DNA of 64,000 nucleotides, taken from the NCBI GenBank assembly GCA_963848295.1, contig CAWKDB010000010.1, positions 1,632,001-1,696,000 on the forward strand, written 5' to 3'. Shown piece after piece: positions 1 to 64,000 of the stretch. Both the position numbers and the translations under genes were made by a program. The notes beneath the pieces were generated by a model. It was not told where the DNA came from. It saw only the letters and a list, made by a program, of their open reading frames with translations, and ran no database searches. Position 1 is the stretch's first letter; each line of letters starts with the position of its first letter. The stretch is from an uncultured delta proteobacterium (lineage in GTDB: Bacteria; Myxococcota_A; Polyangia; Haliangiales; Haliangiaceae).

Positions 1-687
1 CGTCTTCGCGCGCTGATGGCGCTCGTCACCTGCCCGACCAGCTCGATCGGCACGACGCGCAAGCTCGACAGCCGCGCCGCAGCTCGCGCGTTTCCCGAGC
101 GCGTCGCCGACAACGTCTACTTCTGCGGCTACGCGTCGGCCGACTCGTACGGCGCGGCGAGCTGGTTCGTGACGCGCCCGGCCGGCAACGTGCTGATCGA
201 TTCGCCGCGCGCGGCGAGCACACTGATGAACCGCGTCGCCGAGCTCGGCGGGGTGCGCTGGCTGGTGCTGACTCACCGCGACGACATCGCCGACCACGAA
301 GCGTGGCACGACCGGTTCGGCTGCGAACGCGTCATGCATCGAGCCGATGCGCCGCGCGGGATCGAGCTCACGATCGATGCGGTCACCCAGCTCGCGCCCG
401 GCCTCGAGCTCGTGCCGGTGCCCGGCCACACCCGCGGCAGTTGCGTGCTGATCGACCGCGCCACCCATGCGTTTACCGGCGATCACGTGTGGGCGAACGA
501 CGCGGGCGACGGTCTCGAAGCCGGTCGCGACGTCTGCTGGTACTCGTGGCCCGAGCAACGGCGATCGATGGCCGAGCTCGCGGAGCATGCGTTTACTCAT
601 GTCTGGCCCGGTCACGGCCGCCGATTCCACACCGCGACCGCCGAGGCGATGCAGCGCGAGCTCCGCCGGCTCGCCGCCGCGATGTGA
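1..687 (+). CDS. Ferredoxin-fused metallo-beta-lactamase-fold hydrolase (5' end outside window)
   Basis: Frame open from base 1; ALVTCPTSSIG ferredoxin tail; THRDDIAD, PGHT, FTGDH and PGHG MBL motifs. Confidence 0.85.
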   Translation, partial: RLRALMALVTCPTSSIGTTRKLDSRAAARAFPERVADNVYFCGYASADSYGAASWFVTRPAGNVLIDSPRAASTLMNRVAELGGVRWLVLTHRDDIADHEAWHDRFGCERVMHRADAPRGIELTIDAVTQLAPGLELVPVPGHTRGSCVLIDRATHAFTGDHVWANDAGDGLEAGRDVCWYSWPEQRRSMAELAEHAFTHVWPGHGRRFHTATAEAMQRELRRLAAAM

Positions 688-772
688 ACACCACGCATGC
701 GAGCACGGGCGCGCATGTGCGGGTGAGCATCGGTACCACGCCCGAGATCAGCGCGTGGGAGCGCAACAGCTC

Positions 773-788
773 CGGCACCTCCATTGCA
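773..788 (+). promoter_or_regulatory. sigma54 -24/-12 promoter
   Basis: CGGCACCTCCATTGCA (GG-N10-GC); ATG at 801. Confidence 0.7.
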
Positions 789-800
789 CTACTCGCGGGG

Positions 801-1277
801 ATGAAAACTCGATCGATCCTCTGGACCTCGTTGTTCTCTCTGTCGCTGCTCACCGCCGGCGCGTGCAAGAAGCGCGATGCGGATCGCGCGAGCGACGACA
901 TGAAGCAGGCGCAGGACGACATCAACAAAGAGGGCAAGGCCCTCGGCAAGACCGTCGAGAAAGCCGACGAGTCGGTCGCGAAGGATCAGGCGAAGCTCGA
1001 TTCGGCGAAGGCCGACTGGGAAAAAGCCGCGGCCGACTATGGCACCGCGGTCCACGCGCGACTCGAGAAGCTCGACGCGAAGCTGAACGTGCTCGCGGCG
1101 AAGGCAGACGCTAAATCAAGGGAAGCCGAGCAGAAGATCAAGGAGCGCCGCGACGTGCTCGCGAGCAAGCTCGACGGGCTCGCCACGCAGGGCACCGAAC
1201 ATTGGGACGCGTTCAAGAAAGACGTCGACAGCTCGTTCGATTCGCTCGAGCACGACCTCAACGCGGCCATCAAGTAG
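801..1277 (+). CDS. Small coiled-coil lipoprotein
   Basis: MKTRSILW...TAGAC lipobox; K/D/A-rich helical body. Confidence 0.85.
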   Translation: MKTRSILWTSLFSLSLLTAGACKKRDADRASDDMKQAQDDINKEGKALGKTVEKADESVAKDQAKLDSAKADWEKAAADYGTAVHARLEKLDAKLNVLAAKADAKSREAEQKIKERRDVLASKLDGLATQGTEHWDAFKKDVDSSFDSLEHDLNAAIK

Positions 1278-2336
1278 TCACGGCAGCAGGACTAGCTTGC
1301 CGACCGTGAGCCCGGACTCGATATCGGCGTGAGCGCGCGCGACATCGGCGAGCGGATAGGTCGTGACCTTCGGCGGCGCGAGCGTGCCGTCGTCGATCCA
1401 GCCGATGATCTGACTCATGCCCTCGGCGAGCAGGTCCTGGCGATCGAACAGATAGCTGAGGTTGAACGCGAGCACGCTGTGGCTGTCGTTCGTCATGTCG
1501 AGCGGGTTGAACCGCGGCGTGCGCACGTAATCGAGCGCGAGCTTCGCGTAGTTCGGGCGGCCTCCGGTCTTCGGCATCATCGAATGAAAGCCGTAGACGA
1601 CGAGCTTGCCGGCGCGCGCGAGGTGCTTGTAGCTCGCGCCGAGCGTCGATATACCGTTCGCATCGAGGATGACGTCGTAGCCTTTCGGCGCGATCCGCTC
1701 GGCTTCGCGCCACAGGTCTTGTTTCGATTTGTCGATGACGTGATCGGCGCCGAGTCCTCGGGCGGTCGCGACCTTGCTCGTCGCACCGACCACGCCGACG
1801 ACTTCGCAACCGGCGTGCTTCGCCATCTGGACGAGCGCGCTGCCGACGCCACCCGCAGCGGAGTGGACCAGGACCCGTTGGCCGCGCCGCGGATGAGCGA
1901 GCTCGAACAGCGCGTACCACGCGGTCATGTAGACGGCGGGCAGCGCTGCGGCTTGCTCGAAGCTGGTGCGCGCGGGGCGACGAAACACCTTGGCCCGATC
2001 GACGACGACGTGCGACGCATAGCCGCCGAACAGCGTGATCGCGAAGACCTCGCTGCCGATCGCCAAGTCTTCGACGCCGGTGCCGATCGCCTCGACGACG
2101 CCCGACACCTCGAACCCGGGCGTGATCGGCCAGCCGACGTACTCCTTCGCGGAGGCGTAGAGCCCCATCCGTACGATCGTGTCCGCGTAGTTGACGCCGA
2201 TCGCTCGCACCGCGACCCGGACTTGACCGGGCGCCGGCTCCGGGAGGCCTGCGGTCTCGAGCTTCAGCCGGTCGTAGCCGCCGGCCGAGTGGACGACGAC
2301 TTTGCGGGTGGATCCGTTCTCGGTCATGGTCTGCAT
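1278..2336 (-). CDS. Medium-chain dehydrogenase/reductase (quinone oxidoreductase/VAT-1-like)
   Basis: GVNYAD, PGFEVSG, HSAAGGVG and GKLVL motifs. Confidence 0.9.
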   Translation of the reverse strand: MQTMTENGSTRKVVVHSAGGYDRLKLETAGLPEPAPGQVRVAVRAIGVNYADTIVRMGLYASAKEYVGWPITPGFEVSGVVEAIGTGVEDLAIGSEVFAITLFGGYASHVVVDRAKVFRRPARTSFEQAAALPAVYMTAWYALFELAHPRRGQRVLVHSAAGGVGSALVQMAKHAGCEVVGVVGATSKVATARGLGADHVIDKSKQDLWREAERIAPKGYDVILDANGISTLGASYKHLARAGKLVVYGFHSMMPKTGGRPNYAKLALDYVRTPRFNPLDMTNDSHSVLAFNLSYLFDRQDLLAEGMSQIIGWIDDGTLAPPKVTTYPLADVARAHADIESGLTVGKLVLLP

Positions 2337-2464
2337 GATGCCCAGGTAAGCCGACCGCGGCCGCGGGGAAGTGACTGAGCGCGCCAGAGTCGTGACCGCT
2401 TTGATGATTGCGTCCGGGGACCGGACAGACTAGGGTGCCGCCTTCGTCGCGCCGGCGACGGTAG

Positions 2465-4273
2465 ATGTTGTTCTCGGCTGCCCATCCCACGCTCGGTCGC
2501 GCTCTCGCGACTCGGGAGTACACGACGCCGACCGCAGTCCAAGCGGCGGTCCTCGCCGACGACGCGCGCGATCGCGATCTGCTCGTGTCCGCGCAGACCG
2601 GGTCGGGCAAGACCGTCGCGTTCGGCCTGGCGCTCGCGCCCGAGCTGCTCGGCGACGCGCCGCGGTTCACGTCGGCCGGCATGCCGCTCGCGCTCGTGAT
2701 CGCACCGACCCGCGAGCTCGCGATCCAGGTCCATCGCGAGCTGTCGTGGCTGTACGCCGAGACCGGCGCGCGGATCGCGACGTGCGTCGGCGGCATGGAC
2801 GCCCGGCGCGAAGCCCAGACGCTCGGGCGCGGCGCGCATATCGTCGTCGGTACACCCGGACGGTTATGCGATCACCTCGAGCGCGGTGTGCTCGTGCTGA
2901 ACCAGCTGCGCGCGGTCGTGCTCGACGAAGCCGACGAGATGCTCGATATGGGCTTCCGCGACGAGCTCGAGCGCTTGCTCGACGCGACGCCGAAGCAGCG
3001 CCGCACGCTGATGTTCTCCGCGACGATCCCGCGCGACATCGCGACCCTCGCGAAGCGCTATCAGCAGAACGCGCTGCGACTCGCGACCTCGAGCGAGGTC
3101 GATGCGCACCGCGACATCGAGTACCGCGCGATCCCGATCATCCAGCGCGAGCGCGATCTCGCGGTCGTGAATTTACTCCGCTATCACGACGCGCCCGGCG
3201 CGCTCGTGTTCTGCGCGACGCGCGACGGCGTCACTCACCTCAGCGCGAACCTGCACGAACGCGGCTTCGCGGTCGCGGCGCTGTCGGGCGAGCTCAGCCA
3301 GCGCGAGCGCAACCAGGCGCTGCAAGCGTTGCGCGATGGGCGAGCGCGCGTGTGCGTCGCCACCGATGTCGCCGCGCGCGGCCTCGATCTGCCCGACCTC
3401 GGGCTCGTGATCCACGCCGATCTGCCGAACAACAAGCAAGTGCTCGTCCATCGCAGCGGCCGCACGGGGCGCGCGGGCAAGAAGGGCGTCGCGGTCGTGC
3501 TCGTGCCCGAGCCCGCGCGGCTGCACGTCGAACGCATGCTGCACGCCGCGCACCTCGTCGCGACGTGGTCACTCGCGCCGACCGCCGACGACATCCGCGC
3601 GCGCGATCAAGAGCAGCTCGTCAAGGAGATCGCGAAGCTCGCCGACGAGACCACCGACGACGATCGGCAGGTCGCGCGAGCGCTGCTCGCCGAGCGCGAT
3701 GCCGAACAGCTCGCCGCGGCACTCGTCCGCTTGCGTCGCGAGGCCCTGCCGTCGCCCGAAGAGCTGACGATCCCGATGTCGATGCGCCCGCGCAACCCGC
3801 AACGCGAGCTCCGGCCGCGACCGAGCGAGGCGCGCAGCTTCGTCCGCGACCGGCCGAACGATCGCCACGATGATCGCGCTCATGATCGACCGGCGCCCGG
3901 CCGCGACCGCCCGCAGCACCATGCCGGCTCGGAGCGCCCGCGCTACACGCCGACCGATCGCCCGCGCGAGCATCACGCCGCGCCGATCGATCGCCCGCGC
4001 GAGCATCATGCTGCGCCGACTGGCGGCACGACGCTGTTCACGATCAACGTCGGCCGCAGCAAGAACGCCGACCCGAAGTGGCTGATCCCGCTGTTGTGCC
4101 GGCGCGGCGGCATCACGAAGCGCGAGATCGGCAAGATCCGAATCCTCGCGCGCGAGACTCACGTCGAGATCATCACCGATGCGAGTGAACGGTTCGCCGA
4201 GGCGATCCGCCGACCCGACGACAAAGATCGCAACATCCACATCGAGCGCCTCGACGCCGAGCCCGGCGCGTAG
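2465..4273 (+). CDS. DEAD-box RNA helicase with C-terminal DbpA RNA-binding domain (DeaD/CsdA-like)
   Basis: AQTGSGKT, PTRELA, DEAD, SAT, ARGLD and HRSGRTGR; FTINVGR...IGKIRI C-domain. Confidence 0.95.
   Translation: MLFSAAHPTLGRALATREYTTPTAVQAAVLADDARDRDLLVSAQTGSGKTVAFGLALAPELLGDAPRFTSAGMPLALVIAPTRELAIQVHRELSWLYAETGARIATCVGGMDARREAQTLGRGAHIVVGTPGRLCDHLERGVLVLNQLRAVVLDEADEMLDMGFRDELERLLDATPKQRRTLMFSATIPRDIATLAKRYQQNALRLATSSEVDAHRDIEYRAIPIIQRERDLAVVNLLRYHDAPGALVFCATRDGVTHLSANLHERGFAVAALSGELSQRERNQALQALRDGRARVCVATDVAARGLDLPDLGLVIHADLPNNKQVLVHRSGRTGRAGKKGVAVVLVPEPARLHVERMLHAAHLVATWSLAPTADDIRARDQEQLVKEIAKLADETTDDDRQVARALLAERDAEQLAAALVRLRREALPSPEELTIPMSMRPRNPQRELRPRPSEARSFVRDRPNDRHDDRAHDRPAPGRDRPQHHAGSERPRYTPTDRPREHHAAPIDRPREHHAAPTGGTTLFTINVGRSKNADPKWLIPLLCRRGGITKREIGKIRILARETHVEIITDASERFAEAIRRPDDKDRNIHIERLDAEPGA
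3949..4020 (+). repeat. 33-bp tandem repeat x2 in helicase linker
   Basis: Encodes PTDRPREHHAA/PIDRPREHHAA. Confidence 0.85.
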
Positions 4274-4366
4274 CCCGATTCGCAGGTCTCCACATCGCGC
4301 GCTCGCCATGGCCGCGGGCGTACGAGTCGCGGTCACCGTGGTGCTCGCGCAACGACAGGAGTAGAC

Positions 4367-6400
4367 GTGGCAGACTTGCTGCACGTCGTGATGGCAGAAG
4401 CGGACATCAGGCACGGCTCGAAGGTCGGCAGGTTCGTCGTCGTCGGCGAGCTCGGTTCGGGCGGGATGGGCATCGTCTACGCGGCGCACGATCGCGAGCT
4501 CGATCGCCAGGTCGCGCTCAAGGTGTTGCGCGCCGCCGCCGCGACCGACGAGGAGCGCATGCGCATGCTGCGCGAGGGCCAGGCGATGGCGCGGGTCACT
4601 CATCCGAACGTGATCACCGTCTACGAAGTCGGGGTCGAAGGCAGCCTGGTGTTCCTCGCGCAGGAGCTGCTCGACGCCGGCACGCTCGGCCGCTGGCTCG
4701 AGCAGCCGCACTCGCAGGCCGAGGTCATCGACAAGTTCGTCGCGGCCGGGCGCGGGCTCGCGGCCGCGCACGCCGCCGGGCTCGTCCACCGGGACTTCAA
4801 GCCCGACAACGTGTTGCTCGGCAAGGACGGTCGCGTCCGGGTCTCGGACTTCGGGCTCGCGCGCGCCCTCGGTCCGAGCGACGACGGGTTGCCCGCGGCG
4901 ACTCGCGCGAACATGGCGCGAGCTCAGCTCGATCTGTCGACCAACCCGATGAGCGCGTTGACCCGGACCGGCGCGGTGATGGGCACGCCGATGTTCATGT
5001 CGCCGGAGCAGCACAACGGCGATCCGGCCGACGAGCGGTCCGATCAGTTCGCGTTCTGCGTCGCGCTGTATCAAGCGCTCTACGGCGAGTGGCCGTATGC
5101 GGGCAAGACCGCGGTCTCCCTTGCCGACGCGGTGATCGAGGGCCGGATGCAACGCGAGCCGCGCGGTCATCACGTTCCGGCGCGGATCCGCGCGATCCTG
5201 TTGCGCGGACTGAGCACGAAGCCGTCGGCGCGCTATCCGTCGATGGACGCCCTGCTCGCCGACCTGACGCGACCGCCGAAGCGACGCGCGCGTGCGTTCG
5301 CGATCGTGATCGGCGTGTTCGTGATCGCGGCGGCCGCGGTCACCGGCGGCTATGCGCTGCGCACCCACGACGACGAAGTCAAGCGCGCGCCCCTGACCGC
5401 GTTCGATCCCAAGACGCTCGGCACCGATCGCGGCATCGAGTGGCTCGCGAGTGCGATCGAGCGGGGCGAGCTCGACGATGCGCGCGAGAAGTACGACATG
5501 GCCGCGGCGCTCGCCGAGCAGAACGGCGACACCACGCACGCGTCGATCGCCTCGTCGGCAGGCGCGCTCCTGCTCGCGCTCCGGGGCCACCTCGACCAGG
5601 CGCGTACGCATCTGCACGATGCCGACACGACGAAGGGCAGCGATCCGGTCGCGCTCGCCTACGCCGATCTCGCAGCTGCGGAGATCGCCTCGTCCGCCGG
5701 CGACCTCGACACGGCGCTGACTCGCAGTGCGAGCTGTGCGGCGCAGTTCTCGACGACCGTGCCGGCGCTCGCGACGCTGTGCTTCCAGCTCCACGGCGAT
5801 GCCGCCGCTGACCACGGCGATGGCGCCGCGGCGCGCAAGGCGTACGCCGATGGGCTCGAGATCGCGAAGCGCGCCGATCCGAACGAGCGCGCGTTGCCGC
5901 TCGAGCTCGCGATCGCGGCGCTCGATCTCGACGAGGGCAACGGCAAGTACGACGCGGTCGTCGCGAAGGCGACCGAGCTGCAAGCGGTGGCCGCCGAGCG
6001 CGGCGAGATCGCACCGGAGGAGCAAGCATGGGTCTTGCTCGCCCGCGCGCACCTCGCGCAAGCCTCGTCGCAACAGGCGTTCGACGATCTGGGCCATATC
6101 AAGCCCGACGCGATCGAGGCCTTCCGCATCCGCATCGAAGCCCGGATCACGCGCGGAGAGAGTGCCGCGATCCTCGGCGACGCCGAGAACGGCCTGAAGG
6201 ACATCGAGGCCGCCCGCGGCGAGGCCGAGGCGCAAGGCTACGTCGGGCTCGCCCTCGCCGCGCGGTTAGCACGGGTCGAGACGCTCGTGTTGACCGCCGC
6301 TCCCGAGGCCGCCGCCGAACAGCGCGCACTCGTCGCGGATGCGCGAGCCCGCGGTTACGGGCGAATCGCGCACCTCGCCGAGACCGTCGCGCAGCGGTGA
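4367..6400 (+). CDS. Membrane Ser/Thr protein kinase with C-terminal TPR-like helical region
   Basis: GSGGMG, VALK, HRDFKPDN, DFG and GTPMFMSPE; one TM helix; AGGAG RBS before GTG. Confidence 0.92.
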   Translation: MADLLHVVMAEADIRHGSKVGRFVVVGELGSGGMGIVYAAHDRELDRQVALKVLRAAAATDEERMRMLREGQAMARVTHPNVITVYEVGVEGSLVFLAQELLDAGTLGRWLEQPHSQAEVIDKFVAAGRGLAAAHAAGLVHRDFKPDNVLLGKDGRVRVSDFGLARALGPSDDGLPAATRANMARAQLDLSTNPMSALTRTGAVMGTPMFMSPEQHNGDPADERSDQFAFCVALYQALYGEWPYAGKTAVSLADAVIEGRMQREPRGHHVPARIRAILLRGLSTKPSARYPSMDALLADLTRPPKRRARAFAIVIGVFVIAAAAVTGGYALRTHDDEVKRAPLTAFDPKTLGTDRGIEWLASAIERGELDDAREKYDMAAALAEQNGDTTHASIASSAGALLLALRGHLDQARTHLHDADTTKGSDPVALAYADLAAAEIASSAGDLDTALTRSASCAAQFSTTVPALATLCFQLHGDAAADHGDGAAARKAYADGLEIAKRADPNERALPLELAIAALDLDEGNGKYDAVVAKATELQAVAAERGEIAPEEQAWVLLARAHLAQASSQQAFDDLGHIKPDAIEAFRIRIEARITRGESAAILGDAENGLKDIEAARGEAEAQGYVGLALAARLARVETLVLTAAPEAAAEQRALVADARARGYGRIAHLAETVAQR

Positions 6401-6419
6401 TGAGCTATTCTCGGCGTTC

Positions 6420-7352
6420 ATGGCCGATTGCCAGCTGTGCGGCTCGTCGCACCCAGACGACAATCCGACGTGCCCTCAACAGCGCACCGGCCAGCAGCTC
6501 GCGGGCAAGTACACGATCGGCGGCGTGCTCGGCATCGGCGGCATCGCGGCGGTGTACAGCGCGGAGCACCCGGTGCTGCGCCGCCAGATCGCGGTGAAGA
6601 TCCTGCATCGCCGGTTCGCGAACGATCGCGAGCTCGCCACTCGCTTCGTACGCGAGGCGCGCGAGACCGCCGCGCTCGGTCATCCCGCGTTCGTCCATGT
6701 CCACGACGCCGGCACGACCGAGGACGGCTGCCCGTACATCGAGATGGACAAGCTCGAAGGCCGCGAGCTGTACAGCCTGCGCAAGGAAGTCGGCCCGCTC
6801 GAGCCGGAGCGCGTCGTGCCGATCGCGATCCAGATCCTCGACGCACTGACCGTGTTGCACGGCCGTGGCGTGATCCACCGCGATCTCAAGACCCAGAACA
6901 TCTATCTCGTGCCGACGCCGAACGGCGATCAGGTCAAGCTCCTCGACCTCGGGTTCGCGAAGGTCGAGGACGAGCTCAAGCTGACGTCGAAGCATCACAT
7001 CCTCGGCACGCCGTTCTACATCAGCCCCGAGCAGTACCTCGACCCGAGCGCGGTCGATGCGCGCGCCGATCTGTTCTCGCTCGGCATCGTGCTGTTCGAG
7101 ACGCTGACCGGGGATTGGCCGTACACGTGGACCACGAAGCGCGAGCTGCTCAGCCACGTGATGAAGGGCAACCTCGAGCGCCATCCCGCGAACCGCCGTC
7201 CCGACGTGCCGGCGTGGCTCGATGCGATCGTCGCGCGCGCGCTCGCCCATGCCCGCGAGGACCGGTTCGAATCCGCCGCGGCGATGAAGGCGGCGCTCGA
7301 GGCCGGTCCGCCGCCGGCGAAGTCCGGCATCTTCAAGCGGCTGTTTGGATGA
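6420..7352 (+). CDS. Ser/Thr protein kinase with N-terminal CxxC-H-C zinc-ribbon-like motif
   Basis: MADCQLCGSSH...CP; GIGGIA, HRDLKTQN, DLG and GTPFYISPE. Confidence 0.9.
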   Translation: MADCQLCGSSHPDDNPTCPQQRTGQQLAGKYTIGGVLGIGGIAAVYSAEHPVLRRQIAVKILHRRFANDRELATRFVREARETAALGHPAFVHVHDAGTTEDGCPYIEMDKLEGRELYSLRKEVGPLEPERVVPIAIQILDALTVLHGRGVIHRDLKTQNIYLVPTPNGDQVKLLDLGFAKVEDELKLTSKHHILGTPFYISPEQYLDPSAVDARADLFSLGIVLFETLTGDWPYTWTTKRELLSHVMKGNLERHPANRRPDVPAWLDAIVARALAHAREDRFESAAAMKAALEAGPPPAKSGIFKRLFG

Positions 7353-8572
7353 GCGAGCCCGCGCCCCGCAAGCATCCGCCACCGTGGATCTTCGCGTTCG
7401 CCGGTAGCTCGTACGGGGTGGCCGGCGCCTTCATCGCGCAGATCATGCCGTTCGTCGCGAAGAAGCACGGCATCCCGCAGACGTCGATCGGTCTGTTCAC
7501 GACGATCTTGTTCATCCCGGCGGCGTTGCAGTTCCTGTATGCACCGGTCGTCGACGTCGGGCCGCCGCGGCGCAAGTGGCTCGTGATCGTCGCGATCATC
7601 AGCGCGGCAGCGCTCGTCGGCGCGTTCTCGGTTCACTTGCCGGACCAGCTCGATCTGTTTCTGGTGTTCGGGTTCATCGCGCAGTTATCATCGGCGCTGA
7701 TCAGCGCGTGCGCCGGCGGACTCTTGGCCGTGACGATGCCCGACGAGAAACGCGGCGCAGCGAGCGCCTGGTACAACACCGGCAATCTCTCGGGCGGCGG
7801 TGCGGCCGGCGCGCTCGCGATCGCGTTGACCGGCGCGGGCGTCCCACAGATCGTCGTCGGCCTCGTCGTCGCCGCGATGGTGATCGCACCGGCGTTCGTC
7901 ATCCTCACGATCTACGAACCGCCGCGCGACAACATTCGCACGCTCCGCGAAGTGCTCGGCCAGAGCACGCGCGATGTCGGCCGCGTGTTGTTCAGCCGCG
8001 CCGGTATCACCGGCATCGCACTGTGCCTCTCGCCGGTCGGCACGGCGGCGCTCACGAACTTCTTCTCCGACATGGGCGATGACTTCCACGCATCGGATGG
8101 TACGGTCGCGTTCGTCGCCGGCGGCGCGAGCGTGGTCGTGACCGCGCTCGGCGCATTCGTCGGCGGTTACCTGTGCGATCGCTTCAACCGCCGCGCGATG
8201 TACTTGTTGTCCGGCGCACTGACCGCGGTGATCGGCGTGATCATGGCGAAGACCGACCACACGCCGGTGAGCTACGGCGTGCTCGCGACGACGTACAACC
8301 TCGTCACCGGGTTTTGCTACTCGGCGTTCACCGCGACCGTGCTCGAGACGATCGGCGACGCGGGCAAGGCGGCCTCGACGCAGTACGCGCTGTTCGTGTC
8401 CGCCGGCAACATCGCGATCCAGTACACCGGCCTTGTCGACACGCGGTTCAACAACATCGACCACTCGTTCTTGAGCGATGCCGCGCTCAACATGGCGGGC
8501 GTCGTGATCCTCGCCTTCGCGTTCTGGAGGCTCGGCTCGTTCGGCAAGCGCCACCCCGGCAAGCCGGCCTAG
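7349..8572 (+). CDS. MFS transporter (AmpG-like)
   Basis: About 12 hydrophobic segments; FLYAPVVD...RRKW and ASTQYALF motifs; ATGA overlap with kinase. Confidence 0.85.
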   Translation: MSEPAPRKHPPPWIFAFAGSSYGVAGAFIAQIMPFVAKKHGIPQTSIGLFTTILFIPAALQFLYAPVVDVGPPRRKWLVIVAIISAAALVGAFSVHLPDQLDLFLVFGFIAQLSSALISACAGGLLAVTMPDEKRGAASAWYNTGNLSGGGAAGALAIALTGAGVPQIVVGLVVAAMVIAPAFVILTIYEPPRDNIRTLREVLGQSTRDVGRVLFSRAGITGIALCLSPVGTAALTNFFSDMGDDFHASDGTVAFVAGGASVVVTALGAFVGGYLCDRFNRRAMYLLSGALTAVIGVIMAKTDHTPVSYGVLATTYNLVTGFCYSAFTATVLETIGDAGKAASTQYALFVSAGNIAIQYTGLVDTRFNNIDHSFLSDAALNMAGVVILAFAFWRLGSFGKRHPGKPA

Positions 8573-8661
8573 CTGCTACGCTCTCGCCGTCGGCGCTTTC
8601 ACGTTCATCGAGAACACGCCCCTAGCAGGTCGCGATCCGCGGGCTCATCCGACGAAGTCGA

Positions 8662-9972
8662 CTAATCGCCCTTCGGCCGAGCTAGACCGTGGCGCTGAGC
8701 GAGCTCGCGCAGGTGCGCCCGATCCATCCTCGCCGCGCGGGCGGCACGCGTGATGTTGCCGGCGTGCCGCGATAACAGCTCCTGGACGTACCAGCGCTCC
8801 CACGTCCCGACGGCGCGCTCTTTCGCTTCGCGAAACGACGCTGCGTCGTCGAAGCCGACGTAGCCGTCGCCGGCCGGCGCGTCGACGTCGGGCGCACCGA
8901 CCATCAGCACCGCGCGTTCGACCGCGCTGCGCAGCTCGCGGACGTTGCCCGGCCACGCATGATCGCGCAGCGACGCGACGAGCGCCTCCGGTGGGCTCGC
9001 GGCGTCGTCGCCGATGAACACGCGATAGTAGTGTTCGATCAGCAGCGGGATATCCTCCCGCCGCTCGCGCAGCGGCGGGATTCGAAACCGCAGCACGTTG
9101 AGTCGGTAGTAGAGGTCGGCGCGGAACCGCCCGCGGTTGACCTCCTCGCGCAGGTCGCGGTTGGTCGCCGCGATCATCCGCACGTCGAGCCGGACCGGCT
9201 TCGTGCTGCCGATCCGCTTGATCACGCGCTCCTCGAGGACGCGCAGCAGCTTCGCTTGAAGATCGAGCGGCAGCTCGCCGATCTCGTCGAGAAACACCGT
9301 GCCGTTTTGCGCGGACTCGAAGGCGCCGACGCGCATCGCGTGCGCACCGGTGAACGAGCCCTTCTCGTGGCCGAACAGCTCGCTCTCGATCAGGGTCGGC
9401 GGGATCGACGCGCAGTCGACCACGATGAACGGCTGATCCGCGCGCGGGCTCTGCCGGTGGACGACGTCGGCGATCATGCTCTTGCCGGTCCCGGTCTCGC
9501 CTTCGAGCAGCATCGTGCTGTCGGTCGGGGCGACGCGCGCGATCAACGCGAAGATCCGGCGCATCGCCGGGCTCTCGCCGAGCACCTCGCCATAGTGATC
9601 CTCGGTCGACAGCTCCTGGCGGACCTCGTCGTCGAGCGTCTCGAACTTGACCGCGACCGTGCCGACGCGGAACGTCGAGCCCGGCTTGAGGTAGGCCGAC
9701 TCGATCAAGTGGTTCGCGAGCCAGGTGCCGTTCGTGCTCCCGAGATCTCGAAGCTGGAACCCCCGCGGCGTCACGCGGATCGCGCAGTGATGGCGCGACA
9801 CCGTCGGATCGTCGAGCGCGAGCTGATTGCCGGGCGCCGACCCGATCGTGAGCTCGCTCGTGCTCGCATCGGCCTCGGCCGACGACGAGCTGCCGACGAC
9901 CGACACGCGAAACCGGCGGAAGGTCAGGACCGCGAGTCGCGACACGACGACGTCGGTCGAGCGCTCGATCAC
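8662..9972 (-). CDS. FHA-domain sigma54-dependent enhancer-binding protein
   Basis: FHA ([13 protein letters not shown]); [29 protein letters not shown]; Fis-type HTH; GTG start supported by TACCCT-N6. Confidence 0.93.
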
Positions 9973-10015
9973 GGTGCCAGGGTAGCACGCGAATACCGCG
10001 TGATACACTCGGCTC

Positions 10016-11497
10016 GTGGCGGACGCAGGCGCCCAAGCCACTGCCCGACCTGACTCGATGTTGCCGCGCAAGCTCGGTCGCTACGAGCTGGTCGCCGCGC
10101 TCGCGAAAGGCGGGATGGGCCAGGTCTATCTCGCCTGCACGCGCGGACCCGGTGGGTTCGAGCGGCTCGTGGTCGTGAAGTGCGCGCTGCCCGGGGCGTC
10201 CGACGATCGGGAACAGAACTTGCTCTCCGAGGCCAGAATCGCGGCGACCCTACAACATACGAACATCGTGCAAGTGCACGACGTCGGGATCGAAGACGGC
10301 GTGGTGTTCATCGCGATGGAGTACCTGCACGGCCAGGACGTCGCGGCGATCTTGACCCGAGCATGGGGAACGAAGCGTCCGCTCGGGCTCGATCCGGCGC
10401 TCGCGATCGCGCTGTCGATGTGCTCGGGCCTGCACTACGCGCACGAGAAGCGCGACAGCGACGGCTCGATGCTCGAGATCGTGCACCGTGACGTGTCGCC
10501 CTCCAACGTGATCGTGACCTACGACGGCGGCGTGAAGATCATCGACTTCGGGATCGCGAAGGCGACGTCCTTGCCGAGCGAGACCCAGCTCGGCACGGTG
10601 AAGGGCAAGCCGGGCTACATGTCGCCGGAACAGTGCCGGAGCGAGCCGCTCGATCGCCGCAGCGACGTGTTCTGCCTCGGCATCGTGCTGTACGAGCTGA
10701 CGACCGGGATCCGACCATTCGCGGGTGACAGCGAGTACGAGCTCGCGAAGGCGATCGTCGAGCTCGAGCCGGTCTGGCCGCGAGCGATCGATAGCGCGTA
10801 TCCCGCGGAGCTCGAAGCCGTCACTCGACGAGCGCTCGCGAAGGATCGCCGCGATCGGTTCCCGAGCGCGCAGGCGATGCACGACGAGCTCGCAGCGCTG
10901 GCGAGTCGACGACGGCTCGACGTCTCGCAGTTCGCGCTACAGCGCGCGATGACGAGCCTGTTTCAGGTCGAGCTCGATGCGTGGCAAGCGGCGCAGGCGA
11001 ACGAGCAGGCGATGGTCGATTTCGCGATCCAACGTACCGCGACGGACGCGCGCCGACCCGCGCGGTTCTCGGAGACCGAGGAAGCGACGGCGACGATCGT
11101 CGCGCCGATGCCGCCCGCGTCGATGGTCGAGCCGCCGGAGTCCGCGACGAACCTCGCCGCGCCTGCGATCCGGCGCAGCCGCGCGCGGCTGTACGCGACC
11201 GGCGGCGTGATCGCCGCTGTCATCGCCGGCGGGTTGGTCTTTCACTTCACGGGCAAGAGTGGGCCCGAAGCCGCTGTGCCAGCCGAGCCGATCGCCGTCG
11301 ATCCGCCACCAGCGATCGCACCGCCGCCCCCGGCCGCGATTCCAGATGCCAGCCCGCCGGTCGCTATCCCGATCGACGCCGGAATCACCGACGCACCTCC
11401 CGCGCCGCTGCGTCACATCACGCCGCCGCCGAAACGCGTCGACCATCCGCGTCACGGTGCTCCCAAGCACGTCGATCCCGACGAGATCATCCGATGA
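10016..11497 (+). CDS. Membrane Ser/Thr protein kinase with Pro-rich C-terminus
   Basis: AKGGMG, HRDVSPSN, DFG and GKPGYMSPE; TM helix. Confidence 0.92.
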   Translation: MADAGAQATARPDSMLPRKLGRYELVAALAKGGMGQVYLACTRGPGGFERLVVVKCALPGASDDREQNLLSEARIAATLQHTNIVQVHDVGIEDGVVFIAMEYLHGQDVAAILTRAWGTKRPLGLDPALAIALSMCSGLHYAHEKRDSDGSMLEIVHRDVSPSNVIVTYDGGVKIIDFGIAKATSLPSETQLGTVKGKPGYMSPEQCRSEPLDRRSDVFCLGIVLYELTTGIRPFAGDSEYELAKAIVELEPVWPRAIDSAYPAELEAVTRRALAKDRRDRFPSAQAMHDELAALASRRRLDVSQFALQRAMTSLFQVELDAWQAAQANEQAMVDFAIQRTATDARRPARFSETEEATATIVAPMPPASMVEPPESATNLAAPAIRRSRARLYATGGVIAAVIAGGLVFHFTGKSGPEAAVPAEPIAVDPPPAIAPPPPAAIPDASPPVAIPIDAGITDAPPAPLRHITPPPKRVDHPRHGAPKHVDPDEIIR

Positions 11498-12333
11498 AGG
11501 CGCGCGCACTGGCGATCGTGCCGATCGTGGTTGCGGCTCGCGTGTTACTCGCGAGCGCTGGTCCGGTGTCGTTCGAACCGCCGTCTCGGGTGCGGGGCGC
11601 GCAGGCCCACTTCAAGCGCGGCACGGAGCTGTTCGACGCGAACGACTTCGCGACCGCCGCGACCGAGTACGCCGCCGCGTACGCGCTCGACCCCGATGCG
11701 AAGTGGCTGCTGTTCAACCTCGCGGTCGCGCGGCGCAAGGCCAACGCGTGTCCCGAAGCCATCGAGGCCTACGATGCGTTCATCGCGGCGGGACCGCCTG
11801 ATGACGAGCTGGCGTTGGCACACGAAGGCGTCGCCGAGTGCGCCGAGATCCTCGCGCAAGCGCGGCGCGAAGAAGACGCGGCGCTCGCCGAACAAGCGCG
11901 ACGAGCCGAGCAAGAGCGCGCGGCCGAGCAACAACGCGCCGCCGCGGCAGAGCGCCAGCGCCTCGCCGACGATCAAGCGCTCCGTGATCGCGAAGCGAGC
12001 GAGCTCGCGAATCGCGGTTTGCGAGCTCGTCATCGCGCGATCGCGGTGGGGGTGACGAGCGCCGGTATCGGACTCGTCGCCGGTGGCCTGTACTTGGTCG
12101 CGCGCCACGAAGCCTCCGCGGCGGGCTCGGCGGGCTCGCTCGGCGATTTTCATACCGCACGGTCGAACGCATACGCGTTTCAGACCGCGAGCCAGGTCAC
12201 CGGCGTCGCCGCGGCCGCGCTCGCGACGACGGCAGCGATCTACTATGCCGTCTCGCGCGCGGCTCCCGCGCACGCGGTCGCGATCGCGCCCGTCTCGCGC
12301 GGCGCGATGCTCGTGATCGGCGGCGCGCTGTGA
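11494..12333 (+). CDS. Secreted/membrane TPR protein
   Basis: Signal peptide; AQAHFKRGTELF...YALDP...LFNLA TPR; C-terminal hydrophobic segments; ATGA coupling. Confidence 0.85.
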   Translation: MKARALAIVPIVVAARVLLASAGPVSFEPPSRVRGAQAHFKRGTELFDANDFATAATEYAAAYALDPDAKWLLFNLAVARRKANACPEAIEAYDAFIAAGPPDDELALAHEGVAECAEILAQARREEDAALAEQARRAEQERAAEQQRAAAAERQRLADDQALRDREASELANRGLRARHRAIAVGVTSAGIGLVAGGLYLVARHEASAAGSAGSLGDFHTARSNAYAFQTASQVTGVAAAALATTAAIYYAVSRAAPAHAVAIAPVSRGAMLVIGGAL

Positions 12334-13250
12334 TCCGCGGCGCGCTGCTGCTCGCGCTGGGCACGAGCTGCGTGCACGTCGCCGATACCTATACGTGCAC
12401 GAGCGATGCGCAGTGTACCGGCGCCGCGCAAGGCCGCTGCGAACCGTCGGGCAGCTGCAGCTTTCCCGATGCGACGTGCGGTACCGACGGCTATCGCTAC
12501 GACGCGTCGAGCGGTGTGCGCGCCGGTGTGTGCGTGCTCGCCGACGAGGTCGTCCAGGCCGACCTCGATTTCACCCACGCTTCCGATCAAGTCGCGAGCA
12601 ATTGCTCGACCGGCACCGCCGACATCGAGCTCGAGCTCTCGATCGCGAGCCAACAGACGATCGCGTTCGATACACCTGGAGCCGGGGCGACGATCGCCGT
12701 CTACGCCGGATCGTGTCCGCCCGCGACGCCGAGCGCGGGCATGTGCACCGACATGCCGTGCAACGATCCGACGTACGATCGCAACGTCCAGACGCTCGAT
12801 CCAGGTACGTATTGTATCGTCGCCGAGCAGACAGGCGCGACCACCGGCACGCTGCGGATGTTTCCGATCGACGGCACCGCGATCGTCGCGACCGCCGCGA
12901 CCGGAAACGGCTCGACATGCGGTCATGCGACGAACGTCGCAACTCCGAGCTGCTTCAGCCCGGTTGGCCCGTCGGTGCCGGTGCTGCTGTGGCACTGCCC
13001 GTCGATGCAGCTGCAGTTCGCGGCGACGATCACACCGGAAGCCAGTCTCGATGTCGGCCTGTCGCTGCGCCGCGCGACCGACAACTCCGAGGTCGGCGGC
13101 TACTGCGCGAACGCGGGCGGCAACGGTGCGAACGAGATGCTTCACGGCACGATCCTGAGCCCCGGCCCGTACTGGTTGATGATCGACGGTGTCGGCGGCG
13201 GCGGTGCCGGGCAGTGCGGCGCGTTCGCGACGACGTTCTCGTTTCAATGA
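12330..13250 (+). CDS. Cys-rich lipoprotein
   Basis: LGTSC lipobox; CTSDAQC...GRCEPSGSCSFPD Cys-rich N-domain. Confidence 0.8.
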   Translation: MIRGALLLALGTSCVHVADTYTCTSDAQCTGAAQGRCEPSGSCSFPDATCGTDGYRYDASSGVRAGVCVLADEVVQADLDFTHASDQVASNCSTGTADIELELSIASQQTIAFDTPGAGATIAVYAGSCPPATPSAGMCTDMPCNDPTYDRNVQTLDPGTYCIVAEQTGATTGTLRMFPIDGTAIVATAATGNGSTCGHATNVATPSCFSPVGPSVPVLLWHCPSMQLQFAATITPEASLDVGLSLRRATDNSEVGGYCANAGGNGANEMLHGTILSPGPYWLMIDGVGGGGAGQCGAFATTFSFQ

Positions 13251-13257
13251 CAGCCGC

Positions 13258-13295
13258 GGTGGCGCCAGCCTCCGGAGGTGGCGCCAGCCTCCGGA
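13258..13295. repeat. Perfect 19-bp direct repeat x2 (candidate enhancer)
   Basis: GGTGGCGCCAGCCTCCGGA at 13258-13276 and 13277-13295. Confidence 0.9.
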
Positions 13296-13333
13296 CTCCC
13301 GACGTCATCCGTGTACTTACATCGCGACGCGAG

Positions 13334-13349
13334 TGGCCCGTGCAGTGCA
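13334..13349 (+). promoter_or_regulatory. sigma54 promoter
   Basis: TGGCCCGTGCAGTGCA; ATG at 13362. Confidence 0.65.
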
Positions 13350-13361
13350 GAAGCAGTCGCC

Positions 13362-14480
13362 ATGGGTCATTCAGCTCGCTGCGCGATCGTGTTGCTGCTC
13401 GCCGCCTGCACGCATGCCGGCTCGGGCACCGCGCTCGATTCCGGATCCGCGTCGCCCGACAGCGGCTCTGGGTCGGTGTCGCCCGATGGCAGTCTCCGCG
13501 ATGGCGGCGGTGACGCCGGGACGAGCAGCGCGCTGCCACTCGGCACGGTCACCGTGACGCAAGCGACGGTCGCATGCCCGAAGGGCGCCGCACCGGGGGC
13601 GACGTGCGAGACGTTGTCGGTCTCGTGTCCGGACATCCCAGACCTCGCCGTCACGATCGCGGACGTCGAGCCCACCGGCACACCCAAGGGCACGATCGTG
13701 TCGCACGACGGTGGCTCGGGCACCGGGTTCTACAACGGTAACACCGGCGACCCGAGCCGCAGCTTTTCGAAGTCGCTCACCGCAAAGGGCTACCGGTATG
13801 TCCAGGTCGCGTGGGCCGATGACTGGGCATCGACCGGCAAAGGGATCAAGACCGCGGGCTGCCGCCCTGCGACGGTGTTCCGCTGGATCTTCGACAACAT
13901 TCACGGCGGCAGCCGGACGACCGGGTTCTGCGCGCAGAGCGCGAGCGGCGGCACCGCGGCGGTCCTCTATTCGATCGCGTCGTACGGGCTCAAGAACGTG
14001 TGGGACTACCTGCAGCTCGCGGCGGGCCCGACGCCCGCGCGCCTCGACTACGGCTGCGACCCGCCGCTCTATACCGGTGGCGCACGCAACTTGTGCCCGC
14101 AACTCACGGACGCACCGTGGCAGTACAAGAGTCCCGGCTCGTCGATCGTCAGCATCGCGAACGGCTGGGAAGGCACGAGCACGTGTGACGCGGCGGCACC
14201 GCCCGCCGGCGATGTCGACAAGTGGGCGAGCGACAGCCTGGTCTCGACCGGCGACGAGCTCGACTACTCGCAGACGACGATGACGTACTGGTACTGCGTC
14301 ACGACGCCGAACATGAGCACCGGCCAGGCGTCGTTCTTCATCGACGCGGCGCACGCGAAGAACCCGGCCGAAGTGAACTGTTACAGCGGGACGTGCACGA
14401 GCGAGGAGGTATTCGAGGACGCCGGCGCGTTCGATCTCGCGGTCCAAGAGATGACGACCGACTGCGTCCCCAACCACTAA
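13362..14480 (+). CDS. Lipoprotein, probable alpha/beta-hydrolase fold
   Basis: LLAAC lipobox; HDGGSG oxyanion-like motif and CAQSASGG nucleophile-elbow-like motif. Confidence 0.65.
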   Translation: MGHSARCAIVLLLAACTHAGSGTALDSGSASPDSGSGSVSPDGSLRDGGGDAGTSSALPLGTVTVTQATVACPKGAAPGATCETLSVSCPDIPDLAVTIADVEPTGTPKGTIVSHDGGSGTGFYNGNTGDPSRSFSKSLTAKGYRYVQVAWADDWASTGKGIKTAGCRPATVFRWIFDNIHGGSRTTGFCAQSASGGTAAVLYSIASYGLKNVWDYLQLAAGPTPARLDYGCDPPLYTGGARNLCPQLTDAPWQYKSPGSSIVSIANGWEGTSTCDAAAPPAGDVDKWASDSLVSTGDELDYSQTTMTYWYCVTTPNMSTGQASFFIDAAHAKNPAEVNCYSGTCTSEEVFEDAGAFDLAVQEMTTDCVPNH

Positions 14481-14494
14481 TCCGTCGAGGCCTC

Positions 14495-16738
14495 ATGACC
14501 AAGCTCCTGTTGTCGATCTGTGCGGTCGCCCTCGCGGCGTGCCACGGCGGTGCGGAAGGCGGCGGCGATGGCGGTGACGGCGGCGGTGGCGGTGGCGATT
14601 CGGGCGCGTCGATCGATGCGCAGTCGTGCGCGGCCGAGCCCGCCGACTTCTTCGTCGCCACGAACGGCGACGATGCGTGGACCGGCACCCTCGCAGCTCC
14701 GAACAGCGCCGGCACCGACGGGCCGTTCGCGACGCTCGGCCACGCCCAGACGATGGTGCGCTCGCTGCCGCGCGGTGGCCGGACGACGCCGATCACGGTC
14801 TCGATCCGCGGCGGCACGTACTTCTTGGCGAAGACGTGGACGTTCGACGCGACCGATGCCGGCACGGCCGCCGTGCCGACCGTCTACGCGGCATATCCGT
14901 GCGAGACCCCGGTCATCAGCGGCGGGTTCGCGATCGACTCGTGGACCGCCGATGCGAGTGGCGCGCTCACCGCGACCGTACCGGCGACCGCGAGCTTCGC
15001 GCAGCTGTGGGTCAACGATGCGCGCCGCTATCGCCCGCGCGCGCTCGCCGGCGGGTACGGCTTCATCGACACGCCGACCGCAAACGGCTTCCACTTCACC
15101 GACGCCGGCGCGTTCTCGCCGAGCTGGCACGACCTGGGCGATGTCGAGGTCGTCGTGTTCGAGAAGTGGACGGTGTCGCGCAAGAAGGTCCTCGGCGTCA
15201 ATGCGGCGACGCAGACGGTGACGACCGACCCGTTCACGAACGCCGGTGCCGATCACGGCTATCTGCAAGGCCATCGCTACCTCGTCGAGAACGTCAAGGA
15301 GGCGATCGCGCCCGGCCAGTTCTATCTCGACAGCGTCAGCCACGAGCTGTCATATATGCCGCTCGCCGGCGAGACCGCCGCGAACGTGACCGCGATCGCG
15401 CCGGCGCTATCGCAGCTCGTCGTCGCGAACGGCCTGACCTACACGACATTTCGCGGCCTGACGTTCTCGCATTCGAACTACGTGATCCCGGCGACCGGGT
15501 ATCAACAGACCCAAGGGTTGTGGGACATCCCGGCGGCGGTCGAGCTCGATGACTCGGTCCACGTGACGTTCGATGGCTGCTCGTTCGAGCACCTGGGCAA
15601 CGTCGGCGTCGACATCGAGGGCAGCGGCGGGTTCGTCGCGAGCGCGGGCGACCCGTACTCGGACGAGATCATCAACAGTGCGGTCACCGACATCGGCGTC
15701 AGCGGCATCCGGATCGGGTCGGACAACCGACCGCCGAACACCGTCACCGATGCGACCGCGACCCAGAGCGTGCACGTCGCGAACAACCTGATCGCGGGAG
15801 GTGGCCGGTACCTGACCAGCGGCGTCGGTATCATCATCGGCGAATCCCACGGCAACGTCATCGAGCATAACGAGATCGACGATCTTTATCAGACCGGCAT
15901 CTCGGTCGGCTTCACGTTCGCGACCACTTCCGCCAACGGTACGATCGCGACCTATCCCGCGACGCTCGCGCACGACAACGTGCTCGACCACAATCTGATC
16001 CACGACATCGGCCGCGGCGTCACCGACGACTTCGGCGGCATCTACCTGCTGGTCGGGAAGTCGCTCGGCAACGTCGTCTCGAACAACGTCATCCACGACA
16101 TCGTCAACTCCCCGAGCGCGGGCGGCTACGGCGGCAACGGCATCTACTTCGACCAGGGGACGAGCAACGTGATGGCGACGTCGAATCTCGTCTACCGCGT
16201 CACCGGCTCGCTGATGCAGCAGAACTACGGCCGCGCCGACGTGTTCACGAACAACCTCTTCGCGTTCGGCAAGGCCGGCGTCTACCACCACCAGTTCTAC
16301 GAACCGGCCGGCACGCTGTGGGCGACGTTCGCGAACAACGTCGTCTACTACGATACCGGCCCGTTCTTCGACCAGGGCTTTCACTGCCCGGCCGGCAGCG
16401 ACTGCCGATCGTCGTTCGATCTCCACGACAACGACGAGCTCTCGACGCGAGGGGCCGTGACCTTTCAGATCCAGACTCCGGCCGAGAGCTACACGCTCGC
16501 GCAGTTCCAAGCGATGCAGTCCGAGGAGCTCGGTTCGATCTCGGCCGACCCGCAGCTCGTTGACCCGACGTATGGCCACGACGACTTCACCTTGTCCGCG
16601 ACGTCGCCCGCGCTCGGCATCGGCTTCGTACCGTTCGACCCATCGACCGCGGGTCGCACGACCACGGCGCTGATGCCGCCACCTGCGCCGACCGCGTTCC
16701 CGCTGCAGGAGCCGGCCGATCCCGCGACGTTCTATTAG
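14495..16738 (+). CDS. Lipoprotein with right-handed parallel beta-helix (putative polysaccharide-active enzyme)
   Basis: LAAC lipobox; FVATNGDD...DGPFATL; repeated NxIHD/GIYFD turns. Confidence 0.85.
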   Translation: MTKLLLSICAVALAACHGGAEGGGDGGDGGGGGGDSGASIDAQSCAAEPADFFVATNGDDAWTGTLAAPNSAGTDGPFATLGHAQTMVRSLPRGGRTTPITVSIRGGTYFLAKTWTFDATDAGTAAVPTVYAAYPCETPVISGGFAIDSWTADASGALTATVPATASFAQLWVNDARRYRPRALAGGYGFIDTPTANGFHFTDAGAFSPSWHDLGDVEVVVFEKWTVSRKKVLGVNAATQTVTTDPFTNAGADHGYLQGHRYLVENVKEAIAPGQFYLDSVSHELSYMPLAGETAANVTAIAPALSQLVVANGLTYTTFRGLTFSHSNYVIPATGYQQTQGLWDIPAAVELDDSVHVTFDGCSFEHLGNVGVDIEGSGGFVASAGDPYSDEIINSAVTDIGVSGIRIGSDNRPPNTVTDATATQSVHVANNLIAGGGRYLTSGVGIIIGESHGNVIEHNEIDDLYQTGISVGFTFATTSANGTIATYPATLAHDNVLDHNLIHDIGRGVTDDFGGIYLLVGKSLGNVVSNNVIHDIVNSPSAGGYGGNGIYFDQGTSNVMATSNLVYRVTGSLMQQNYGRADVFTNNLFAFGKAGVYHHQFYEPAGTLWATFANNVVYYDTGPFFDQGFHCPAGSDCRSSFDLHDNDELSTRGAVTFQIQTPAESYTLAQFQAMQSEELGSISADPQLVDPTYGHDDFTLSATSPALGIGFVPFDPSTAGRTTTALMPPPAPTAFPLQEPADPATFY

Positions 16739-16743
16739 CGCGG

Positions 16744-16777
16744 CTCGAAAATCTGAGGCGCGCGGCGGCAATCTGAG
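16744..16777. promoter_or_regulatory. Tandem candidate bEBP enhancer sites
   Basis: CTCGAAAATCTGAG (16744-57) and GGCGGCAATCTGAG (16764-77); first is identical to 59639-59652. Confidence 0.65.
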
Positions 16778-16819
16778 AGCTGGCGAGCGAGAGCTCCATG
16801 GATTTCGCAGGCTTTGCCG

Positions 16820-16835
16820 TGGCACTGTCCTCGCA
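16820..16835 (+). promoter_or_regulatory. sigma54 promoter
   Basis: TGGCACTGTCCTCGCA; ATG at 16848. Confidence 0.7.
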
Positions 16836-16847
16836 ACCACCGGACGG

Positions 16848-19745
16848 ATGAGTCGCCTCGCGCTGTCGATCGCATTGGGTTCGGCCCTGTTCGCCGCCTG
16901 TACCGGGAGCGACGAGGACCGATTTCCGGGGCAGACTAGCTTCGTCTCGGCGCCTCCGAGTTGGTACACGTTTGGAGAGACCGATGGCGTCGGCGGTACT
17001 GCCGGCGCCGGATCGGCGGCCGGTGGCACCGACACGACCTCCGGCACGGCGCGCACGGTCGAAGAGACCGACCTGTACCGGCTCGACGGCAACCGGCTGT
17101 ACTACCTCAACGCGTTTCGCGGCTTGATGGTGTTCGACGTCACCGACGTCGACCATCCCGCGTTGCTCGGTCGCTCGCCGATCTACGGCTCGCCGGTCGA
17201 CATGGTCGTCAACAACGGCATCGCGATCGTCGTCGTCGCCGACTGGTACGGCACGCTCGACGACGGCACGCCATTTCGCGGCTCGATCGTGCGCGGCCTC
17301 GATGCGACCGACCCGACGAACATCAAGTCGCTCGGCGATGCGAAGCTCGGCGGTTGGGTCCAAGACGATCGCGTCGTCGGCAACGTGATCTACGCGGTGA
17401 GCGAAGACTACGGCTGGAACTACGGTTGGTACGCCAACGGCAGCGGTGAGAACGTCGAGCAAGTGATCGTGTCGTCGGTCAGCTTCGCAAACAACACGAT
17501 CAAGAGCGTCAGCCAAGTGTCATTGCCCGGCTACGCCGGCATCTTCAACGTCACGCCGAATTCGATCATGCTCGCGCACGACCTGATCGACGCGAACGAT
17601 CGCGACACCGGGCGCACGGCGCTGCTCTATCTCGACATCTCCGATCCGAACGGCGCGATCGTGCAGCGCGGCTCGATCTCGGTCGACGGCATGGTCGAGG
17701 GCTGGGGCGCCGACAACGGCCGATGGAACCTCGACTTCGCCGACGGCGCGACCGCGCACGTCATCGGCTGCGGCGGCGAGAGCTACTGCGACGACGAGAC
17801 CGGCTTCATCCTCTCGACGGTCGACTTCACGAACCCGGATCGTCCGGCGCTCGCGTCGCAGCTCGATATCCCGGCGACCGGTTGGACGGCAGCAGCTCGG
17901 TTCGATAGCGGGCGGATGTACCTGTCGCCGGACAGCGGCTGGAGCAGTGGCTCGACCCCATTCCAGGTCTACGACCTGACCGTGCCGACGAAGCCGGCGC
18001 TCGCCGGCACCGTCACGATCCCGGGCGATGTGTGGAACATCTTGCCCGCGCCGCAGCAGCGGCTGTTCGCGCTCGGCAGCTCGGATGGACCCGGCGAAGG
18101 CGACGCGGTGACGCTGACCTATCTCGACGTCACGAACCCCGCCGCGCCCGTCCGGCTCGGCACCTCGCAGTTCGGTCAAGGCTGGGCGTGGACGCCGGCG
18201 ACCGACACGTTCAAGGCGTTCACGATGGACGCGACCAAGGGCCTCGTCGTGTTGCCGTTCGCCGGCTGGGATCAGACGCAACAGACGTACACCAACGGGC
18301 TGCAGCTGATCGAGTTCACGCCGACCACGCAGACGACGGCGAGCGCGGCGCGCACGAAGGGCTGGGTCGAGCGCGGCATCTTCGTCGGAAATCGCTTGGT
18401 GTCGCTGTCGGACATGTCGCTCGCGGTGGTCGACTACACGAATCCGATGGCGCCGACCGTCGTCACCGAGCTCACGCTCGCGCGCAACGTCGTCGCGTCG
18501 CGGCCGAGCACGTCGAACGGCGGCACGATCGCCGAGGTGTCGTCGGATTGGTGGGACAACGACGTCACGACATCGGAAGTACGCGTGCTGCCGATCGCGA
18601 ACGCCGAAGAGACCGCCGACGCGACCGGTGTGCCGACGCTCGACGTCCCCGGTGTCGACGCGAAGCTGTTCACGAACGGCAACCTGTCCTATGTCGTGAC
18701 CAACGTGCAGACGCCGTGCGCGGATTCGCAAGCCACCTGCCGTGCGCAGCGCGTCCAAGTCGTCGATCTGTCGAACGGGCTGGCGGTCCCTCGCGGATCG
18801 ATCAGCCTGCCGACCGACTCCTGGGGCTGGTACGGCTGGGGCTGGTACGGCTTCCTGTGGGACGACTGGTACCAGGGCTCCGAGGTCGTCCAGCTCGAAG
18901 GCGATGCGCTCGCGTTCCGCCGCTGGCAACCGGAGTACGACGCCAACCACAACTTCATCACCACGAACTCGTTGCTCTATCTCGTGGACCTGTCGAACCC
19001 CGACGCGCCGCACATCGCCTCGATCACGATCCAACCCGACCCGGCCGCGTGGTGGGGCGACATGCAGGTCGTCGGCGACACGCTCTACACCTCGCACTAC
19101 GAGTGGGTGCGCCAGCCGTCCAACGATGACGGCGGCCTCGTCAAATACTACATCGATGGCATCGACCTGAGCGACCGCGGCAACCCGCGCGTCCGCCACA
19201 AGATCAACGTGCCCGGCATGCTGGTCGGCGCGGATGCGAACGACCACGAGCTGCTCTACACCGTCGATTATCGCTGGGACGGCAACACGCCGAAGAACGA
19301 CTTCAACGTCGTGCGGATCTCCGGCGACACCGCGACGCTCCAGTCGACGACCCGAGTCAGCGGTTGGACCGGCACGCCGTTCATTCAGGGCACGACCGCG
19401 TACGTGTCGGCGCAGCGCTATCCCGATCCGAATAGTCCAAACGACTGGCCGGTGGTCGATCTGCACGCGATCGATGTCTCCGATCCGCAGCATCCCGTCG
19501 ACCATGTCGCCAGCGGTGGTTCCGGTTGGGGCTGGCTGCTCGCGGTCGAAGGCGATCGCTTGCTCGTGACCTCGGGCTGGGGGCCCGACGGCCTCGATAT
19601 CTACAAGCTCCCGGCCGGCCAGGCGCCGCAGTTCGAACAGACAGTGCGAGCCCGCGGTTGGTGGATCGACGGTGTCTCGCGGCAAGGCTCCCAGCTGTTC
19701 TTGTCGAGTGGTTACTGGGGCGTGCAGAGCGTCGGGCTCGAGTAA
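16848..19745 (+). CDS. Large beta-propeller lipoprotein (Beta_propel/LVIVD-like blades)
   Basis: FAAC lipobox; VEETDLYR; repeated DxTxPxxP blade motifs. Confidence 0.85.
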   Translation: MSRLALSIALGSALFAACTGSDEDRFPGQTSFVSAPPSWYTFGETDGVGGTAGAGSAAGGTDTTSGTARTVEETDLYRLDGNRLYYLNAFRGLMVFDVTDVDHPALLGRSPIYGSPVDMVVNNGIAIVVVADWYGTLDDGTPFRGSIVRGLDATDPTNIKSLGDAKLGGWVQDDRVVGNVIYAVSEDYGWNYGWYANGSGENVEQVIVSSVSFANNTIKSVSQVSLPGYAGIFNVTPNSIMLAHDLIDANDRDTGRTALLYLDISDPNGAIVQRGSISVDGMVEGWGADNGRWNLDFADGATAHVIGCGGESYCDDETGFILSTVDFTNPDRPALASQLDIPATGWTAAARFDSGRMYLSPDSGWSSGSTPFQVYDLTVPTKPALAGTVTIPGDVWNILPAPQQRLFALGSSDGPGEGDAVTLTYLDVTNPAAPVRLGTSQFGQGWAWTPATDTFKAFTMDATKGLVVLPFAGWDQTQQTYTNGLQLIEFTPTTQTTASAARTKGWVERGIFVGNRLVSLSDMSLAVVDYTNPMAPTVVTELTLARNVVASRPSTSNGGTIAEVSSDWWDNDVTTSEVRVLPIANAEETADATGVPTLDVPGVDAKLFTNGNLSYVVTNVQTPCADSQATCRAQRVQVVDLSNGLAVPRGSISLPTDSWGWYGWGWYGFLWDDWYQGSEVVQLEGDALAFRRWQPEYDANHNFITTNSLLYLVDLSNPDAPHIASITIQPDPAAWWGDMQVVGDTLYTSHYEWVRQPSNDDGGLVKYYIDGIDLSDRGNPRVRHKINVPGMLVGADANDHELLYTVDYRWDGNTPKNDFNVVRISGDTATLQSTTRVSGWTGTPFIQGTTAYVSAQRYPDPNSPNDWPVVDLHAIDVSDPQHPVDHVASGGSGWGWLLAVEGDRLLVTSGWGPDGLDIYKLPAGQAPQFEQTVRARGWWIDGVSRQGSQLFLSSGYWGVQSVGLE

Positions 19746-19800
19746 CCGCGCAGGTGAATCGGCGCCCGGTCGACGCCCCGCCGAAGCCGGCGACGTGAGC

Positions 19801-20640
19801 TCAACGCAGCTCGTCGAGCGCGCTCGCGACGTTATCGATCGCGTGTACGATCTTGTTCGCACGTGGATCATCCGACGCTACGCGGTGGACGCGATCGAGC
19901 GTCGTCTTCTGCGCCTCGCCCGCCTGCGCGCCGTCGAGCATCGCCGCCCAGATCCGTTCTGAGGCCGCGACGTGCGCACGATCGAAGTCCGACGCCTTCG
20001 CGGCCGAGCCGAGCGCCGCCATCCGCGCTTCGACTTCCTTATGGCCCTCCGGCGTTAGCAAATACTCGCCTTGCCGTTTGTTGTACTGCGCCGCGGCCGC
20101 GACGATCCGGACGAGCTCGCCGTCTGGGCGCGCGACCGGTGGCGTCGGGTGTTGCTCTTCGGCTGCTTGGTCGCGCACTCGCTTCAGCAGCCAAGCACCG
20201 ACCAAGGGCTCGAGAAGGTTGCCGCCTTCACCGATCAACCGCTCCCCGAGGTACGTACCGGCGCGCACCCCATCGCCGCCCGCACGGATCGCGAGCGAGC
20301 CGAGCGTGTGCATCCGCACCGGGTCGTCGCCGGAGAGCGCCGACACCGGCGGCAGCCCACCTTTCGCGCGTGACCACGTCACGAGGTCGACGACCGCGTC
20401 ACTGCCGTTCGGGAACGCGTTGAGTGGAGCGGCCGGGTTCGTGTCGAGAACGTCCTGCCATGCTCGCTCGTTCGCCGCGACGATCGCGAGCGCGGCGACG
20501 AGATCCTCGGTCGGGCCGGGCGCGACCGTCGGCCTCGCGAGCTCGGCGATGTGCGCCCACGCGGCCTCACTCGGGGGCGGCGAACGCGGCTCGGTACTGC
20601 CGCAGCCGAACACGACGAGGACCGCGAGCGCGCGAGTCAT
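19801..20640 (-). CDS. Hypothetical lipoprotein
   Basis: VVFGC lipobox; TAGCTT-N6-ATG. Confidence 0.75.
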   Translation of the reverse strand: MTRALAVLVVFGCGSTEPRSPPPSEAAWAHIAELARPTVAPGPTEDLVAALAIVAANERAWQDVLDTNPAAPLNAFPNGSDAVVDLVTWSRAKGGLPPVSALSGDDPVRMHTLGSLAIRAGGDGVRAGTYLGERLIGEGGNLLEPLVGAWLLKRVRDQAAEEQHPTPPVARPDGELVRIVAAAAQYNKRQGEYLLTPEGHKEVEARMAALGSAAKASDFDRAHVAASERIWAAMLDGAQAGEAQKTTLDRVHRVASDDPRANKIVHAIDNVASALDELR

Positions 20641-20662
20641 TGGGCGAAGCTAACACGTCAGC

Positions 20663-21751
20663 TCAGCGCCTCCAGCGCAGCACGTCGACGGTCGCCGGGG
20701 CCTGACTCGACAGCGGCTCGATCATCAAGTGTGGATGGCCCATGTGGATCACGAGGTCCCAGCCGTCGAGCTGCCCGTCGGGACCGCCGTGAAGCGGTCC
20801 GTCGGGGTCGCTGCGGTCCTCCCACAGCGCCGCGACGTGGTCGAAGTCGCGCGGCGTGTGATGCGCGAGCTCGCCGCCGTAATCGATCCGGATCAAGTCG
20901 CCGCGTTGCACGCCGGTGATCGGATGCGCCGGGATGCCGTCGTCGTCGAGCGCGGTCGGGCCGGCGACCCGGGTCGTGTATGCCGGCAACCCCGCGACGT
21001 TCGTGTACGCCAGGCCGCGACCCGTGCGGCGTAGCGCACCGACCATGACATCCGCGCAGTCGGCGCCGGTGAAGCGATCGGTTTGATGATCGCGTCCGTT
21101 GCCGGCCGAGCCGAAGACCTCCGGAACTTGAAGATACGCGGTCAGCCAGCCGAGGAAGTCATCGCCCATGCGAATCGAAACGCGGTGCACCGAGGGCGAG
21201 ATGCCCGCGGTGTTGATGGCCTCGGCGCCGGGGCTGACGAGGTGCGTGCCGTCGTCGAGCTCGACGTCGACCTTGTAGCGGATCGTGCCGAGCCCGGGCA
21301 GCACCATGTCGGTGGTATCGACCGTCGCTGGAATGATCGGCTGATCGATGGTCAACGCGCGCTCGAAGTAGTCGATGTGGTCGTAGCCGAGCCACTTGCC
21401 GAACGTCTTCGGCTCGGTCGAGACGTTGCTGTAGAAGTCGCTCGTCGCGCCGTTCGCCGCGGGGTGCGCGCGAAAGCCGTGCGGCTCGACGGTCGACCAA
21501 TGCTGCTTCGCGCCGACCAGTGGAGAGAGCCTCACCGGCTTGCCGTCGATGTGCACGTCGGTGACGCCTTCGGGTGCGAAGCCGCGATGGTTGCGAATCA
21601 CGACGACCGAAAGCTGAGCCTTCTGATCCGAGCGGGCGAGCGTCGGCGCGTCGGTCCACGGCCCATCGCCGACACGGCCGATCACGACGGCTCGATCCGC
21701 AAACGCGGTCGTCGCGACAAACAGCAGCAAGAGCGAGAGCACGCGCCGCAT
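20663..21751 (-). CDS. Secreted protein with putative C-terminal NlpC/P60-like Cys-His domain
   Basis: Signal peptide; GADCAD...RGDLI...DHVA...VIH. Confidence 0.6.
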   Translation of the reverse strand: MRRVLSLLLLFVATTAFADRAVVIGRVGDGPWTDAPTLARSDQKAQLSVVVIRNHRGFAPEGVTDVHIDGKPVRLSPLVGAKQHWSTVEPHGFRAHPAANGATSDFYSNVSTEPKTFGKWLGYDHIDYFERALTIDQPIIPATVDTTDMVLPGLGTIRYKVDVELDDGTHLVSPGAEAINTAGISPSVHRVSIRMGDDFLGWLTAYLQVPEVFGSAGNGRDHQTDRFTGADCADVMVGALRRTGRGLAYTNVAGLPAYTTRVAGPTALDDDGIPAHPITGVQRGDLIRIDYGGELAHHTPRDFDHVAALWEDRSDPDGPLHGGPDGQLDGWDLVIHMGHPHLMIEPLSSQAPATVDVLRWRR

Positions 21752-21770
21752 TCAGGGCCAACGCGCGACC

Positions 21771-21802
21771 TCCCCGGGCTATTCGCACGCAACACCCGGG
21801 GA
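21771..21802. other. Intergenic stem-loop
   Basis: TCCCCGGG-N16-CCCGGGGA. Confidence 0.4.
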
Positions 21803-21838
21803 CGGTGGAACCTTTGTCAACGTTGTCCGGTCCCCCGG

Positions 21839-22858
21839 TCAGAAGCTCGGCAGCTCGGTCGGCTCGGGCGCAGCGGCGCGGCCCTGGGTGCTGACGCGAT
21901 AGGCCTGGTTGCGCGCTCGCATGATGTTGCCGAGCGGGCGCAGATCCTCGCGCGCGTGCCACGGATCGAACGACAGCGTCTCGATGTACTCGCCGATCTT
22001 GCGACCGCGCGGCGACGTCACGTCTTGCACCGGCAGGGTCAGCTTGCCGATCGTCACGAACGGCGCGTCCGCGACCCTCCACTCGACCGACGCGTCCTCG
22101 ATCGGTGTGCGCGTCGCATCTTGATAGAACTGGATGCGCAGATCGTAGATGACCGAGCTTTCGCGCAGCCGCGCCGCGAGCGCGTCGCCCAGCGCGTTCG
22201 GCTCCTTGCCAGTAGCGACCGAGACCGGATCGTGCGGCACGAACGCGAAGTGCACCGCATACGGACCGTACTTGCTCGGCAACGCGCTGTAGTACGCGGT
22301 CGCCGCGAGTGGCGCGGTCGGCGGCTTGAGCCCCGCGAGCACGCTCTTGAGCAAACCGATACCGCGGCCGAGGCCGAGTGCACCGATCACCTTGAACGGC
22401 GCGAGCGCGGCGGGTTGCGCGGCCCGGACGAGCTTGACGAACTCGTCCGCATTGCGCATCGGCACCGACGGCGTGCGGATCGCGAGAAAGTCTTGCGTCG
22501 TCGCATCCTCGAGCCCCGGAATCAGCTTCTTGCCGGCGACGCCGAGCACCTTGACCGCGATGCCGCGCACGTCGGGCTTCGTGTCTGATTGGCGCCGAGG
22601 AGCTCCGTTCGAGTAGCGCACGAGCGCGCGATAGGTCTTCGGCTCCGCGAACATCCCGAGCTTCGCGTCGGTCGGGACATCGCCGACCACCTCGAATTCC
22701 GCCTCGACCCCGAGGTTCGCTTTCGCGTGCAGCGCGCGATCCACGACGCCACCATGCGCGCGACTCTGCTGCATCTCACCGAGCATCGTGGCGTAGCGCT
22801 CGAACCGCGCGGCCTCGTCGTCGGGGATCTGTTCTTTCCAATCGGTCGCCGGTGGCAT
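21839..22858 (-). CDS. Catalase-related heme peroxidase (small catalase-like)
   Basis: RALHAK distal His; VRYSNG; DVRGIAVK; FDPWH; RNQAY proximal Tyr. Confidence 0.88.
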   Translation of the reverse strand: MPPATDWKEQIPDDEAARFERYATMLGEMQQSRAHGGVVDRALHAKANLGVEAEFEVVGDVPTDAKLGMFAEPKTYRALVRYSNGAPRRQSDTKPDVRGIAVKVLGVAGKKLIPGLEDATTQDFLAIRTPSVPMRNADEFVKLVRAAQPAALAPFKVIGALGLGRGIGLLKSVLAGLKPPTAPLAATAYYSALPSKYGPYAVHFAFVPHDPVSVATGKEPNALGDALAARLRESSVIYDLRIQFYQDATRTPIEDASVEWRVADAPFVTIGKLTLPVQDVTSPRGRKIGEYIETLSFDPWHAREDLRPLGNIMRARNQAYRVSTQGRAAAPEPTELPSF

Positions 22859-22877
22859 GGCGCGAGCGTCGCACGAT

Positions 22878-23825
22878 CTACGGTGCGACCACCGTCGCCA
22901 ACGCTCGGTATTGCTCCGCGTAGTCGCCGGTCGTCGCAGCGGCCCATCGCCGATATCTCGTTGCTGCGGTCATGCGCAGCTTCGCCGGGACGGCGTTCAG
23001 CAGCGCGACTCGCCCGGACACGTCGGGCTTGCCGTTCCAGTCCTGCACGAGGAACTGATGGAGCAGGCTGACGTAGTTCGACATCGGCTTCGCGCTACCG
23101 GCGAGCGACGCGGCGAGGAGGCTCCGCACGACGAGCGCGTTCGGGGCATCGCCGCCCCGCGCGAGCTCGAACACGTGCTGGTCGTACAGCGCCCACGTAT
23201 CTCGCTTCCCGGCGTCGACCGCGGCCGTGGCGATCACGTCGGCGATCGCCGCGGCGACCTCGGCGCGGGTCAACGCGGTCTTCGACTCGAGCGCGGCCCG
23301 CGCGAAGGCCTCGCCGATCGGATGCGGCGAGTGCAGCGCGTCGGTCACGAGCTCTGCCATCGATCGCGTCGTGTCGACGCAGCGCGCGAGGTCCTGGACT
23401 TCATCAGCCGCGGCGTCGGCGACTTGCACCACTGCGAGCGGTGTCCACGTGTGGTCGTCGCGCGCCAGCAAGAACACGAGCAGGTCGCCGCGGTGAAACG
23501 CGAGCTCTTGCCACTGATCGTGGAACGCGCGCGCCTTGTCGATCGGCCGCTGGTAGTGCAGCTGCTTCGTGAACGGCAGCTCGAGCGCATCGCCGGCCTT
23601 GAGCGGCCCGCGCAGCGCGCGATCGACCTCGAGCCGCAGCCGGGATGGCACCTCGCCTTTGGCGTTGGCGTGCCCCGAAACGACGCCTTCGACCCGGGCC
23701 AGCACTACCGGCGTCGCCGGATCGAGCAGCATCGGGCCGAAGTCGACGTCCCACAGCAGCTGGACCGGCTCGGCCGACGCCGGCGCGCTCGCGATCACGA
23801 ACGCCGCGATGACGAGCCTCCGCAC
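22878..23825 (-). CDS. Hypothetical secreted protein
   Basis: Signal peptide; TAGACT-N7-GTG. Confidence 0.7.
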   Translation of the reverse strand: MRRLVIAAFVIASAPASAEPVQLLWDVDFGPMLLDPATPVVLARVEGVVSGHANAKGEVPSRLRLEVDRALRGPLKAGDALELPFTKQLHYQRPIDKARAFHDQWQELAFHRGDLLVFLLARDDHTWTPLAVVQVADAAADEVQDLARCVDTTRSMAELVTDALHSPHPIGEAFARAALESKTALTRAEVAAAIADVIATAAVDAGKRDTWALYDQHVFELARGGDAPNALVVRSLLAASLAGSAKPMSNYVSLLHQFLVQDWNGKPDVSGRVALLNAVPAKLRMTAATRYRRWAAATTGDYAEQYRALATVVAP

Positions 23826-23840
23826 CCATCCGAGTCTAGC

Positions 23841-24257
23841 TCACGCGACGTACGGCCACAGGATGTACAGCGCGCCCATCGCGATCGCGAACAGGCCGCA
23901 CGTGCCTTGATACGGCGCGAGCTTCGCGCGGATCTCGGTGCCGCGAGCTTCGGCAGCCGGGTTCTTGGACAGCGCGTACTTCGTGATCAGGCCAAAGCCG
24001 AGCAGGAAGCCAACCAGCAGGTCGGCGACGCCGGACGCCAGCCAGAACGTCCAGAACAGCGGCATCGCCTTCAAGAGGCCGAGGTGCGTGACGCAATCGA
24101 TCACCGCCCACACGCCCCAGAAGAACATGACGATGCCGATCCAGCCCTGATACGGCGTGAGCTTGTTGATCAGCTCCTTCGCGTTCGGCTTGCGCGCGAT
24201 GATGAGAGCCGAGGCCGCGAGAATTCCGCCAGCGATCGTGATGAGACCTGCGAACAT
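23841..24257 (-). CDS. Small 4-TM membrane protein
   Basis: Hydrophobic; internal repeat KLTPYQG/KLAPYQG; AAGGAG RBS. Confidence 0.85.
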   Translation of the reverse strand: MFAGLITIAGGILAASALIIARKPNAKELINKLTPYQGWIGIVMFFWGVWAVIDCVTHLGLLKAMPLFWTFWLASGVADLLVGFLLGFGLITKYALSKNPAAEARGTEIRAKLAPYQGTCGLFAIAMGALYILWPYVA

Positions 24258-24293
24258 GGAGTTGCTCCTTGAGAGGTTGAGGCCCGACCCAAG

Positions 24294-24309
24294 AGCAACT
24301 GCCGGTCCA
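24294..24309 (-). promoter_or_regulatory. sigma54 promoter
   Basis: TGGACCGGCAGTTGCT on minus strand. Confidence 0.7.
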
Positions 24310-24353
24310 CGCGTAACCCCTTGTGTTTTCTCGGATCTGCGAGATGCTCACTA

Positions 24354-24367
24354 CGCAAGAACTTGCG
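24354..24367. promoter_or_regulatory. Palindromic candidate enhancer
   Basis: CGCAAG-AA-CTTGCG; near-copy at 26123-26136. Confidence 0.65.
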
Positions 24368-24382
24368 CGTTCGAGCAAGCCG

Positions 24383-26110
24383 ATGACCTCTCGCGACACC
24401 ACGCTCAAGAATCACGGCGATGTCGTGATGCACGCGCGGACCACGCTCGTCGTCTATCACCGCGACGGCGCGACGGTCGCGCACATGGACAAGGGCCGGC
24501 CGCTCGTCATCGGCCGCTCGGCGCCATCCGATGTCGAGATCAACGATCTCGGGCTATCGCGCCAGCACGCGCGCTTCACGTGGGACGACCACGGCATCTG
24601 GGTCGAGGATCTGCAGAGCACGAACGGCACGAAGAAGAACGGCGAGCGGATCACGCGCGCGAAGATCATGCCCGGCGACGAGGTCGCGGTCGGCCCGTTG
24701 CTCGTGTCGGTCCACATCGTGTCGTCGGTCGACGAGGACTTGCGCGGGTTCGACGGTCACGATCGGTTCGTCGCGGCGCTCGGGGACGAGATCACGCGCG
24801 CGCGCACGTTCGGCCGGCCGCTCGCGCTCATGCTCGTGCGCAGTACGAGCGCGACGAACGGTCATGTCAATCGCTGGGCGAATCGCCTGCGCGTCGCGTT
24901 GCGGCCGGTCGATCGCGTCGGCTTGTTCGGTCCGTCCGCGGTGCTGGTGTCGCTGCCCGAGGCGACCGCCGACGAGCTGCGGGCGTTGATGGCCAAGCTC
25001 GCGGCCGGCGATCCTCCGCTGCAATGCGGCGCCGTGACGTTTCCCACCGACGGTGGCTCGCCCGACGAGCTGATCGCGGCGCTGCAGGTCGCGAAGCGCT
25101 CGGATCGCGCCGCGCCGCGAGATCCGCTCGAAGCCTCGGCGGTGATCGTCAAGAACACCGCGATGAAGCAGGTGATGGCGACGGTCAAGCGGCTCGCCCA
25201 GTCGACGATCGCGGTGCTGATCCACGGCGAGACCGGCGCGGGCAAAGAGGTGATCGCGCGCGCGATCCACGACGGCAGCCCGCGCAAGAAGAAGCCGTTG
25301 CGCACGATCAACTGCGCGGCGATTCCCGGGATGTTGATCGAGAGCGTGTTGTTCGGCCACGAGCAAGGCGCGTTCACCGGCGCGGAGAAGTCGGCGCGCG
25401 GCATCTTCGAGCAAGCCGACGGCGGTACCGTGTTGCTCGACGAGATCGGCGAGCTCGCTCCGTCGGCGCAGGCGGCGCTGCTCCGCGTGCTCGAGACCAA
25501 GAGGGTGACGCGGGTCGGCGGCGACAAGGAGATCGCGGTCGACGTGCGCGTGATCGCGGCGACCCATCGCGATCTCGAGGCGATGGTCGCGGCCGGGCGG
25601 TTCCGCGAGGACTTGCTGTATCGCCTCAACACGATGACGCTGCGGATCCCGCCGCTGCGCGAGCGCATCGACGAGATCCGCGCCCTCGCCGAGCGATTCT
25701 TGAAGGACGCGAACGACCAAGCGGGCACGTCGGTCCGCGCGATCGATCCGCGCGCGATGACCGCGCTCGAGTCGTACAGCTGGCCCGGCAACGTCCGCGA
25801 GCTGCGCAACGCGATCGAGCGCGCAGTCGTGCTCGCCGAGGGCAACGCGATCACGCCCGCCGACCTCACCGATCGCATCACCGGCGGGGCGATGCGAGCG
25901 CAGACCGTCGATCCGGAAGCCGCCGAGCCCGCCGACATGCCGGCCGATCACAAGGAGCACCTGCGGCGCTACGAGGCGCAGCTGATCGTCAAGGCGCTGC
26001 ACAAGCACGACGGCAACCAGACCGAGGCCGCGAAGACGCTCGGGCTACCGCTGCGTACGCTCGTCCACAAGATCCAGACCTACGGCATCAAGAAGAAGTT
26101 CGATCATTGA
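24383..26110 (+). CDS. sigma54 enhancer-binding protein: FHA + degenerate GGDEF-like + AAA+ + HTH
   Basis: LSRQHA and STNGT FHA motifs; EITRARTFGRPLALMLV...[36 protein letters not shown]; start 24344 also possible. Confidence 0.92.
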   Translation: MTSRDTTLKNHGDVVMHARTTLVVYHRDGATVAHMDKGRPLVIGRSAPSDVEINDLGLSRQHARFTWDDHGIWVEDLQSTNGTKKNGERITRAKIMPGDEVAVGPLLVSVHIVSSVDEDLRGFDGHDRFVAALGDEITRARTFGRPLALMLVRSTSATNGHVNRWANRLRVALRPVDRVGLFGPSAVLVSLPEATADELRALMAKLAAGDPPLQCGAVTFPTDGGSPDELIAALQVAKRSDRAAPRDPLEASAVIVKNTAMKQVMATVKRLAQSTIAVLIHGETGAGKEVIARAIHDGSPRKKKPLRTINCAAIPGMLIESVLFGHEQGAFTGAEKSARGIFEQADGGTVLLDEIGELAPSAQAALLRVLETKRVTRVGGDKEIAVDVRVIAATHRDLEAMVAAGRFREDLLYRLNTMTLRIPPLRERIDEIRALAERFLKDANDQAGTSVRAIDPRAMTALESYSWPGNVRELRNAIERAVVLAEGNAITPADLTDRITGGAMRAQTVDPEAAEPADMPADHKEHLRRYEAQLIVKALHKHDGNQTEAAKTLGLPLRTLVHKIQTYGIKKKFDH

Positions 26111-26122
26111 GCTGCGCGATCA

Positions 26123-26136
26123 CGCAGGTTCTTGCG
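26123..26136. promoter_or_regulatory. Palindromic candidate enhancer
   Basis: CGCAGG-TT-CTTGCG. Confidence 0.65.
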
Positions 26137-26179
26137 TACGCGATGTGAGCCCGGTCGAGCGATGTCGGTCGGTTACCGG

Positions 26180-26195
26180 CGGCAACCGCCTTGCA
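26180..26195 (+). promoter_or_regulatory. sigma54 promoter
   Basis: CGGCAACCGCCTTGCA; ATG at 26209. Confidence 0.7.
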
Positions 26196-26208
26196 CTCAC
26201 GGTGTGCG

Positions 26209-27678
26209 ATGCGAAACCTGCTCGCGCTCGTCGCCGTCAGTTGTGGGTCCAGTCCGGCGCGTCCGGCCGAGCCGATCGCGCCAAGGCGCATTGTCGTGAT
26301 CGCGCCGACGGCACCGAAGGTCACGCCATTACCTGCGGTCGCCGCGGTGCCGAGCGCGAATCCGCCGTACATGGCGGGCGTGCGATCGGTGGTGCTGGTC
26401 AAGAACACCGCGTTGCGCAAGCAGCCGCGGCTCGACGCCGCGCTCGTCGGCATCATCCGCAAGGGCACTCACGCCGGTGTGCAGCAGGCGATCCTGGCGG
26501 GCGCCGATTGCCCGACGACCGACGGCGCCGAGGGCCGATGGATCGAGCTCGCGCCGCGCGGCTGGACCTGCGAGACCGCGGTCGAGCCGAGCCGCGACGC
26601 GCCGACCGTCGCGCCCGTCGCTTCACTCGATGACGACGGCTCGGATCCGGATCCGATCAAAGGCGTCTACGGCATGGTCCGCGGCGACACCGAAGCGTTC
26701 GCGAGTCGCGACGATGCCGCTGCCGACACGAATGGCCGGACGCTCGCCGGTTCGAACACGGTGCGCGCGGCCGGGGTGGTCGCGGTCGACGACCGCCGGT
26801 TCTGGCGCACGACCCAAGGCGAGCTGATCGACGAGAGCTCGATCATCCAGATCTCGCCGTCGCGGTTCAAGGGCGTCGCGATCGCGGACCCGACCGAGAT
26901 GCCCGCGTGGGTCCGCGCGCATCGCGATCCGTACAAGCCGGCGAGCACGCGCAACGCGCCGTCGCCGCGCGCGAAGGTCATCGGCTCGCTCGCGCCGCGC
27001 ACGGTCGTGACGATCCTCGAGACCTCGGATGACGGCCGGTTCGTCCGTGTCGATCTCACCGCACCGCCATTCGGCGGCGCTGCCGGCCGGGGACAAGCCC
27101 CGTCCGTCGGGGACGGCGCGTGGCTCGAGCGCGCCGACCTGCGGATCGCGACGGTCGCAGAGCCGCCGCCCGGGACGCGCGCCGACGAGAAATGGTTCGA
27201 CATCGATCGCGACGCGCAGATCCTCGTCGCCTACGAGGGCACGCGTCCGGTCTATGCGACGCTCGTGTCGACCGGCAAGTATCAACACGAGACGCCGACC
27301 AGCATCGCGCGGATCGCGTCGAAGCACGAGACCGCGGTGATGACGAGCGATGCGAGCAAGGGCTCGGTGTACTCGGTCGCGGACGTACCGTGGACGATGT
27401 ACTACGACCGCGACTTCGCGCTGCACACGTCGTACTGGCACGACGGCTTCGGCAGCCCGCGCAGCCACGGTTGCGTCAACCTCGCGCCGCGCGACGCTCG
27501 CCTGCTCTATCGCTGGTCGTCGCCAGACGTGCCGGCCGGATGGACCACGGTCTACGGCGACGCCGACAACCCGGGCTCGCTCGTCCGCGTGCGTTCGGCC
27601 GCGGCGCCCGACCCCGCGTTCCGCGGCTACGCGCGCGCGATGCACGAGCGCGACCAGCAAGTCGCGACCGCGCCGTGA
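26209..27678 (+). CDS. L,D-transpeptidase (YkuD) lipoprotein with SH3-like domains
   Basis: VAVSC lipobox; VSTGK...TP; ALHTSYWHDGFGSPRSHGCVNL. Confidence 0.93.
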   Translation: MRNLLALVAVSCGSSPARPAEPIAPRRIVVIAPTAPKVTPLPAVAAVPSANPPYMAGVRSVVLVKNTALRKQPRLDAALVGIIRKGTHAGVQQAILAGADCPTTDGAEGRWIELAPRGWTCETAVEPSRDAPTVAPVASLDDDGSDPDPIKGVYGMVRGDTEAFASRDDAAADTNGRTLAGSNTVRAAGVVAVDDRRFWRTTQGELIDESSIIQISPSRFKGVAIADPTEMPAWVRAHRDPYKPASTRNAPSPRAKVIGSLAPRTVVTILETSDDGRFVRVDLTAPPFGGAAGRGQAPSVGDGAWLERADLRIATVAEPPPGTRADEKWFDIDRDAQILVAYEGTRPVYATLVSTGKYQHETPTSIARIASKHETAVMTSDASKGSVYSVADVPWTMYYDRDFALHTSYWHDGFGSPRSHGCVNLAPRDARLLYRWSSPDVPAGWTTVYGDADNPGSLVRVRSAAAPDPAFRGYARAMHERDQQVATAP

Positions 27679-27779
27679 CTACGCCGTGCGCGCGACGGCG
27701 GTGGCCGACGTCCCGCGTCACGCCGGCTAGTCGACTTGCCAGCGCCGTGGCATCTGGTCGAAACCACAAGCCGAGGCGC

Positions 27780-27795
27780 AGGCACAGCGCGTGCT
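27780..27795 (+). promoter_or_regulatory. sigma54 promoter
   Basis: AGGCACAGCGCGTGCT; ATG at 27808. Confidence 0.65.
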
Positions 27796-27807
27796 GTTGG
27801 ACCCACC

Positions 27808-29085
27808 ATGCGCAACCTGTTCGCCGCCGCCCTGGTCCTCTCGGCGTCTCACACCGCTCGCGCCGATGTGACGCGTTGCGCTGGAGGCGACGCACCAGTC
27901 GCTTACAACGTCAACGACATCGCGGAGCAGAGCGGCGACACCGGTTGGTTCCCGAGCGACACGACGGCGCAGCTCCGGTTGACCGGTCAGATCGTCGGCA
28001 CCACGAACGTGGCGATGGACCTCGCGCCGAGCGCGTGCTGGGACAACGGCATGGCGATCGGCGTGCCCGGGGCAAAGGGCAGCGGCACGCTCGATGTCGA
28101 GTACGGCGCGGATCTCCAGCTGTTCGGTCAGATCCACACCTCGATCCTCGGCGAGGCGATCGATTGGGAAGGCCAGATTCCGATCCCGTTCATTCCGACC
28201 GACCTGTTGCTCGCGGGCACGGCGTCGTTCGATCCCGTGATGCTGCCGGACTCGCCCGAGAAGTCCGTCAGCGTGTCGGACACGACCGACCCGATCACCG
28301 TGATCTCCACGAATCTGATCGGTGACCTGATCGATATCACCGGCATCTCGGGTGGTCTCTACGTCACGGTCCAAGGCCAGATGACGTCGACGTACACCAC
28401 GAACGCGGTCACGATCGGCGACGATGGCCAGATCACCTCGGCGACCGGGACCGCCGCGGTCACGACACCGAGCGGCGGCTACGGTCCGATGCTCGCGGTC
28501 GCCGCGAGCGCGACCGGCAACGTCCACTACGCGCCGTCGCTGATCTTCGCGGCGAACTTCGACGTCAAGATCCTCGGCATCAAGGTCGTCAACTACCAGA
28601 TCGCGAGCATCCAGATGCCGCTGTCGGCGATCGATCGCCCGATCTCGCTGACCGGCGCGGGCGCGCAGATCGGCTTGCCCCACATCGACACGCTGCCGCA
28701 GATGCTCGGCTTCGCGAGCGGCTCGGCGCAGCAGCTGACGTTTCATAATAGCGGCGCGGCGCCGCTGATGATCGAGATGGCGTCGGCACCGTCGGGCGTC
28801 ACCGCGGCGGCCATCACGATTGCTCCGGGCGCGAATGGCGCGGTCGAGGTCAACGCGGCCGACCCGGCCTCGGTGGGCAGCTCGGCGCTCGTGCTCGACA
28901 CCAACGACCCGAACAACCCGACCGTCACCGTCGAGCTCGACGCCTCGTCGACCGGCCAGACGAACCAGCCGGGCACCGACGGCGACGAGCCGGCCGGCTG
29001 CAACGCGGTTGGCAGTGCGCCCGGTGGCGGCCTGCTGCTCGTCGGCTTCGTAGTGTTCGCGGTCAACCGCCGCCGCCGCTCGTAA
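27808..29085 (+). CDS. Secreted MYXO-CTERM surface protein with Ig-like domain
   Basis: Signal peptide; TNDPNNP; C-terminal GCNAV...LLLVGFVVFAVNRRRRS. Confidence 0.85.
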   Translation: MRNLFAAALVLSASHTARADVTRCAGGDAPVAYNVNDIAEQSGDTGWFPSDTTAQLRLTGQIVGTTNVAMDLAPSACWDNGMAIGVPGAKGSGTLDVEYGADLQLFGQIHTSILGEAIDWEGQIPIPFIPTDLLLAGTASFDPVMLPDSPEKSVSVSDTTDPITVISTNLIGDLIDITGISGGLYVTVQGQMTSTYTTNAVTIGDDGQITSATGTAAVTTPSGGYGPMLAVAASATGNVHYAPSLIFAANFDVKILGIKVVNYQIASIQMPLSAIDRPISLTGAGAQIGLPHIDTLPQMLGFASGSAQQLTFHNSGAAPLMIEMASAPSGVTAAAITIAPGANGAVEVNAADPASVGSSALVLDTNDPNNPTVTVELDASSTGQTNQPGTDGDEPAGCNAVGSAPGGGLLLVGFVVFAVNRRRRS

Positions 29086-29105
29086 GCTCGCGCTAGACTC
29101 GCCCG

Positions 29106-30146
29106 ATGCGCGTCGCGGTCACCGGTGGCACGGGATTCATCGGCAAGCGCGTCGTTCGAATCTTGCGCGCCCGTGGCCACGACGTCGTGTGCGTCGTCCG
29201 GAGCCCGGACAAAGCCGGCGCCTTGACCGACCTCGGCGCCTCGCTCGCCCGCGGCGACATCCTCGACGGCAAGAGCCTCGCCGCCGCGTTCGCGAATTGC
29301 GAGGGCGTGCTGCACATCGCCGCGAGCTACGAGCTCGGTGTCGTTGGCAAGAAGGCAAAGCAAGCGCTCGCGAAGAACCTCGACGGCACGCGGACCACGC
29401 TCGAGGCGGCGCGCGACAGTGGCGCGGCGAAGATCGTCTACACCAGCTCGATCGTGGTCTACGGCAATACGCGCGGCGAGATCGTGCCCGAAGGTTGGCG
29501 GCCGGAGCGGATCGCGTGTCCGAACCCGCACCCGACGTTCTACGCGATGAGCAAAGCGCGCGCGCACTACGACGTCGCGTTGCCCATGATCGAGGCCGGC
29601 GCGCCGATCGTGGTCGTGCAACCGGGTGCGGTGCTCGGGCCCCGCGACCACAGCACGTTCCGGATGTTGTGGCGGTTGATGGCCCGCGGTTGGCCCGCTC
29701 CGCTCGGCCGCGCGCGCTATGGCGTCGTCGACGTCGAGGACTGCGCGCTCGGCCACGTGCTCGCCCTCGAGAAGGGACGCGCAGGCGAGTGCTATCACCT
29801 CGTCGACCAGAACATCTCGATCCCCGAGCTGTTCGTGCGCGCCGCGCGGGCGAGCGGACTGCGCGCGCGACGGATCGTGCTTCCGTCGTGGATGCTGCGC
29901 TTCAGCGCCGCGATCAACTCGGTCGTCGAGCGCGTGATCCCGCTCCCCGAGTTCCTCAGCAGCGACGCGCTGCGCGGGATCGCCGGTTCGCTCACGCAGA
30001 TCGTCGAGACCCAGAAAGCGCGCGAGCATCTCGGTTGGACGCCGCGCCCGCTCGACGACACGCTGCGCGACATCATGGCCGACGAGCTCGTGCTGCGCGG
30101 CAAGAAGCTGCCGCCGCTGCTCGAGGGTGTGAAGCCTCGCGTCTAG
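29106..30146 (+). CDS. NAD-dependent epimerase/dehydratase (extended SDR)
   Basis: VTGGTGFIG; YTSS; YAMSK. Confidence 0.92.
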   Translation: MRVAVTGGTGFIGKRVVRILRARGHDVVCVVRSPDKAGALTDLGASLARGDILDGKSLAAAFANCEGVLHIAASYELGVVGKKAKQALAKNLDGTRTTLEAARDSGAAKIVYTSSIVVYGNTRGEIVPEGWRPERIACPNPHPTFYAMSKARAHYDVALPMIEAGAPIVVVQPGAVLGPRDHSTFRMLWRLMARGWPAPLGRARYGVVDVEDCALGHVLALEKGRAGECYHLVDQNISIPELFVRAARASGLRARRIVLPSWMLRFSAAINSVVERVIPLPEFLSSDALRGIAGSLTQIVETQKAREHLGWTPRPLDDTLRDIMADELVLRGKKLPPLLEGVKPRV

Positions 30147-30206
30147 CGCGTCGCTTCGAGCTCGCTCGAATACCAGCCACTCGCCGGACGTTGCTAGGAT
30201 CGCCGG

Positions 30207-31484
30207 ATGACGCGGACGAGCCTCTCGCTGATCGCACTGGCCGCGGTGGGTAGCGGCGACGCGCTCGCTACACCTGATGCCGACGTCGCGTACGCACGCT
30301 TGCTGTGCGCCGGACGTGCGCGGTGCAAGGTCGCTTCGGTGACGAAGGTCGACCCCGACGCAGGCCGAGCCCAGGTCGTCGTCACCGTGCTCACGAGCGA
30401 CCCTGATCCGGACGCGGCGTTCCCGGGCTGCACGCCCGCCGAGCACTGGCTCGTCACCGGCAGCGCCGACAAGCCGGCCCGCCGTCAGCTGCTCGCGAGC
30501 GGCTTCAGCGGCCAGTGCGCGTCGGTCGGTGACTCGGCGTCGATCTCGACCTCGACGTTCGACTACGAGGACATGTGCGGCGGCGGCCACGCCGATCACT
30601 ACACCCACGACAACTCGCTGACTCTCGCGCCGCTCGGCTTCGCCGCGGAGAACGGCTCCGATGCGATGCGGTTCCCCGACACGAACGTCGTCGACTCCAG
30701 ATGGAGCTGGCTCGACTTCGCGGGCAGCGGAAGCGCCGGCTACTTTCGCTGCGATGCCTCCGGCGACGCACTGCCGGACAACGCGCCCGCCGGGCCGACC
30801 GTAAAGTGGGTCACGGTGCCGGCGCTGCCGACGATCGTCCCCGGCGTGGTGCACCTCGGATCGTGCGCGACCTTCGTCGATGGCACGCGCAACGGATTCA
30901 CGATCCACGGCAAGCCCGGCGCGACCGCCGACGCGTCGTTCCGCGCGGTGATCGCCGGCCGCGAGCTGCTCGTCGAGGTCACCGACGACCACTGGGTCGG
31001 CCCAGGGAAGGACTGGACGTTCGACGACCACCTCGAGCTCTGGCTCGTCGACACCGCGTCGCCGCAGGTCCTCGATAAGTGCGAGGACCTCCACGCATCG
31101 GACGCCGAGCAGTGGGGGGTGCGCATCGCCGATGGCGCCGTGTTCTCGGCGTCGGGCCATCCGCGCGACAAGCTCTCGGTCCGACGCTCGCCGACGACCG
31201 CGAAAGACGGCGAGCCCGTGCTGCTCGCGATCACGCTCCCCGCTTGGTTCGACCCGAAGACGTCCGGCATCACGGTCGTGTACAGCGACTCCGACGACGG
31301 CGTGACGCAGAAGCGGTTGATCGCGACGAGCGAGCTCCAGTTCGCACAGCGCTGGACGATCGGCCACGTTCGCCGGATCGCGCCGCACGAGGCGAGCTGC
31401 ATCGTGAAAGACGGGCGACTGGAGCCCTCGCTCAATCACAAGTTCAAGCCCGACGACCCGCTCATCGGCGCACCCGACGACTGA
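30207..31484 (+). CDS. Hypothetical secreted protein, possible C-terminal DOMON/CBM9-like domain
   Basis: Signal peptide; LVEVTDD...DHLELW...VYSDSD. Confidence 0.65.
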   Translation: MTRTSLSLIALAAVGSGDALATPDADVAYARLLCAGRARCKVASVTKVDPDAGRAQVVVTVLTSDPDPDAAFPGCTPAEHWLVTGSADKPARRQLLASGFSGQCASVGDSASISTSTFDYEDMCGGGHADHYTHDNSLTLAPLGFAAENGSDAMRFPDTNVVDSRWSWLDFAGSGSAGYFRCDASGDALPDNAPAGPTVKWVTVPALPTIVPGVVHLGSCATFVDGTRNGFTIHGKPGATADASFRAVIAGRELLVEVTDDHWVGPGKDWTFDDHLELWLVDTASPQVLDKCEDLHASDAEQWGVRIADGAVFSASGHPRDKLSVRRSPTTAKDGEPVLLAITLPAWFDPKTSGITVVYSDSDDGVTQKRLIATSELQFAQRWTIGHVRRIAPHEASCIVKDGRLEPSLNHKFKPDDPLIGAPDD

Positions 31485-31504
31485 GTCGGTGCATCATGTC
31501 GGCC

Positions 31505-32326
31505 ATGTCCCACGAGCCGTCCTACGTCGAGGCCAATGGTCTGCGGTTCGCTTATCTCGAGGAAGGACGCGGCCCGCTCGTCCTGTTGCTCCATGGCTTT
31601 CCCGACACCGCGCACACGTGGGATCACGTTCGTCCGTTGATCGCCGCGAAGGGCTACCGCGCGGTGAGCCCGTGGACGCGCGGCTACGCGCCGACCGCGA
31701 TCCCCGAATGCGACGCCGACCTCGAGACGCTCGCGCGAGACGCGGTGGCGCTGATCGAGGCGCTCGGCGAGACCGAGGCGATCGTCATCGGTCACGACTG
31801 GGGCGGAGGCGCGGCCTACGCCGCGGCCTCGCTCGAACCCAAGCGCGTGAAGAAGCTGTTCGTCGTCGGCATTCCGCACACCGCGACCCTTCGGCCGTCG
31901 CCCCTGACGCTCTGGAAGGTGCGCCACTTCATCGCGTACAAGTGGAGAGGGGCGGCGCGGCGGTTCGCGCAGAATGACTTCGCGGCGCTGCCGCTGATCT
32001 ACAAGCGGTGGTCGCCCGCCTGGAGCCCGGATGCGAGCGAGCAGGCTGCGATCCGCGAGACGTTCGCGAATCCAGCGAGCCTCGACGCGGCGTTCGGCTA
32101 CTACCGACAGCTTCGCTTTCGCCCGCAGCCCTTCTTGCGAAAGCCGATCGAGGTGCCGACCGTCGTGTTCGCGGGACTCGATGACGTGATCGTCCATCCG
32201 GCCGACTATCACCGCGCCGAGCGGATGTTCTCGGCCGGCTACGTCGTGGAAGAAATGCGAGGCGGTCACTTCATGCACCGCGAGCATCCCGACCAGTTCG
32301 CAGAGAAGCTACTCAAGCACCTCTGA
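31505..32326 (+). CDS. Alpha/beta hydrolase (epoxide hydrolase-like)
   Basis: LLHGFP, GHDWGG, GHFMH. Confidence 0.92.
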   Translation: MSHEPSYVEANGLRFAYLEEGRGPLVLLLHGFPDTAHTWDHVRPLIAAKGYRAVSPWTRGYAPTAIPECDADLETLARDAVALIEALGETEAIVIGHDWGGGAAYAAASLEPKRVKKLFVVGIPHTATLRPSPLTLWKVRHFIAYKWRGAARRFAQNDFAALPLIYKRWSPAWSPDASEQAAIRETFANPASLDAAFGYYRQLRFRPQPFLRKPIEVPTVVFAGLDDVIVHPADYHRAERMFSAGYVVEEMRGGHFMHREHPDQFAEKLLKHL

Positions 32327-33059
32327 CGCCGGCGAGCGTGAACACGATGAGCAGAGTGCCGACGACGATCAGCCCCGCGTAGACGTACTTGAAGAACGAC
32401 GAGCCTTGCAGCCGGCGATTGAGATGCCGGCCGATGAAGATAGCCGGGACGATCGCGGGCAAGCAGATGAGGAAGTAGCGGATCACGCTCCACGTCACGA
32501 GCCCGTTCAGCGCGAAGCCGATCGCGCCGAGCAAGCTGGCCGGTAGGAAGTACGCCTGCAGCGTCGCGCGGAACTGCGGCGCGCTCCACCGGCGCAGATT
32601 GCCGTAGATCACGAGCGGCGGTCCGTTGATCCCGTACGCGCCGCCGAGCACGCCGGACAGGAAGCCGCACGCGAACAACCACAGTCGTCGGTCTTGCTCG
32701 AGATGAAACACGCGCTTGCTGAGCAACGCGTAACCGCTGTACGCGACGACGAGTCCGCCGAGCCCGAGCTTGACCGCATCCGAGTCGAGGCAGAGCAGGA
32801 TCACGAGGCCGAGCGGGATGCCGACGAGCGCGAACAGCACGAGCCACTTCGCGCTATGGAAATGGATCTGCTCGTGATCCTGGACGACCACGATCAGCGC
32901 GACGAGGATCGAGATCAGGACCCCGAGTGGAACCGCGATCTCGAGCGGGATGACGAGCGCGAGCAGCGGCACCGCGACGAGTGACTCGCCGAAACCGAAC
33001 GTCGACCTCGTCAGGGTCGCGAGGAAGCAGATGACGAGGACGGGAACGACCGGCATCAC
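32313..33059 (-). CDS. TauE/SafE family sulfite exporter
   Basis: TFGFG...VPLL; GVLGGAYGINGPP; FRATL. Confidence 0.9.
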   Translation of the reverse strand: MMPVVPVLVICFLATLTRSTFGFGESLVAVPLLALVIPLEIAVPLGVLISILVALIVVVQDHEQIHFHSAKWLVLFALVGIPLGLVILLCLDSDAVKLGLGGLVVAYSGYALLSKRVFHLEQDRRLWLFACGFLSGVLGGAYGINGPPLVIYGNLRRWSAPQFRATLQAYFLPASLLGAIGFALNGLVTWSVIRYFLICLPAIVPAIFIGRHLNRRLQGSSFFKYVYAGLIVVGTLLIVFTLAGVRGA

Positions 33060-34273
33060 GGATGCGACGCGACGATGCGCGCGTGCGCGAACGCGTCGCG
33101 CAGTGCCGCGAGTCCCCGATCGGTGATCTGCGTTGCGCCGACGCCGAGCGCGGTGATCGAGCGGAGGGTCGTCGAAGCGGCATGCGCGAGCGCGAACGCG
33201 GCGTCATCGTCGATCGGATTCGAGCCGAGCACGAGCGTCTGCAACGAGCCTAGCCGCGACGAACCCGCGAGTGCGGCGACGCCCGCGTTGCTGACCCTCG
33301 CGCCGAACAGGAACAGTCCGCGGAGCCCACTGCCCGGTGCGTTGGCGATCGCCCGGACGGTCGCGTCGCCCGCCGATGATTGCGGAGCCTGGAGCACCTG
33401 TAGTCGCGGCGCGGCCGCGATCACGCGTGCGAGCGTTTGATCGAAACCTTGCGAGCGCTTGGCGTTGAACCCGACGCTGAGATCCTCGAGCGCGGCGATC
33501 CACGGGGCGCCGGCGAGTGCGGCTGGGCCGTCTGCACCGCACTTGTTCGACGCGAGGTCGAGCCTGCGCAGCGCGGGGAACCTCGCCGAGGCGAGCGCCG
33601 CGATGCCCTCGTCGCCGAGGTCGTTCTCGTCGAGTAGCAACGTGTGGAGCGCGCCCGACGGCGCGGATGCCAGCGCGCGCCCGGTGTCCGGCTCGAGGCG
33701 ATTGGCGCGGAGATCGAGCTCCTCGATCAGGTCGAGCGACGGCGAAGGAAACCCCGCCGGTAACGGCAGCCCGGTAAACCACGACGCGTTCTCGGCGAGA
33801 TCTGACTTCGACGCGATCTCGAGCCGCAGCTTGCGGATCGGCGCGCGCGCCATCGCGAGCTCGAAAGCTTCGGCATAGCGCTGCGCCGGGAGGTGAAGCG
33901 ACTCTACGAAGCCTCGGACGAACTGCCCCTCGAGGATCCCGACGTACGTCACGTTCCCGCGCTGCTCGTAGTTCCGCACCAGCCCGAGCTCGCCGAGCCA
34001 GGCGCTGACGTGGAGCTCCCAGCTCGTGCGGATCTTCTTGTCGAGCTCCTGCCGCTCCGGCGTCCCGCGTGATCGCTCGATGGCGCTCATCGCATCGGGG
34101 AGCTCCCAGCGCGCTGGGCCCGCCAGCCGGATCCGCTCGAGCTGGCATTGCATGGTGATGAAGCTCGCTCGGGCGTCGTCGCCGCCGGCGCGGTATCGCT
34201 CGGCGATCGCCGCCCGCAATGCGTCGTCCGCAGGTGCTGCGCGGAGCGCCGCCACCTCGTCTGGCGTGATCAT
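33056..34273 (-). CDS. TIGR02996-like domain + RNI-type leucine-rich repeat protein
   Basis: PADDALR...GDDARASFI; FVRGFV; LDLxxNxLGDEG repeats. Confidence 0.8.
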   Translation of the reverse strand: MITPDEVAALRAAPADDALRAAIAERYRAGGDDARASFITMQCQLERIRLAGPARWELPDAMSAIERSRGTPERQELDKKIRTSWELHVSAWLGELGLVRNYEQRGNVTYVGILEGQFVRGFVESLHLPAQRYAEAFELAMARAPIRKLRLEIASKSDLAENASWFTGLPLPAGFPSPSLDLIEELDLRANRLEPDTGRALASAPSGALHTLLLDENDLGDEGIAALASARFPALRRLDLASNKCGADGPAALAGAPWIAALEDLSVGFNAKRSQGFDQTLARVIAAAPRLQVLQAPQSSAGDATVRAIANAPGSGLRGLFLFGARVSNAGVAALAGSSRLGSLQTLVLGSNPIDDDAAFALAHAASTTLRSITALGVGATQITDRGLAALRDAFAHARIVASHP

Positions 34274-34401
34274 GGCGCGCACTATCGCACCTCGAACACG
34301 CAGCACGGTGAGCGCGCCATCCGATCAACACATCGAGCTCGTCGCCAATTCAAGGCTCGAGAACAGGCAACCGGCCGCGCGCCAAGACACCCTAATACGC
34401 G

Positions 34402-36708
34402 ATGCGTACCCACCCGGTCATCCTGCTCGTGGCGCCGATCGTCGGCTGCACCTCGCCGCCACCGCCGATCAGCGCTCCGGCTCCGGCGCGAATCACCGTG
34501 CCACCCGCGCGCCACACCGTCGCGTCGACGACCCGAGCAGAGCTCGAGGCTGCGTTCAGCTTCGAAGGCTCGCCGCCCGGCAGCCCGCCTCGGCACTGGA
34601 CGACCCGGCCCGACGGAACGGGCGTCATCGACGACTCGATCGTCCACGGGGGACACGGCGCGATCCGGTTAGAGCGGACCGCCACGACGCCGGCGGCGTT
34701 CTCGACGATCATCGACCACATTCCGATCGACTTCTCCGGATCGAGCGTCGAGCTACGCGGGTTCATCCGGACCGAGAACGTCGACGGAGACACCGGCCTG
34801 TGGTTGCGCGAGGACGGCGCGAATAGCGTGGTGCAGTTCACCAACATGCAGGACATGAAGCTGCATGGCACGACCGGGTGGACCGAGTACTCGGTCCAGC
34901 TACCGCTGGACACCGAGGCGACGCAGCTGGTCTGGGGCGTCCTCTTGCACGGCCAGGGCAAGGCATGGGCCGACGACCTCCAGCTGCTCGTCGACGGCAA
35001 GCCGATCTGGGACGCTCCGTATGTCGAGAAAGTCGCGCCCGGGCCCATCCACGGCTCCGGCATTTCGGTCGCTCGTCTGTCGCCCGTGCAGATCGCGAAC
35101 CTGGTCGCGCTCGGCAGGGTATGGGGCTTTCTCAAGTACCACCACCCGAAGATCACGGCCGGCCTGGTGCAATGGGACGACGAGTTACTCCGCGTGCTGC
35201 CGTCGATCCTCGCCGCGAGCGATCGCGCGGCTGGCGATGCGTCGCTGCTGCGCTGGATCGATGACCTGGGTCCGGTCCCGCCGTGCCGGTCGTGCGTGAC
35301 GCTGGACGAGCACGACCTCGCGCTCCGTCCGGATCTCGCTTGGCTCGACGATCGCGCGGCGATCGGAGCGGAGCTGAGCGCGCGCCTTCACGCGATCTAC
35401 GACGCCCGGGTTCCGAATCAACAGTTCTACGTCGCGCTCGCGCCAGGGGTCGGCAACCCGGAGCTCAAACACGAGCCGGCGTACGCCGCTGTAAAGCTCC
35501 CCGATGCCGGCTATCAGCTGCTCGCGCTGTTCCGGCTATGGAACATCGTCGAGTACTGGGCTCCGGACCGGACGCTCGCCGACCGTTGGCAAGCTCAGCT
35601 CGCGCAGCTCGTGCCGACCGTGATGCTCGCGGCGACGGCGAAGGACTATCAGCTCGCGATGATGGAGGCGATCGCCCGATTGCGCGACAGTCACGCCAAC
35701 CTGTGGAGCTCGCTCGACGTGCGCCCACCGGAGGGGCCGTGCGAGCTCGCGATCGATCTTCGATTCGTCGGCAGGCAACCGGTCGTCGCGACCGCCGATC
35801 CGGATCGGAAGCTCGAACCCGGCGACGTGATCACGAGCGTCGATGGCGCGCCGATCGATGACCTCGTTGCGCGGTGGCTGCCGTACTACGCCGGGTCGAA
35901 CGAGGCGTCGCAGCTCCGCGACGTCGCGCTATCGATGACGCGCGGCCCATGCGGTCCAGTCGCGATCGGCGTGGACCGGCGCGGCTCGGCGCTGCTGCGG
36001 ACTCTCCACCGAGCCACACCCGCGGCACGCAAGGCGATGGTACACGACCTCGCCGGGCCGGCGTTCCGGTTGCTGTCGCCGGACATCGCGTACCTGAAGT
36101 TGTCCTCGGTCGACGCGAGCGCCGTCGCGCACTACGTCGAACAGGCGGCCGGCACGAAGGGCTGGATCATCGACATCCGGAACTATCCCGCCGAGTTCGT
36201 CGTGTTCGCACTCGGGTCGCTGCTGGTCGACAAGACGACGCCGTTCGCCCGGTTCACGACCGGCGACCTGTCCAACCCCGGGGCGTTCCACTGGACCGAC
36301 AACGAGTCGCTCGACCCGAGCACGCCGCACTACGCTGGCAAGGTCGTCGTCCTGGTGGACGAGCTGTCTCAAAGCCAGGCCGAGTACACCGCGATGGCGC
36401 TGCGGGCGTCGCCACGTACCGTGATCGTCGGCTCGACCACCGCCGGCGCGGATGGCAACGTCTCGCCGTTCTCGCTGCCCGGCGGACTGAGCACGATGAT
36501 CAGTGGCATCGGCGTGTTCTATCCCGACAGGACTCCGACCCAACGCGTCGGGATCGTGCCCGACGTCGTGGTGACGCCGACGATCGCGGGATTGCGAGCC
36601 GGTCGAGACGAAGTCCTCGAAGCCGCGATCCGCGAGGTCCTCGGCAAGGCCGCGCCGGCCGCAGAGATCGAACGGATCTCGAAGGCGGCTCGGAGCGGGC
36701 CGAAGTAA
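34402..36708 (+). CDS. Peptidase S41 family lipoprotein with N-terminal carbohydrate-binding-like domain and PDZ
   Basis: VWGFLKYHHP; IIDIRNYP; SQSQAEY; TAGADGN; TQRVGIVPD. Confidence 0.92.
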   Translation: MRTHPVILLVAPIVGCTSPPPPISAPAPARITVPPARHTVASTTRAELEAAFSFEGSPPGSPPRHWTTRPDGTGVIDDSIVHGGHGAIRLERTATTPAAFSTIIDHIPIDFSGSSVELRGFIRTENVDGDTGLWLREDGANSVVQFTNMQDMKLHGTTGWTEYSVQLPLDTEATQLVWGVLLHGQGKAWADDLQLLVDGKPIWDAPYVEKVAPGPIHGSGISVARLSPVQIANLVALGRVWGFLKYHHPKITAGLVQWDDELLRVLPSILAASDRAAGDASLLRWIDDLGPVPPCRSCVTLDEHDLALRPDLAWLDDRAAIGAELSARLHAIYDARVPNQQFYVALAPGVGNPELKHEPAYAAVKLPDAGYQLLALFRLWNIVEYWAPDRTLADRWQAQLAQLVPTVMLAATAKDYQLAMMEAIARLRDSHANLWSSLDVRPPEGPCELAIDLRFVGRQPVVATADPDRKLEPGDVITSVDGAPIDDLVARWLPYYAGSNEASQLRDVALSMTRGPCGPVAIGVDRRGSALLRTLHRATPAARKAMVHDLAGPAFRLLSPDIAYLKLSSVDASAVAHYVEQAAGTKGWIIDIRNYPAEFVVFALGSLLVDKTTPFARFTTGDLSNPGAFHWTDNESLDPSTPHYAGKVVVLVDELSQSQAEYTAMALRASPRTVIVGSTTAGADGNVSPFSLPGGLSTMISGIGVFYPDRTPTQRVGIVPDVVVTPTIAGLRAGRDEVLEAAIREVLGKAAPAAEIERISKAARSGPK

Positions 36709-36720
36709 CGCGCACGCGCG

Positions 36721-37514
36721 CTACGGGCACGAATACATCGCGGCGACGGGGAGATCGATCGGCGTCGGCGTCGGCGTGCCATCGCCGAGCTCGCCGTACG
36801 TGTCATCGCCCCAGCACCGGATCGCGTCGCCGGCCAAGACCACACACGCATGAGCGTTGCCTACGACGAGCGCCGATGCCGTAGACGGCAGCGGCACTTC
36901 GATCGGCGATGGCGACATCGCGGGCGTCAACGCACCGATACCGAGCTCGCCGGTCGTGTTGTCACCCCAGCACCACACGGTGCCGTCGCTCTTGCGCGCA
37001 CACGAGTCTCGATCGCCGAGCCCGATCTCGACCGCGCCGGCAAACGCTACGCCGTCGAGCGCGACGACGACCTCGGTCGGCGTCGGCACCTGCATGGCGC
37101 CGAGGTTGCCGTCGCCGAGCTGCCCGAGCTCGTCGTCGCCGAAACAGAACACGGTTCCGTCGCTCAGCCGGGCGCACGTGTGGATGTCCGACGATGACGA
37201 CTGGACGACATTGGCCAGCGGCACGGCGTCCGGATACGGCTGGTTGTTCGTCGAGCCATCGCCGAGCTGGCCATTCGTATTCGAGCCCCAGCAGCGGAAG
37301 TTATCACCGTGCCGTCGCCGAGCTGCCCGAAGCCGTTCGCGCCCCAAGACCAGATCGTGCCATCGCCGCGCAACACGCACGTATCGGCGCCGCCCGCCGA
37401 GATCTGAGCGATGCACGCGGAGCTCGTCGCATCGCCCGCGTCGATGTGGTGATCGAATCCGGCTCGCCCGCACCCCGCCATCCAGCCCATGCAAAGCAGC
37501 CAACGGCGCACCAT
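36721..37514 (-). pseudogene. RCC1-repeat lipoprotein broken by an out-of-frame junction near 37308
   Basis: MAGC lipobox and WGANGFGQLGDGT in one frame; CWGSNTNGQLGDG repeats continue in another. Confidence 0.8.
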
Positions 37515-37560
37515 CCCGACTCTACACGTACGCGGGTCGGAGCCTAGAATTCGGACACGA

Positions 37561-37647
37561 GCTTCAATGGCCCCGTCGACGAACGTCGACGGAACGGGCT
37601 GCGTCTTGTGAGACACGACCGGATGCGAAGCTTCAATGGTGCCGTCG
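37561..37647 (-). CRISPR. Orphan CRISPR-like mini-array (one full repeat, 34-nt spacer, one partial repeat)
   Basis: Minus-strand repeat GTTCCGTCGACGTTCGTCGACGGGGCCATTGAAGC (37561-95) with hairpin and ATTGAAGC end; second copy from 37630 matches 16/18 nt; no cas genes in window. Confidence 0.65.
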
Positions 37648-37688
37648 GTGTTCGTTCATCCGCCTCCGCCCATGCGCGCCGGCAGCGC

Positions 37689-40253
37689 ATGTCAGACCTC
37701 CGTGCCAGCGTCGCGGCCGTGGAGACTTCGATCGCGTCGATCCCTTCGCGCCCCTTCGCGGCCACGACCGTGGTCGCCGACGAGGCGTTCGCGGTGCTCG
37801 CCGACCTCGCGTCGAGGCGGCGAGAGACCGAGCCGATCGCGGCGATGCTCGCTGCCCGCGCGCTGCGCGTGACGGCCGGCGCGGACTTCGCGGTCGCGCG
37901 CGATGCGCTCGAGGCGTTGATGAGGCGGGCGGAGTCGGCGCGCGACGTCGAGCTACGGCCGGCGCGCGGCGGGTATCGCGCGGCGCCGAGTGCGGGGCGG
38001 CGCGGCAGCTACGACGTGTGGCTCGCGAGCGATCGCGAGCTCGAGGGCAGTTGTAGCTGTCCTGATTTCGGCAAGGCGTCACTCGGGTTGTGCAAGCACT
38101 TGCTCTCCGCGCTGGCGCTGCCGCGGCGGCGCACGTCGCCGCGCGCGTTGCGCTGGGATCCGGTGCGCCCGCTCACCGGGCCCGGCGATCGGCTGGAACG
38201 GCTGTGGCTGAACGCCGGCGCGCGCGTGTCGCCCGCGATCGCGATGCTGTTCCAGGCCGCGCCGGCGGGGCGGCCGATCGAGCCGGGCGCGGTCTCCGGC
38301 GCCGCGCGGCTCACCACGATCGAAGCGCTGCTCGCGGCGTGCCGTCGCGATCCGCAGCTCGCGGAGCCGGCGATCGCACCGCTGCTCGAGGACGAGCTGG
38401 CGGCGTCGCGTCGGCGGCTCGGTTCGGTCGGGTCGCACAGCCGGCTCGCCGGGCGCGAGCTCGACCGCGCGTTGCGCGGGCTGAAGCGGAAGCTGTTCCC
38501 GTATCAACGCGAAGGCGTCGCGAGGTTCCTCGGGGCCGGCCGACTGCTGCTCGCGGACGACATGGGGCTCGGCAAGACGGCGCAGGCGATCGCGTCCTGC
38601 CACGCGTTGCTCGCGAGCGGCCGGATCGAACGCGCGATGGTGGTCGCCCCGGCGTCGCTCAAGCCGCAGTGGGCGCGCGAGTGGCGCGCGTTCACCGACG
38701 TCGAGTTCGTGACCGTCGAGGGGCCGCCGAACGAGCGCGAGCGGATGTATCGCCGTCGCGGCGGCGGGATCTTGCTCGTCAACTACGAGCAGCTGCTGCG
38801 CGACCTACCGCATGTCCAGGCCTTCGCGCCGGAGCTCGTGATCCTCGACGAGGCGCAGCGGATCAAGAACTGGGAGACGCGCACCGCCGGCGTCGTGAAG
38901 CGGCTGCAACCGGAGTGGCGCTTGGTGTTGACCGGGACGCCGATGGAGAACCGGCTCGACGAGCTGTCGTCGATCATGGAGTGGGTCGACGAGCACGCGC
39001 TCGAACCGCGCTGGCGGCTGTCGAGCTGGCACGCGATCCGCGCCGACGGCTCGAAGGAGATCATCGGTGCGCGCAACCTCGATACGTTGCGCGCGCGGCT
39101 CGCGCCGGCGATGTTGCGTCGCATCCGCGGCGACGTGCTCGCGCAGCTCCCGCCGCGCCGCGACACGCGGATCCCGGTCGCGCTGACCCCGCTGCAGCAA
39201 GACGCGCACGACGAGCTCAACCTACCGATCGCGAGGCTCGCCGGCATCGCGAAGCGAAGGCCGCTGGCCCGGCCGGAGTTCCTGAAGTTGATGACGCTGC
39301 TCGCACAGCAGCGGATGACCTGCAACGCGCTCGCGCTGCGCGACTTCATCGCGACATGGCCGATGTTCGCGCGGAGTCGAAAGCGCACGAGCTCGCTGAT
39401 CGAGGCGCTCGGTAGCCCCAAGCTCGAGGATCTGAGAGAGCGGCTCGTCGAGCTCGTCGTCGACCAGGGCCGCAAGGTCGTGGTGTTCAGCCAGTGGCGG
39501 CGCATGCTCCAGCTCGCCGACTGGACCTGCGGCGACGTGCTGGAGCGCCGCGGCCTGCGCGCCGTGTTCTTCACCGGCCAGGAGTCACCGCGCCGCCGCG
39601 ACGAGAACCTGGTCGCATTTCACGACGACCCGGCGGTGCGCGTGCTGTTCGCGACCGACGCCGGCGGCGTGGGGCTGAACCTCCAGCGCGCGGCGAGCTG
39701 CTGCATCAACCTCGAGCTGCCGTGGAACCCCGCGGTGCTCGAGCAGCGCGTCGGCCGGATCTTCCGGCTCGGCCAGGATCAGCCGGTCGAGGTCTACAAC
39801 TACATCGCATCGGGCGGCATCGAGGAGCGCATCGCGCACTTGGTCGGGGACAAGCGCGCGCTGTTCACCGGGCTGTTCGACGGCACGAGTGACGAGGTGC
39901 CGTTCGACTCGTCGGGATCATTCCTGTCCCGCGTCCACGAGGTCTTGCGTCCCGAGCTCGCCGACGGCGAAGACCCCGACGTCGAGAGGGTCGACGATGC
40001 TAGCGGCGCCGAGCCTGACGAGCTCGAGCCCGAGCCCACACCGCCCACCAACGCCCGTGCGTCGCTCGACCCGGCGGCCATCGCCGAGCTCGCCCGGACG
40101 GCATCGCAGCTCGAAGCGCGAACCACCGGAGACGGCCGGATCGTATTCGAGCTGCCCGCGCCGGCGGCTGGTGCGTTGAGTGGCTTGCTTCGCGCGCTGG
40201 CGGCGGCGCTCGACGCGCCTTCGCCTGCCCCCGGGACTGTTCTAGAGCGTTGA
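37689..40253 (+). CDS. SWIM zinc finger + SNF2-family helicase
   Basis: CSCPD...LCKH; YQREG, DDMGLGKT, DEAQRIKN, LTGTPMEN, GLNLQ, QRVGRIFR. Confidence 0.93.
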   Translation: MSDLRASVAAVETSIASIPSRPFAATTVVADEAFAVLADLASRRRETEPIAAMLAARALRVTAGADFAVARDALEALMRRAESARDVELRPARGGYRAAPSAGRRGSYDVWLASDRELEGSCSCPDFGKASLGLCKHLLSALALPRRRTSPRALRWDPVRPLTGPGDRLERLWLNAGARVSPAIAMLFQAAPAGRPIEPGAVSGAARLTTIEALLAACRRDPQLAEPAIAPLLEDELAASRRRLGSVGSHSRLAGRELDRALRGLKRKLFPYQREGVARFLGAGRLLLADDMGLGKTAQAIASCHALLASGRIERAMVVAPASLKPQWAREWRAFTDVEFVTVEGPPNERERMYRRRGGGILLVNYEQLLRDLPHVQAFAPELVILDEAQRIKNWETRTAGVVKRLQPEWRLVLTGTPMENRLDELSSIMEWVDEHALEPRWRLSSWHAIRADGSKEIIGARNLDTLRARLAPAMLRRIRGDVLAQLPPRRDTRIPVALTPLQQDAHDELNLPIARLAGIAKRRPLARPEFLKLMTLLAQQRMTCNALALRDFIATWPMFARSRKRTSSLIEALGSPKLEDLRERLVELVVDQGRKVVVFSQWRRMLQLADWTCGDVLERRGLRAVFFTGQESPRRRDENLVAFHDDPAVRVLFATDAGGVGLNLQRAASCCINLELPWNPAVLEQRVGRIFRLGQDQPVEVYNYIASGGIEERIAHLVGDKRALFTGLFDGTSDEVPFDSSGSFLSRVHEVLRPELADGEDPDVERVDDASGAEPDELEPEPTPPTNARASLDPAAIAELARTASQLEARTTGDGRIVFELPAPAAGALSGLLRALAAALDAPSPAPGTVLER

Positions 40254-40336
40254 CGGCCACGACGAGGCTCGGAGTTTCGGCCGTGCAGACGCGGCTCCCC
40301 CGACTCGGGTCGCGTTTCGTCCTGTAACCTGAGCGC

Positions 40337-40627
40337 ATGAAGCTAGCAGCGGACGATCTCCACGGCGTCGCCGAGACGCTGCTCATCCCGCTCGCGTACC
40401 GCGACGATTCGTTCGCCCGCGCGTTCCGCGACCGCATCGACTACGACTGGCAGAAGTTCGCGGGCGGCGGCTTGCAACGCGTGGGCATCGTCGCGCGCGC
40501 GCGGTTCGTGCGCGAGTACCCGCTGTCCGACGCCTTTCCCGAGATCGTGCCGCCACAGCTGACCGCGGACGAGCTCCGCCGCGCAGCGAAGATCGTCCAG
40601 GCGCGTTTCGTCTCGGCGAACGGCTAG
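40337..40627 (+). pseudogene. Internally deleted class I SAM (LCM-like) methyltransferase remnant
   Basis: GVAETLLIPL and RIDYDW..F N-terminal motifs, no SAM-binding core. Confidence 0.6.
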
Positions 40628-42597
40628 TCGTCGAGCGAACGCGGGCCTTCGACCTCGTCGAACTCGGCGCTCGCGCTCACGTCGCCGGTCACCGTGAATT
40701 CGCAGTACGGGAAGTTGCCGGAGCAGGCGCCCTCCCACGTGTCGAACACGTAGTCCGAATCGGGGTCGGCGTACGCTCCGAGATCGACCTCGATTCCACG
40801 CTGCAAGAAGTACGTGCAAGCGCCGCCGCACGTGGCGATCGTGGCGCTTTCGGGGACGGCGGTGACGTCGATGGACTCACCGCCGCCGCTGATCTGGACC
40901 GACAGCGCCTCGAGCTCGACCGTGGAGAACAGCGCATAGAGGTTCATGTTCGAGGTCAGCGTGATCGTGCACGTGGCCGAGTGGCTGTCGCTGCACGCGT
41001 CGCCCCACCACTCCAGGCTGTTGCTGCCGGACGGCGTGCCGGTGAGCGTGATCCGAGAATTCGCGGGCAGCGTGACCGAGCACGTCGAGGCCCCCTCGCC
41101 GCAGTCGATCAACGTGACACCGTCGGAGCCCGTTGCGACGACCGCGCCTGCGGACTGGGTCGACTCGGCGCCGATCGCGTCATCCTCTTGGAGGTAGATC
41201 GTCGGCAGCGAGACCTCGAGCGTGAAGTTGGCGAGCGCGAAGTCGGCCGTGACGGTAGCCGCCGCGGTGAGATCGACGGTGCAGATCCAGCCCGAGCCGG
41301 TGCACGCGCCCGTCCAGCCGACGAACGTCGCGGTCGGCGAGGGACGAGCCTCCAACGTGATGAGCGTGTTCGCCGGCACCGACGTGTCACACGTCGTGCC
41401 GCTGCCGCCGGCGCAGTCGACGTATCCTGTCGCGGTGACGCTGCCGGATCCCGGGCCGGTGAGCCGCACGGTCAAGGCTTCCGGAAGGTCGGCGAACGTG
41501 GCGACGACCTCGGTGAATTGATCCATCGTCACCGTGCAGGGACCCAGGTCCGGGCACAGCCCCGACCAGCCCGTGAACGTCGATCCCGAACCGGGCGACG
41601 CCGTCAGCGTCACGGTCGCGCCGTAGTCGAAGCTTGCCGAGCATGCGCCGTTCGGGCAATCGAAGCAGTCGTCGCTCCCGCACGCGCTCGACGTCGCGAT
41701 CACCTCGCCCGGGCCGCCGCCCTCGAACGACACCGACAGCGTCTCCAGGTCTTGCGTGAACACCGGGTCGAGCGTGATCGGGTCAGCCATCCTCAGCTCG
41801 CAGTCGCCCGCGCCCGCGTCAGCGCACGCTTCGTTCGCGCTGTTCCATCGCGCGAACTGCCAGCCGGGCGCGGCGACCGCGCGCACCGTCGTCGTCGTAC
41901 CGTACGCCACGTTCGCCGAGCATTCGCCGGCGCCGTCGACGCAATCGAGTCCCCCGACCGTCGCCGTGATCGTGCCACGCCCGGCCAGATCGATGGTCAG
42001 TGGCTCGGTGGCGGGCTCGAACTCCGCGCGCACGGTGTCGAGACCCGAGCCGATCGTCGTCGTGCACGTCGGCGCCGAGCCGGTGCACCCGCCGCTCCAG
42101 CCGGTGAAGATCGAGTCCGTCGACGGCGTCGCCGTGAGCGCGACGGTGGTCTGGGGCACGAACGCGCCGGTGCAGGTGTCGCCGGTGGCGCACGCGATGC
42201 CCGACGGCGAGGACGTGATCGAGCCGCGGCCGTCGCCGGTGAACAGCACCGCGAGTGAGGTCGACACGGGCACGAACACCGCGGTCACGGAGATGTCGGC
42301 AGTCGCGGGTGTCACCGCGATGGCGCACGTGGTCGCCGTTCCACCGCACGCGCCCATCCAGCCGGCCAGCACGTCGCCCTCCCCGCTCGTCGCGGTCAGT
42401 GTCACCGTGGTCCCGACCGACGCATCCGCGGTGCACGTCCCGGCAGAGCTCTCGGTGCACGCGATGCCGGTGGAGCTGCTCGTCACGGTGCCGACTCCTT
42501 CGACCTGGACAACCAGCGCGGTGACGTCGTTCGCCGGTGAGCACCCCGACGATGCGAGCACCAGCGCGATCGACCCGCACATCGCAAGATTTCGCAT
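40624..42597 (-). CDS. Lipoprotein with tandem InlB-B-like/Ig-like repeats
   Basis: SSGC lipobox; about 7 repeats of G.G.V...C...VTLTA.P...F.GW.GAC...C. Confidence 0.88.
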   Translation of the reverse strand: MRNLAMCGSIALVLASSGCSPANDVTALVVQVEGVGTVTSSSTGIACTESSAGTCTADASVGTTVTLTATSGEGDVLAGWMGACGGTATTCAIAVTPATADISVTAVFVPVSTSLAVLFTGDGRGSITSSPSGIACATGDTCTGAFVPQTTVALTATPSTDSIFTGWSGGCTGSAPTCTTTIGSGLDTVRAEFEPATEPLTIDLAGRGTITATVGGLDCVDGAGECSANVAYGTTTTVRAVAAPGWQFARWNSANEACADAGAGDCELRMADPITLDPVFTQDLETLSVSFEGGGPGEVIATSSACGSDDCFDCPNGACSASFDYGATVTLTASPGSGSTFTGWSGLCPDLGPCTVTMDQFTEVVATFADLPEALTVRLTGPGSGSVTATGYVDCAGGSGTTCDTSVPANTLITLEARPSPTATFVGWTGACTGSGWICTVDLTAAATVTADFALANFTLEVSLPTIYLQEDDAIGAESTQSAGAVVATGSDGVTLIDCGEGASTCSVTLPANSRITLTGTPSGSNSLEWWGDACSDSHSATCTITLTSNMNLYALFSTVELEALSVQISGGGESIDVTAVPESATIATCGGACTYFLQRGIEVDLGAYADPDSDYVFDTWEGACSGNFPYCEFTVTGDVSASAEFDEVEGPRSLDD

Positions 42598-42768
42598 GCG
42601 AGCGATGTAAGGCCGCCGCAGCGGGCCCTCAAGCCGAATCGCTCGGCTTAAGACTCCATCACCTGGGCGCAAGACTCGCCTCGAAACAAACGTCGATCAC
42701 GCCCAAGCTCGACGCGGACTTCGACGAACGCGCCCGGCGGCTTTGTGAACGGCGCGCCCGGACGATCG

Positions 42769-44148
42769 TTACTGCTCGGGGAGCGCCAAGCGCGGATCGG
42801 ACACCTGCGCCAAGAGCAGGACGACCTTGAACGTCGAGCCGTGACCGGGCTTGGAGTCGACGGATACCGTGCCGCCACTTGCTTCTGCGATCCGCCGGAC
42901 GATCGCGAGCCCGAGCCCGGTTCCGGGGACGCTGCTCGTCGCCGCGCAGCGATAAAACGGTTCGAACGCGTGGGTCGCGTCCTCGCTGGACATGCCCTGG
43001 CCGTTGTCGATGACGCGGATCTCGTAGCGCTCGGCGGTTCGTCTGCCGATCAGCTCGATCGCGGCCGGTACGTCACTGCGACGGTACTTGACCGCGTTCT
43101 CACCGAGGTTCCACAGGAGCTGGCGGAGTAACCCTTCGCTGCACGATACCGCCGCCGGCTGCAGGTCGACCCGGAGCGCGCCTCCGGCGTCCTTGACCAG
43201 TGCCCCGAGATCGGTCTCCAGCGCCGAGGCGATCGGCTCGGTACGCGCGACCGACCCGACCATCGACCCCACCCGCGACAGCGCGAGCAGGTCTTCGACT
43301 AGGCTGGTCATCTGCGCGATGCCGCGCTCCATGACCGTGGCCGTCTTGGCGTCGGGAGTGCGCTCGGCGAGCATCGACGCCGAGAGGCTGATCGTGTTCA
43401 GCGGCCCGCGCAGGTCGTGGGCGACCCGCCCGGCGAACGCATCGAGCTCGCGGTTGCGGACCTCGAGCTCGGACGCGTTGCGGACAAGGCGACGCTGGAT
43501 GCGGACCACGACGCGCGTCACCCAGATCCCGGCGAGGAGCGTCACGATCAAGACGAACGCCGACAGCGCAGACCGGACGCCCAGCACGCTGAGCTCGAGG
43601 TGCGCGGTGCGTTCGCGAGCGCGATCAGCGGCCGTGTGGTTGATCTCGACGAGCGTCGCCACGTCACGCGCGATGGCGTCGAACACCGGCTCGAGCGCGG
43701 TCATCGCGGCCGCGGCTTCGGTGTTTCGGTTGCCGCGAGATGCGTCGAGCGCAGCCGTGATCGGCTTGTCGAGCAATGCGACGTCGACCGTGAGCCCGCG
43801 CCACGCGTCGGCCTCCCCCGGGAACGTGGCCAGCGGCGAGTACCCGTTCGCGGCGACCGCGAAGTCGCGCTTGGTCTGCTGAATCTCGCTCTCCAGCTCG
43901 GTCATCGCAGCGCCCTCGTGCTCGAAGATGTGACGCTCGATCAAGCTGCGTTCGCGCCCGATGTCGATCCCCATCCTGCCGACGAGCTCGACGCTGACCA
44001 GCGCGTTCTTCTCGATCGCGTCGACGCTGACCTGGACGTCCGTCCACTGGAAGTACGCGACGACCTGGCTCACCACGAGCAGCACGGTGACCGCCCCGAA
44101 TGCAAACCCGAGCGTCGCGCCGGTCCGTCGATCGATCGTGGTCGGCAT
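42769..44148 (-). CDS. Sensor histidine kinase with four-helix-bundle periplasmic domain
   Basis: Two TMs; AHDLRGPL; NLGENAVKY; DNGQG; GTGLGL. Confidence 0.93.
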   Translation of the reverse strand: MPTTIDRRTGATLGFAFGAVTVLLVVSQVVAYFQWTDVQVSVDAIEKNALVSVELVGRMGIDIGRERSLIERHIFEHEGAAMTELESEIQQTKRDFAVAANGYSPLATFPGEADAWRGLTVDVALLDKPITAALDASRGNRNTEAAAAMTALEPVFDAIARDVATLVEINHTAADRARERTAHLELSVLGVRSALSAFVLIVTLLAGIWVTRVVVRIQRRLVRNASELEVRNRELDAFAGRVAHDLRGPLNTISLSASMLAERTPDAKTATVMERGIAQMTSLVEDLLALSRVGSMVGSVARTEPIASALETDLGALVKDAGGALRVDLQPAAVSCSEGLLRQLLWNLGENAVKYRRSDVPAAIELIGRRTAERYEIRVIDNGQGMSSEDATHAFEPFYRCAATSSVPGTGLGLAIVRRIAEASGGTVSVDSKPGHGSTFKVVLLLAQVSDPRLALPEQ

Positions 44149-44394
44149 TGAACCTCGTCGGGCCGCGCGCAGCAGCATTCGTGTCCGCCGACGACACCAT
44201 ACGGGCTGCGCCGGAGCGCGCCAAGCGCCTCTCGATTGCGATGTGTTGCGCCGTGCCAGCGCTCACGCGCGTCGGCGGGCTGGGGCACGACACTTTAATG
44301 CGACCTTCACCATGTTGCGGGCGGTGACCCTGGCTCAGCGAGAGCAACTCGATCCGATCGCGTTCACGCATCCGAGCGATCAGCTCGAGGCGTT

Positions 44395-47300
44395 CTACTG
44401 CCGATCGAGCTCGACGAGCAGGCCGGTGCAGGAATCGGTGAGCTGGAGGGTCGCGTCGTCGATCACGGCAAGCCCGGTGAGGCACCTCGTGACGCTCGCC
44501 GGGAAGGTCGAGCGCGGACCCGCACCATAGATCGTCCACACCGCGCCGGTGCCGTCGACCACTCCGTTGGCATCGGCGGCAAGCTCGCGCACGGTCGAAC
44601 GCGAGGTGGCGTAGACGTTGCCGTGCATGTCACAGCCGAGCCCGCTCGGCGTATCGATCGTGAACGTCGCGGCCGGAGCGCCGGCGCCGGACGAGTCCGC
44701 GATGCCGTCGCCGAGCACGGTCGTGATCGCGCCGCTGCCATCGATGCGTCGGATGCGCTCGTTGCCGGTATCGGCGACGAAAAAGTCGCCATTCGTGCAG
44801 CGCACGATGCCCTGCGGCGAGTACAGCAGTGCGCTGGTCGCCGGACCGCCGTCGCCGGCGAACCCGCGCGTCGCCCCGGTGCCGATCGCGGTGGTCACCA
44901 TGTTCGACGTCAGATCGACCGCACGGATCACGTGGTTGCCTGTATCGGCGACATAGAGCACGTGAGCCACGGCGTCGAGGTAAAGACCGGTCGGATTGCG
45001 GAACATCGCGCTGGCTGCCGCCCCGTCGACGTAACCAGCGGTGCCCGCGGCGCCGGCAAGCGGTGCGATCGTCCACGTATCGACGTTCGCCGGATCGACC
45101 ATCGTCACCGCCTGGATGCGGTTCGCGCTCGATTCGGTGAGATAGAACACGCTAGCGGCGGCGTCGTACGCGACGCCCGAGACCGTGCCGAAGCTCGCGT
45201 CGCGGTAGCGCGCGAGCTGGCCGGCCACGGCGGGCTGAGGGTAGCGCCCGGCGACCACGCGGACCACGGTGCGCGACATCGCCTGCACCGTGCCGCTCGT
45301 TCCGCCCGCCACGAACGCGAGCGCTTCGCCGGGCATCACCGCGAGCTGTTGCGGATCGAACAGCCGCGCCTGACCGATCGGACCCATCCCGAGCGCATCG
45401 ATCGCGCCGGCGACGGTCGTGATTACCCCGGTGTGAGCGTCGACCCGCCGGATCGCGTTGTTGTACGGATCGGCGATGAACACGTTGCCCGCGGCGTCGA
45501 CCGCGACGTCGGCTGGCCGTTGGTTGAGCTCCGCGCTGCTCGCCGGGCCACCGTCGCCCGAGAACCCCTCGACGCCCGTGCCGGCGAGCGTGGTGATGAT
45601 GCCGGTCTGACCGTCGATCCGGCGCACGCGCTCGTTGTTGGAATCGGCGATGTACACGTTGCCGGCCGAGTCCGCGGCGGCCGAGTACGGCGTCATCAGC
45701 TCGGCGCCCGTCGCCGCAGCGCCATCGCCCGCGAAGCCCGCGGTGCTCGAGCCGGCGATCGTCGTGATGTCGCGCGTCGTCCCGTCGACACGGCGGATCC
45801 GGTTGTTACCGGTGTCGGCGACATAGATGTTGCCCGCCGGGTCGACGTTGGCGTTGTAGATCTGGCGCAGCTCGGCGGCGAGCGCCGGTCCGCCATCCCC
45901 CGAGAAGCCGTTCATACCGTTGCCGACCGCGACCGACATCATGCCAGTCGCACTCGCGATCATGCGCACCGTCGCGGCCTGCTCATCCTCGAAGTAGACG
46001 TTACCGGCAGCGTCGGTCGCGATACCTTGTGGGTAACTGACCGTCGCATCGACCGCCGGCCCGCCGTTGCCGGTCTCGTTCGCGGTGCCATTGCCGGCGC
46101 ACGTCGTGATCACGCCGCTGGCACCATCGATCCGGCGGATCCGCTGATTGCTGCTGTCGGCGATATAGATGTTGCCGGCGCCGTCGGCCGCGACGTCCCA
46201 CGGGCTCGCGAGCTCGGCCGCAGTGGCGAGGCCGCCGTCGCCGCCGTAACCGTGCCCGCCGCCGCCGCCGATCGTGGTGATCAACCCGGTGGTCACATCG
46301 ACGCGGCGGATGCGGTCGGCGTAGAGATCGGCGATCAACAGATTCCCGGCAGCGTCGAGCCCGATGCCCTGGACGTAGGTCAGCTGCGCGCTGGTCGCCA
46401 GACCACCATCGCCGTTGGATTGATCTTGGCCGTTGCCAGCGACCGTCGCGATGTCGCCGGTCGTGGCATCGACCCGGCGGATGCGCAGGTTGTTGTAGTC
46501 GGCGATATCGATGTTGCCCGCGCGGTCGACCGCAACGCCCGACGCATAGTTGAGCTCCGCGGCGAGCGCCGAGCCGCCGTCGCCGGAAGCGCCGGCGCTG
46601 CCGTTGCCGGCGACGGTCGTGATGATCCCGGTCGTCGCATCGATCCGCCGGATCCGGCTGTCGTCCGAATCGGCGATGTAGATGTCGCCCGCGAGATCGA
46701 GCGCGACGCCGCTCGGACGGTTGAGTATCGACTCGCTGGCCGGGCCGCCGTCGCCGAGCCCGGTGCCACCGCCTGCGCCGGCGAGCGTGCTCAGGATCCC
46801 GGTGGTCGGGTCGATGCGGTGCAGGTACGTGCCCGAAACGAACAGCACCGCGGAGTCGGAAGCGATCACGATGCTGTTGGGGAATTGCAGCTCGGCATCG
46901 ACCGCGGGCCCGCCGCTGCCGGTCTCGCCGAAGCCGCCGTCGCCCGCGATCGTGGTGATCACGCCGGTCGTGGCGTCGATCCGCCGCACGCGAGAGTTGT
47001 ACGAGTCGCTGACGAACACGTTGCCGAGCCCGTCGATCGCCACACCGGCGGTGTTCCACAGCTCCGCGGAGGTCGCCGGGCCGCCGTCACCGCTGAACCC
47101 CGGCGCGCCGGTGCCGGCGATCGTCGTGATCACGCCGGTCTCGGCGTCGATGCGGCGGACGCGATTGCTATCGGCGATGAACAAGTTACCCAACCCGTCG
47201 ATCGCCACGTCGCTCGGGCCTTCGAGCATCGCGCCCGTCGCCGGACCGCCGTCGCCGCTGAATCCTTCCGTGCCGTTCCCGGCGGCGACCGTTACGACGC

Positions 47301-47769
47301 CGGTCGCGGCGTCGATGCGCTCGATTCTGTAGCCGTGAATGTCGGTGAAGAAGGCGTTGCCGGCGGCATCGAATCGCACCGCGGTGGGCAGACCGATCGG
47401 ACCGGAGGTCGTCGAGCCGCCGATCACCGCCGACGCTGCCCAGGTCGTGAGCATGCACGCGTTGCAGCCGTCGGCGGGGTTCTGATTGCCGTCGTCGCAC
47501 TGCTCGCCGGCCTCGACGACGCCGTCGCCGCAGTACTGCACGCACACGCCGCTCTGGCATGTGCCGGGCGCGCTCGACGCCGGCATGCATGGCGCTCCTT
47601 CCGGCATGCCATTGCACGCGTCGATCTGATCCTGGCGTACGCACGCGTCACCGGCGGGCGAGCACACGTCGCTCGGCGGGCACGACAAGTTCCCGCACGC
47701 GACGAGATTATCGCCGATACAGCCCGCAGCCGTCAGCGCGGTCGCCAGCGCGACCCAAAGTCGACCCAC
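44395..47769 (-). CDS. NHL-repeat lipoprotein with Myxococcus Cys-rich repeat
   Basis: AAGC lipobox; CGDGVVEAGEQCDDGN; many GDGGPA...P.GVA.D..GN.YIAD..N.RIR repeats. Confidence 0.92.
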   Translation of the reverse strand: MGRLWVALATALTAAGCIGDNLVACGNLSCPPSDVCSPAGDACVRQDQIDACNGMPEGAPCMPASSAPGTCQSGVCVQYCGDGVVEAGEQCDDGNQNPADGCNACMLTTWAASAVIGGSTTSGPIGLPTAVRFDAAGNAFFTDIHGYRIERIDAATGVVTVAAGNGTEGFSGDGGPATGAMLEGPSDVAIDGLGNLFIADSNRVRRIDAETGVITTIAGTGAPGFSGDGGPATSAELWNTAGVAIDGLGNVFVSDSYNSRVRRIDATTGVITTIAGDGGFGETGSGGPAVDAELQFPNSIVIASDSAVLFVSGTYLHRIDPTTGILSTLAGAGGGTGLGDGGPASESILNRPSGVALDLAGDIYIADSDDSRIRRIDATTGIITTVAGNGSAGASGDGGSALAAELNYASGVAVDRAGNIDIADYNNLRIRRVDATTGDIATVAGNGQDQSNGDGGLATSAQLTYVQGIGLDAAGNLLIADLYADRIRRVDVTTGLITTIGGGGGHGYGGDGGLATAAELASPWDVAADGAGNIYIADSSNQRIRRIDGASGVITTCAGNGTANETGNGGPAVDATVSYPQGIATDAAGNVYFEDEQAATVRMIASATGMMSVAVGNGMNGFSGDGGPALAAELRQIYNANVDPAGNIYVADTGNNRIRRVDGTTRDITTIAGSSTAGFAGDGAAATGAELMTPYSAAADSAGNVYIADSNNERVRRIDGQTGIITTLAGTGVEGFSGDGGPASSAELNQRPADVAVDAAGNVFIADPYNNAIRRVDAHTGVITTVAGAIDALGMGPIGQARLFDPQQLAVMPGEALAFVAGGTSGTVQAMSRTVVRVVAGRYPQPAVAGQLARYRDASFGTVSGVAYDAAASVFYLTESSANRIQAVTMVDPANVDTWTIAPLAGAAGTAGYVDGAAASAMFRNPTGLYLDAVAHVLYVADTGNHVIRAVDLTSNMVTTAIGTGATRGFAGDGGPATSALLYSPQGIVRCTNGDFFVADTGNERIRRIDGSGAITTVLGDGIADSSGAGAPAATFTIDTPSGLGCDMHGNVYATSRSTVRELAADANGVVDGTGAVWTIYGAGPRSTFPASVTRCLTGLAVIDDATLQLTDSCTGLLVELDRQ

Positions 47770-47948
47770 ATCACCACGATACACCGATCAACCGTCGAGG
47801 TGTGGCGGTCCGACGCTCGCACCCGGGGCTGCCAGAACGAACAAGAGGTGCGGATGCTCGACGTGCGAAACCGGCGAGCGATTTCGCCCGTAGCGCGCCG
47901 TTGCCAACCTCACTCGAACGGCTTCGCTGGACTACCGATCGTCACCCC

Positions 47949-47964
47949 AGGCACGGCCGATGCA
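47949..47964 (+). promoter_or_regulatory. sigma54 promoter (leadered)
   Basis: AGGCACGGCCGATGCA, then AGGAGG RBS and ATG at 47991. Confidence 0.6.
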
Positions 47965-47990
47965 CTCAGTTGCGAACCAGGAGGCATCGC

Positions 47991-48560
47991 ATGCGGCCGA
48001 TCATGTTTAGCCTAGCTGTCGCGCTCGCAGTCCCGCCTGCCGCGGCGGATACAGCGCTCGCACCCGTCATCGATCTCGGGACGATCCCGGCGCACTGCCG
48101 TCCGCTCGCTTCCGCGCCGAGTAACGCGACCACCCGGGGTCCCCTACTCGATGCGTACATCTCGGTCGCGAGCTGCGAGGTCCTCGTCCGTACCCACGCA
48201 CTCGCGCTCGCGACAACGCCGCAGTCGCGAGATGCGCTCGATCACGCCGTGCGACCATCGCTGGAGCTTCTCGGCTACGTGATCGCGCACGGTGATCTCG
48301 CGCATCAGATCGCGGCCCAGCGCGCGAAAGCCGACACGTATGCCGGCATGGTCGTGTTGTTGGCGACCACGGTGTCGTCACGGTCGTTGCCGCTGACCAA
48401 CGCGATGACCATCGACGAGTACGTCCAGCGATTTCGCTATGCCGACGCACTCACCAGGACGTGGCGGGTTCGCGCAGATGCCGCGAACCGCGAGGCATCG
48501 CGGCTGGCGACTCGGACCGAGCCGCTCGAGCGAGCGCTGCCTCAGCTCACGCGGGGCTAG
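47991..48560 (+). CDS. Hypothetical secreted protein
   Basis: RBS and signal peptide MRPIMFSLAVALAVPPAAA. Confidence 0.7.
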   Translation: MRPIMFSLAVALAVPPAAADTALAPVIDLGTIPAHCRPLASAPSNATTRGPLLDAYISVASCEVLVRTHALALATTPQSRDALDHAVRPSLELLGYVIAHGDLAHQIAAQRAKADTYAGMVVLLATTVSSRSLPLTNAMTIDEYVQRFRYADALTRTWRVRADAANREASRLATRTEPLERALPQLTRG

Positions 48561-48645
48561 CGCGAATGGGAGGATCCTGGCCGGGTACGCGAGCTGCGTC
48601 GCTTGATACACGCGAATCCGTGTGAGTACCGGATCATGTCCTCGG

Positions 48646-49422
48646 TCACATCGACGGCTGGCCGTTGCCAGCTACGCGCTCCGCTCGCTGCGGCATCACG
48701 ACGATACAGATCAGGATGAACGCGGCGAGCACAACCGACGCCGTGTAGCGACTGAGCTCGAGACCCCCGTTTGCGTGCGGCTTGTCGAGCAGGTCGCCAA
48801 CCGTCGCGCCGAGCGGTCGTGTGAGGATGAACGCAGCCCAGAACAAGAAGGTGCGTGACACCTTTGTGAACAAGTATGCGGCGAGGACGAGCAACAAGCC
48901 GCCCGCAAACACCAGCGCGCCGCCTTCATAGCCGAGGCCGAGACCGGTGTCGGAGTCGGCCATCCAATCGCCGAGCGCGGTGCCTAGCGTCTGCGAGAAC
49001 AGGATCGTCGTCCAGTAGAACAGCTCAGCCTTACGTGACGTGATCGACGCGATCGAGACCGAACCGAGCATGCGATGCCACAGCGCGAGCGTTCCGAACA
49101 GCAACGCGATCAGGATCGCCGTGCCGCCGAGGTAACCGATGCCCAACGACCGATCGAGTAGGTCGGCGAGTGTCGTCCCGACGGTCGTGGTGGCGACGAT
49201 CACGACCCAGAACAAGATCGGGTGGAACCGCCTCGCGACGACCTGCGAGCCGACAGCGACCGCAAAGACCGCTGCGAAGATGAGCGTGCCGACGAGGTAG
49301 CCGAGGCCCATCGACATCGTCACCGCATCGCCGCCGGTCTCACCGAGCGTGGTCGCCGCGATCTTGATGACCCAGAACCCGATCGTAGCTTGCGGTACCT
49401 TACCGAGCGCGACTGCGACCAT
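48646..49422 (-). CDS. DUF347/COG4705 membrane protein
   Basis: KVP..T..FW.IKI.ATTLGETGGD; SQTLGTALGD; TRPLGATVGD. Confidence 0.9.
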   Translation of the reverse strand: MVAVALGKVPQATIGFWVIKIAATTLGETGGDAVTMSMGLGYLVGTLIFAAVFAVAVGSQVVARRFHPILFWVVIVATTTVGTTLADLLDRSLGIGYLGGTAILIALLFGTLALWHRMLGSVSIASITSRKAELFYWTTILFSQTLGTALGDWMADSDTGLGLGYEGGALVFAGGLLLVLAAYLFTKVSRTFLFWAAFILTRPLGATVGDLLDKPHANGGLELSRYTASVVLAAFILICIVVMPQRAERVAGNGQPSM

Positions 49423-49691
49423 GCGCGACGCTACTGCGCTTCCATGATCGGATCGAGCGGTACGGCGAAGAGCTCGTGCACCGTCGCGACCCTGTCGCCC
49501 ATACTGAGGAGCTTCTGGCATCGCGGTGATTGCGCGCGGAATCGCGAAGATAGCGCTCGCCATCGCTCGCGGTGCTCCGCCCGGGCGACCGCGCTTGCAC
49601 ACGCCGCAATACCGGAGACCGTCAGTGGCCGTGGTCCTGTCACGCTCGCTAACCAACAATCACGCGGCAGAGTCGTGGTTCTACTTGAATC

Positions 49692-49706
49692 TGAAAACGA
49701 CTTTCA
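49692..49706. promoter_or_regulatory. Fur-box-like inverted repeat
   Basis: TGAAAACGACTTTCA in an AT-rich patch, adjacent to the -10 TACCGT. Confidence 0.5.
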
Positions 49707-49719
49707 ATACCGTTGCCGC

Positions 49720-50100
49720 GTGCGGGGCGTCCATTCTCCTTACGGCGCGCTGATCCGCTTGCGACGCCTGGAACACGGTCGCACGCTCCGCGACGTCGCG
49801 AGCGCGGTCGGGATCTCTCATCAATACCTCGCTGACGTCGAGATCGGCGTAGCTGGGCCGTTGAGGAAGTCCTTCGAACGCGCGCTGCTGCGATGCCTCC
49901 CCACCGTTTCGAAGCGAGAGCTCGACCACGCGCGCGACCTGTCGAAGCCGGTGCTCATCACTCTCAAGAACACGCCCAAGCAGTACATCGAAGTCACCAG
50001 AGCGATCGCGCGCCGGTACGCCCGCCGAGATCTGAGCCGCGAGCAAGTCGAGGAGCTACTTCGCATCCTCCATCAAAGCCATCGGCGGTCGGGACGATGA
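49720..50100 (+). CDS. XRE-family HTH transcriptional regulator
   Basis: YGALIRLRR...TLRDVASAVGISHQYLADVEIG. Confidence 0.85.
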   Translation: MRGVHSPYGALIRLRRLEHGRTLRDVASAVGISHQYLADVEIGVAGPLRKSFERALLRCLPTVSKRELDHARDLSKPVLITLKNTPKQYIEVTRAIARRYARRDLSREQVEELLRILHQSHRRSGR

Positions 50101-50113
50101 CCGCGCGCTATAG

Positions 50114-51181
50114 TTAGCGTGGCGGCGAGACAACTAGCAGGTCCGATCCCTTCGAGTGCGACAAGTAGACCTTGCCCTCGCCTGTCACGACGCCGTTTCG
50201 TACGCCTTCTTCGGTTCTTACCGTCGCTGAGACCGTCAGCGCCCCTTGGCGGTCGAGGCTCGCGATGGTGAGGGTCGCCGCCTTCGCCGCGCCGGCATAG
50301 ATCGTGTGGGTCGCCGACGCGTAGTCGAGATCATCCACGCCGTCGCCCGTGTCGATCGAACCGAGCGTAGCCCCGTCGTGTCCGGCGTCGAGGATCTCGA
50401 CTCGCGTGCTACATGCAACGATAAGGAATCCTTCCGTCTCGGCGAGTCGAAGGCCATGTGGACCTTGCTCGCCGCACGAAGGCTTCCAGGTCGCGACCGT
50501 CTTGTGCGTATCGACGTCGATCGCGAGCGTTAGGTCCTTGTCTTCCAAGTTCGTGTAGAAGCGCCCGCGAGTCGCATCCGGTGCAAAGCCTTCTGGCTCG
50601 CCGTCGAAATCGAGCTTTGCCTTCTGCGCGAGCGTCGCGCCGTCGAGGATCCGGATCGACTTGTCACGCGGGGTGGTCACCCAGACTTCCTTCGTCTTCG
50701 CGACATACGAAATGCCGTCCGGCATCGAGTCGAGCTTGCCGCACGCACCTTTCGCCAGCTTGACTTCGTCGATCGCGCACACAGTGGAGTCGCCGCGATT
50801 CCCGACGTATACCGTGCCGTCGGCGCCGAGCGTGGCGGAGCTCGGTCCGACGGTGCGCTTCTTGCCCCTCCGCTCCACCTCTCGGGTCACGAAGCCTTCG
50901 ATGCGCGACACCTTGCCGGTCGACACATCGACTACGTCGACCGATCCGGTGTTTCCGGCTGGCACCCAGACGGTCTTGGTGCGCGGGTTGTACAGCAGAA
51001 AATCCATCCCGATACCGTCGGGACCGCCGCCGGGCAGTGCGATCTCGCCGGTCGTGTACCCGTTGGCACGTGGCGGCTCCCGGGTCGCCGAGCCCGGCGT
51101 AGGCTTGGCTACCGTTCCGGATGACTTCGATTTGCAGCCGACGAGCAGCAGCGCGATGCTGAACAGAATGTACCTTCGCAT
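50114..51181 (-). CDS. YncE/YVTN-type beta-propeller lipoprotein
   Basis: LLVGC lipobox; MDFLLYNP...GSVDVVD; PDG, PEG and PHG blade motifs. Confidence 0.82.
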   Translation of the reverse strand: MRRYILFSIALLLVGCKSKSSGTVAKPTPGSATREPPRANGYTTGEIALPGGGPDGIGMDFLLYNPRTKTVWVPAGNTGSVDVVDVSTGKVSRIEGFVTREVERRGKKRTVGPSSATLGADGTVYVGNRGDSTVCAIDEVKLAKGACGKLDSMPDGISYVAKTKEVWVTTPRDKSIRILDGATLAQKAKLDFDGEPEGFAPDATRGRFYTNLEDKDLTLAIDVDTHKTVATWKPSCGEQGPHGLRLAETEGFLIVACSTRVEILDAGHDGATLGSIDTGDGVDDLDYASATHTIYAGAAKAATLTIASLDRQGALTVSATVRTEEGVRNGVVTGEGKVYLSHSKGSDLLVVSPPR

Positions 51182-51248
51182 GGGTGGAACGTTGCACGCG
51201 ACAAGTGGCCATACAACCTGTCGCTGACCGAGCCTCCTACATGAAAGA

Positions 51249-51557
51249 TCATTTACCCCGCTCGAACGAAGCCGCACTCGCGTCCGGGGCGATGAAGTCG
51301 CGCAGCGGCGCTCGAATTCGCCCGGTGAAGTAGCACCCGAAGCCAGGATAACGGTCGAGCTGTGGGTGGGCCTCGGCGATCGCGAGTCTGCGATGCGCAC
51401 CATGACCGATCGCGATCGCGGACCGAAACTCGAAATCGGTCTCGTTGACCCAGTCGATGTCGACGAGCGTGACCCACTGATCGGGATAACGGCGACGCAC
51501 CTCATCCCACGTGAGGCGTTCAGCGTTTTCGGTCACGCCAATAGATCCGGTTGACAC
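51249..51557 (-). CDS. Small DUF5678-like protein (start may be 51536)
   Basis: LTWDEVRRRYPDQWV...G.YFTG. Confidence 0.6.
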   Translation of the reverse strand: MSTGSIGVTENAERLTWDEVRRRYPDQWVTLVDIDWVNETDFEFRSAIAIGHGAHRRLAIAEAHPQLDRYPGFGCYFTGRIRAPLRDFIAPDASAASFERGK

Positions 51558-51584
51558 GTAGCGCTCGCTCCCATCGATGTCACT

Positions 51585-52100
51585 TCACGCAGCCCGCTGA
51601 AGAGTGGCTCCGTCGATGCGGTAACCGCGTTTCTTCGACCGTGGACGAGGCTGGTCCGCCGTGAATGCAGGTGCAACGCCTTCGATCGGCGGATTTCGTT
51701 CGTGGAGTCGGAAGAATGCATGCGACCGGATCGCGTAGGCATCCGGTCCCTTCACCGCTTCGGCGCCGTTTTCCCAGCGGTTGACCGTCGCGCGCACGAC
51801 GCCCAAGCGATGCGCGAACTCCTCCTGCGTGTCGCCGACCAACTTGCGGAGGTAACGAACCTCCATTGGAGCGAGCTCTTGGAGTTGGAGGAGGTCGACG
51901 GCGAGCAGAATCGCGATCTGATCCAAGAGCCCGCCGTACATGCTGACGTTCCCGCACTTCTGGCAAACGAGTGCGGGCATGTTGTGGACGACCACCTTCT
52001 TCATGTCGAGAAGCGGTCCGACATCGTGGTCGACATGCTTCTGAACAAGGTTGGCCTTGTGACAGACCCCGCAACGGATCTCGCTGGTTTTGGTTCGCAT
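51585..52100 (-). CDS. MqsA/YgiT-like antitoxin (zinc finger + XRE HTH)
   Basis: CGVC...MPALVCQKCG; TQEEFAHRLGVVRATVNRWENG. Confidence 0.88.
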   Translation of the reverse strand: MRTKTSEIRCGVCHKANLVQKHVDHDVGPLLDMKKVVVHNMPALVCQKCGNVSMYGGLLDQIAILLAVDLLQLQELAPMEVRYLRKLVGDTQEEFAHRLGVVRATVNRWENGAEAVKGPDAYAIRSHAFFRLHERNPPIEGVAPAFTADQPRPRSKKRGYRIDGATLQRAA

Positions 52101-52103
52101 GTC

Positions 52104-52414
52104 CTATCCGTCCATGATCGTGATGAGGATGACCTGCTTGCCGAGATGATCTTTGTAGGCTCGACGCCGACCTTCGCGGTCGTCCCATCGAGCGCGGTTC
52201 CGGTGACTCGCCACGAGGTTCCAGACGCTAGCCGCGGCGCATCGGGGTACGTCGTGCAGGCTGAAGCCGTCGCCACGATCTTCTTGGCATCGAACACGCT
52301 GAAGCTTCGAGCCTTCGCACGTTTCTCGAAATGAGCATCGACGATGTTTCGGCCGCCTAGCATCGCCTCCTGGATCCAGGCGAGGGCCTCGGTAGCGTTT
52401 CTTGGACCAGGCAC
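52104..52414 (-). pseudogene. DUF4258/RelE-like toxin with a 1-nt deletion near 52160
   Basis: HFEKRAKARSFSVFD...WRVTG; restoring one base gives VGVEAYKDHLGKQVILITIMDG* ending 3 nt before the antitoxin ATG. Confidence 0.75.
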
Positions 52415-52417
52415 CGA

Positions 52418-52454
52418 ATGTAACATAGTGTTACATGAGACAGCTGGTTGTCAA
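52418..52454 (-). promoter_or_regulatory. TA promoter with palindromic operator
   Basis: ATGTAACA-TAG-TGTTACAT (52418-36); TTGACA at 52454-52449. Confidence 0.8.
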
Positions 52455-52745
52455 ACCGGTCGAGAGCCCAAGCCGAGCTTGACCGTCCTACGCGTGTGAT
52501 GGCGCGCCTCGGCAGCGTGAACCTTGTGTTGCGCGAGAAACGAGTGGTCGGGCCGTGCGGCGACAAGGACGTTCTCGTCACGTACGCGTGCAGCGCGGGA
52601 GACGCCCTCTCGATCATGATGCGAGACGTCGCCATCGGAAAGAGTGTCCGCGGCTCATCGAGGACGAAGAATTCACGCGCGGGGCTGGTGCCTCGACCTC
52701 TGCGACGCAGACGAAGAACGATGATCGTTGCATCGGCATGGCGGT

Positions 52746-52988
52746 GACCCGTTGGACGCCGACAAGCTGCGCCACGTCCTCCAGGACTTCGACACCCTGT
52801 TCGCGGTGGCCAACCCCACCGAACGCGAGCAGCTTCTGAAGCTCCTCATCAAACGGATCGTGTTCCGCGGCTTCGATGCCGAGGTAACGATGGAGCCTTT
52901 CAGCTCCGTTAACCTTCCCGGTGAAGGTTCGAAATTTCGAGCGTCTTGGCTCCGAAGGAGGGTTTCGAACCCCCGACCCGGCGGTTAA
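52746..52988 (+). pseudogene. C-terminal remnant of a large serine recombinase
   Basis: EREQLLKLLIKRIVF tail motif; frame runs into tRNA antisense; catalytic domain absent. Confidence 0.6.
52926..52971. mobile_element. Symmetric att-like junction
   Basis: GGTTCGAAA (52926-34) / TTTCGAACC (52963-71), centred on the tRNA CCA. Confidence 0.55.
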
Positions 52989-53021
52989 CAGCCGCCTGCT
53001 CTACCACTGAGCTACTTCGGA
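52947..53021 (-). tRNA. tRNA-Asn (GTT)
   Basis: 75-nt cloverleaf TCCGAAG...GGCGG-CTGTTAA-CCGCC...TTCGAAA...CTTCGGA-G-CCA. Confidence 0.97.
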
Positions 53022-53085
53022 AGAAGGGCCCTATAGATGACGCACGAGGTCGGGCCGTGTCAAGGACGGCGACCGCCGCGAACGG

Positions 53086-53943
53086 CTACTTGATGTAATA
53101 CCGGCCGACAAACGTAATGATGTAGTCGTCGCCGGCCGCTTTGAGGTCGTCGGCGAACACGATGCCGGCGTCGAACTTCGCCATCGAGTAGAAGCCGCCG
53201 ATCGCGACCGGGATGAAATCGGCAAACAGCACCTGGCCGCGCTTGCCGTTCTCACCGTTCGCGAACCAGATGTTCGCGAATTCGGTCGCGAAGAACGCGT
53301 AGATGTTCGGCGTGGCCTGGATCCCGACGCCGACCGGGAACGCGAAGGTCACCGGCTGGTTGTTGTTGAAGCCGATCGCGAGCTGGTAGCCGATCGGCGG
53401 GGGCTGGTAGTACTCGCCGAGGCCGGCGAGCGCGGTCGGGATGCCGTTGTTTCCCGTGAACACCGAGACCATCGGCGTGATCCGGTAGCGCAGCCACGCG
53501 CCGACCGACAGGCCGACCTTCGTGGCGCCGTCGAGGTTGAGGGTCAGCGCACCGGCCGCGGCGATGTCGAGCTTGTCGCGGTGGAACACGGCGTACGCGC
53601 CGTGGAACGCGAGCAGGCCGCCCGCCGAGGCGTCCGGGTTAAGGATCGCGGAGTAGTCGGCGCCGACTTCGAGGTTCGGAATCACGCCGTAGCTCGCGCC
53701 GAGCGACAGCAGCTCGGTGGTGTCGTGGCTGACGATCCCGGTCGGCGAGGTGGCGGTGACCTCGACGATCGGGATGCCGCCGTGGAGCTCGAGCTTGCCC
53801 TCGGGCGTGATCAGCGAGCGGTTGCCGATCTCGCTCGACCAATCGCTGTCGACCGGCGGCGCGGGGTCGGCGGGCGGATCGGCGAACGCGGTCGACGAGC
53901 TCAGCAGGCCGGCGCTTGCCAGCAACATCGCGCGCATCGTCAT
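53086..53943 (-). CDS. Secreted, probable outer-membrane beta-barrel protein
   Basis: Signal peptide; amphipathic strands; aromatic C-terminus FVGRYYIK. Confidence 0.7.
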   Translation of the reverse strand: MTMRAMLLASAGLLSSSTAFADPPADPAPPVDSDWSSEIGNRSLITPEGKLELHGGIPIVEVTATSPTGIVSHDTTELLSLGASYGVIPNLEVGADYSAILNPDASAGGLLAFHGAYAVFHRDKLDIAAAGALTLNLDGATKVGLSVGAWLRYRITPMVSVFTGNNGIPTALAGLGEYYQPPPIGYQLAIGFNNNQPVTFAFPVGVGIQATPNIYAFFATEFANIWFANGENGKRGQVLFADFIPVAIGGFYSMAKFDAGIVFADDLKAAGDDYIITFVGRYYIK

Positions 53944-53982
53944 CCCGAAATCATCCCGCGCGACGCGATCGGGCGGCAAGGC

Positions 53983-55131
53983 CTATCGCGCGATCTTGCC
54001 GCGGTCGCCGAGGTATTCGCGCAGCATGACTTCAGACGACACACCGCCAACGACTTGCGGCTGAGCTCGCGACCGCTCGAGTGCGAACCCGACGATCTGC
54101 TGGATCGCTTGCTCGTAGGTCCGGCCACTCGCACGCACGCATTGCGCGTAGGCGCAGCCATCGGCGAGGTCGGGGTTCGGGTTGACCTCGAGGATGAACG
54201 CCTCGCCGGTCTTGGGATCGAGGCGCATGTCGACGCGCGCGTAGTCGCGACAGCCGAGCGCCTCGTAGGCGCGCAACGCGATCGACTGGATGTTCGCGAC
54301 GATCTGCGGGTCGAGGTCGTCGACCGGGCACTTGCTCTCCATCGAGTGGTAGTCGCGAGAGAACGGATCCCACTTCGCGCGGTAGGTGATGATATTCGGC
54401 AGCTTGCGGCCTTCGTTATCGGTGCCGCCCTTGAACTGCATCTCGTACAGCGGCATCGCCTCGGGCGGATTGTTGCCGATGATCGCGCAGTGGATCTCGC
54501 GGCCTTCGATGTACTCCTCGACCAGCGCCGCCATCTTGTGATCGCTCCGCACGTGGGCGATCCGCGCATCGAGCTCCGCGCGGTTGTGGACGACCGAGCC
54601 GGCGTCGATACCGCCCGAGGCGTCTTCGTACGCGGGCTTGATCATCAGCGGATAGCGCAGATCGAGGTCTTTCGGCGCGACGTTGCCGGTGACGACGACC
54701 GCGCGTGGCGTCGGCAAGCCGGCGTTGCGCAGGATCGCCTTCGCGTGCGGCTTCTTCTGACACAGCGACAGCGCGAGCGGCCGGTTGCCGGTGTACGAGA
54801 TGCCGAGCAGCTCGAACAGCGCGGGGACGTGATGCTCGTGCTCGAGGTCGTCGTGAAACCATTCGACGAGGTTCACCACGACGTCCGGCTTGTCGGCCGA
54901 GATCGCATCGAGCATCGCCTTCAGGTCGTCTTGAATGTTGACCGCGGTCGCGTGATGGCCGGCCGCGCGCACGCAGTCGGCGATCAGCTCGATCTCCTCG
55001 GCGACCGTATCCCACGGCTCGATGATCTTCGACGAATCCCAATCCGGGCTTCGTCGGCCTTCGCGGCGCCAGTGCTCGACGACGTCCTCGTCGGTCTGGT
55101 TCCACAAGATCAATACGCGTGCGCGATCCAT
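53983..55131 (-). CDS. D-Ala-D-Ala ligase-like ATP-grasp enzyme
   Basis: KPAYEDASGGI; VEEYIEGRE; DYARVDMR; LEVNPNP. Confidence 0.9.
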   Translation of the reverse strand: MDRARVLILWNQTDEDVVEHWRREGRRSPDWDSSKIIEPWDTVAEEIELIADCVRAAGHHATAVNIQDDLKAMLDAISADKPDVVVNLVEWFHDDLEHEHHVPALFELLGISYTGNRPLALSLCQKKPHAKAILRNAGLPTPRAVVVTGNVAPKDLDLRYPLMIKPAYEDASGGIDAGSVVHNRAELDARIAHVRSDHKMAALVEEYIEGREIHCAIIGNNPPEAMPLYEMQFKGGTDNEGRKLPNIITYRAKWDPFSRDYHSMESKCPVDDLDPQIVANIQSIALRAYEALGCRDYARVDMRLDPKTGEAFILEVNPNPDLADGCAYAQCVRASGRTYEQAIQQIVGFALERSRAQPQVVGGVSSEVMLREYLGDRGKIAR

Positions 55132-55204
55132 GCGACCCGACTACTCATACACAGGTACCACTGTGTGCGCGCGATGTCGATTGCGATGCGATCTCAGGTG
55201 ACGG

Positions 55205-57022
55205 TCATCCGATCGACGCGGTGCCCTGTCTCGTGCCCCACGGTTGCTTCGCGGCCACGTCATCCGCGCGCCGGCGTTGCTCGGGTGTCAGGCCGGCGCC
55301 GATCGCCGCGGTGAACCAAGCCGCGAATTCCCCCGCGGTCGCGATCCGATCGCGCCGATCCTTCGCGAGGCCGACCGCGAGCACGCGATCGACGTCGCCG
55401 GGCAGCTGCGCGAGGATCGACGGCTGCGTCGGCACTCGATACACGACGTCGTACAGCGTCGTCGGTACGTCCTTGCCCGAGAACGCGGGATGACCGGTGA
55501 CCGCGCGGTACACGATCGCGGCGAGCGAGTAGACGTCGGCGCGATGATCGACGTCCTCGCCCTTCGCCTGCTCGGGCGCCATGTAGGCCGGTGTGCCGAT
55601 GACGTGCCCCTTCGTCAGGGTGCCGGTCGAGCCGTGCTTGCTGACGCCGAAGTCGAGCACCTTCCAGACGCGCGCGTTGCCTTGGTCGGCGTGGAACACG
55701 TTGTGCGGCTTGAGATCGCGATGGACGATGCCCCCGGCCCGCGCCGCCTCGAGCCCGGCGGCGACTTGTTCGACGAGCTGGCGCACCGGCTCGAGCGCGA
55801 GCTTGCGCTGCCGGCGCAGCTGGTGCGCGAGGTCGTGGCCGCGCAGCCGCTCCATCGCGAGGAACGGGACCTCGCCGACCGTCGTGCCGACCTCCAGCAC
55901 GCGGACCACGTTCGGGGAGTCGAGCTTCGCGGACGTCTTGGCCTCGCGGATGAACCGCTGGACGTGAGTCGGATCGCCGAGTGCGCCGGGATGGAGCAGC
56001 TTGACCGCCGCCTCGCCGCCATCGGGGGTGCGCGCTTCATAGACCTCGCCCATGCCGCCGCGACCGATCAGCACGCCGAGCTTGAACGAACCGACGGTCT
56101 GGTCGGTGAATCGACCCGGCCCGCCGATCTTGAGCGCGCGATCGAGCTCGGCCCGCGCTTCGGCGAGCAACGCCTCGCGTTGCGCGACACCGCGCACTGC
56201 TTGCTCGAGCTTGTGCACCGCATCGAGCGTGACGCGTTGACTGACCCGGCCGGTATAGAACGCGATGAAGTAGAGGAACTCGACGACGAGCAGCACCGCG
56301 ACTTGCTCGAACGTCTTGAGCCCCGTCATGTTGACGATGCCGCGATCGACGAGCAACCCGGCCGCGATGCCGCCGCCGAGCACGAGGTGGAGCAACGCCA
56401 CGACGATGTACATGCCGGTCGTCACTCGCCCGTTCGAGCCGAGGCTGAAGAAGTAGATGCCGTAGACGATCATCGCGGCCACCGGCGAGCCCGCGCCCCA
56501 GTAATAGACGCCGCCGTACGAGCCGAACGCGATGACGAGCGCAGGCCCGAGCACGCGCCGCGGCCCGTAGGTCGCGGGATCCCGGGTGACGTGGAGCATC
56601 CACGCAGCGCCGATCGTCGTGAGGATGCAGCCGAGCATCACGACGCGAAACGCGATCGGATCGCCGCTCGTGGTGAACGCGCCGATCAAGCCGGCGAGGC
56701 ACGTGAAGATCGCGACCTTGAGAAACACCTGGGTCCGCGCGATCTCTTCGAGGCGCATCGCCTCGACCGGCGACGCGGTCATCGAGAACTTTGTCTGATG
56801 CGAATCGGTCGACGCGCGACGGCGCGGCAGGTCCGCGGTCGATTGCGCGTGTAGGTCCACCACGACCGGTGGCATCACGGTCGCGGTCGGCGCGGGCTCC
56901 GGCTCTTGCGCCGCCTCGAGGTCGTCGGCCTCGGTATCGCCGTCGTGATCCCCGTCGACGCGATGCTGCGGCCCGAGATCGACCGTCGGACGGTCGTCAT
57001 CCCCTGGGTGCCTTACCGCCAC
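55205..57022 (-). CDS. Ser/Thr kinase with N-terminal multi-pass membrane domain
   Basis: 5-6 TMs, then GRGGMG, HRDLKPHN, DFG and GTPAYMAPE; TATGCT-N6-GTG start. Confidence 0.9.
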   Translation of the reverse strand: MAVRHPGDDDRPTVDLGPQHRVDGDHDGDTEADDLEAAQEPEPAPTATVMPPVVVDLHAQSTADLPRRRASTDSHQTKFSMTASPVEAMRLEEIARTQVFLKVAIFTCLAGLIGAFTTSGDPIAFRVVMLGCILTTIGAAWMLHVTRDPATYGPRRVLGPALVIAFGSYGGVYYWGAGSPVAAMIVYGIYFFSLGSNGRVTTGMYIVVALLHLVLGGGIAAGLLVDRGIVNMTGLKTFEQVAVLLVVEFLYFIAFYTGRVSQRVTLDAVHKLEQAVRGVAQREALLAEARAELDRALKIGGPGRFTDQTVGSFKLGVLIGRGGMGEVYEARTPDGGEAAVKLLHPGALGDPTHVQRFIREAKTSAKLDSPNVVRVLEVGTTVGEVPFLAMERLRGHDLAHQLRRQRKLALEPVRQLVEQVAAGLEAARAGGIVHRDLKPHNVFHADQGNARVWKVLDFGVSKHGSTGTLTKGHVIGTPAYMAPEQAKGEDVDHRADVYSLAAIVYRAVTGHPAFSGKDVPTTLYDVVYRVPTQPSILAQLPGDVDRVLAVGLAKDRRDRIATAGEFAAWFTAAIGAGLTPEQRRRADDVAAKQPWGTRQGTASIG

Positions 57023-57075
57023 CGAAAAAGCATATGCCGCGGCGTCAGCGAGGGCCAGAACGACTCTTACGGGTC

Positions 57076-57741
57076 CTACAACCGGCCCGGGGTCTCGCAG
57101 TACGCGAACGTCTCGGTCTGGCACGTACAGCCATGTTCGTCACACGTGCAATTCATGCCGGTGTAGACCGCTTCGCAATCGCTGCGCGCGGTGCAGGCCG
57201 CCTCGTCGGTGAGGGACTCACATGCGGCGGGTGCGGTCTCGGGGGCGCAGCTCGTGAAGCTCGCGCTCGTCGTAGCGCCGGTGTACGTCGTGGTGCAATC
57301 GTCGCGCGTCGAGCAGCCGGTCGCGTCGAGCGTCGCGCACGCGCCGGTGAACCCTTCGTAGGGACCGGCCGCGTCGCAGGTCCAGAACTTCGTCTCGGCT
57401 CCGTTGGTGTCGTAGGTCGCGTGGCAGCCGGTCGCGCTCAAGCAAGCTTGCTCGGCGAGGCCGGTGCACGCGCTATCGCACTGCGGCCAGCCAGGGAACG
57501 GCTCGCAGCCGCCAGAGCCGTCCGGGCCCTGGTCATAGCAAGGCTGGCAGTCCTCGTAGCCCGACACCGGGTACGCGACGCACTGGTTCGTGGACGGATC
57601 GATCAAGTCCAGTTCGAGGACCTTGGCGACCGCACAACCGGCGTCGGGTTGGGTATCGTCGCCGTGGCCGCTACTGTTGTAGAGCGAGCACGCCGAGGTT
57701 GCCCCCAACGCGGCGAACGCCACGGCGAGCATCGCCTTCAT
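57076..57741 (-). CDS. Cys-rich lipoprotein, paralog 3
   Basis: TSAC-SLY lipobox; 23 Cys in 221 aa; ATGA coupling. Confidence 0.88.
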   Translation of the reverse strand: MKAMLAVAFAALGATSACSLYNSSGHGDDTQPDAGCAVAKVLELDLIDPSTNQCVAYPVSGYEDCQPCYDQGPDGSGGCEPFPGWPQCDSACTGLAEQACLSATGCHATYDTNGAETKFWTCDAAGPYEGFTGACATLDATGCSTRDDCTTTYTGATTSASFTSCAPETAPAACESLTDEAACTARSDCEAVYTGMNCTCDEHGCTCQTETFAYCETPGRL

Positions 57742-58388
57742 CGTGGAGTCTCGCAGTCGAGGAAGGTCTCGCTCGCGCACGTGCAGCCGCTCGCATCGCA
57801 CGTGCAGTTCATGCCGGTGTAGACCGCTTCGCAATCACTGCGGGCGGTGCACGTCGCCTCCTCGGTGAGCGTGGCGCATGCCGGGGCCGGGACTTCGGGC
57901 GCGCAGCTCGCGAAGATGAAGGTCGGCGCCGAGTTCGAGCCCGTGCTCTGCGGGCCGAGGTCGCTGAACGTCGCGGCGCAATCGTCGCGGGTCGAGCAAT
58001 CCTGCGCGTCGAGCGCCTTGCACGCCGCGGTGGAACCACCCGACGGGGTGAGCGCGTCGCACGTCCAGAAGCTCGTGCCGGTTGTGGTGGTCTCGTAGGT
58101 CGCGTGGCAGCCGCTCGTGGTCAAGCACGCTTGCTCGGCGAGACCGGTGCACGCGCTGTCGCACTGCGCCCAGTCGGGAGGATCCACGCCGCTGCCCTGG
58201 TCGGGACACGGTTCGCACCCGCACCAGCCGCCGCCGAGCGCGAACGTCTCGCACTGGTTCGTCGACGGATCGATCAAGCTCTCGGCGGGTTCCTTCGCGA
58301 CCGCACAACCCGCGTCGAGCTGGGTGTTGCCGCCGTTGTACAGCGAGCACGCCGAGGTCACGGCGAGCAACGCGACGAGCGCCTTCAC
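57738..58388 (-). CDS. Cys-rich lipoprotein, paralog 2
   Basis: TSAC-SLY lipobox; 23 Cys in 216 aa; GTGA coupling. Confidence 0.88.
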   Translation of the reverse strand: MKALVALLAVTSACSLYNGGNTQLDAGCAVAKEPAESLIDPSTNQCETFALGGGWCGCEPCPDQGSGVDPPDWAQCDSACTGLAEQACLTTSGCHATYETTTTGTSFWTCDALTPSGGSTAACKALDAQDCSTRDDCAATFSDLGPQSTGSNSAPTFIFASCAPEVPAPACATLTEEATCTARSDCEAVYTGMNCTCDASGCTCASETFLDCETPR

Positions 58389-59557
58389 AGGCCGCCCGCC
58401 CCTTCGCACCGCGAGAATGTCTCCGAGTCGCAGGTGCACGTGCCGTTCGCGTCGCACGTGCAGTTCACGCCGGTGAACACCGCCGCGCAATCGCTGCGCG
58501 CTTCGCACGCGCTCTGGGTCGTCAGCGTCGTGCAGTCCGGGGTCGGGCACGACGCATCGGGGATGCAGTAGCCGCTCCAGCAACCGTCGGTGATGCCCGG
58601 CGTCGTGTTCGGCGGGCACGCCGGCGGCGCCATCGCGCACATCGGGCCGCTGCTCGTGCACGTGCCGGGGTCGCCCGGGCCGCAGTCCGCGCTCGGGATG
58701 CAGTAGCCGCTCCAGCAGCCGTCGAGGATGCCCGGCACGGTGTTGACCGGGCACGCCGGCGCCGCGATCGAGCACATCGGCCCGGTGCTCGTGCACGTGC
58801 CGGGGTTGCTGCCGTCGGGGATGCACAGGTTCGAGCAGTTCGTGCTGCCGTCGCCGGACATCGCGCAGGTCTGCGCGCAGTCGTAGCCGGTCGGGCACGA
58901 CATGTCTTCGCCGCACGCTTGGTCGGGCACGCACACCGCGGAGCACGTCATGCACGGCGTCTTCGGCTCGCTACCGTTACTGCCGCTGCAGCCCACGGTG
59001 CACTCCTGGGCACAGTGCGCTCCGGAGCCGCACGATCCGTCGGCGCCGCACGTCGTCGGGTTCTCGGCGGCACACGATTCGAAGCTCGTGGTCGAGCCGT
59101 CGCTCGCGTAGATCGAGATGCAGTTGTCGTGATCGGAGCAGTCCTGCGAGCCGAGGCCGTCGCATGCGGTCTCGACCGGACCGTTCGGCGCGACCGCTTC
59201 GCATTCCCAGTACGAGGTGCTGGCATCGGTCGCCGATTGATCGATGAAGAACGCGTGACAGCCCGCCGCCGCTTCACAGCTCGTCAGATCGAGCCCGTTG
59301 CAGCCGCTCGTGCACTGCGCCCAGTCGCCGGGGATCGCTTCGGGCGGCGTTTCGTAGCAAGGCCCGCACGAGTCGGTGCAGCCGCCGCCGCCGTCGGAGA
59401 ACGACTGGCACGAGCCGGTGTCCGGGTTGATCAGCATCTTGACGATACCGGAGCTCTCGCCACGGCTGGCCCCGGCGCAGACGTCATCGCCATTGCCAGG
59501 CCAGTACAGGCTGCAGCCGCCGAGGAATGCGCACAGGACGGCTAGCCTCATCTTCAT
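58385..59557 (-). CDS. Cys-rich lipoprotein, paralog 1 (with internal insert)
   Basis: LGGC-SLY lipobox; same N- and C-terminal modules as paralogs 2 and 3. Confidence 0.88.
   Translation of the reverse strand: MKMRLAVLCAFLGGCSLYWPGNGDDVCAGASRGESSGIVKMLINPDTGSCQSFSDGGGGCTDSCGPCYETPPEAIPGDWAQCTSGCNGLDLTSCEAAAGCHAFFIDQSATDASTSYWECEAVAPNGPVETACDGLGSQDCSDHDNCISIYASDGSTTSFESCAAENPTTCGADGSCGSGAHCAQECTVGCSGSNGSEPKTPCMTCSAVCVPDQACGEDMSCPTGYDCAQTCAMSGDGSTNCSNLCIPDGSNPGTCTSTGPMCSIAAPACPVNTVPGILDGCWSGYCIPSADCGPGDPGTCTSSGPMCAMAPPACPPNTTPGITDGCWSGYCIPDASCPTPDCTTLTTQSACEARSDCAAVFTGVNCTCDANGTCTCDSETFSRCEGAGGL
58559..58823 (-). repeat. 135-bp (45-aa) tandem repeat x2
   Basis: PGTCTSxGPMC..APACP.NT.PGI.DGCWSGYCIP occurs twice. 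Confidence 0.85.
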
Positions 59558-59570
59558 GGCGGTGAGCTTC

Positions 59571-59586
59571 AGCAAGCCTCGCGCCA
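59571..59586 (-). promoter_or_regulatory. sigma54 promoter
   Basis: TGGCGCGAGGCTTGCT; ATG at 59557. Confidence 0.8.
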
Positions 59587-59617
59587 CCGGAATTCGCGGC
59601 GCAAGTGCGCGATCGCG

Positions 59618-59652
59618 CTCGGCAACCCGAGGTTCCGCCTCGAAAATCTGAG
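59618..59652. promoter_or_regulatory. Tandem candidate bEBP enhancer sites
   Basis: CTCGGCAACCCGAG (59618-31) and CTCGAAAATCTGAG (59639-52). Confidence 0.65.
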
Positions 59653-59732
59653 TCCGGGCGCGCTTCGATCTACCTGGTTTTCGACGCCCCCGCGCCTTGT
59701 GCCGGCTCGCGGCCCCTCATTAGATCCGCTGC

Positions 59733-60323
59733 GTGCGCGGCTCCTTTCATCCCTGGCTCGCCTTCGTCAGCTTCTTCAAGATCCTGTTCGGACGCCCGCT
59801 GCCGGCCGAGCTCGGCGACCTGTTGCCGGAAGCGGCGAGACCGAAAGCACTCCCGGCCGCGAAGCCGGAGGTCGCGAAGACCGAGCCCAAGCCCGAACCG
59901 AAACCGGATCCGGTGAAAGCGGCGAAGCTATCGGCGGCGCAACATCAGCGCGATGGCGCGCTCGCGTTGCTCGCGTTGTTGCAGCGCGAGGGCCGGCTCG
60001 TCGACTTCGTCCGCGATTCGGTCGACGGCGCGAGCGATGCGGACATCGGCGCCGCGGCGCGCGAGGTTCATCGCGGTTGTCGCAAGGTGCTCGATCAGCA
60101 CGTCACGCTCGAGCCTGTGATGCCAGGCGACGACGACGCGAAGGTCAGCGTGCCGAAGGGCTTCGACCCGGCCGAGATCCGGCTGATCGGCGAGGCGAAG
60201 GGCGAGCCGCCGTTCGCTGGCACGCTGCGCCATCACGGTTGGCGCGCGGTCGACACGAAGTTGCCGACGCTCGCCGAGGGCGTCGATCGCACCGTGATCG
60301 CACCGGCGGAAGTCGAGGTATGA
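59733..60323 (+). CDS. DUF2760 domain protein
   Basis: LLALLQREGRLVDF...IGAAAREVH.GC...GTLRHHGW...APAEVEV. Confidence 0.9.
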   Translation: MRGSFHPWLAFVSFFKILFGRPLPAELGDLLPEAARPKALPAAKPEVAKTEPKPEPKPDPVKAAKLSAAQHQRDGALALLALLQREGRLVDFVRDSVDGASDADIGAAAREVHRGCRKVLDQHVTLEPVMPGDDDAKVSVPKGFDPAEIRLIGEAKGEPPFAGTLRHHGWRAVDTKLPTLAEGVDRTVIAPAEVEV

Positions 60324-62116
60324 CCCGCGTCCTCGGCATCGACCTCGGGACGACGAGCTCCGCGCTCGCGGTCGCGGACGACGAGCACGCGGCGCGAGCG
60401 CACGACATCGCGCAAGTCGTCGGGCCGGGCGAGGTCGAGGCGCGGCCGACGCTGCCGTCGTTCCTGCTGCTACCGACCGAGCAAGAGGTCCCGGCGGCGC
60501 AGCTCCAGCTGCCGTGGTCCGGCAAGCTGCGTTACGCGGTCGGCACGTTCGCGCGCGAGCGCGGCGCCGAGCTGCCGCATCGGCTCGTCGCCTCGGCGAA
60601 GTCGTGGCTGTGCAACTCGGCGATCGATCGTACCGCGCAGGTGCTGCCTTTTTCCCTCTCCAGGGATTCCGAAGCGGCTCGCGGCGCGCAACGCGAGCTC
60701 GAGGCGGCGATGGCCGATGGCGAGCGGGTCTCGCCGGTCAACGCGTCGGCGCGCTACCTCGCGCACCTCCGCGCCGCCTGGGACGACGAGCACGAGGACG
60801 AGCCGGCCGACGAGCAAGACGTGCTCGTCACCGTGCCGGCGAGCTTCGATCCGGTCGCGCGCGAGCTGACGGTGGTCGCGGCGCGCGAGGCGGGGTTCGC
60901 GAACATCACGCTGCTCGAAGAGCCGCAGGCGGCGTTCTATGCGTACCTCGCGGCGCGCGGCGAGCGCTGGCGCGATGACCTGAAGCCAGGCGACGTCGTG
61001 CTCGTATGCGATGTCGGTGGCGGCACGACCGACTTCTCGCTGATCGAGGTCGCGGACGACGGTGGCACGCTCGCGCTCGAGCGCATCGCGGTGGGCGATC
61101 ACATCTTGCTCGGCGGCGACAACATGGATCTCGCGCTCGCCGCGCTCGTCGCCAAGCAACTCGCCGACGCCGGCAAGACACTCGATGCGCTGCAGCAACG
61201 CGCGCTCGTGCACGCGTGTCGCCGTGCGAAGGAGACGTTGCTCGCCGATGATGCGCCGTCGTCCGCGCCGATCGCGATCCTCGCGCGCGGCAGCAAGCTG
61301 ATCGGCGGCACGATCAAGGTCGACGTCACGCGCGCCGACGCGGAAGCCCTGCTGGTCGACGGCTTCCTGCCGAGGGTCGGCGCCGAGGCGCGCGCCGAGA
61401 AGCGCCGTGCCGGCGGCTTGCGCGAGATGGGCTTGCCATACGCGCACGACCCGGCGATCACGCGTCACCTCGCCGAGTTCCTGGGCCGGTTCGGTCGGAT
61501 GCCGACCGCGGTGTTGTTCAACGGCGGCGTGATGAAGTCGTCGCGGCTGCGCGAGCGGATCGTCGAGCTGCTGCGCACGTGGGCAGGTCGCGACATCGCG
61601 GTCCTGCAAGGTGCGGATCTCGATCTCGCCGTCGCGCTCGGCGCCGCGCACTACGGCCGAGTCCGCCGCGGCAAGGGCGTGCGGATCCGCGGCGGCACCG
61701 CGCGCGCGTATTACATCGGGATCGAGAGCGCGATGCCTGCGATCCCCGGGTTCGCGCCGCCGGTGAAGGCGCTGTGCGTCGCGCCGCAGGGCCTCGAGGA
61801 GGGCCAATCGGTCGCGCTGCCCGACGACGAGCTCGGCTTGATCGTCGGCGAGACCGCGACGTTCCGATTCTTCGCCGCGGCGACGCGCAAAGAGGATCCG
61901 GCCGGCGCGCTGATCGACGCCGACGCCGCCGGCATCGTCGAGCTCGATCCGGTCGAGAAGCTCGTCGAGGCCGAGGGCGAGCGCACGGCGGGCGAGCTGG
62001 TGCCGGTGCGGCTCGAAGCTCACGTCACCGAGGTCGGCACGCTCGAGCTCTGGTGCGTCGCGCGCGACGGCCACGGCCGATGGAAGCTCGAGTATTCGGT
62101 GCGCGAGCGCGATTAG
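60320..62116 (+). CDS. Atypical Hsp70-family protein
   Basis: GIDLGTT, TVPASFD, LLEEPQAA, DVGGGTTD, LLGGDNMD. Confidence 0.92.
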   Translation: MTRVLGIDLGTTSSALAVADDEHAARAHDIAQVVGPGEVEARPTLPSFLLLPTEQEVPAAQLQLPWSGKLRYAVGTFARERGAELPHRLVASAKSWLCNSAIDRTAQVLPFSLSRDSEAARGAQRELEAAMADGERVSPVNASARYLAHLRAAWDDEHEDEPADEQDVLVTVPASFDPVARELTVVAAREAGFANITLLEEPQAAFYAYLAARGERWRDDLKPGDVVLVCDVGGGTTDFSLIEVADDGGTLALERIAVGDHILLGGDNMDLALAALVAKQLADAGKTLDALQQRALVHACRRAKETLLADDAPSSAPIAILARGSKLIGGTIKVDVTRADAEALLVDGFLPRVGAEARAEKRRAGGLREMGLPYAHDPAITRHLAEFLGRFGRMPTAVLFNGGVMKSSRLRERIVELLRTWAGRDIAVLQGADLDLAVALGAAHYGRVRRGKGVRIRGGTARAYYIGIESAMPAIPGFAPPVKALCVAPQGLEEGQSVALPDDELGLIVGETATFRFFAAATRKEDPAGALIDADAAGIVELDPVEKLVEAEGERTAGELVPVRLEAHVTEVGTLELWCVARDGHGRWKLEYSVRERD

Positions 62117-62132
62117 AGGTACCCTGGCCGTT

Positions 62133-62582
62133 ATGGCCACCGCGCTCGATACCATCGCTCATGTCATCTTGCCGAACGTGATGAAGCTGAAGGGCGCGTC
62201 GGTCGTGATGTCCGCGATGGAGCGCCGGGACGTCTCGTTGTTCGCGCACGTCTGGGAGCAGACCGGCGTGACGCACACGCCGCAGGTCGTCGCGAAGGAA
62301 CACGATGCGTGGCGGATCGGCGTGATGTCGCTCCCCAAGCCGAACGAGATGGGCGAGGCGTTCATGTGCGCGTTCGTCGCGAAGAAGCAGGACGCCGCGA
62401 TGGCGCGGTACTTCACGCTCGAGAACGACTACGTGCTCGCGACGAAGACGCATCGCACGCTGCTATGCGAGCGCGATGGCGCGCGCATGGTGAGGGTCGG
62501 CGATGGGCCGCCGGTGACCGGCGACTTCGCGGCCGATGCGAACGCGTTCGTCGAGGCGATCGTCGTCGTGCTCACGAAGTAG
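62133..62582 (+). CDS. Hypothetical protein
   Basis: Clean ORF with typical codon use; TACCCT-N7-ATG. Confidence 0.75.
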   Translation: MATALDTIAHVILPNVMKLKGASVVMSAMERRDVSLFAHVWEQTGVTHTPQVVAKEHDAWRIGVMSLPKPNEMGEAFMCAFVAKKQDAAMARYFTLENDYVLATKTHRTLLCERDGARMVRVGDGPPVTGDFAADANAFVEAIVVVLTK

Positions 62583-62698
62583 TCACGGGTTGCTGATCGA
62601 GGCGTACGCGAGCGCCTGCCAGCCGTCGCTCATCGACCGGTCATATCAGGACCAGCTCGCCGGCTGTCATGCGGCTGCGGATGCGGTAAGACCGCGCC

Positions 62699-64000
62699 GT
62701 GGCCGCGCGCTACCTGATCGGCATCGACCTCGGCACGACGAACTCGGCGGTCGCGTTCGTCGACACCGCGGCGGCCGATCCGCGCGTCCGGGTGTGCGAG
62801 GTCGCGCAGCTGATCGCGCCGGGGGAGGTCGCGGCGCGCCGCCAGCTTCCGTCGTTCATCTATCTCGCGGGCGAGCACGACCTCGCACCACACGAGACCG
62901 CACTGCCGTGGAATCCGCCGTCGCGTGTCGTCGTCGGAGAGCTCGCGCGGGCACAGGGCGCGCGCATGGCATCGCGGATGATCTCGTCCGCGAAGTCGTG
63001 GCTGTGTCATCCCGGCGTCGACCGCAGCGCGGCGATCTTGCCGTGGGGCGGAGTCGACGTCCCGAAGCTGTCGCCGATCCAGGCGCAAGCCGAGATCCTC
63101 GGTCATATTCGCGGCGCGTGGGACGCCGCGCACCCCGACGCCTTGCTCGCGGCGCAAGAAGTCTTGATCACGGTGCCGGCGAGCTTCGACGAGGCCGCGC
63201 GCGAGCTCACGCTGCAGGCCGCTGCGAAGGCGGGATATCCGCCGGTCGTGCTGCTCGAAGAGCCACAGGCGGCGTTCTATGCGTGGCTCGACGGCAAGTC
63301 GGGGAACCTCGCACCTGGCGAGCGCGTGCTCGTGTTCGATGTCGGCGGCGGTACGACCGACTTCACGCTGATCGACGCCGATGCCGATGGGTTCACGCGC
63401 ACCGCGGTCGGCGATCACCTGCTGCTCGGCGGCGATAACCTCGACCTCACGCTCGCGAAGATCGTCGAGCAACGGGTCGCCGCGAAGACCGGCAAGAAGC
63501 TCGACACGCTGCAGTGGCACGGCCTCGTTCACGCGTGCCGGCTCGCGAAGGAAGCCCTGCTCGGTGACGCCCCGCCGGCGAGCGCGCCGATCGCGGTGCA
63601 GAGCCGCGGCAGCAAGATGATCGGCGGCACCGTGCGCGACGAGATCACGCGCAGCGAGCTCGATCACATCCTGTTCGATGGCTTCTTCCCGATCGTCGCC
63701 CGCGATGCGCAGCTGTCACGCGCGCGCGGCGGGTTACAAGAATTCGGCCTGCCCTACGCCGCCGATCCGGCGATCACCCGTCACCTCGCGTCGTTCGTGC
63801 AGCGCCATGTCGCGGCCGGCGCGCGGATCGACGCGGTGCTCTTCAACGGCGGCGCGATGACGCCGGCATCCTTGCGCGCGCGTGTGCTCGACCAGATCGG
63901 ACGCTGGCAGAGCAGCAGGCCCCGCGAGCTCCCGGCCGCGATGCCCGAGATGGCGGTCGCGCAAGGCGCGGCGTACTACGGGCTCGTCCGCCGCGGCCTG
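62699..64000 (+). CDS. Second atypical Hsp70-family protein (runs off window)
   Basis: GTG at 62699: YLIGIDLGTTN, TVPASFD, LLEEPQAA, DVGGGTTD, LLGGDNLD. Confidence 0.92.
   Translation, partial: MAARYLIGIDLGTTNSAVAFVDTAAADPRVRVCEVAQLIAPGEVAARRQLPSFIYLAGEHDLAPHETALPWNPPSRVVVGELARAQGARMASRMISSAKSWLCHPGVDRSAAILPWGGVDVPKLSPIQAQAEILGHIRGAWDAAHPDALLAAQEVLITVPASFDEAARELTLQAAAKAGYPPVVLLEEPQAAFYAWLDGKSGNLAPGERVLVFDVGGGTTDFTLIDADADGFTRTAVGDHLLLGGDNLDLTLAKIVEQRVAAKTGKKLDTLQWHGLVHACRLAKEALLGDAPPASAPIAVQSRGSKMIGGTVRDEITRSELDHILFDGFFPIVARDAQLSRARGGLQEFGLPYAADPAITRHLASFVQRHVAAGARIDAVLFNGGAMTPASLRARVLDQIGRWQSSRPRELPAAMPEMAVAQGAAYYGLVRRGL

What the first reader, a model, noticed from the sequence alone, without database searches (positions are those of the whole stretch)
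37561..37655. Orphan single-spacer CRISPR-like mini-array in a divergent promoter region
Seen: a 35-nt repeat with an 8-bp stem (CCGTCGAC-GAAC-GTCGACGG) and ATTGAAGC terminus, a 34-nt spacer (37596-37629), and a second copy keeping only the handle-side 18 nt or so. No cas genes are in the window, and I saw no spacer match here. Known: hairpin repeats ending ATTGAAGC are typical of type I-G (I-U)-like arrays, and solitary mini-arrays can act in trans as regulatory guides or as RNA anti-CRISPRs. Inference: either an array remnant or a functional handle-spacer-hairpin RNA using Cascade encoded elsewhere.
Basis: partly seen in the sequence, partly recalled or inferred. Interest (0 to 1): 0.7.

Follow-up and report, generated by a model that had tools for sequence, protein, structure and literature searches.

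The report
Stranded type I-G CRISPR mini-array
These 88 bases are a real CRISPR repeat–spacer–half-repeat unit of the type I-G family, but no Cas gene and no target for its spacer were found in this incomplete genome, so it is likely a silent leftover of a small regulatory CRISPR RNA gene of an already known kind.

Summary
The unit has a 35-nt hairpin repeat (37561-37595), a 34-nt spacer and an 18-nt half repeat, and is unique in the genome. The repeat belongs to the type I-G family: its pattern occurs in 23 of 90 genus-mates, mostly in arrays, two of them checked beside I-G cas genes. Read in crRNA sense (minus strand), the half repeat comes first and keeps the 5' handle, and the full repeat comes last. 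That is the creA/creR layout. A relative (G046) has this layout upstream of cas3g with a TTG-flanked 16/17 target. Here no cas gene or array was found in the 85%-complete assembly, and the best PAM-plus-seed match is at chance level. No phage match was found, and none of 85 loci of the neighbouring SNF2 gene family carries the unit. Best reading: a stranded, likely inert regulatory mini-array (0.45). Close rival: the cut-off end of an ordinary array (0.35). Activity in trans: about 0.12. The scan noted this same unit from an overlapping window (e1-9887457) and an orphan mini-CRISPR in another genome (e1-8259793). Interest is low; the G046 element is the better test case.

The parts
37630..37647 (-). 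First repeat in crRNA sense (psiR1-like). Only the 3' 18 nt survive, including the 8-nt ATTGAAGC handle. The 5' hairpin arm is gone (nominal repeat span 37630-37665).
   Evidence: 17 of 18 identical to the nearest array repeat; no stable fold
37596..37629 (-). 34-nt spacer-like sequence, shorter than all 109 array spacers measured in relatives (35-44 nt); no target found
37561..37595 (-). Second repeat in crRNA sense (psiR2-like), with intact 8-bp stem, loop and handle. It differs from the nearest array repeat by one deletion and two substitutions that extend the predicted stem to 11 bp.
37521..37550 (+). Sigma-70-like promoter match (9 of 12), pointing antisense to the crRNA direction; function untested
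   Evidence: 0.1 expected in shuffles
36721..37515 (-). Neighbour: RCC1-repeat protein gene, split over two reading frames; not part of the CRISPR unit
37690..37711 (+). Neighbour: conserved promoter-like motif TGTCA(G/C)-N10-nAnnnT of the SNF2 gene. It marks the left edge of the SNF2 cassette, 42 nt beyond the end of repeat homology.
   Evidence: same motif in 10 of 11 homologous loci checked
37719..40253 (+). Neighbour: SWIM-SNF2 helicase gene; its homologues do not carry the mini-array

Best explanation
This is a type I-G CRISPR half-repeat, spacer and full repeat with no cas gene or target found in its assembly, and it is likely a stranded, now inert copy of a creA/creR-type regulatory RNA gene. 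Shown: repeat family, orientation, layout, and the failure to find cas genes or a target. Inferred mechanism in the ancestor: a minus-strand transcript gave an RNA of about 69 nt (8-nt handle, 34-nt guide, 3' hairpin cut and held by Csb2). It would have loaded into I-G Cascade and repressed a nearby promoter through a TTN PAM and a partial seed match, as the G046 element is predicted to do. Inferred history: the cas operon and the target were lost or replaced, with the SNF2 cassette now starting 42 nt beyond the half repeat. How the hairpin-less first repeat would be processed is not shown.
For: Family: the repeat pattern is in 23 of 90 genus-mates. Arrays in G077 and G083 lie beside cas2 or cas4g/1g and csb1. 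The nearest repeat differs by 3 changes. Layout: first repeat keeps the handle and second keeps the hairpin, as described for creA and creR (PMC8501985 passages; PMC9458426 passages; 10.1101/2023.03.10.532045 passages). Working analogue: G046 has the same layout about 560 bp upstream of cas3g, and its spacer matches a TTG-flanked site about 140 bp away at 16 of 17 nt with the mismatch at position 6. That is 15 seed matches against a maximum of 9 in 5,000 shuffles. G056 has a third two-repeat unit of this layout. The spacer is shorter than all 109 array spacers. All changes in the repeats avoid the 8-bp stem of the second repeat and both handles. Inert today: no csb1, cas1, csb2 or RAMP match and no cas3g over cut-off. 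No tblastn hit for 11 cas proteins from relatives. No array. The best TTN-plus-seed run is 11, reached by 32 of 300 shuffled spacers and 30 of 109 foreign spacers.
Against: The defining feature of such RNAs, a PAM-flanked promoter target, was not found in the genome, in 48 cas-region loci of relatives, or at a promoter in 90 genus-mates (6 hits against 5 for the control pattern). Handle-only first repeats also arise by plain truncation: 3 of 23 leader ends of longer arrays have one, and one is cut at an insertion sequence (L193). 7 of 18 array trailer ends keep an intact handle, so the intact last repeat discriminates only weakly. No minus-strand promoter was detected. The unit is not conserved: no orthologous copy in 137 family genomes. 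The G056 unit also has no target found.
Confidence: 0.45

Rival explanations
1. It is the cut-off trailer end (or an internal fragment) of an ordinary type I-G array. A deletion or cassette replacement coming from the leader side removed the cas genes, the leader and the other spacers and ended inside the second-to-last repeat. The spacer is an old invader memory and the unit was never regulatory.
For: In relatives the leader and cas genes lie on the side where this unit is truncated (G014, G077, G083). 3 of 23 leader ends of longer arrays are handle-only. The SNF2 cassette boundary is 42 nt away. Arrays occur without a csb1 match in several genus-mates. No regulatory target was found.
Against: 11 of 18 trailer-end repeats have a damaged handle, whereas this one is intact. 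The two repeats differ from each other at 3 of the last 19 positions, while neighbouring array repeats are mostly identical. The spacer is shorter than all 109 array spacers. No viral protospacer was found (best 25 of 34, no PAM), though databases are sparse for these hosts.
Confidence: 0.35
2. It is an active crRNA-like regulator working in trans, with I-G Cascade and its target in the unassembled or withheld part of the genome, or supplied by a visiting mobile element.
For: The assembly is 85% complete with 8,000 bases withheld. Stem, loop and both handles are intact. csb1 is present in 21 of 90 genus-mates.
Against: The described crlRNA genes sit inside or beside their cas locus, close to their target (10.1101/2023.03.03.530964 passages; 10.1101/2024.12.27.630466 first part). 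Both flanks here are on a 4.9-Mb contig with no cas gene. No target in 7.8 Mb and no promoter in crRNA sense.
Confidence: 0.12
3. It is an RNA anti-CRISPR (Racr or Cracr) carried by a mobile element, soaking up Csb2/Cas7g or silencing a host cas promoter.
For: A near-perfect repeat far from cas genes is what Racr candidates look like (PMC10651486 passages).
Against: The neighbours are an S41 peptidase, an RCC1-repeat protein, a SNF2 helicase and a repeat surface protein at flat 67-71% GC. No I-G system to inhibit was found in the host. No such repeat was found in the viral contigs examined (0 of 12; 0 of 127, scan incomplete). It has a second partial repeat, which the Racr definition excludes.
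Confidence: 0.04
4. The host keeps the hairpin as a cis element (pause site, RNA stabiliser or insulator) between the two divergent genes, independent of Cas proteins.
For: The stem is extended to 11 bp and lies just downstream of a + strand promoter-like site.
Against: There is no T-tract. The SNF2 gene has its own conserved promoter-like motif beyond the unit. None of 85 SNF2 loci has the unit.
Confidence: 0.04

Closest known systems
creA / creR two-repeat regulatory mini-CRISPRs (PMC8501985, PMC9458426, 10.1101/2023.03.10.532045; passages read; I-U examples are mentioned there for Figure S7, of which only the legend was seen)
   Same: Two divergent repeats around one spacer; the first repeat is more degenerate but keeps the 8-nt handle, the second keeps the hairpin; no leader.
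   Different: No linked cas operon, toxin gene or PAM-flanked promoter target was found; the second repeat also keeps its handle intact.
crlRNA mini-arrays and CRISIS units (10.1101/2023.03.03.530964 passages; 10.1101/2024.12.27.630466 first 10,000 characters)
   Same: Intergenic mini-array beside a gene whose helicase core matches defence-system helicase models.
   Different: Those lie within cas loci and target the adjacent promoter; here the best local PAM-plus-seed run is 4, reached by 1,291 of 5,000 shuffles. In the first paper the upstream repeat is the conserved one, the reverse of this unit.
Type I-G CRISPR repeats (PMC9638904 passages: 36-nt repeat, Csb2 leaves an 8-nt 5' handle, TTN PAM)
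   Same: Repeat sequence, hairpin and ATTGAAGC end; near-identical to arrays beside I-G cas genes in the same genus.
   Different: 35 nt, stem extended to 11 bp, only one spacer, no leader motif, no cas genes.
Racr / Cracr RNA anti-CRISPRs (PMC10651486, 10.1101/2024.10.29.618823; passages read)
   Same: Repeat-like unit away from cas genes.
   Different: No phage or plasmid context; second partial repeat present; no host system of the same type found.

Membership tests
Type I-G CRISPR repeat | Sequence matches repeats of arrays linked to I-G cas genes | tested here: met
   3 changes from the G083 repeat, whose array lies beside cas4g/1g and csb1
Type I-G CRISPR repeat | Hairpin followed by an 8-nt handle | tested here: met
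   handle definition from PMC9638904
Type I-G CRISPR-Cas system | cas3g, cas8g, csb1, csb2 in the genome | tested here: not met
   none found; assembly 85% complete; positive controls rang in relatives for csb1 and cas3g
Canonical CRISPR array | Leader with the genus motif about 45 nt from the first repeat, and several identical repeats | tested here: not met
   motif found at that offset in 11 of 19 array flanks but not evident in the 91 nt from the start of the half repeat here; only two unlike repeats
creA/creR crlRNA gene | Two divergently degenerate repeats, first keeps handle, second keeps hairpin | tested here: met
creA/creR crlRNA gene | Partial seed match to a PAM-flanked promoter site | tested here: not met
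   best run 11 genome-wide, chance level; both sites overlap predicted ORFs
creA/creR crlRNA gene | Linkage to a cognate cas locus | tested here: not met
creA/creR crlRNA gene | Processed small RNA that guides repression by Cascade | not testable with these tools
   needs small-RNA sequencing and a reporter assay
Racr (solitary repeat unit) | Single repeat on a phage or plasmid with no partial repeat within 100 bp | tested here: not met
   partial repeat 34 nt away; no mobile-element genes among the neighbours annotated; definition from PMC10651486
REP element / intrinsic terminator | Many dispersed copies, or hairpin plus T-run | tested here: not met
   single locus in the genome; no terminator match

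The most novel reading that the evidence does not exclude
The unit is a live, free-standing type I-G guide-RNA gene that has left its cas locus and silences a distant promoter whenever I-G Cascade is present, from the unassembled genome part or from an incoming element. It would be one of a small family with the cas-distant G056 unit, whose spacer resembles this spacer and its left flank (reached by 1.3% and 0.5% of 384 control spacers; post hoc).
Probability: 0.1. Interest if true: 0.6.

Novelty: new member of a known kind. Interest (0 to 1): 0.22.

Why it matters
As a relic it shows only that this lineage once carried a type I-G system, which is common in the genus. creA-like elements of type I-U/I-G have already been predicted in print (10.1101/2023.03.10.532045, text and Figure S7 legend). 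My paper searches returned no experimental test of a type I-G regulatory crRNA-like RNA, but they cover open-licence papers only and bioRxiv supplements were closed. The useful by-product is the G046 locus: mini-array, PAM-flanked target and I-G cas genes (cas3g, csb1, csb2 confirmed) together make a direct test of RNA-guided repression by type I-G Cascade.

Tried and rejected
Rfam: no CRISPR-repeat family, two chance hits elsewhere.

Linkage to SWIM-SNF2: none of 70 genome loci or 15 genus loci has the repeat, and no cas hit was found in the 70. SNF2 is present in 13 of 90 genus-mates.

Synteny through the S41 peptidase: 3 homologues, all matching only the gene itself.

Spacer as a worn leader copy (lead from e1-8259793): alignment to 19 array flanks was reached by 27% of 384 control spacers; rejected.

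Viral targets: exact 18-mer gave 0 hits. 77 loci matched 15-base seed patterns, best 25 of 34 without PAM. One had a 20-nt run outside the seed without PAM, and one had a TTG PAM at 22 of 34; all judged chance. Annotated phages gave no match and plasmids two weak partial hits.

Second guide after the full repeat: 10-base seed matches fall in the coding motif of sigma-54 activators; rejected. Shifted and opposite-strand guides gave runs of 9-10.

Shared motif with the G056 spacer: not found in 400 other class genomes (G056 was not in that sample). The 7 viral hits had no repeat.

Layout pattern: 5 of 146 other order genomes matched (G046, G056, two array ends, and damaged repeats inside the G026 array). 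2 of 400 phylum genomes matched, one an ordinary array and one without a repeat hairpin.

Expression: no RNA holder listed. Contigs laid do not span the spacer.

Full report
OBSERVATION. The window reads, on the + strand, a 35-nt repeat (37561-37595), 34 unique bases (37596-37629) and a second copy matching over 18 bases (37630-37647). On the minus strand the full repeat folds into an 11-bp hairpin followed by the ATTGAAGC end (-18.8 kcal/mol, z -3.4); the half repeat does not fold. The 18-base pattern occurs twice in the window and in none of 100 shuffles. A profile of 14 array repeats from relatives scores the full repeat 37.9 bits against 9.3 for the next site in the assembly, and the two copies are the top two half-repeat scores. 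It is a single locus, with no terminator T-run. Run X1 holds low-depth contigs of a near-identical strain across the left junction and just right of the unit, not across the spacer; I did not establish that this sample is independent of the assembly's source.

FAMILY AND ORIENTATION. The closest relatives of the neighbouring helicase are labelled Kofleriaceae, a myxobacterial family; the host's taxon is inferred from that. The repeat pattern occurs in 23 of 90 genus-mates and in none of 47 other family genomes, mostly as arrays. csb1 is found in 21 of 90. Genes beside the arrays of G077 and G083 score as cas2, cas4g/cas1g, csb2 and csb1; cas3g, cas8g1 and cas8g2 were confirmed in other loci. 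The nearest repeat (G083) differs from the full repeat by one deletion and two substitutions, which extend the stem from 8 to 11 bp. Leaders with a shared motif 45 nt from the first repeat (11 of 19 flanks), and the published 8-nt handle (PMC9638904, passages), fix the crRNA sense as the minus strand. So the half repeat is first and the full repeat last. These tallies include the unpublished genomes G037 and G038: one of the 23 repeat carriers, two of the 21 csb1 carriers, one trailer and one leader end, and part of the repeat profile and spacer controls. No conclusion depends on them alone.

NO CAS MACHINERY FOUND. G000 has 11 contigs, is 85% complete and has 8,000 withheld bases; the window lies on a 4.9-Mb contig. 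No array was found. Profile searches gave nothing for csb1, cas1, csb2 or RAMPs. For cas3g only generic helicase matches far below the cut-off appeared, while G046 passed it. The csb2 search had no positive control genome. tblastn with 11 cas proteins from relatives had no hit at E 0.001. Absence from the living cell is not proven.

NO TARGET FOUND. With the TTN PAM and every sixth base free (PMC9638904), the longest seed run in the genome is 11, at two sites overlapping predicted ORFs. 32 of 300 shuffled spacers and 30 of 109 foreign array spacers do as well. Within about 1 kb the run is 4 (1,291 of 5,000 shuffles reach it). 48 cas-region loci of relatives gave at most 9. In 90 genus-mates a 12-base seed with PAM hit 6 genomes against 5 for the control pattern, three of them in one conserved coding gene. 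Viral, phage and plasmid searches found nothing above chance.

A WORKING ANALOGUE. Searching 147 genomes of the order for the layout (handle-only repeat, spacer, hairpin repeat) gave this unit, G046, G056, two array ends and damaged repeats in one long array. In G046 the unit lies about 560 bp upstream of cas3g, its second repeat resembles the array repeat on the same contig (L328), and its spacer matches a TTG-flanked site about 140 bp upstream at 16 of 17 bases with the mismatch at position 6. No shuffle of 5,000 exceeded 9 seed matches against 15 observed. That is the signature of creA/creR/crlRNA regulators (10.1101/2024.12.27.630466, first part read; PMC8501985 and PMC9458426, passages). 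It also shows that the target test works when a target exists. Which promoter the G046 site belongs to was not established. The G056 unit sits 4 nt before an AAA ATPase gene that matches defence-system ATPase models and has no target found. That assembly is 78% complete and holds a cas3g-like fragment on another contig.

RELIC OF WHAT? For a regulatory origin: the layout; a spacer shorter than all 109 array spacers (35-44 nt); repeats that differ from each other at 3 of 19 shared positions; and changes that avoid stem and handles. The positions that changed are partly those that vary between arrays anyway. For a truncated array: leader and cas genes lie on the truncated side in relatives; 3 of 23 leader ends of longer arrays are handle-only, one cut by an insertion sequence; and 7 of 18 trailer ends keep their handle. 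I put these at 0.45 and 0.35. Both give an inert element today, about 0.8 together.

NEIGHBOURS. The SWIM-SNF2 gene (likely start 37719) is patchy (13 of 90 genus-mates). None of 85 homologous loci has the repeat. It carries its own upstream motif at 37690-37711, shared by 10 of 11 homologous loci checked, so the cassette begins 42 nt beyond the half repeat and looks independent of it. The only sigma-70-like match in 37400-37900 points rightwards, antisense to the crRNA. GC content is flat around the site, and the window's only tRNA is 15 kb away; only eight neighbouring ORFs were run against Pfam, so a mobile element was not formally excluded.

COMPARISON AND NOVELTY. It is built like a creA/creR gene but fails two membership tests (target, cas linkage), so it is filed only as a type I-G mini-array. 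creA-like elements of type I-U were reported in 10.1101/2023.03.10.532045 (passage and Figure S7 legend; figure not seen). The main texts of 10.1101/2023.03.03.530964 and 10.1101/2024.10.29.618823 do not contain the terms I-G or I-U, and PMC10651486 does not contain I-G; their supplements were not read and may list I-G cases. Searches returned no experimental I-G example.

VERDICT. Real feature, known kind, likely inert. Interest 0.22. The most novel surviving reading (a live free-standing I-G regulator) has probability about 0.1.

Noticed in passing
L146:7057-7345 (G046:C128, about 23056-23344; also L190): Type I-G crlRNA candidate with a TTG-flanked 16/17 target about 140 bp upstream, lying about 560 bp before cas3g. 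The sequence after its second repeat is a near-copy of the spacer without the seed. A small two-gene pair, one with a weak antitoxin-type HTH match, lies about 1.1 kb further left and has a homologue in G000 (C10:4234139-4234989).
   Followed up: partly
L095:786-886 (G056:C1398): Same two-repeat layout with a 30-nt spacer, ending 4 nt before an AAA ATPase gene resembling MADS/PARIS/Septu-type ATPases; no target found.
   Followed up: partly
window 37690-37711: Motif TGTCA(G/C)-N10-nAnnnT before SWIM-SNF2 genes (10 of 11 loci) has the spacing of the mycobacterial PafBC DNA-damage promoter tGTCgg(N10)tA(N3)T (PMC8635444 passages). 33 sites genome-wide against 18-27 for other spacings; some precede ORFs whose starts look like SbcD, thymidine kinase and a methyltransferase (recognised from memory, not searched).
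   Followed up: partly
window 36721-37515 (minus strand): The RCC1-repeat gene changes frame near 37290, apparently at a deletion between repeats; pseudogene or assembly error not resolved.
   Followed up: no
L219:2145 (G051), L220:799 (G082), L221:6464 (G073), L223:3764 (G057): Solitary or doubled full I-G repeats away from arrays in four genus-mates; the G073 one is two repeats almost back to back between co-oriented genes; no local targets for the two tested.
   Followed up: partly
L140:2563-3702, L146:14949-15989: A WYL-domain gene follows csb2 in both I-G loci whose downstream gene was tested.
   Followed up: no
window 48000-54000: GC dips to 0.63-0.65 next to tRNA-Asn (52947-53021), a possible small island.
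   Followed up: no
L147:329-733 (G038:C106, unpublished genome): A SNF2-like C-terminal fragment (41% identity over 142 aa) on an I-G cas contig; the only SNF2 link to a cas locus seen.
   Followed up: no

What the first reader, a model, noticed from the sequence alone, without database searches (positions are those of the whole stretch)
52746..53021. Serine-recombinase tail crosses a symmetric att site at the tRNA CCA and stops in the anticodon loop
Seen: the frame ...GSKFRASWLRRRVSNPRPGG* takes its last 13 or so codons from the tRNA antisense, with TAA at 52986-88 overlapping the anticodon. GGTTCGAAA outside the tRNA mirrors the T-loop, and the dyad axis (52948/52949) is exactly the CC of CCA. 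Known: serine integrases exchange at a central dinucleotide between inverted arms, and myxophage Mx8 (a tyrosine integrase) has attP inside int so that integration swaps its C-terminus. Inference: a serine integrase that reads the T-loop as a half-site, needs no tRNA duplication, and changes its own C-terminus on integration.
Basis: partly seen in the sequence, partly recalled or inferred. Interest (0 to 1): 0.7.

Follow-up and report, generated by a model that had tools for sequence, protein, structure and literature searches.

The report
Serine integrase remnant with swappable tail
This is the dead last 86 codons of a large serine integrase gene butting onto a tRNA-Asn gene; in relatives the gene runs across its predicted recombination site, so it ends in 11 residues read off the tRNA when inserted and would gain a conserved helix-turn-helix tail, encoded at the element's other end, when excised.

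Summary
Observation confirmed; interpretation needs correcting. The frame 52728-52988 is the C-terminal 86 aa of a large serine recombinase (78% to full-length Resolvase+Recombinase+Zn-ribbon proteins). The rest of the gene and the element's other end were not found in this 85%-complete genome, so it is a relic. Relatives supply the other junction: a 7-bp core (TGGCTCC, 52947-53) is duplicated and the far end encodes an in-frame 72-81-aa HTH tail; natural integrase+HTH proteins exist. The T-loop mirror marks element ends (7 of 8 mirror-bearing loci, of 71 tRNA-Asn loci). The CC-of-CCA axis is likely a hybrid-site artefact: attP symmetry, LSR zinc-domain spacing (11-19 vs 16-24) and far-end cores that lack GG put the crossover at TC 52951-52, in the acceptor stem. 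C-terminal swapping by serine integrases is in print (Dehalococcoides DsiB at ssrA; streptococcal rumA ICEs), and this scan noted it before on other DNA, including an HTH fusion and a tRNA-Asn case. I found no paper on the HTH gain or the T-loop geometry. Against: 9 of 12 integrase|core|HTH junctions are out of frame (at least 3 are hybrids of unrelated elements). The HTH's role is untested.

The parts
52713..52988 (+). 3' remnant of a large serine recombinase gene. Homology starts at 52713 with indels; the open frame is 52728-52988, 86 aa, about residues 438-523 of a full-length protein. The conserved Leu of VTMELF is Pro here.
52884..52946 (+). Element (P) arm, inside int codons -21 to -1. 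Third positions are fixed on A/T in a gene with GC3 of 78-89%, which points to a DNA-level constraint reaching beyond the usual integrase footprint.
52908..52914 (.). GTTAACC, mirror of the anticodon loop. It is not mirrored in P' arms, and a similar word sits 39-40 nt from the core in 10 of 63 flanks without this integrase. Role unknown.
52926..52935 (.). P-arm copy of the T-loop word (predicted zinc-domain motif, positions 17-25 from the inferred crossover)
52947..52953 (+). Core TGGCTCC (tRNA 3' end GGAGCCA), duplicated at the far end of intact relatives. The invariant part is GCTCC.
52951..52952 (+). Inferred crossover dinucleotide TC (tRNA G71-A72)
   Evidence: symmetry score 14.1 vs 5.1 for the CC axis; spacing
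52962..52970 (.). tRNA T-loop as host (B) half-site motif, positions 11-19 from the inferred crossover
52947..53021 (-). tRNA-Asn(GTT), intact, CCA encoded
52986..52988 (+). TAA stop of the integrated-form integrase, complement of tRNA U35-U36-A37
51585..52426 (-). Likely cargo or neighbour: DUF4258-like ORF (52001-52426; lead only, score 0.81) and MqsA/YgiT-finger HTH antitoxin-like ORF (51585-52100). That they belong to the same element is not shown.

Best explanation
The stretch is the decayed tRNA-side end of an element whose large serine integrase likely recombines at a TC dinucleotide inside its own last codons and the tRNA-Asn acceptor stem, so the inserted gene ends in tRNA-antisense filler while the excised circle would encode the same enzyme with a helix-turn-helix domain on a flexible tether. 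Shown: the remnant's identity; the 7-bp core at both ends of related elements; an open 72-81-codon HTH frame starting at the far core; natural integrase+HTH proteins. Inferred: the crossover at 52951-52; the zinc-ribbon domain reading the T-loop word at 11-19 in attB and 16-25 in attP; one-sided recognition of attB, since host flanks carry no motif, which would let new elements stack at the tRNA-side junction. Committed but untested (about 40%): the HTH, present only in the circle's enzyme, binds accessory DNA near attP (the conserved codons -21 to -12) and favours integration into a target with only one good half-site, while the tail-less form serves the integrated state. This copy itself is inert.
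For: Tail homology to 4 full-length LSRs. 7 of the 12 closest hits (43% identity or more) end in a tRNA-Asn-antisense peptide, judged from protein ends; DNA confirms this for the 528-aa ORF of L017. Far-end junctions with core + P' arm: L013:4481, L015:9661, L057:14648, L084:13364, L085:7026, L078, L091. The G014 far-end flank recurs directly at tRNA-Asn in L029, L087, L225, L238 and L249. P vs P' symmetry peaks at TC (14.1; next best 10.3; CC axis 5.1), giving B 11-19 and P' 16-24, the spacing published for LI integrase. The P' frame is HTH (Pfam HTH_24 E 1.7e-6 to 5.6e-5 in 4 of 4 tested), with pN/pS 0.27 in the HTH, 0.52 in codons 11-21, and 4.1 in the att-arm codons, i.e. a DNA constraint there (5 sequences). 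Fused proteins: P0224 (581 aa, 40% to P0001), P0222, P0226, L207 and L203. In 4 of 4 elements with both ends in hand the HTH frame equals the integrase frame, using three different frames (L013 0/0, L086 0/0, L121 2/2, L156 1/1). AlphaFold of P0224: integrase fold complete by residue 482, low-confidence linker 487-532, confident three-helix HTH 539-576. 35 of 77 metagenome HTH loci have the exact core 141-216 nt upstream.
Against: No excised circle was seen; the P'-arm pattern found nothing in viral contigs. 9 of 12 integrase|core|HTH junctions are out of frame (L112, L124, L138, L197-L202). L202, one of L198/L200 and one of L201/L112 pair a P' type with an unrelated integrase, so at least 3 are tandem hybrids; the rest are unclassified. 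The fused proteins were found by a search that selects for them. The 4 concordant elements are only 3 lineages. A Met precedes the HTH in 4 of 5 tails, so a separate small protein is possible. The GG-lacking cores are 2 independent cases and could be later mutations. The P-arm motif is 1 bp further out than canonical, so CT (52950-51) is not excluded. L058 has the T-loop mirror (6 of 7) with no integrase tail or P' partner found. Nothing tests what the HTH binds.
Confidence: 0.8

Rival explanations
1. One reading: the junction is a symmetric site with the crossover at the CC of CCA and no duplication at all.
For: Perfect 9-bp and 7-bp mirrors about 52948/49, kept in 5 integrase-tail loci.
Against: P vs P' symmetry at this axis is 5.1 against 14.1 at TC. 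It would put the motifs at 14-22 and 19-27, matching neither published spacing. Far-end cores TCGCTCC (G052) and AAGCTCC (L116, L173) lack GG. The core is duplicated. 4 host tRNA-Asn ends lack CC (3 of 71, plus L091).
Confidence: 0.07
2. The anatomy is as described, but the far-end HTH is a separate small regulator or excisionase translated from an internal start, and its fusion to the integrase in attP is incidental.
For: A Met at codon 44 in 4 of 5 tails; a low-confidence linker in the model; 9 of 12 junctions out of frame; stand-alone HTHs of similar type inside related islands (L057).
Against: The frame is open from the core in all 5 intact tails, with in-frame length changes only. Codons 11-21 are under moderate protein selection (0.52). 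I saw no clear ribosome-binding site before the Met by eye. Frames agree in 4 of 4 whole elements.
Confidence: 0.2
3. The tail swap has no regulatory role. Both forms have a complete integrase fold, and the HTH only represses the int promoter or is dispensable.
For: The swap falls after the last predicted strand. McMurdie et al. note that DsiB C-termini diverge and raise a trivial reading.
Against: The HTH is conserved next to the same core across many integrase lineages, with pN/pS 0.27.
Confidence: 0.3
4. The dyad is a host tRNA-trailer feature or chance, unrelated to the recombinase.
For: The anticodon mirror occurs at the same spacing in 10 of 63 flanks without this integrase; L058 has both mirrors.
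Against: The T-loop mirror is absent from 63 of 71 loci, and 7 of the 8 carriers have an integrase tail or a P' partner. The same word recurs in P' arms far from any tRNA.
Confidence: 0.03

Closest known systems
Dehalococcoides ssrA genomic islands, serine recombinase DsiB (McMurdie et al. 2011, PMC3146451; passages read)
   Same: About 540-aa CcrB-like serine recombinase whose 3' end overlaps attL and takes its stop codon from the RNA gene or the neighbouring island; tandem arrays at the 3' end of a tRNA-like gene.
   Different: DsiB targets tmRNA, with a 20-bp repeat and insertion placed mid T-loop, and has a partner DsiA. Here the target is tRNA-Asn, the repeat is 5-7 bp, the inferred crossover is in the acceptor stem, and the attP-form tail is a defined HTH domain; the passages I read name no such domain.
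Streptococcal rumA-targeting ICEs with a single serine integrase (Ambroset et al. 2016, PMC4701971; passages read)
   Same: att site inside the serine integrase gene; integration exchanges the C-terminus.
   Different: They target a protein-coding gene and are conjugative. No tRNA antisense and no HTH gain were reported in the passages seen.
Myxophage Mx8 integrase (as summarised in PMC4701971; primary paper not read)
   Same: attP inside int; a 112-residue tail is replaced by 13 residues on integration, with lower activity.
   Different: Mx8 integrase is a tyrosine recombinase with different chemistry and site architecture.
Phage-type large serine integrases (LI/A118; Rutherford et al. 2013, PMC3783163; passages read)
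   Same: Domain order; zinc-domain motif at 16-24 in attP and 11-19 in attB.
   Different: Here only one attB half (the tRNA side) carries the motif, attP overlaps the coding sequence, and no separate directionality factor was identified.

Membership tests
Large serine recombinase (full-length relatives) | Resolvase + Recombinase + zinc-ribbon domains in order | tested here: met
   P0001, P0010, above Pfam cut-offs
Large serine recombinase (this copy) | Catalytic and DNA-binding domains present | tested here: not met
   Only residues 438-523 in G000; no PF07508 match in the 85%-complete genome
Phage-type serine integrase att sites | ZD motif 5 bp closer to the centre in attB than in attP | tested here: met
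   B 11-19, P' 16-24, P 17-25 with a TC centre; by alignment only
Phage-type serine integrase att sites | Both attB half-sites carry the motif | tested here: not met
   63 of 71 host flanks lack the T-loop word
Phage-type serine integrase att sites | Cleavage and exchange at a 2-bp central overlap; RDF-dependent excision | not testable with these tools
   needs biochemistry
DsiB/ssrA islands | int 3' end overlaps att, with the stop codon outside the island | tested here: met
DsiB/ssrA islands | tmRNA target and 20-bp repeat | tested here: not met
   tRNA-Asn, 5-7-bp core
DsiB/ssrA islands | Six-gene integration module with DsiA | not tested
   gene content of intact elements was not annotated
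SCCmec CcrB | NCBIfam equivalog cut-off of 900 bits | tested here: not met
   P0001 scores 127.7 bits
Mx8-type integrase | Tyrosine recombinase | tested here: not met
   serine family domains

The most novel reading that the evidence does not exclude
A widespread class of tRNA-Asn-targeting serine integrases carries its directionality switch in its own gene: circularisation fuses an HTH domain onto the enzyme and makes it integration-competent at a one-sided target read off the universal T-loop, while integration amputates the HTH and leaves an excision-only or weak form, with no separate RDF needed.
Probability: 0.3. Interest if true: 0.72.

Novelty: new variant of a known kind. Interest (0 to 1): 0.42.

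Why it matters
The window copy is an inert relic and matters little on its own. The family offers a clean test of how recombination direction can be set by rewriting the recombinase: both protein forms and all four att sites can be read from natural sequences. An integrase that needs only the T-loop side of a tRNA 3' end and a 5-bp core would target a site native to many bacteria, which is useful for genome engineering without a landing pad. The case also warns that an apparent dyad at an attL/attR site lies about 3 bp off the true crossover.

Tried and rejected
The other junction in G000 was not found by ungapped scan, tblastn of the HTH tails, an nhmmer profile or an HMM search (G000 row); the genome is 85% complete, with 8,000 withheld bases on another contig. 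The island's left edge was not defined: no DNA match of window 30,000-52,700 to the loci then held and only one gene family by tblastx. A fixed internal breakpoint for the orphan tails was rejected, since remnants start at many positions of the gene. Tails ending WLRRRVSN plus non-tRNA sequence (L006-L008) are not attP forms but 24-26-bp displaced tRNA ends; L061 shows such a repeat without the integrase, and I infer a second, T-loop-crossing element. Anticodon read-out by the integrase was not supported: the word lies beyond the footprint, is absent from P' arms and from the G028/G052 P arms, and occurs without the integrase. The idea that the attP tail completes a beta-sheet of the zinc domain was not supported by the model. 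L171, first read as a fusion, is out of frame. A metagenome scan with P0001 found nothing, nor did the viral scan. The promoter scan found 0 sites. Rfam found tRNA only. Paper searches that found nothing on an HTH gain or T-loop geometry. The Mageeney 2020 paper was not held, and Williams 2002 and the Mx8 primary paper were not read.

Full report
Observation. A tRNA-Asn(GTT) lies at 52947-53021 (-). A + frame 52728-52988 ends GSKFRASWLRRRVSNPRPGG*, with 13 codons in tRNA antisense and TAA over the anticodon. A 9-bp mirror of the T-loop is centred on the CC of CCA. Chance is 1.4e-4 at that axis in 200,000 shuffles, and no other of the 52 T-loop-bearing tRNA genes in the genome has a mirror run of 7 or more. 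A second 7-bp mirror matches the anticodon loop.

What the protein is. The 80-aa tail hit 10 proteins among 77 candidates; four are full-length 519-571-aa large serine recombinases (LSRs). In G000 only residues 438-523 match and no Recombinase domain was found (85% complete). Homology begins at 52713 with indels, and a conserved Leu is Pro. Similar orphans of different lengths flank tRNA-Asn in other genomes of the genus (12 of 121 genomes matched, some only through the tRNA part), so this is ordinary erosion from the 5' side. Record titles of relatives name Kofleriaceae and Haliangiales. An intact 528-aa gene ending in the tRNA is in L017. 7 of the 12 closest full-length-search hits end in a tRNA-Asn-antisense peptide, judged from protein ends only.

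The other junction. Relatives carry, 0.7-6.1 kb away, a second copy of the core TGGCTCC followed by a conserved arm (L013, L015, L057, L084, L085, L078, L091). L015:10361 is a natural attP-like junction (integrase tail, core, P' arm). The flank left of the G014 far end stands directly against tRNA-Asn in five other genomes; that flank may itself be the arm of another element. Of 75 tRNA-Asn loci fetched, 4 were dropped for short flanks. Among the 71 left, 8 have the T-loop mirror: 5 with an integrase tail, 2 with a far-end partner, and 1 (L058) with neither.

Where the crossover is. Comparing 12 P arms with 10 P' arms over nine candidate centres, symmetry peaks at TC, window 52951-52 (14.1; next best 10.3; CC axis 5.1). 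With that centre the shared 9-mer lies at 11-19 in the tRNA arm, 16-24 in P' and 17-25 in P. Rutherford et al. give 11-19 for attB and 16-24 for attP (PMC3783163, passages). Far-end cores TCGCTCC (G052) and AAGCTCC (L116, L173; one lineage) lack the GG a CC crossover needs. This is inference from alignments; CT is not excluded, and those cores could be later mutations. The element therefore supplies the last few bases of the tRNA, and only 11 residues are truly host-derived.

What is swapped. The far-end frame stays open for 72-81 codons from the core's W codon and ends in an HTH. In five intact copies pN/pS is 0.27 in the HTH, 0.88 in the linker, 0.52 in codons 11-21 and 4.1 in the att-arm codons; four other Kofleriaceae-type copies (L070, L071, L076, L079) and the L081 junction are truncated or broken. 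Databases hold LSRs with this tail fused: P0224 (581 aa, 40% to P0001), P0222 (named Vulgatibacter incomptus recombinase) and P0226, plus L207 and L203. The model of P0224 has a complete integrase fold to residue 482, a low-confidence linker across the att arms, and a confident HTH. The same core-plus-HTH end occurs at 35 of 77 metagenome HTH loci, and the tail profile matched in 33 of 401 genomes of the phylum (not all hits have the core). Lineages read the core in different frames. In the 4 elements with both ends in hand, integrase and HTH frames agree (0/0, 0/0, 2/2, 1/1; three lineages). Against this, 9 of 12 integrase|core|HTH junctions are out of frame. At least 3 of them join a P' type to an unrelated integrase, as expected in mixed tandem arrays, while both junctions shown to be homologous are in frame; the others are unclassified.

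Mechanism. An incoming circle likely expresses integrase+HTH, which recombines attP with the tRNA 3' end, reading the T-loop with its zinc domain. The tRNA is restored, int now ends in tRNA antisense, and the HTH exon is parked at the far end. Because host flanks carry no motif, the tRNA-side junction likely stays a target, giving tandem arrays. I commit, at about 40%, to the HTH binding accessory DNA near attP and favouring integration. The P arm is conserved at the DNA level out to codon -21 (GTA and ACG in 9 of 9 intact tails, in genes with GC3 of 78-89%; these tails are kin). A separate small HTH protein or a purely repressive role are live rivals.

What is known. Serine recombinases that overlap att and change their C-terminus are published: DsiB at ssrA (PMC3146451, passages) and streptococcal rumA ICEs, whose paper also summarises Mx8 (PMC4701971, passages). 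LSRs are a minority among the tycheposon integrases of Prochlorococcus islands (bioRxiv 2020.12.28.424599, passages). PMC12424338 (whole text) and PMC12884075 (passages) added nothing on this. Seven searches found no account of an HTH gain or of the T-loop as zinc-domain motif. The library lacks most subscription papers, I did not open supplements, and Mageeney 2020 was not held. Earlier notes of this scan describe the same design on other DNA, including an HTH fusion at tRNA-Met and a tRNA-Asn case; these are unchecked AI notes.

Verdict. A real feature, but a dead copy. It is a new variant of a known kind, with the crossover corrected and an HTH tail added to the picture. Interest 0.42.

Noticed in passing
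L045, L046/L066, L223, L228, L244, L248, L250, L225, L058 (flanks of tRNA-Asn in the same genus): A GTTAACC-like word, identical to the tRNA-Asn anticodon loop, sits 39-40 nt from the core in 10 of 63 flanks without the serine integrase tail (12 of 63 within 60 nt; shuffle mean 3.7, maximum 10), with more copies 220-330 nt out. They look like arm-type repeats of another element family; Rfam found nothing but tRNA.
   Followed up: partly
L058:19745-19792: Long degenerate inverted copy of the tRNA's anticodon and T arms at the same axis as the integrase dyad, with no integrase tail or far-end partner found.
   Followed up: partly
window 52418-52436: Palindrome ATGTAAC-N5-GTTACAT at the start of the DUF4258-like/MqsA-like pair; a likely operator.
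   Followed up: no
window 51249-51557 (-): 102-aa ORF with an 81% DNA paralog at G000 C10:398504-398769, about 10 kb from a tRNA-Leu gene.
   Followed up: no
window about 48000-53000: GC falls from about 0.69 to 0.60-0.66 towards the tRNA; the island's left edge was not found.
   Followed up: partly
L057:14648-18342, L084:13364-15783, L091:10001-11909: Small (1.9-3.7 kb) elements with a far-end att arm but no integrase detected; possibly non-autonomous, mobilised in trans.
   Followed up: partly
L197-L203, L207, L112, L121, L138, L156: Many distantly related LSR lineages (some pairs under 36% identity) end at the same core TGGCTCC, which points to tRNA-Asn as a multi-lineage serine-integrase hot spot; the tRNA itself was seen only in L156 among these.
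   Followed up: partly
proteins P0041-P0043, P0046, P0049, P0055, P0059, P0060: More distant LSRs show paired endings (tRNA-antisense-like ...VVAGEGFEPPTLGL versus ...VVAGARNCLNLLL), suggesting the same swap at another tRNA.
   Followed up: no
L014:11902-13305 (-): A second, distant LSR (29% identity to P0001) faces the first one in this contig.
   Followed up: no
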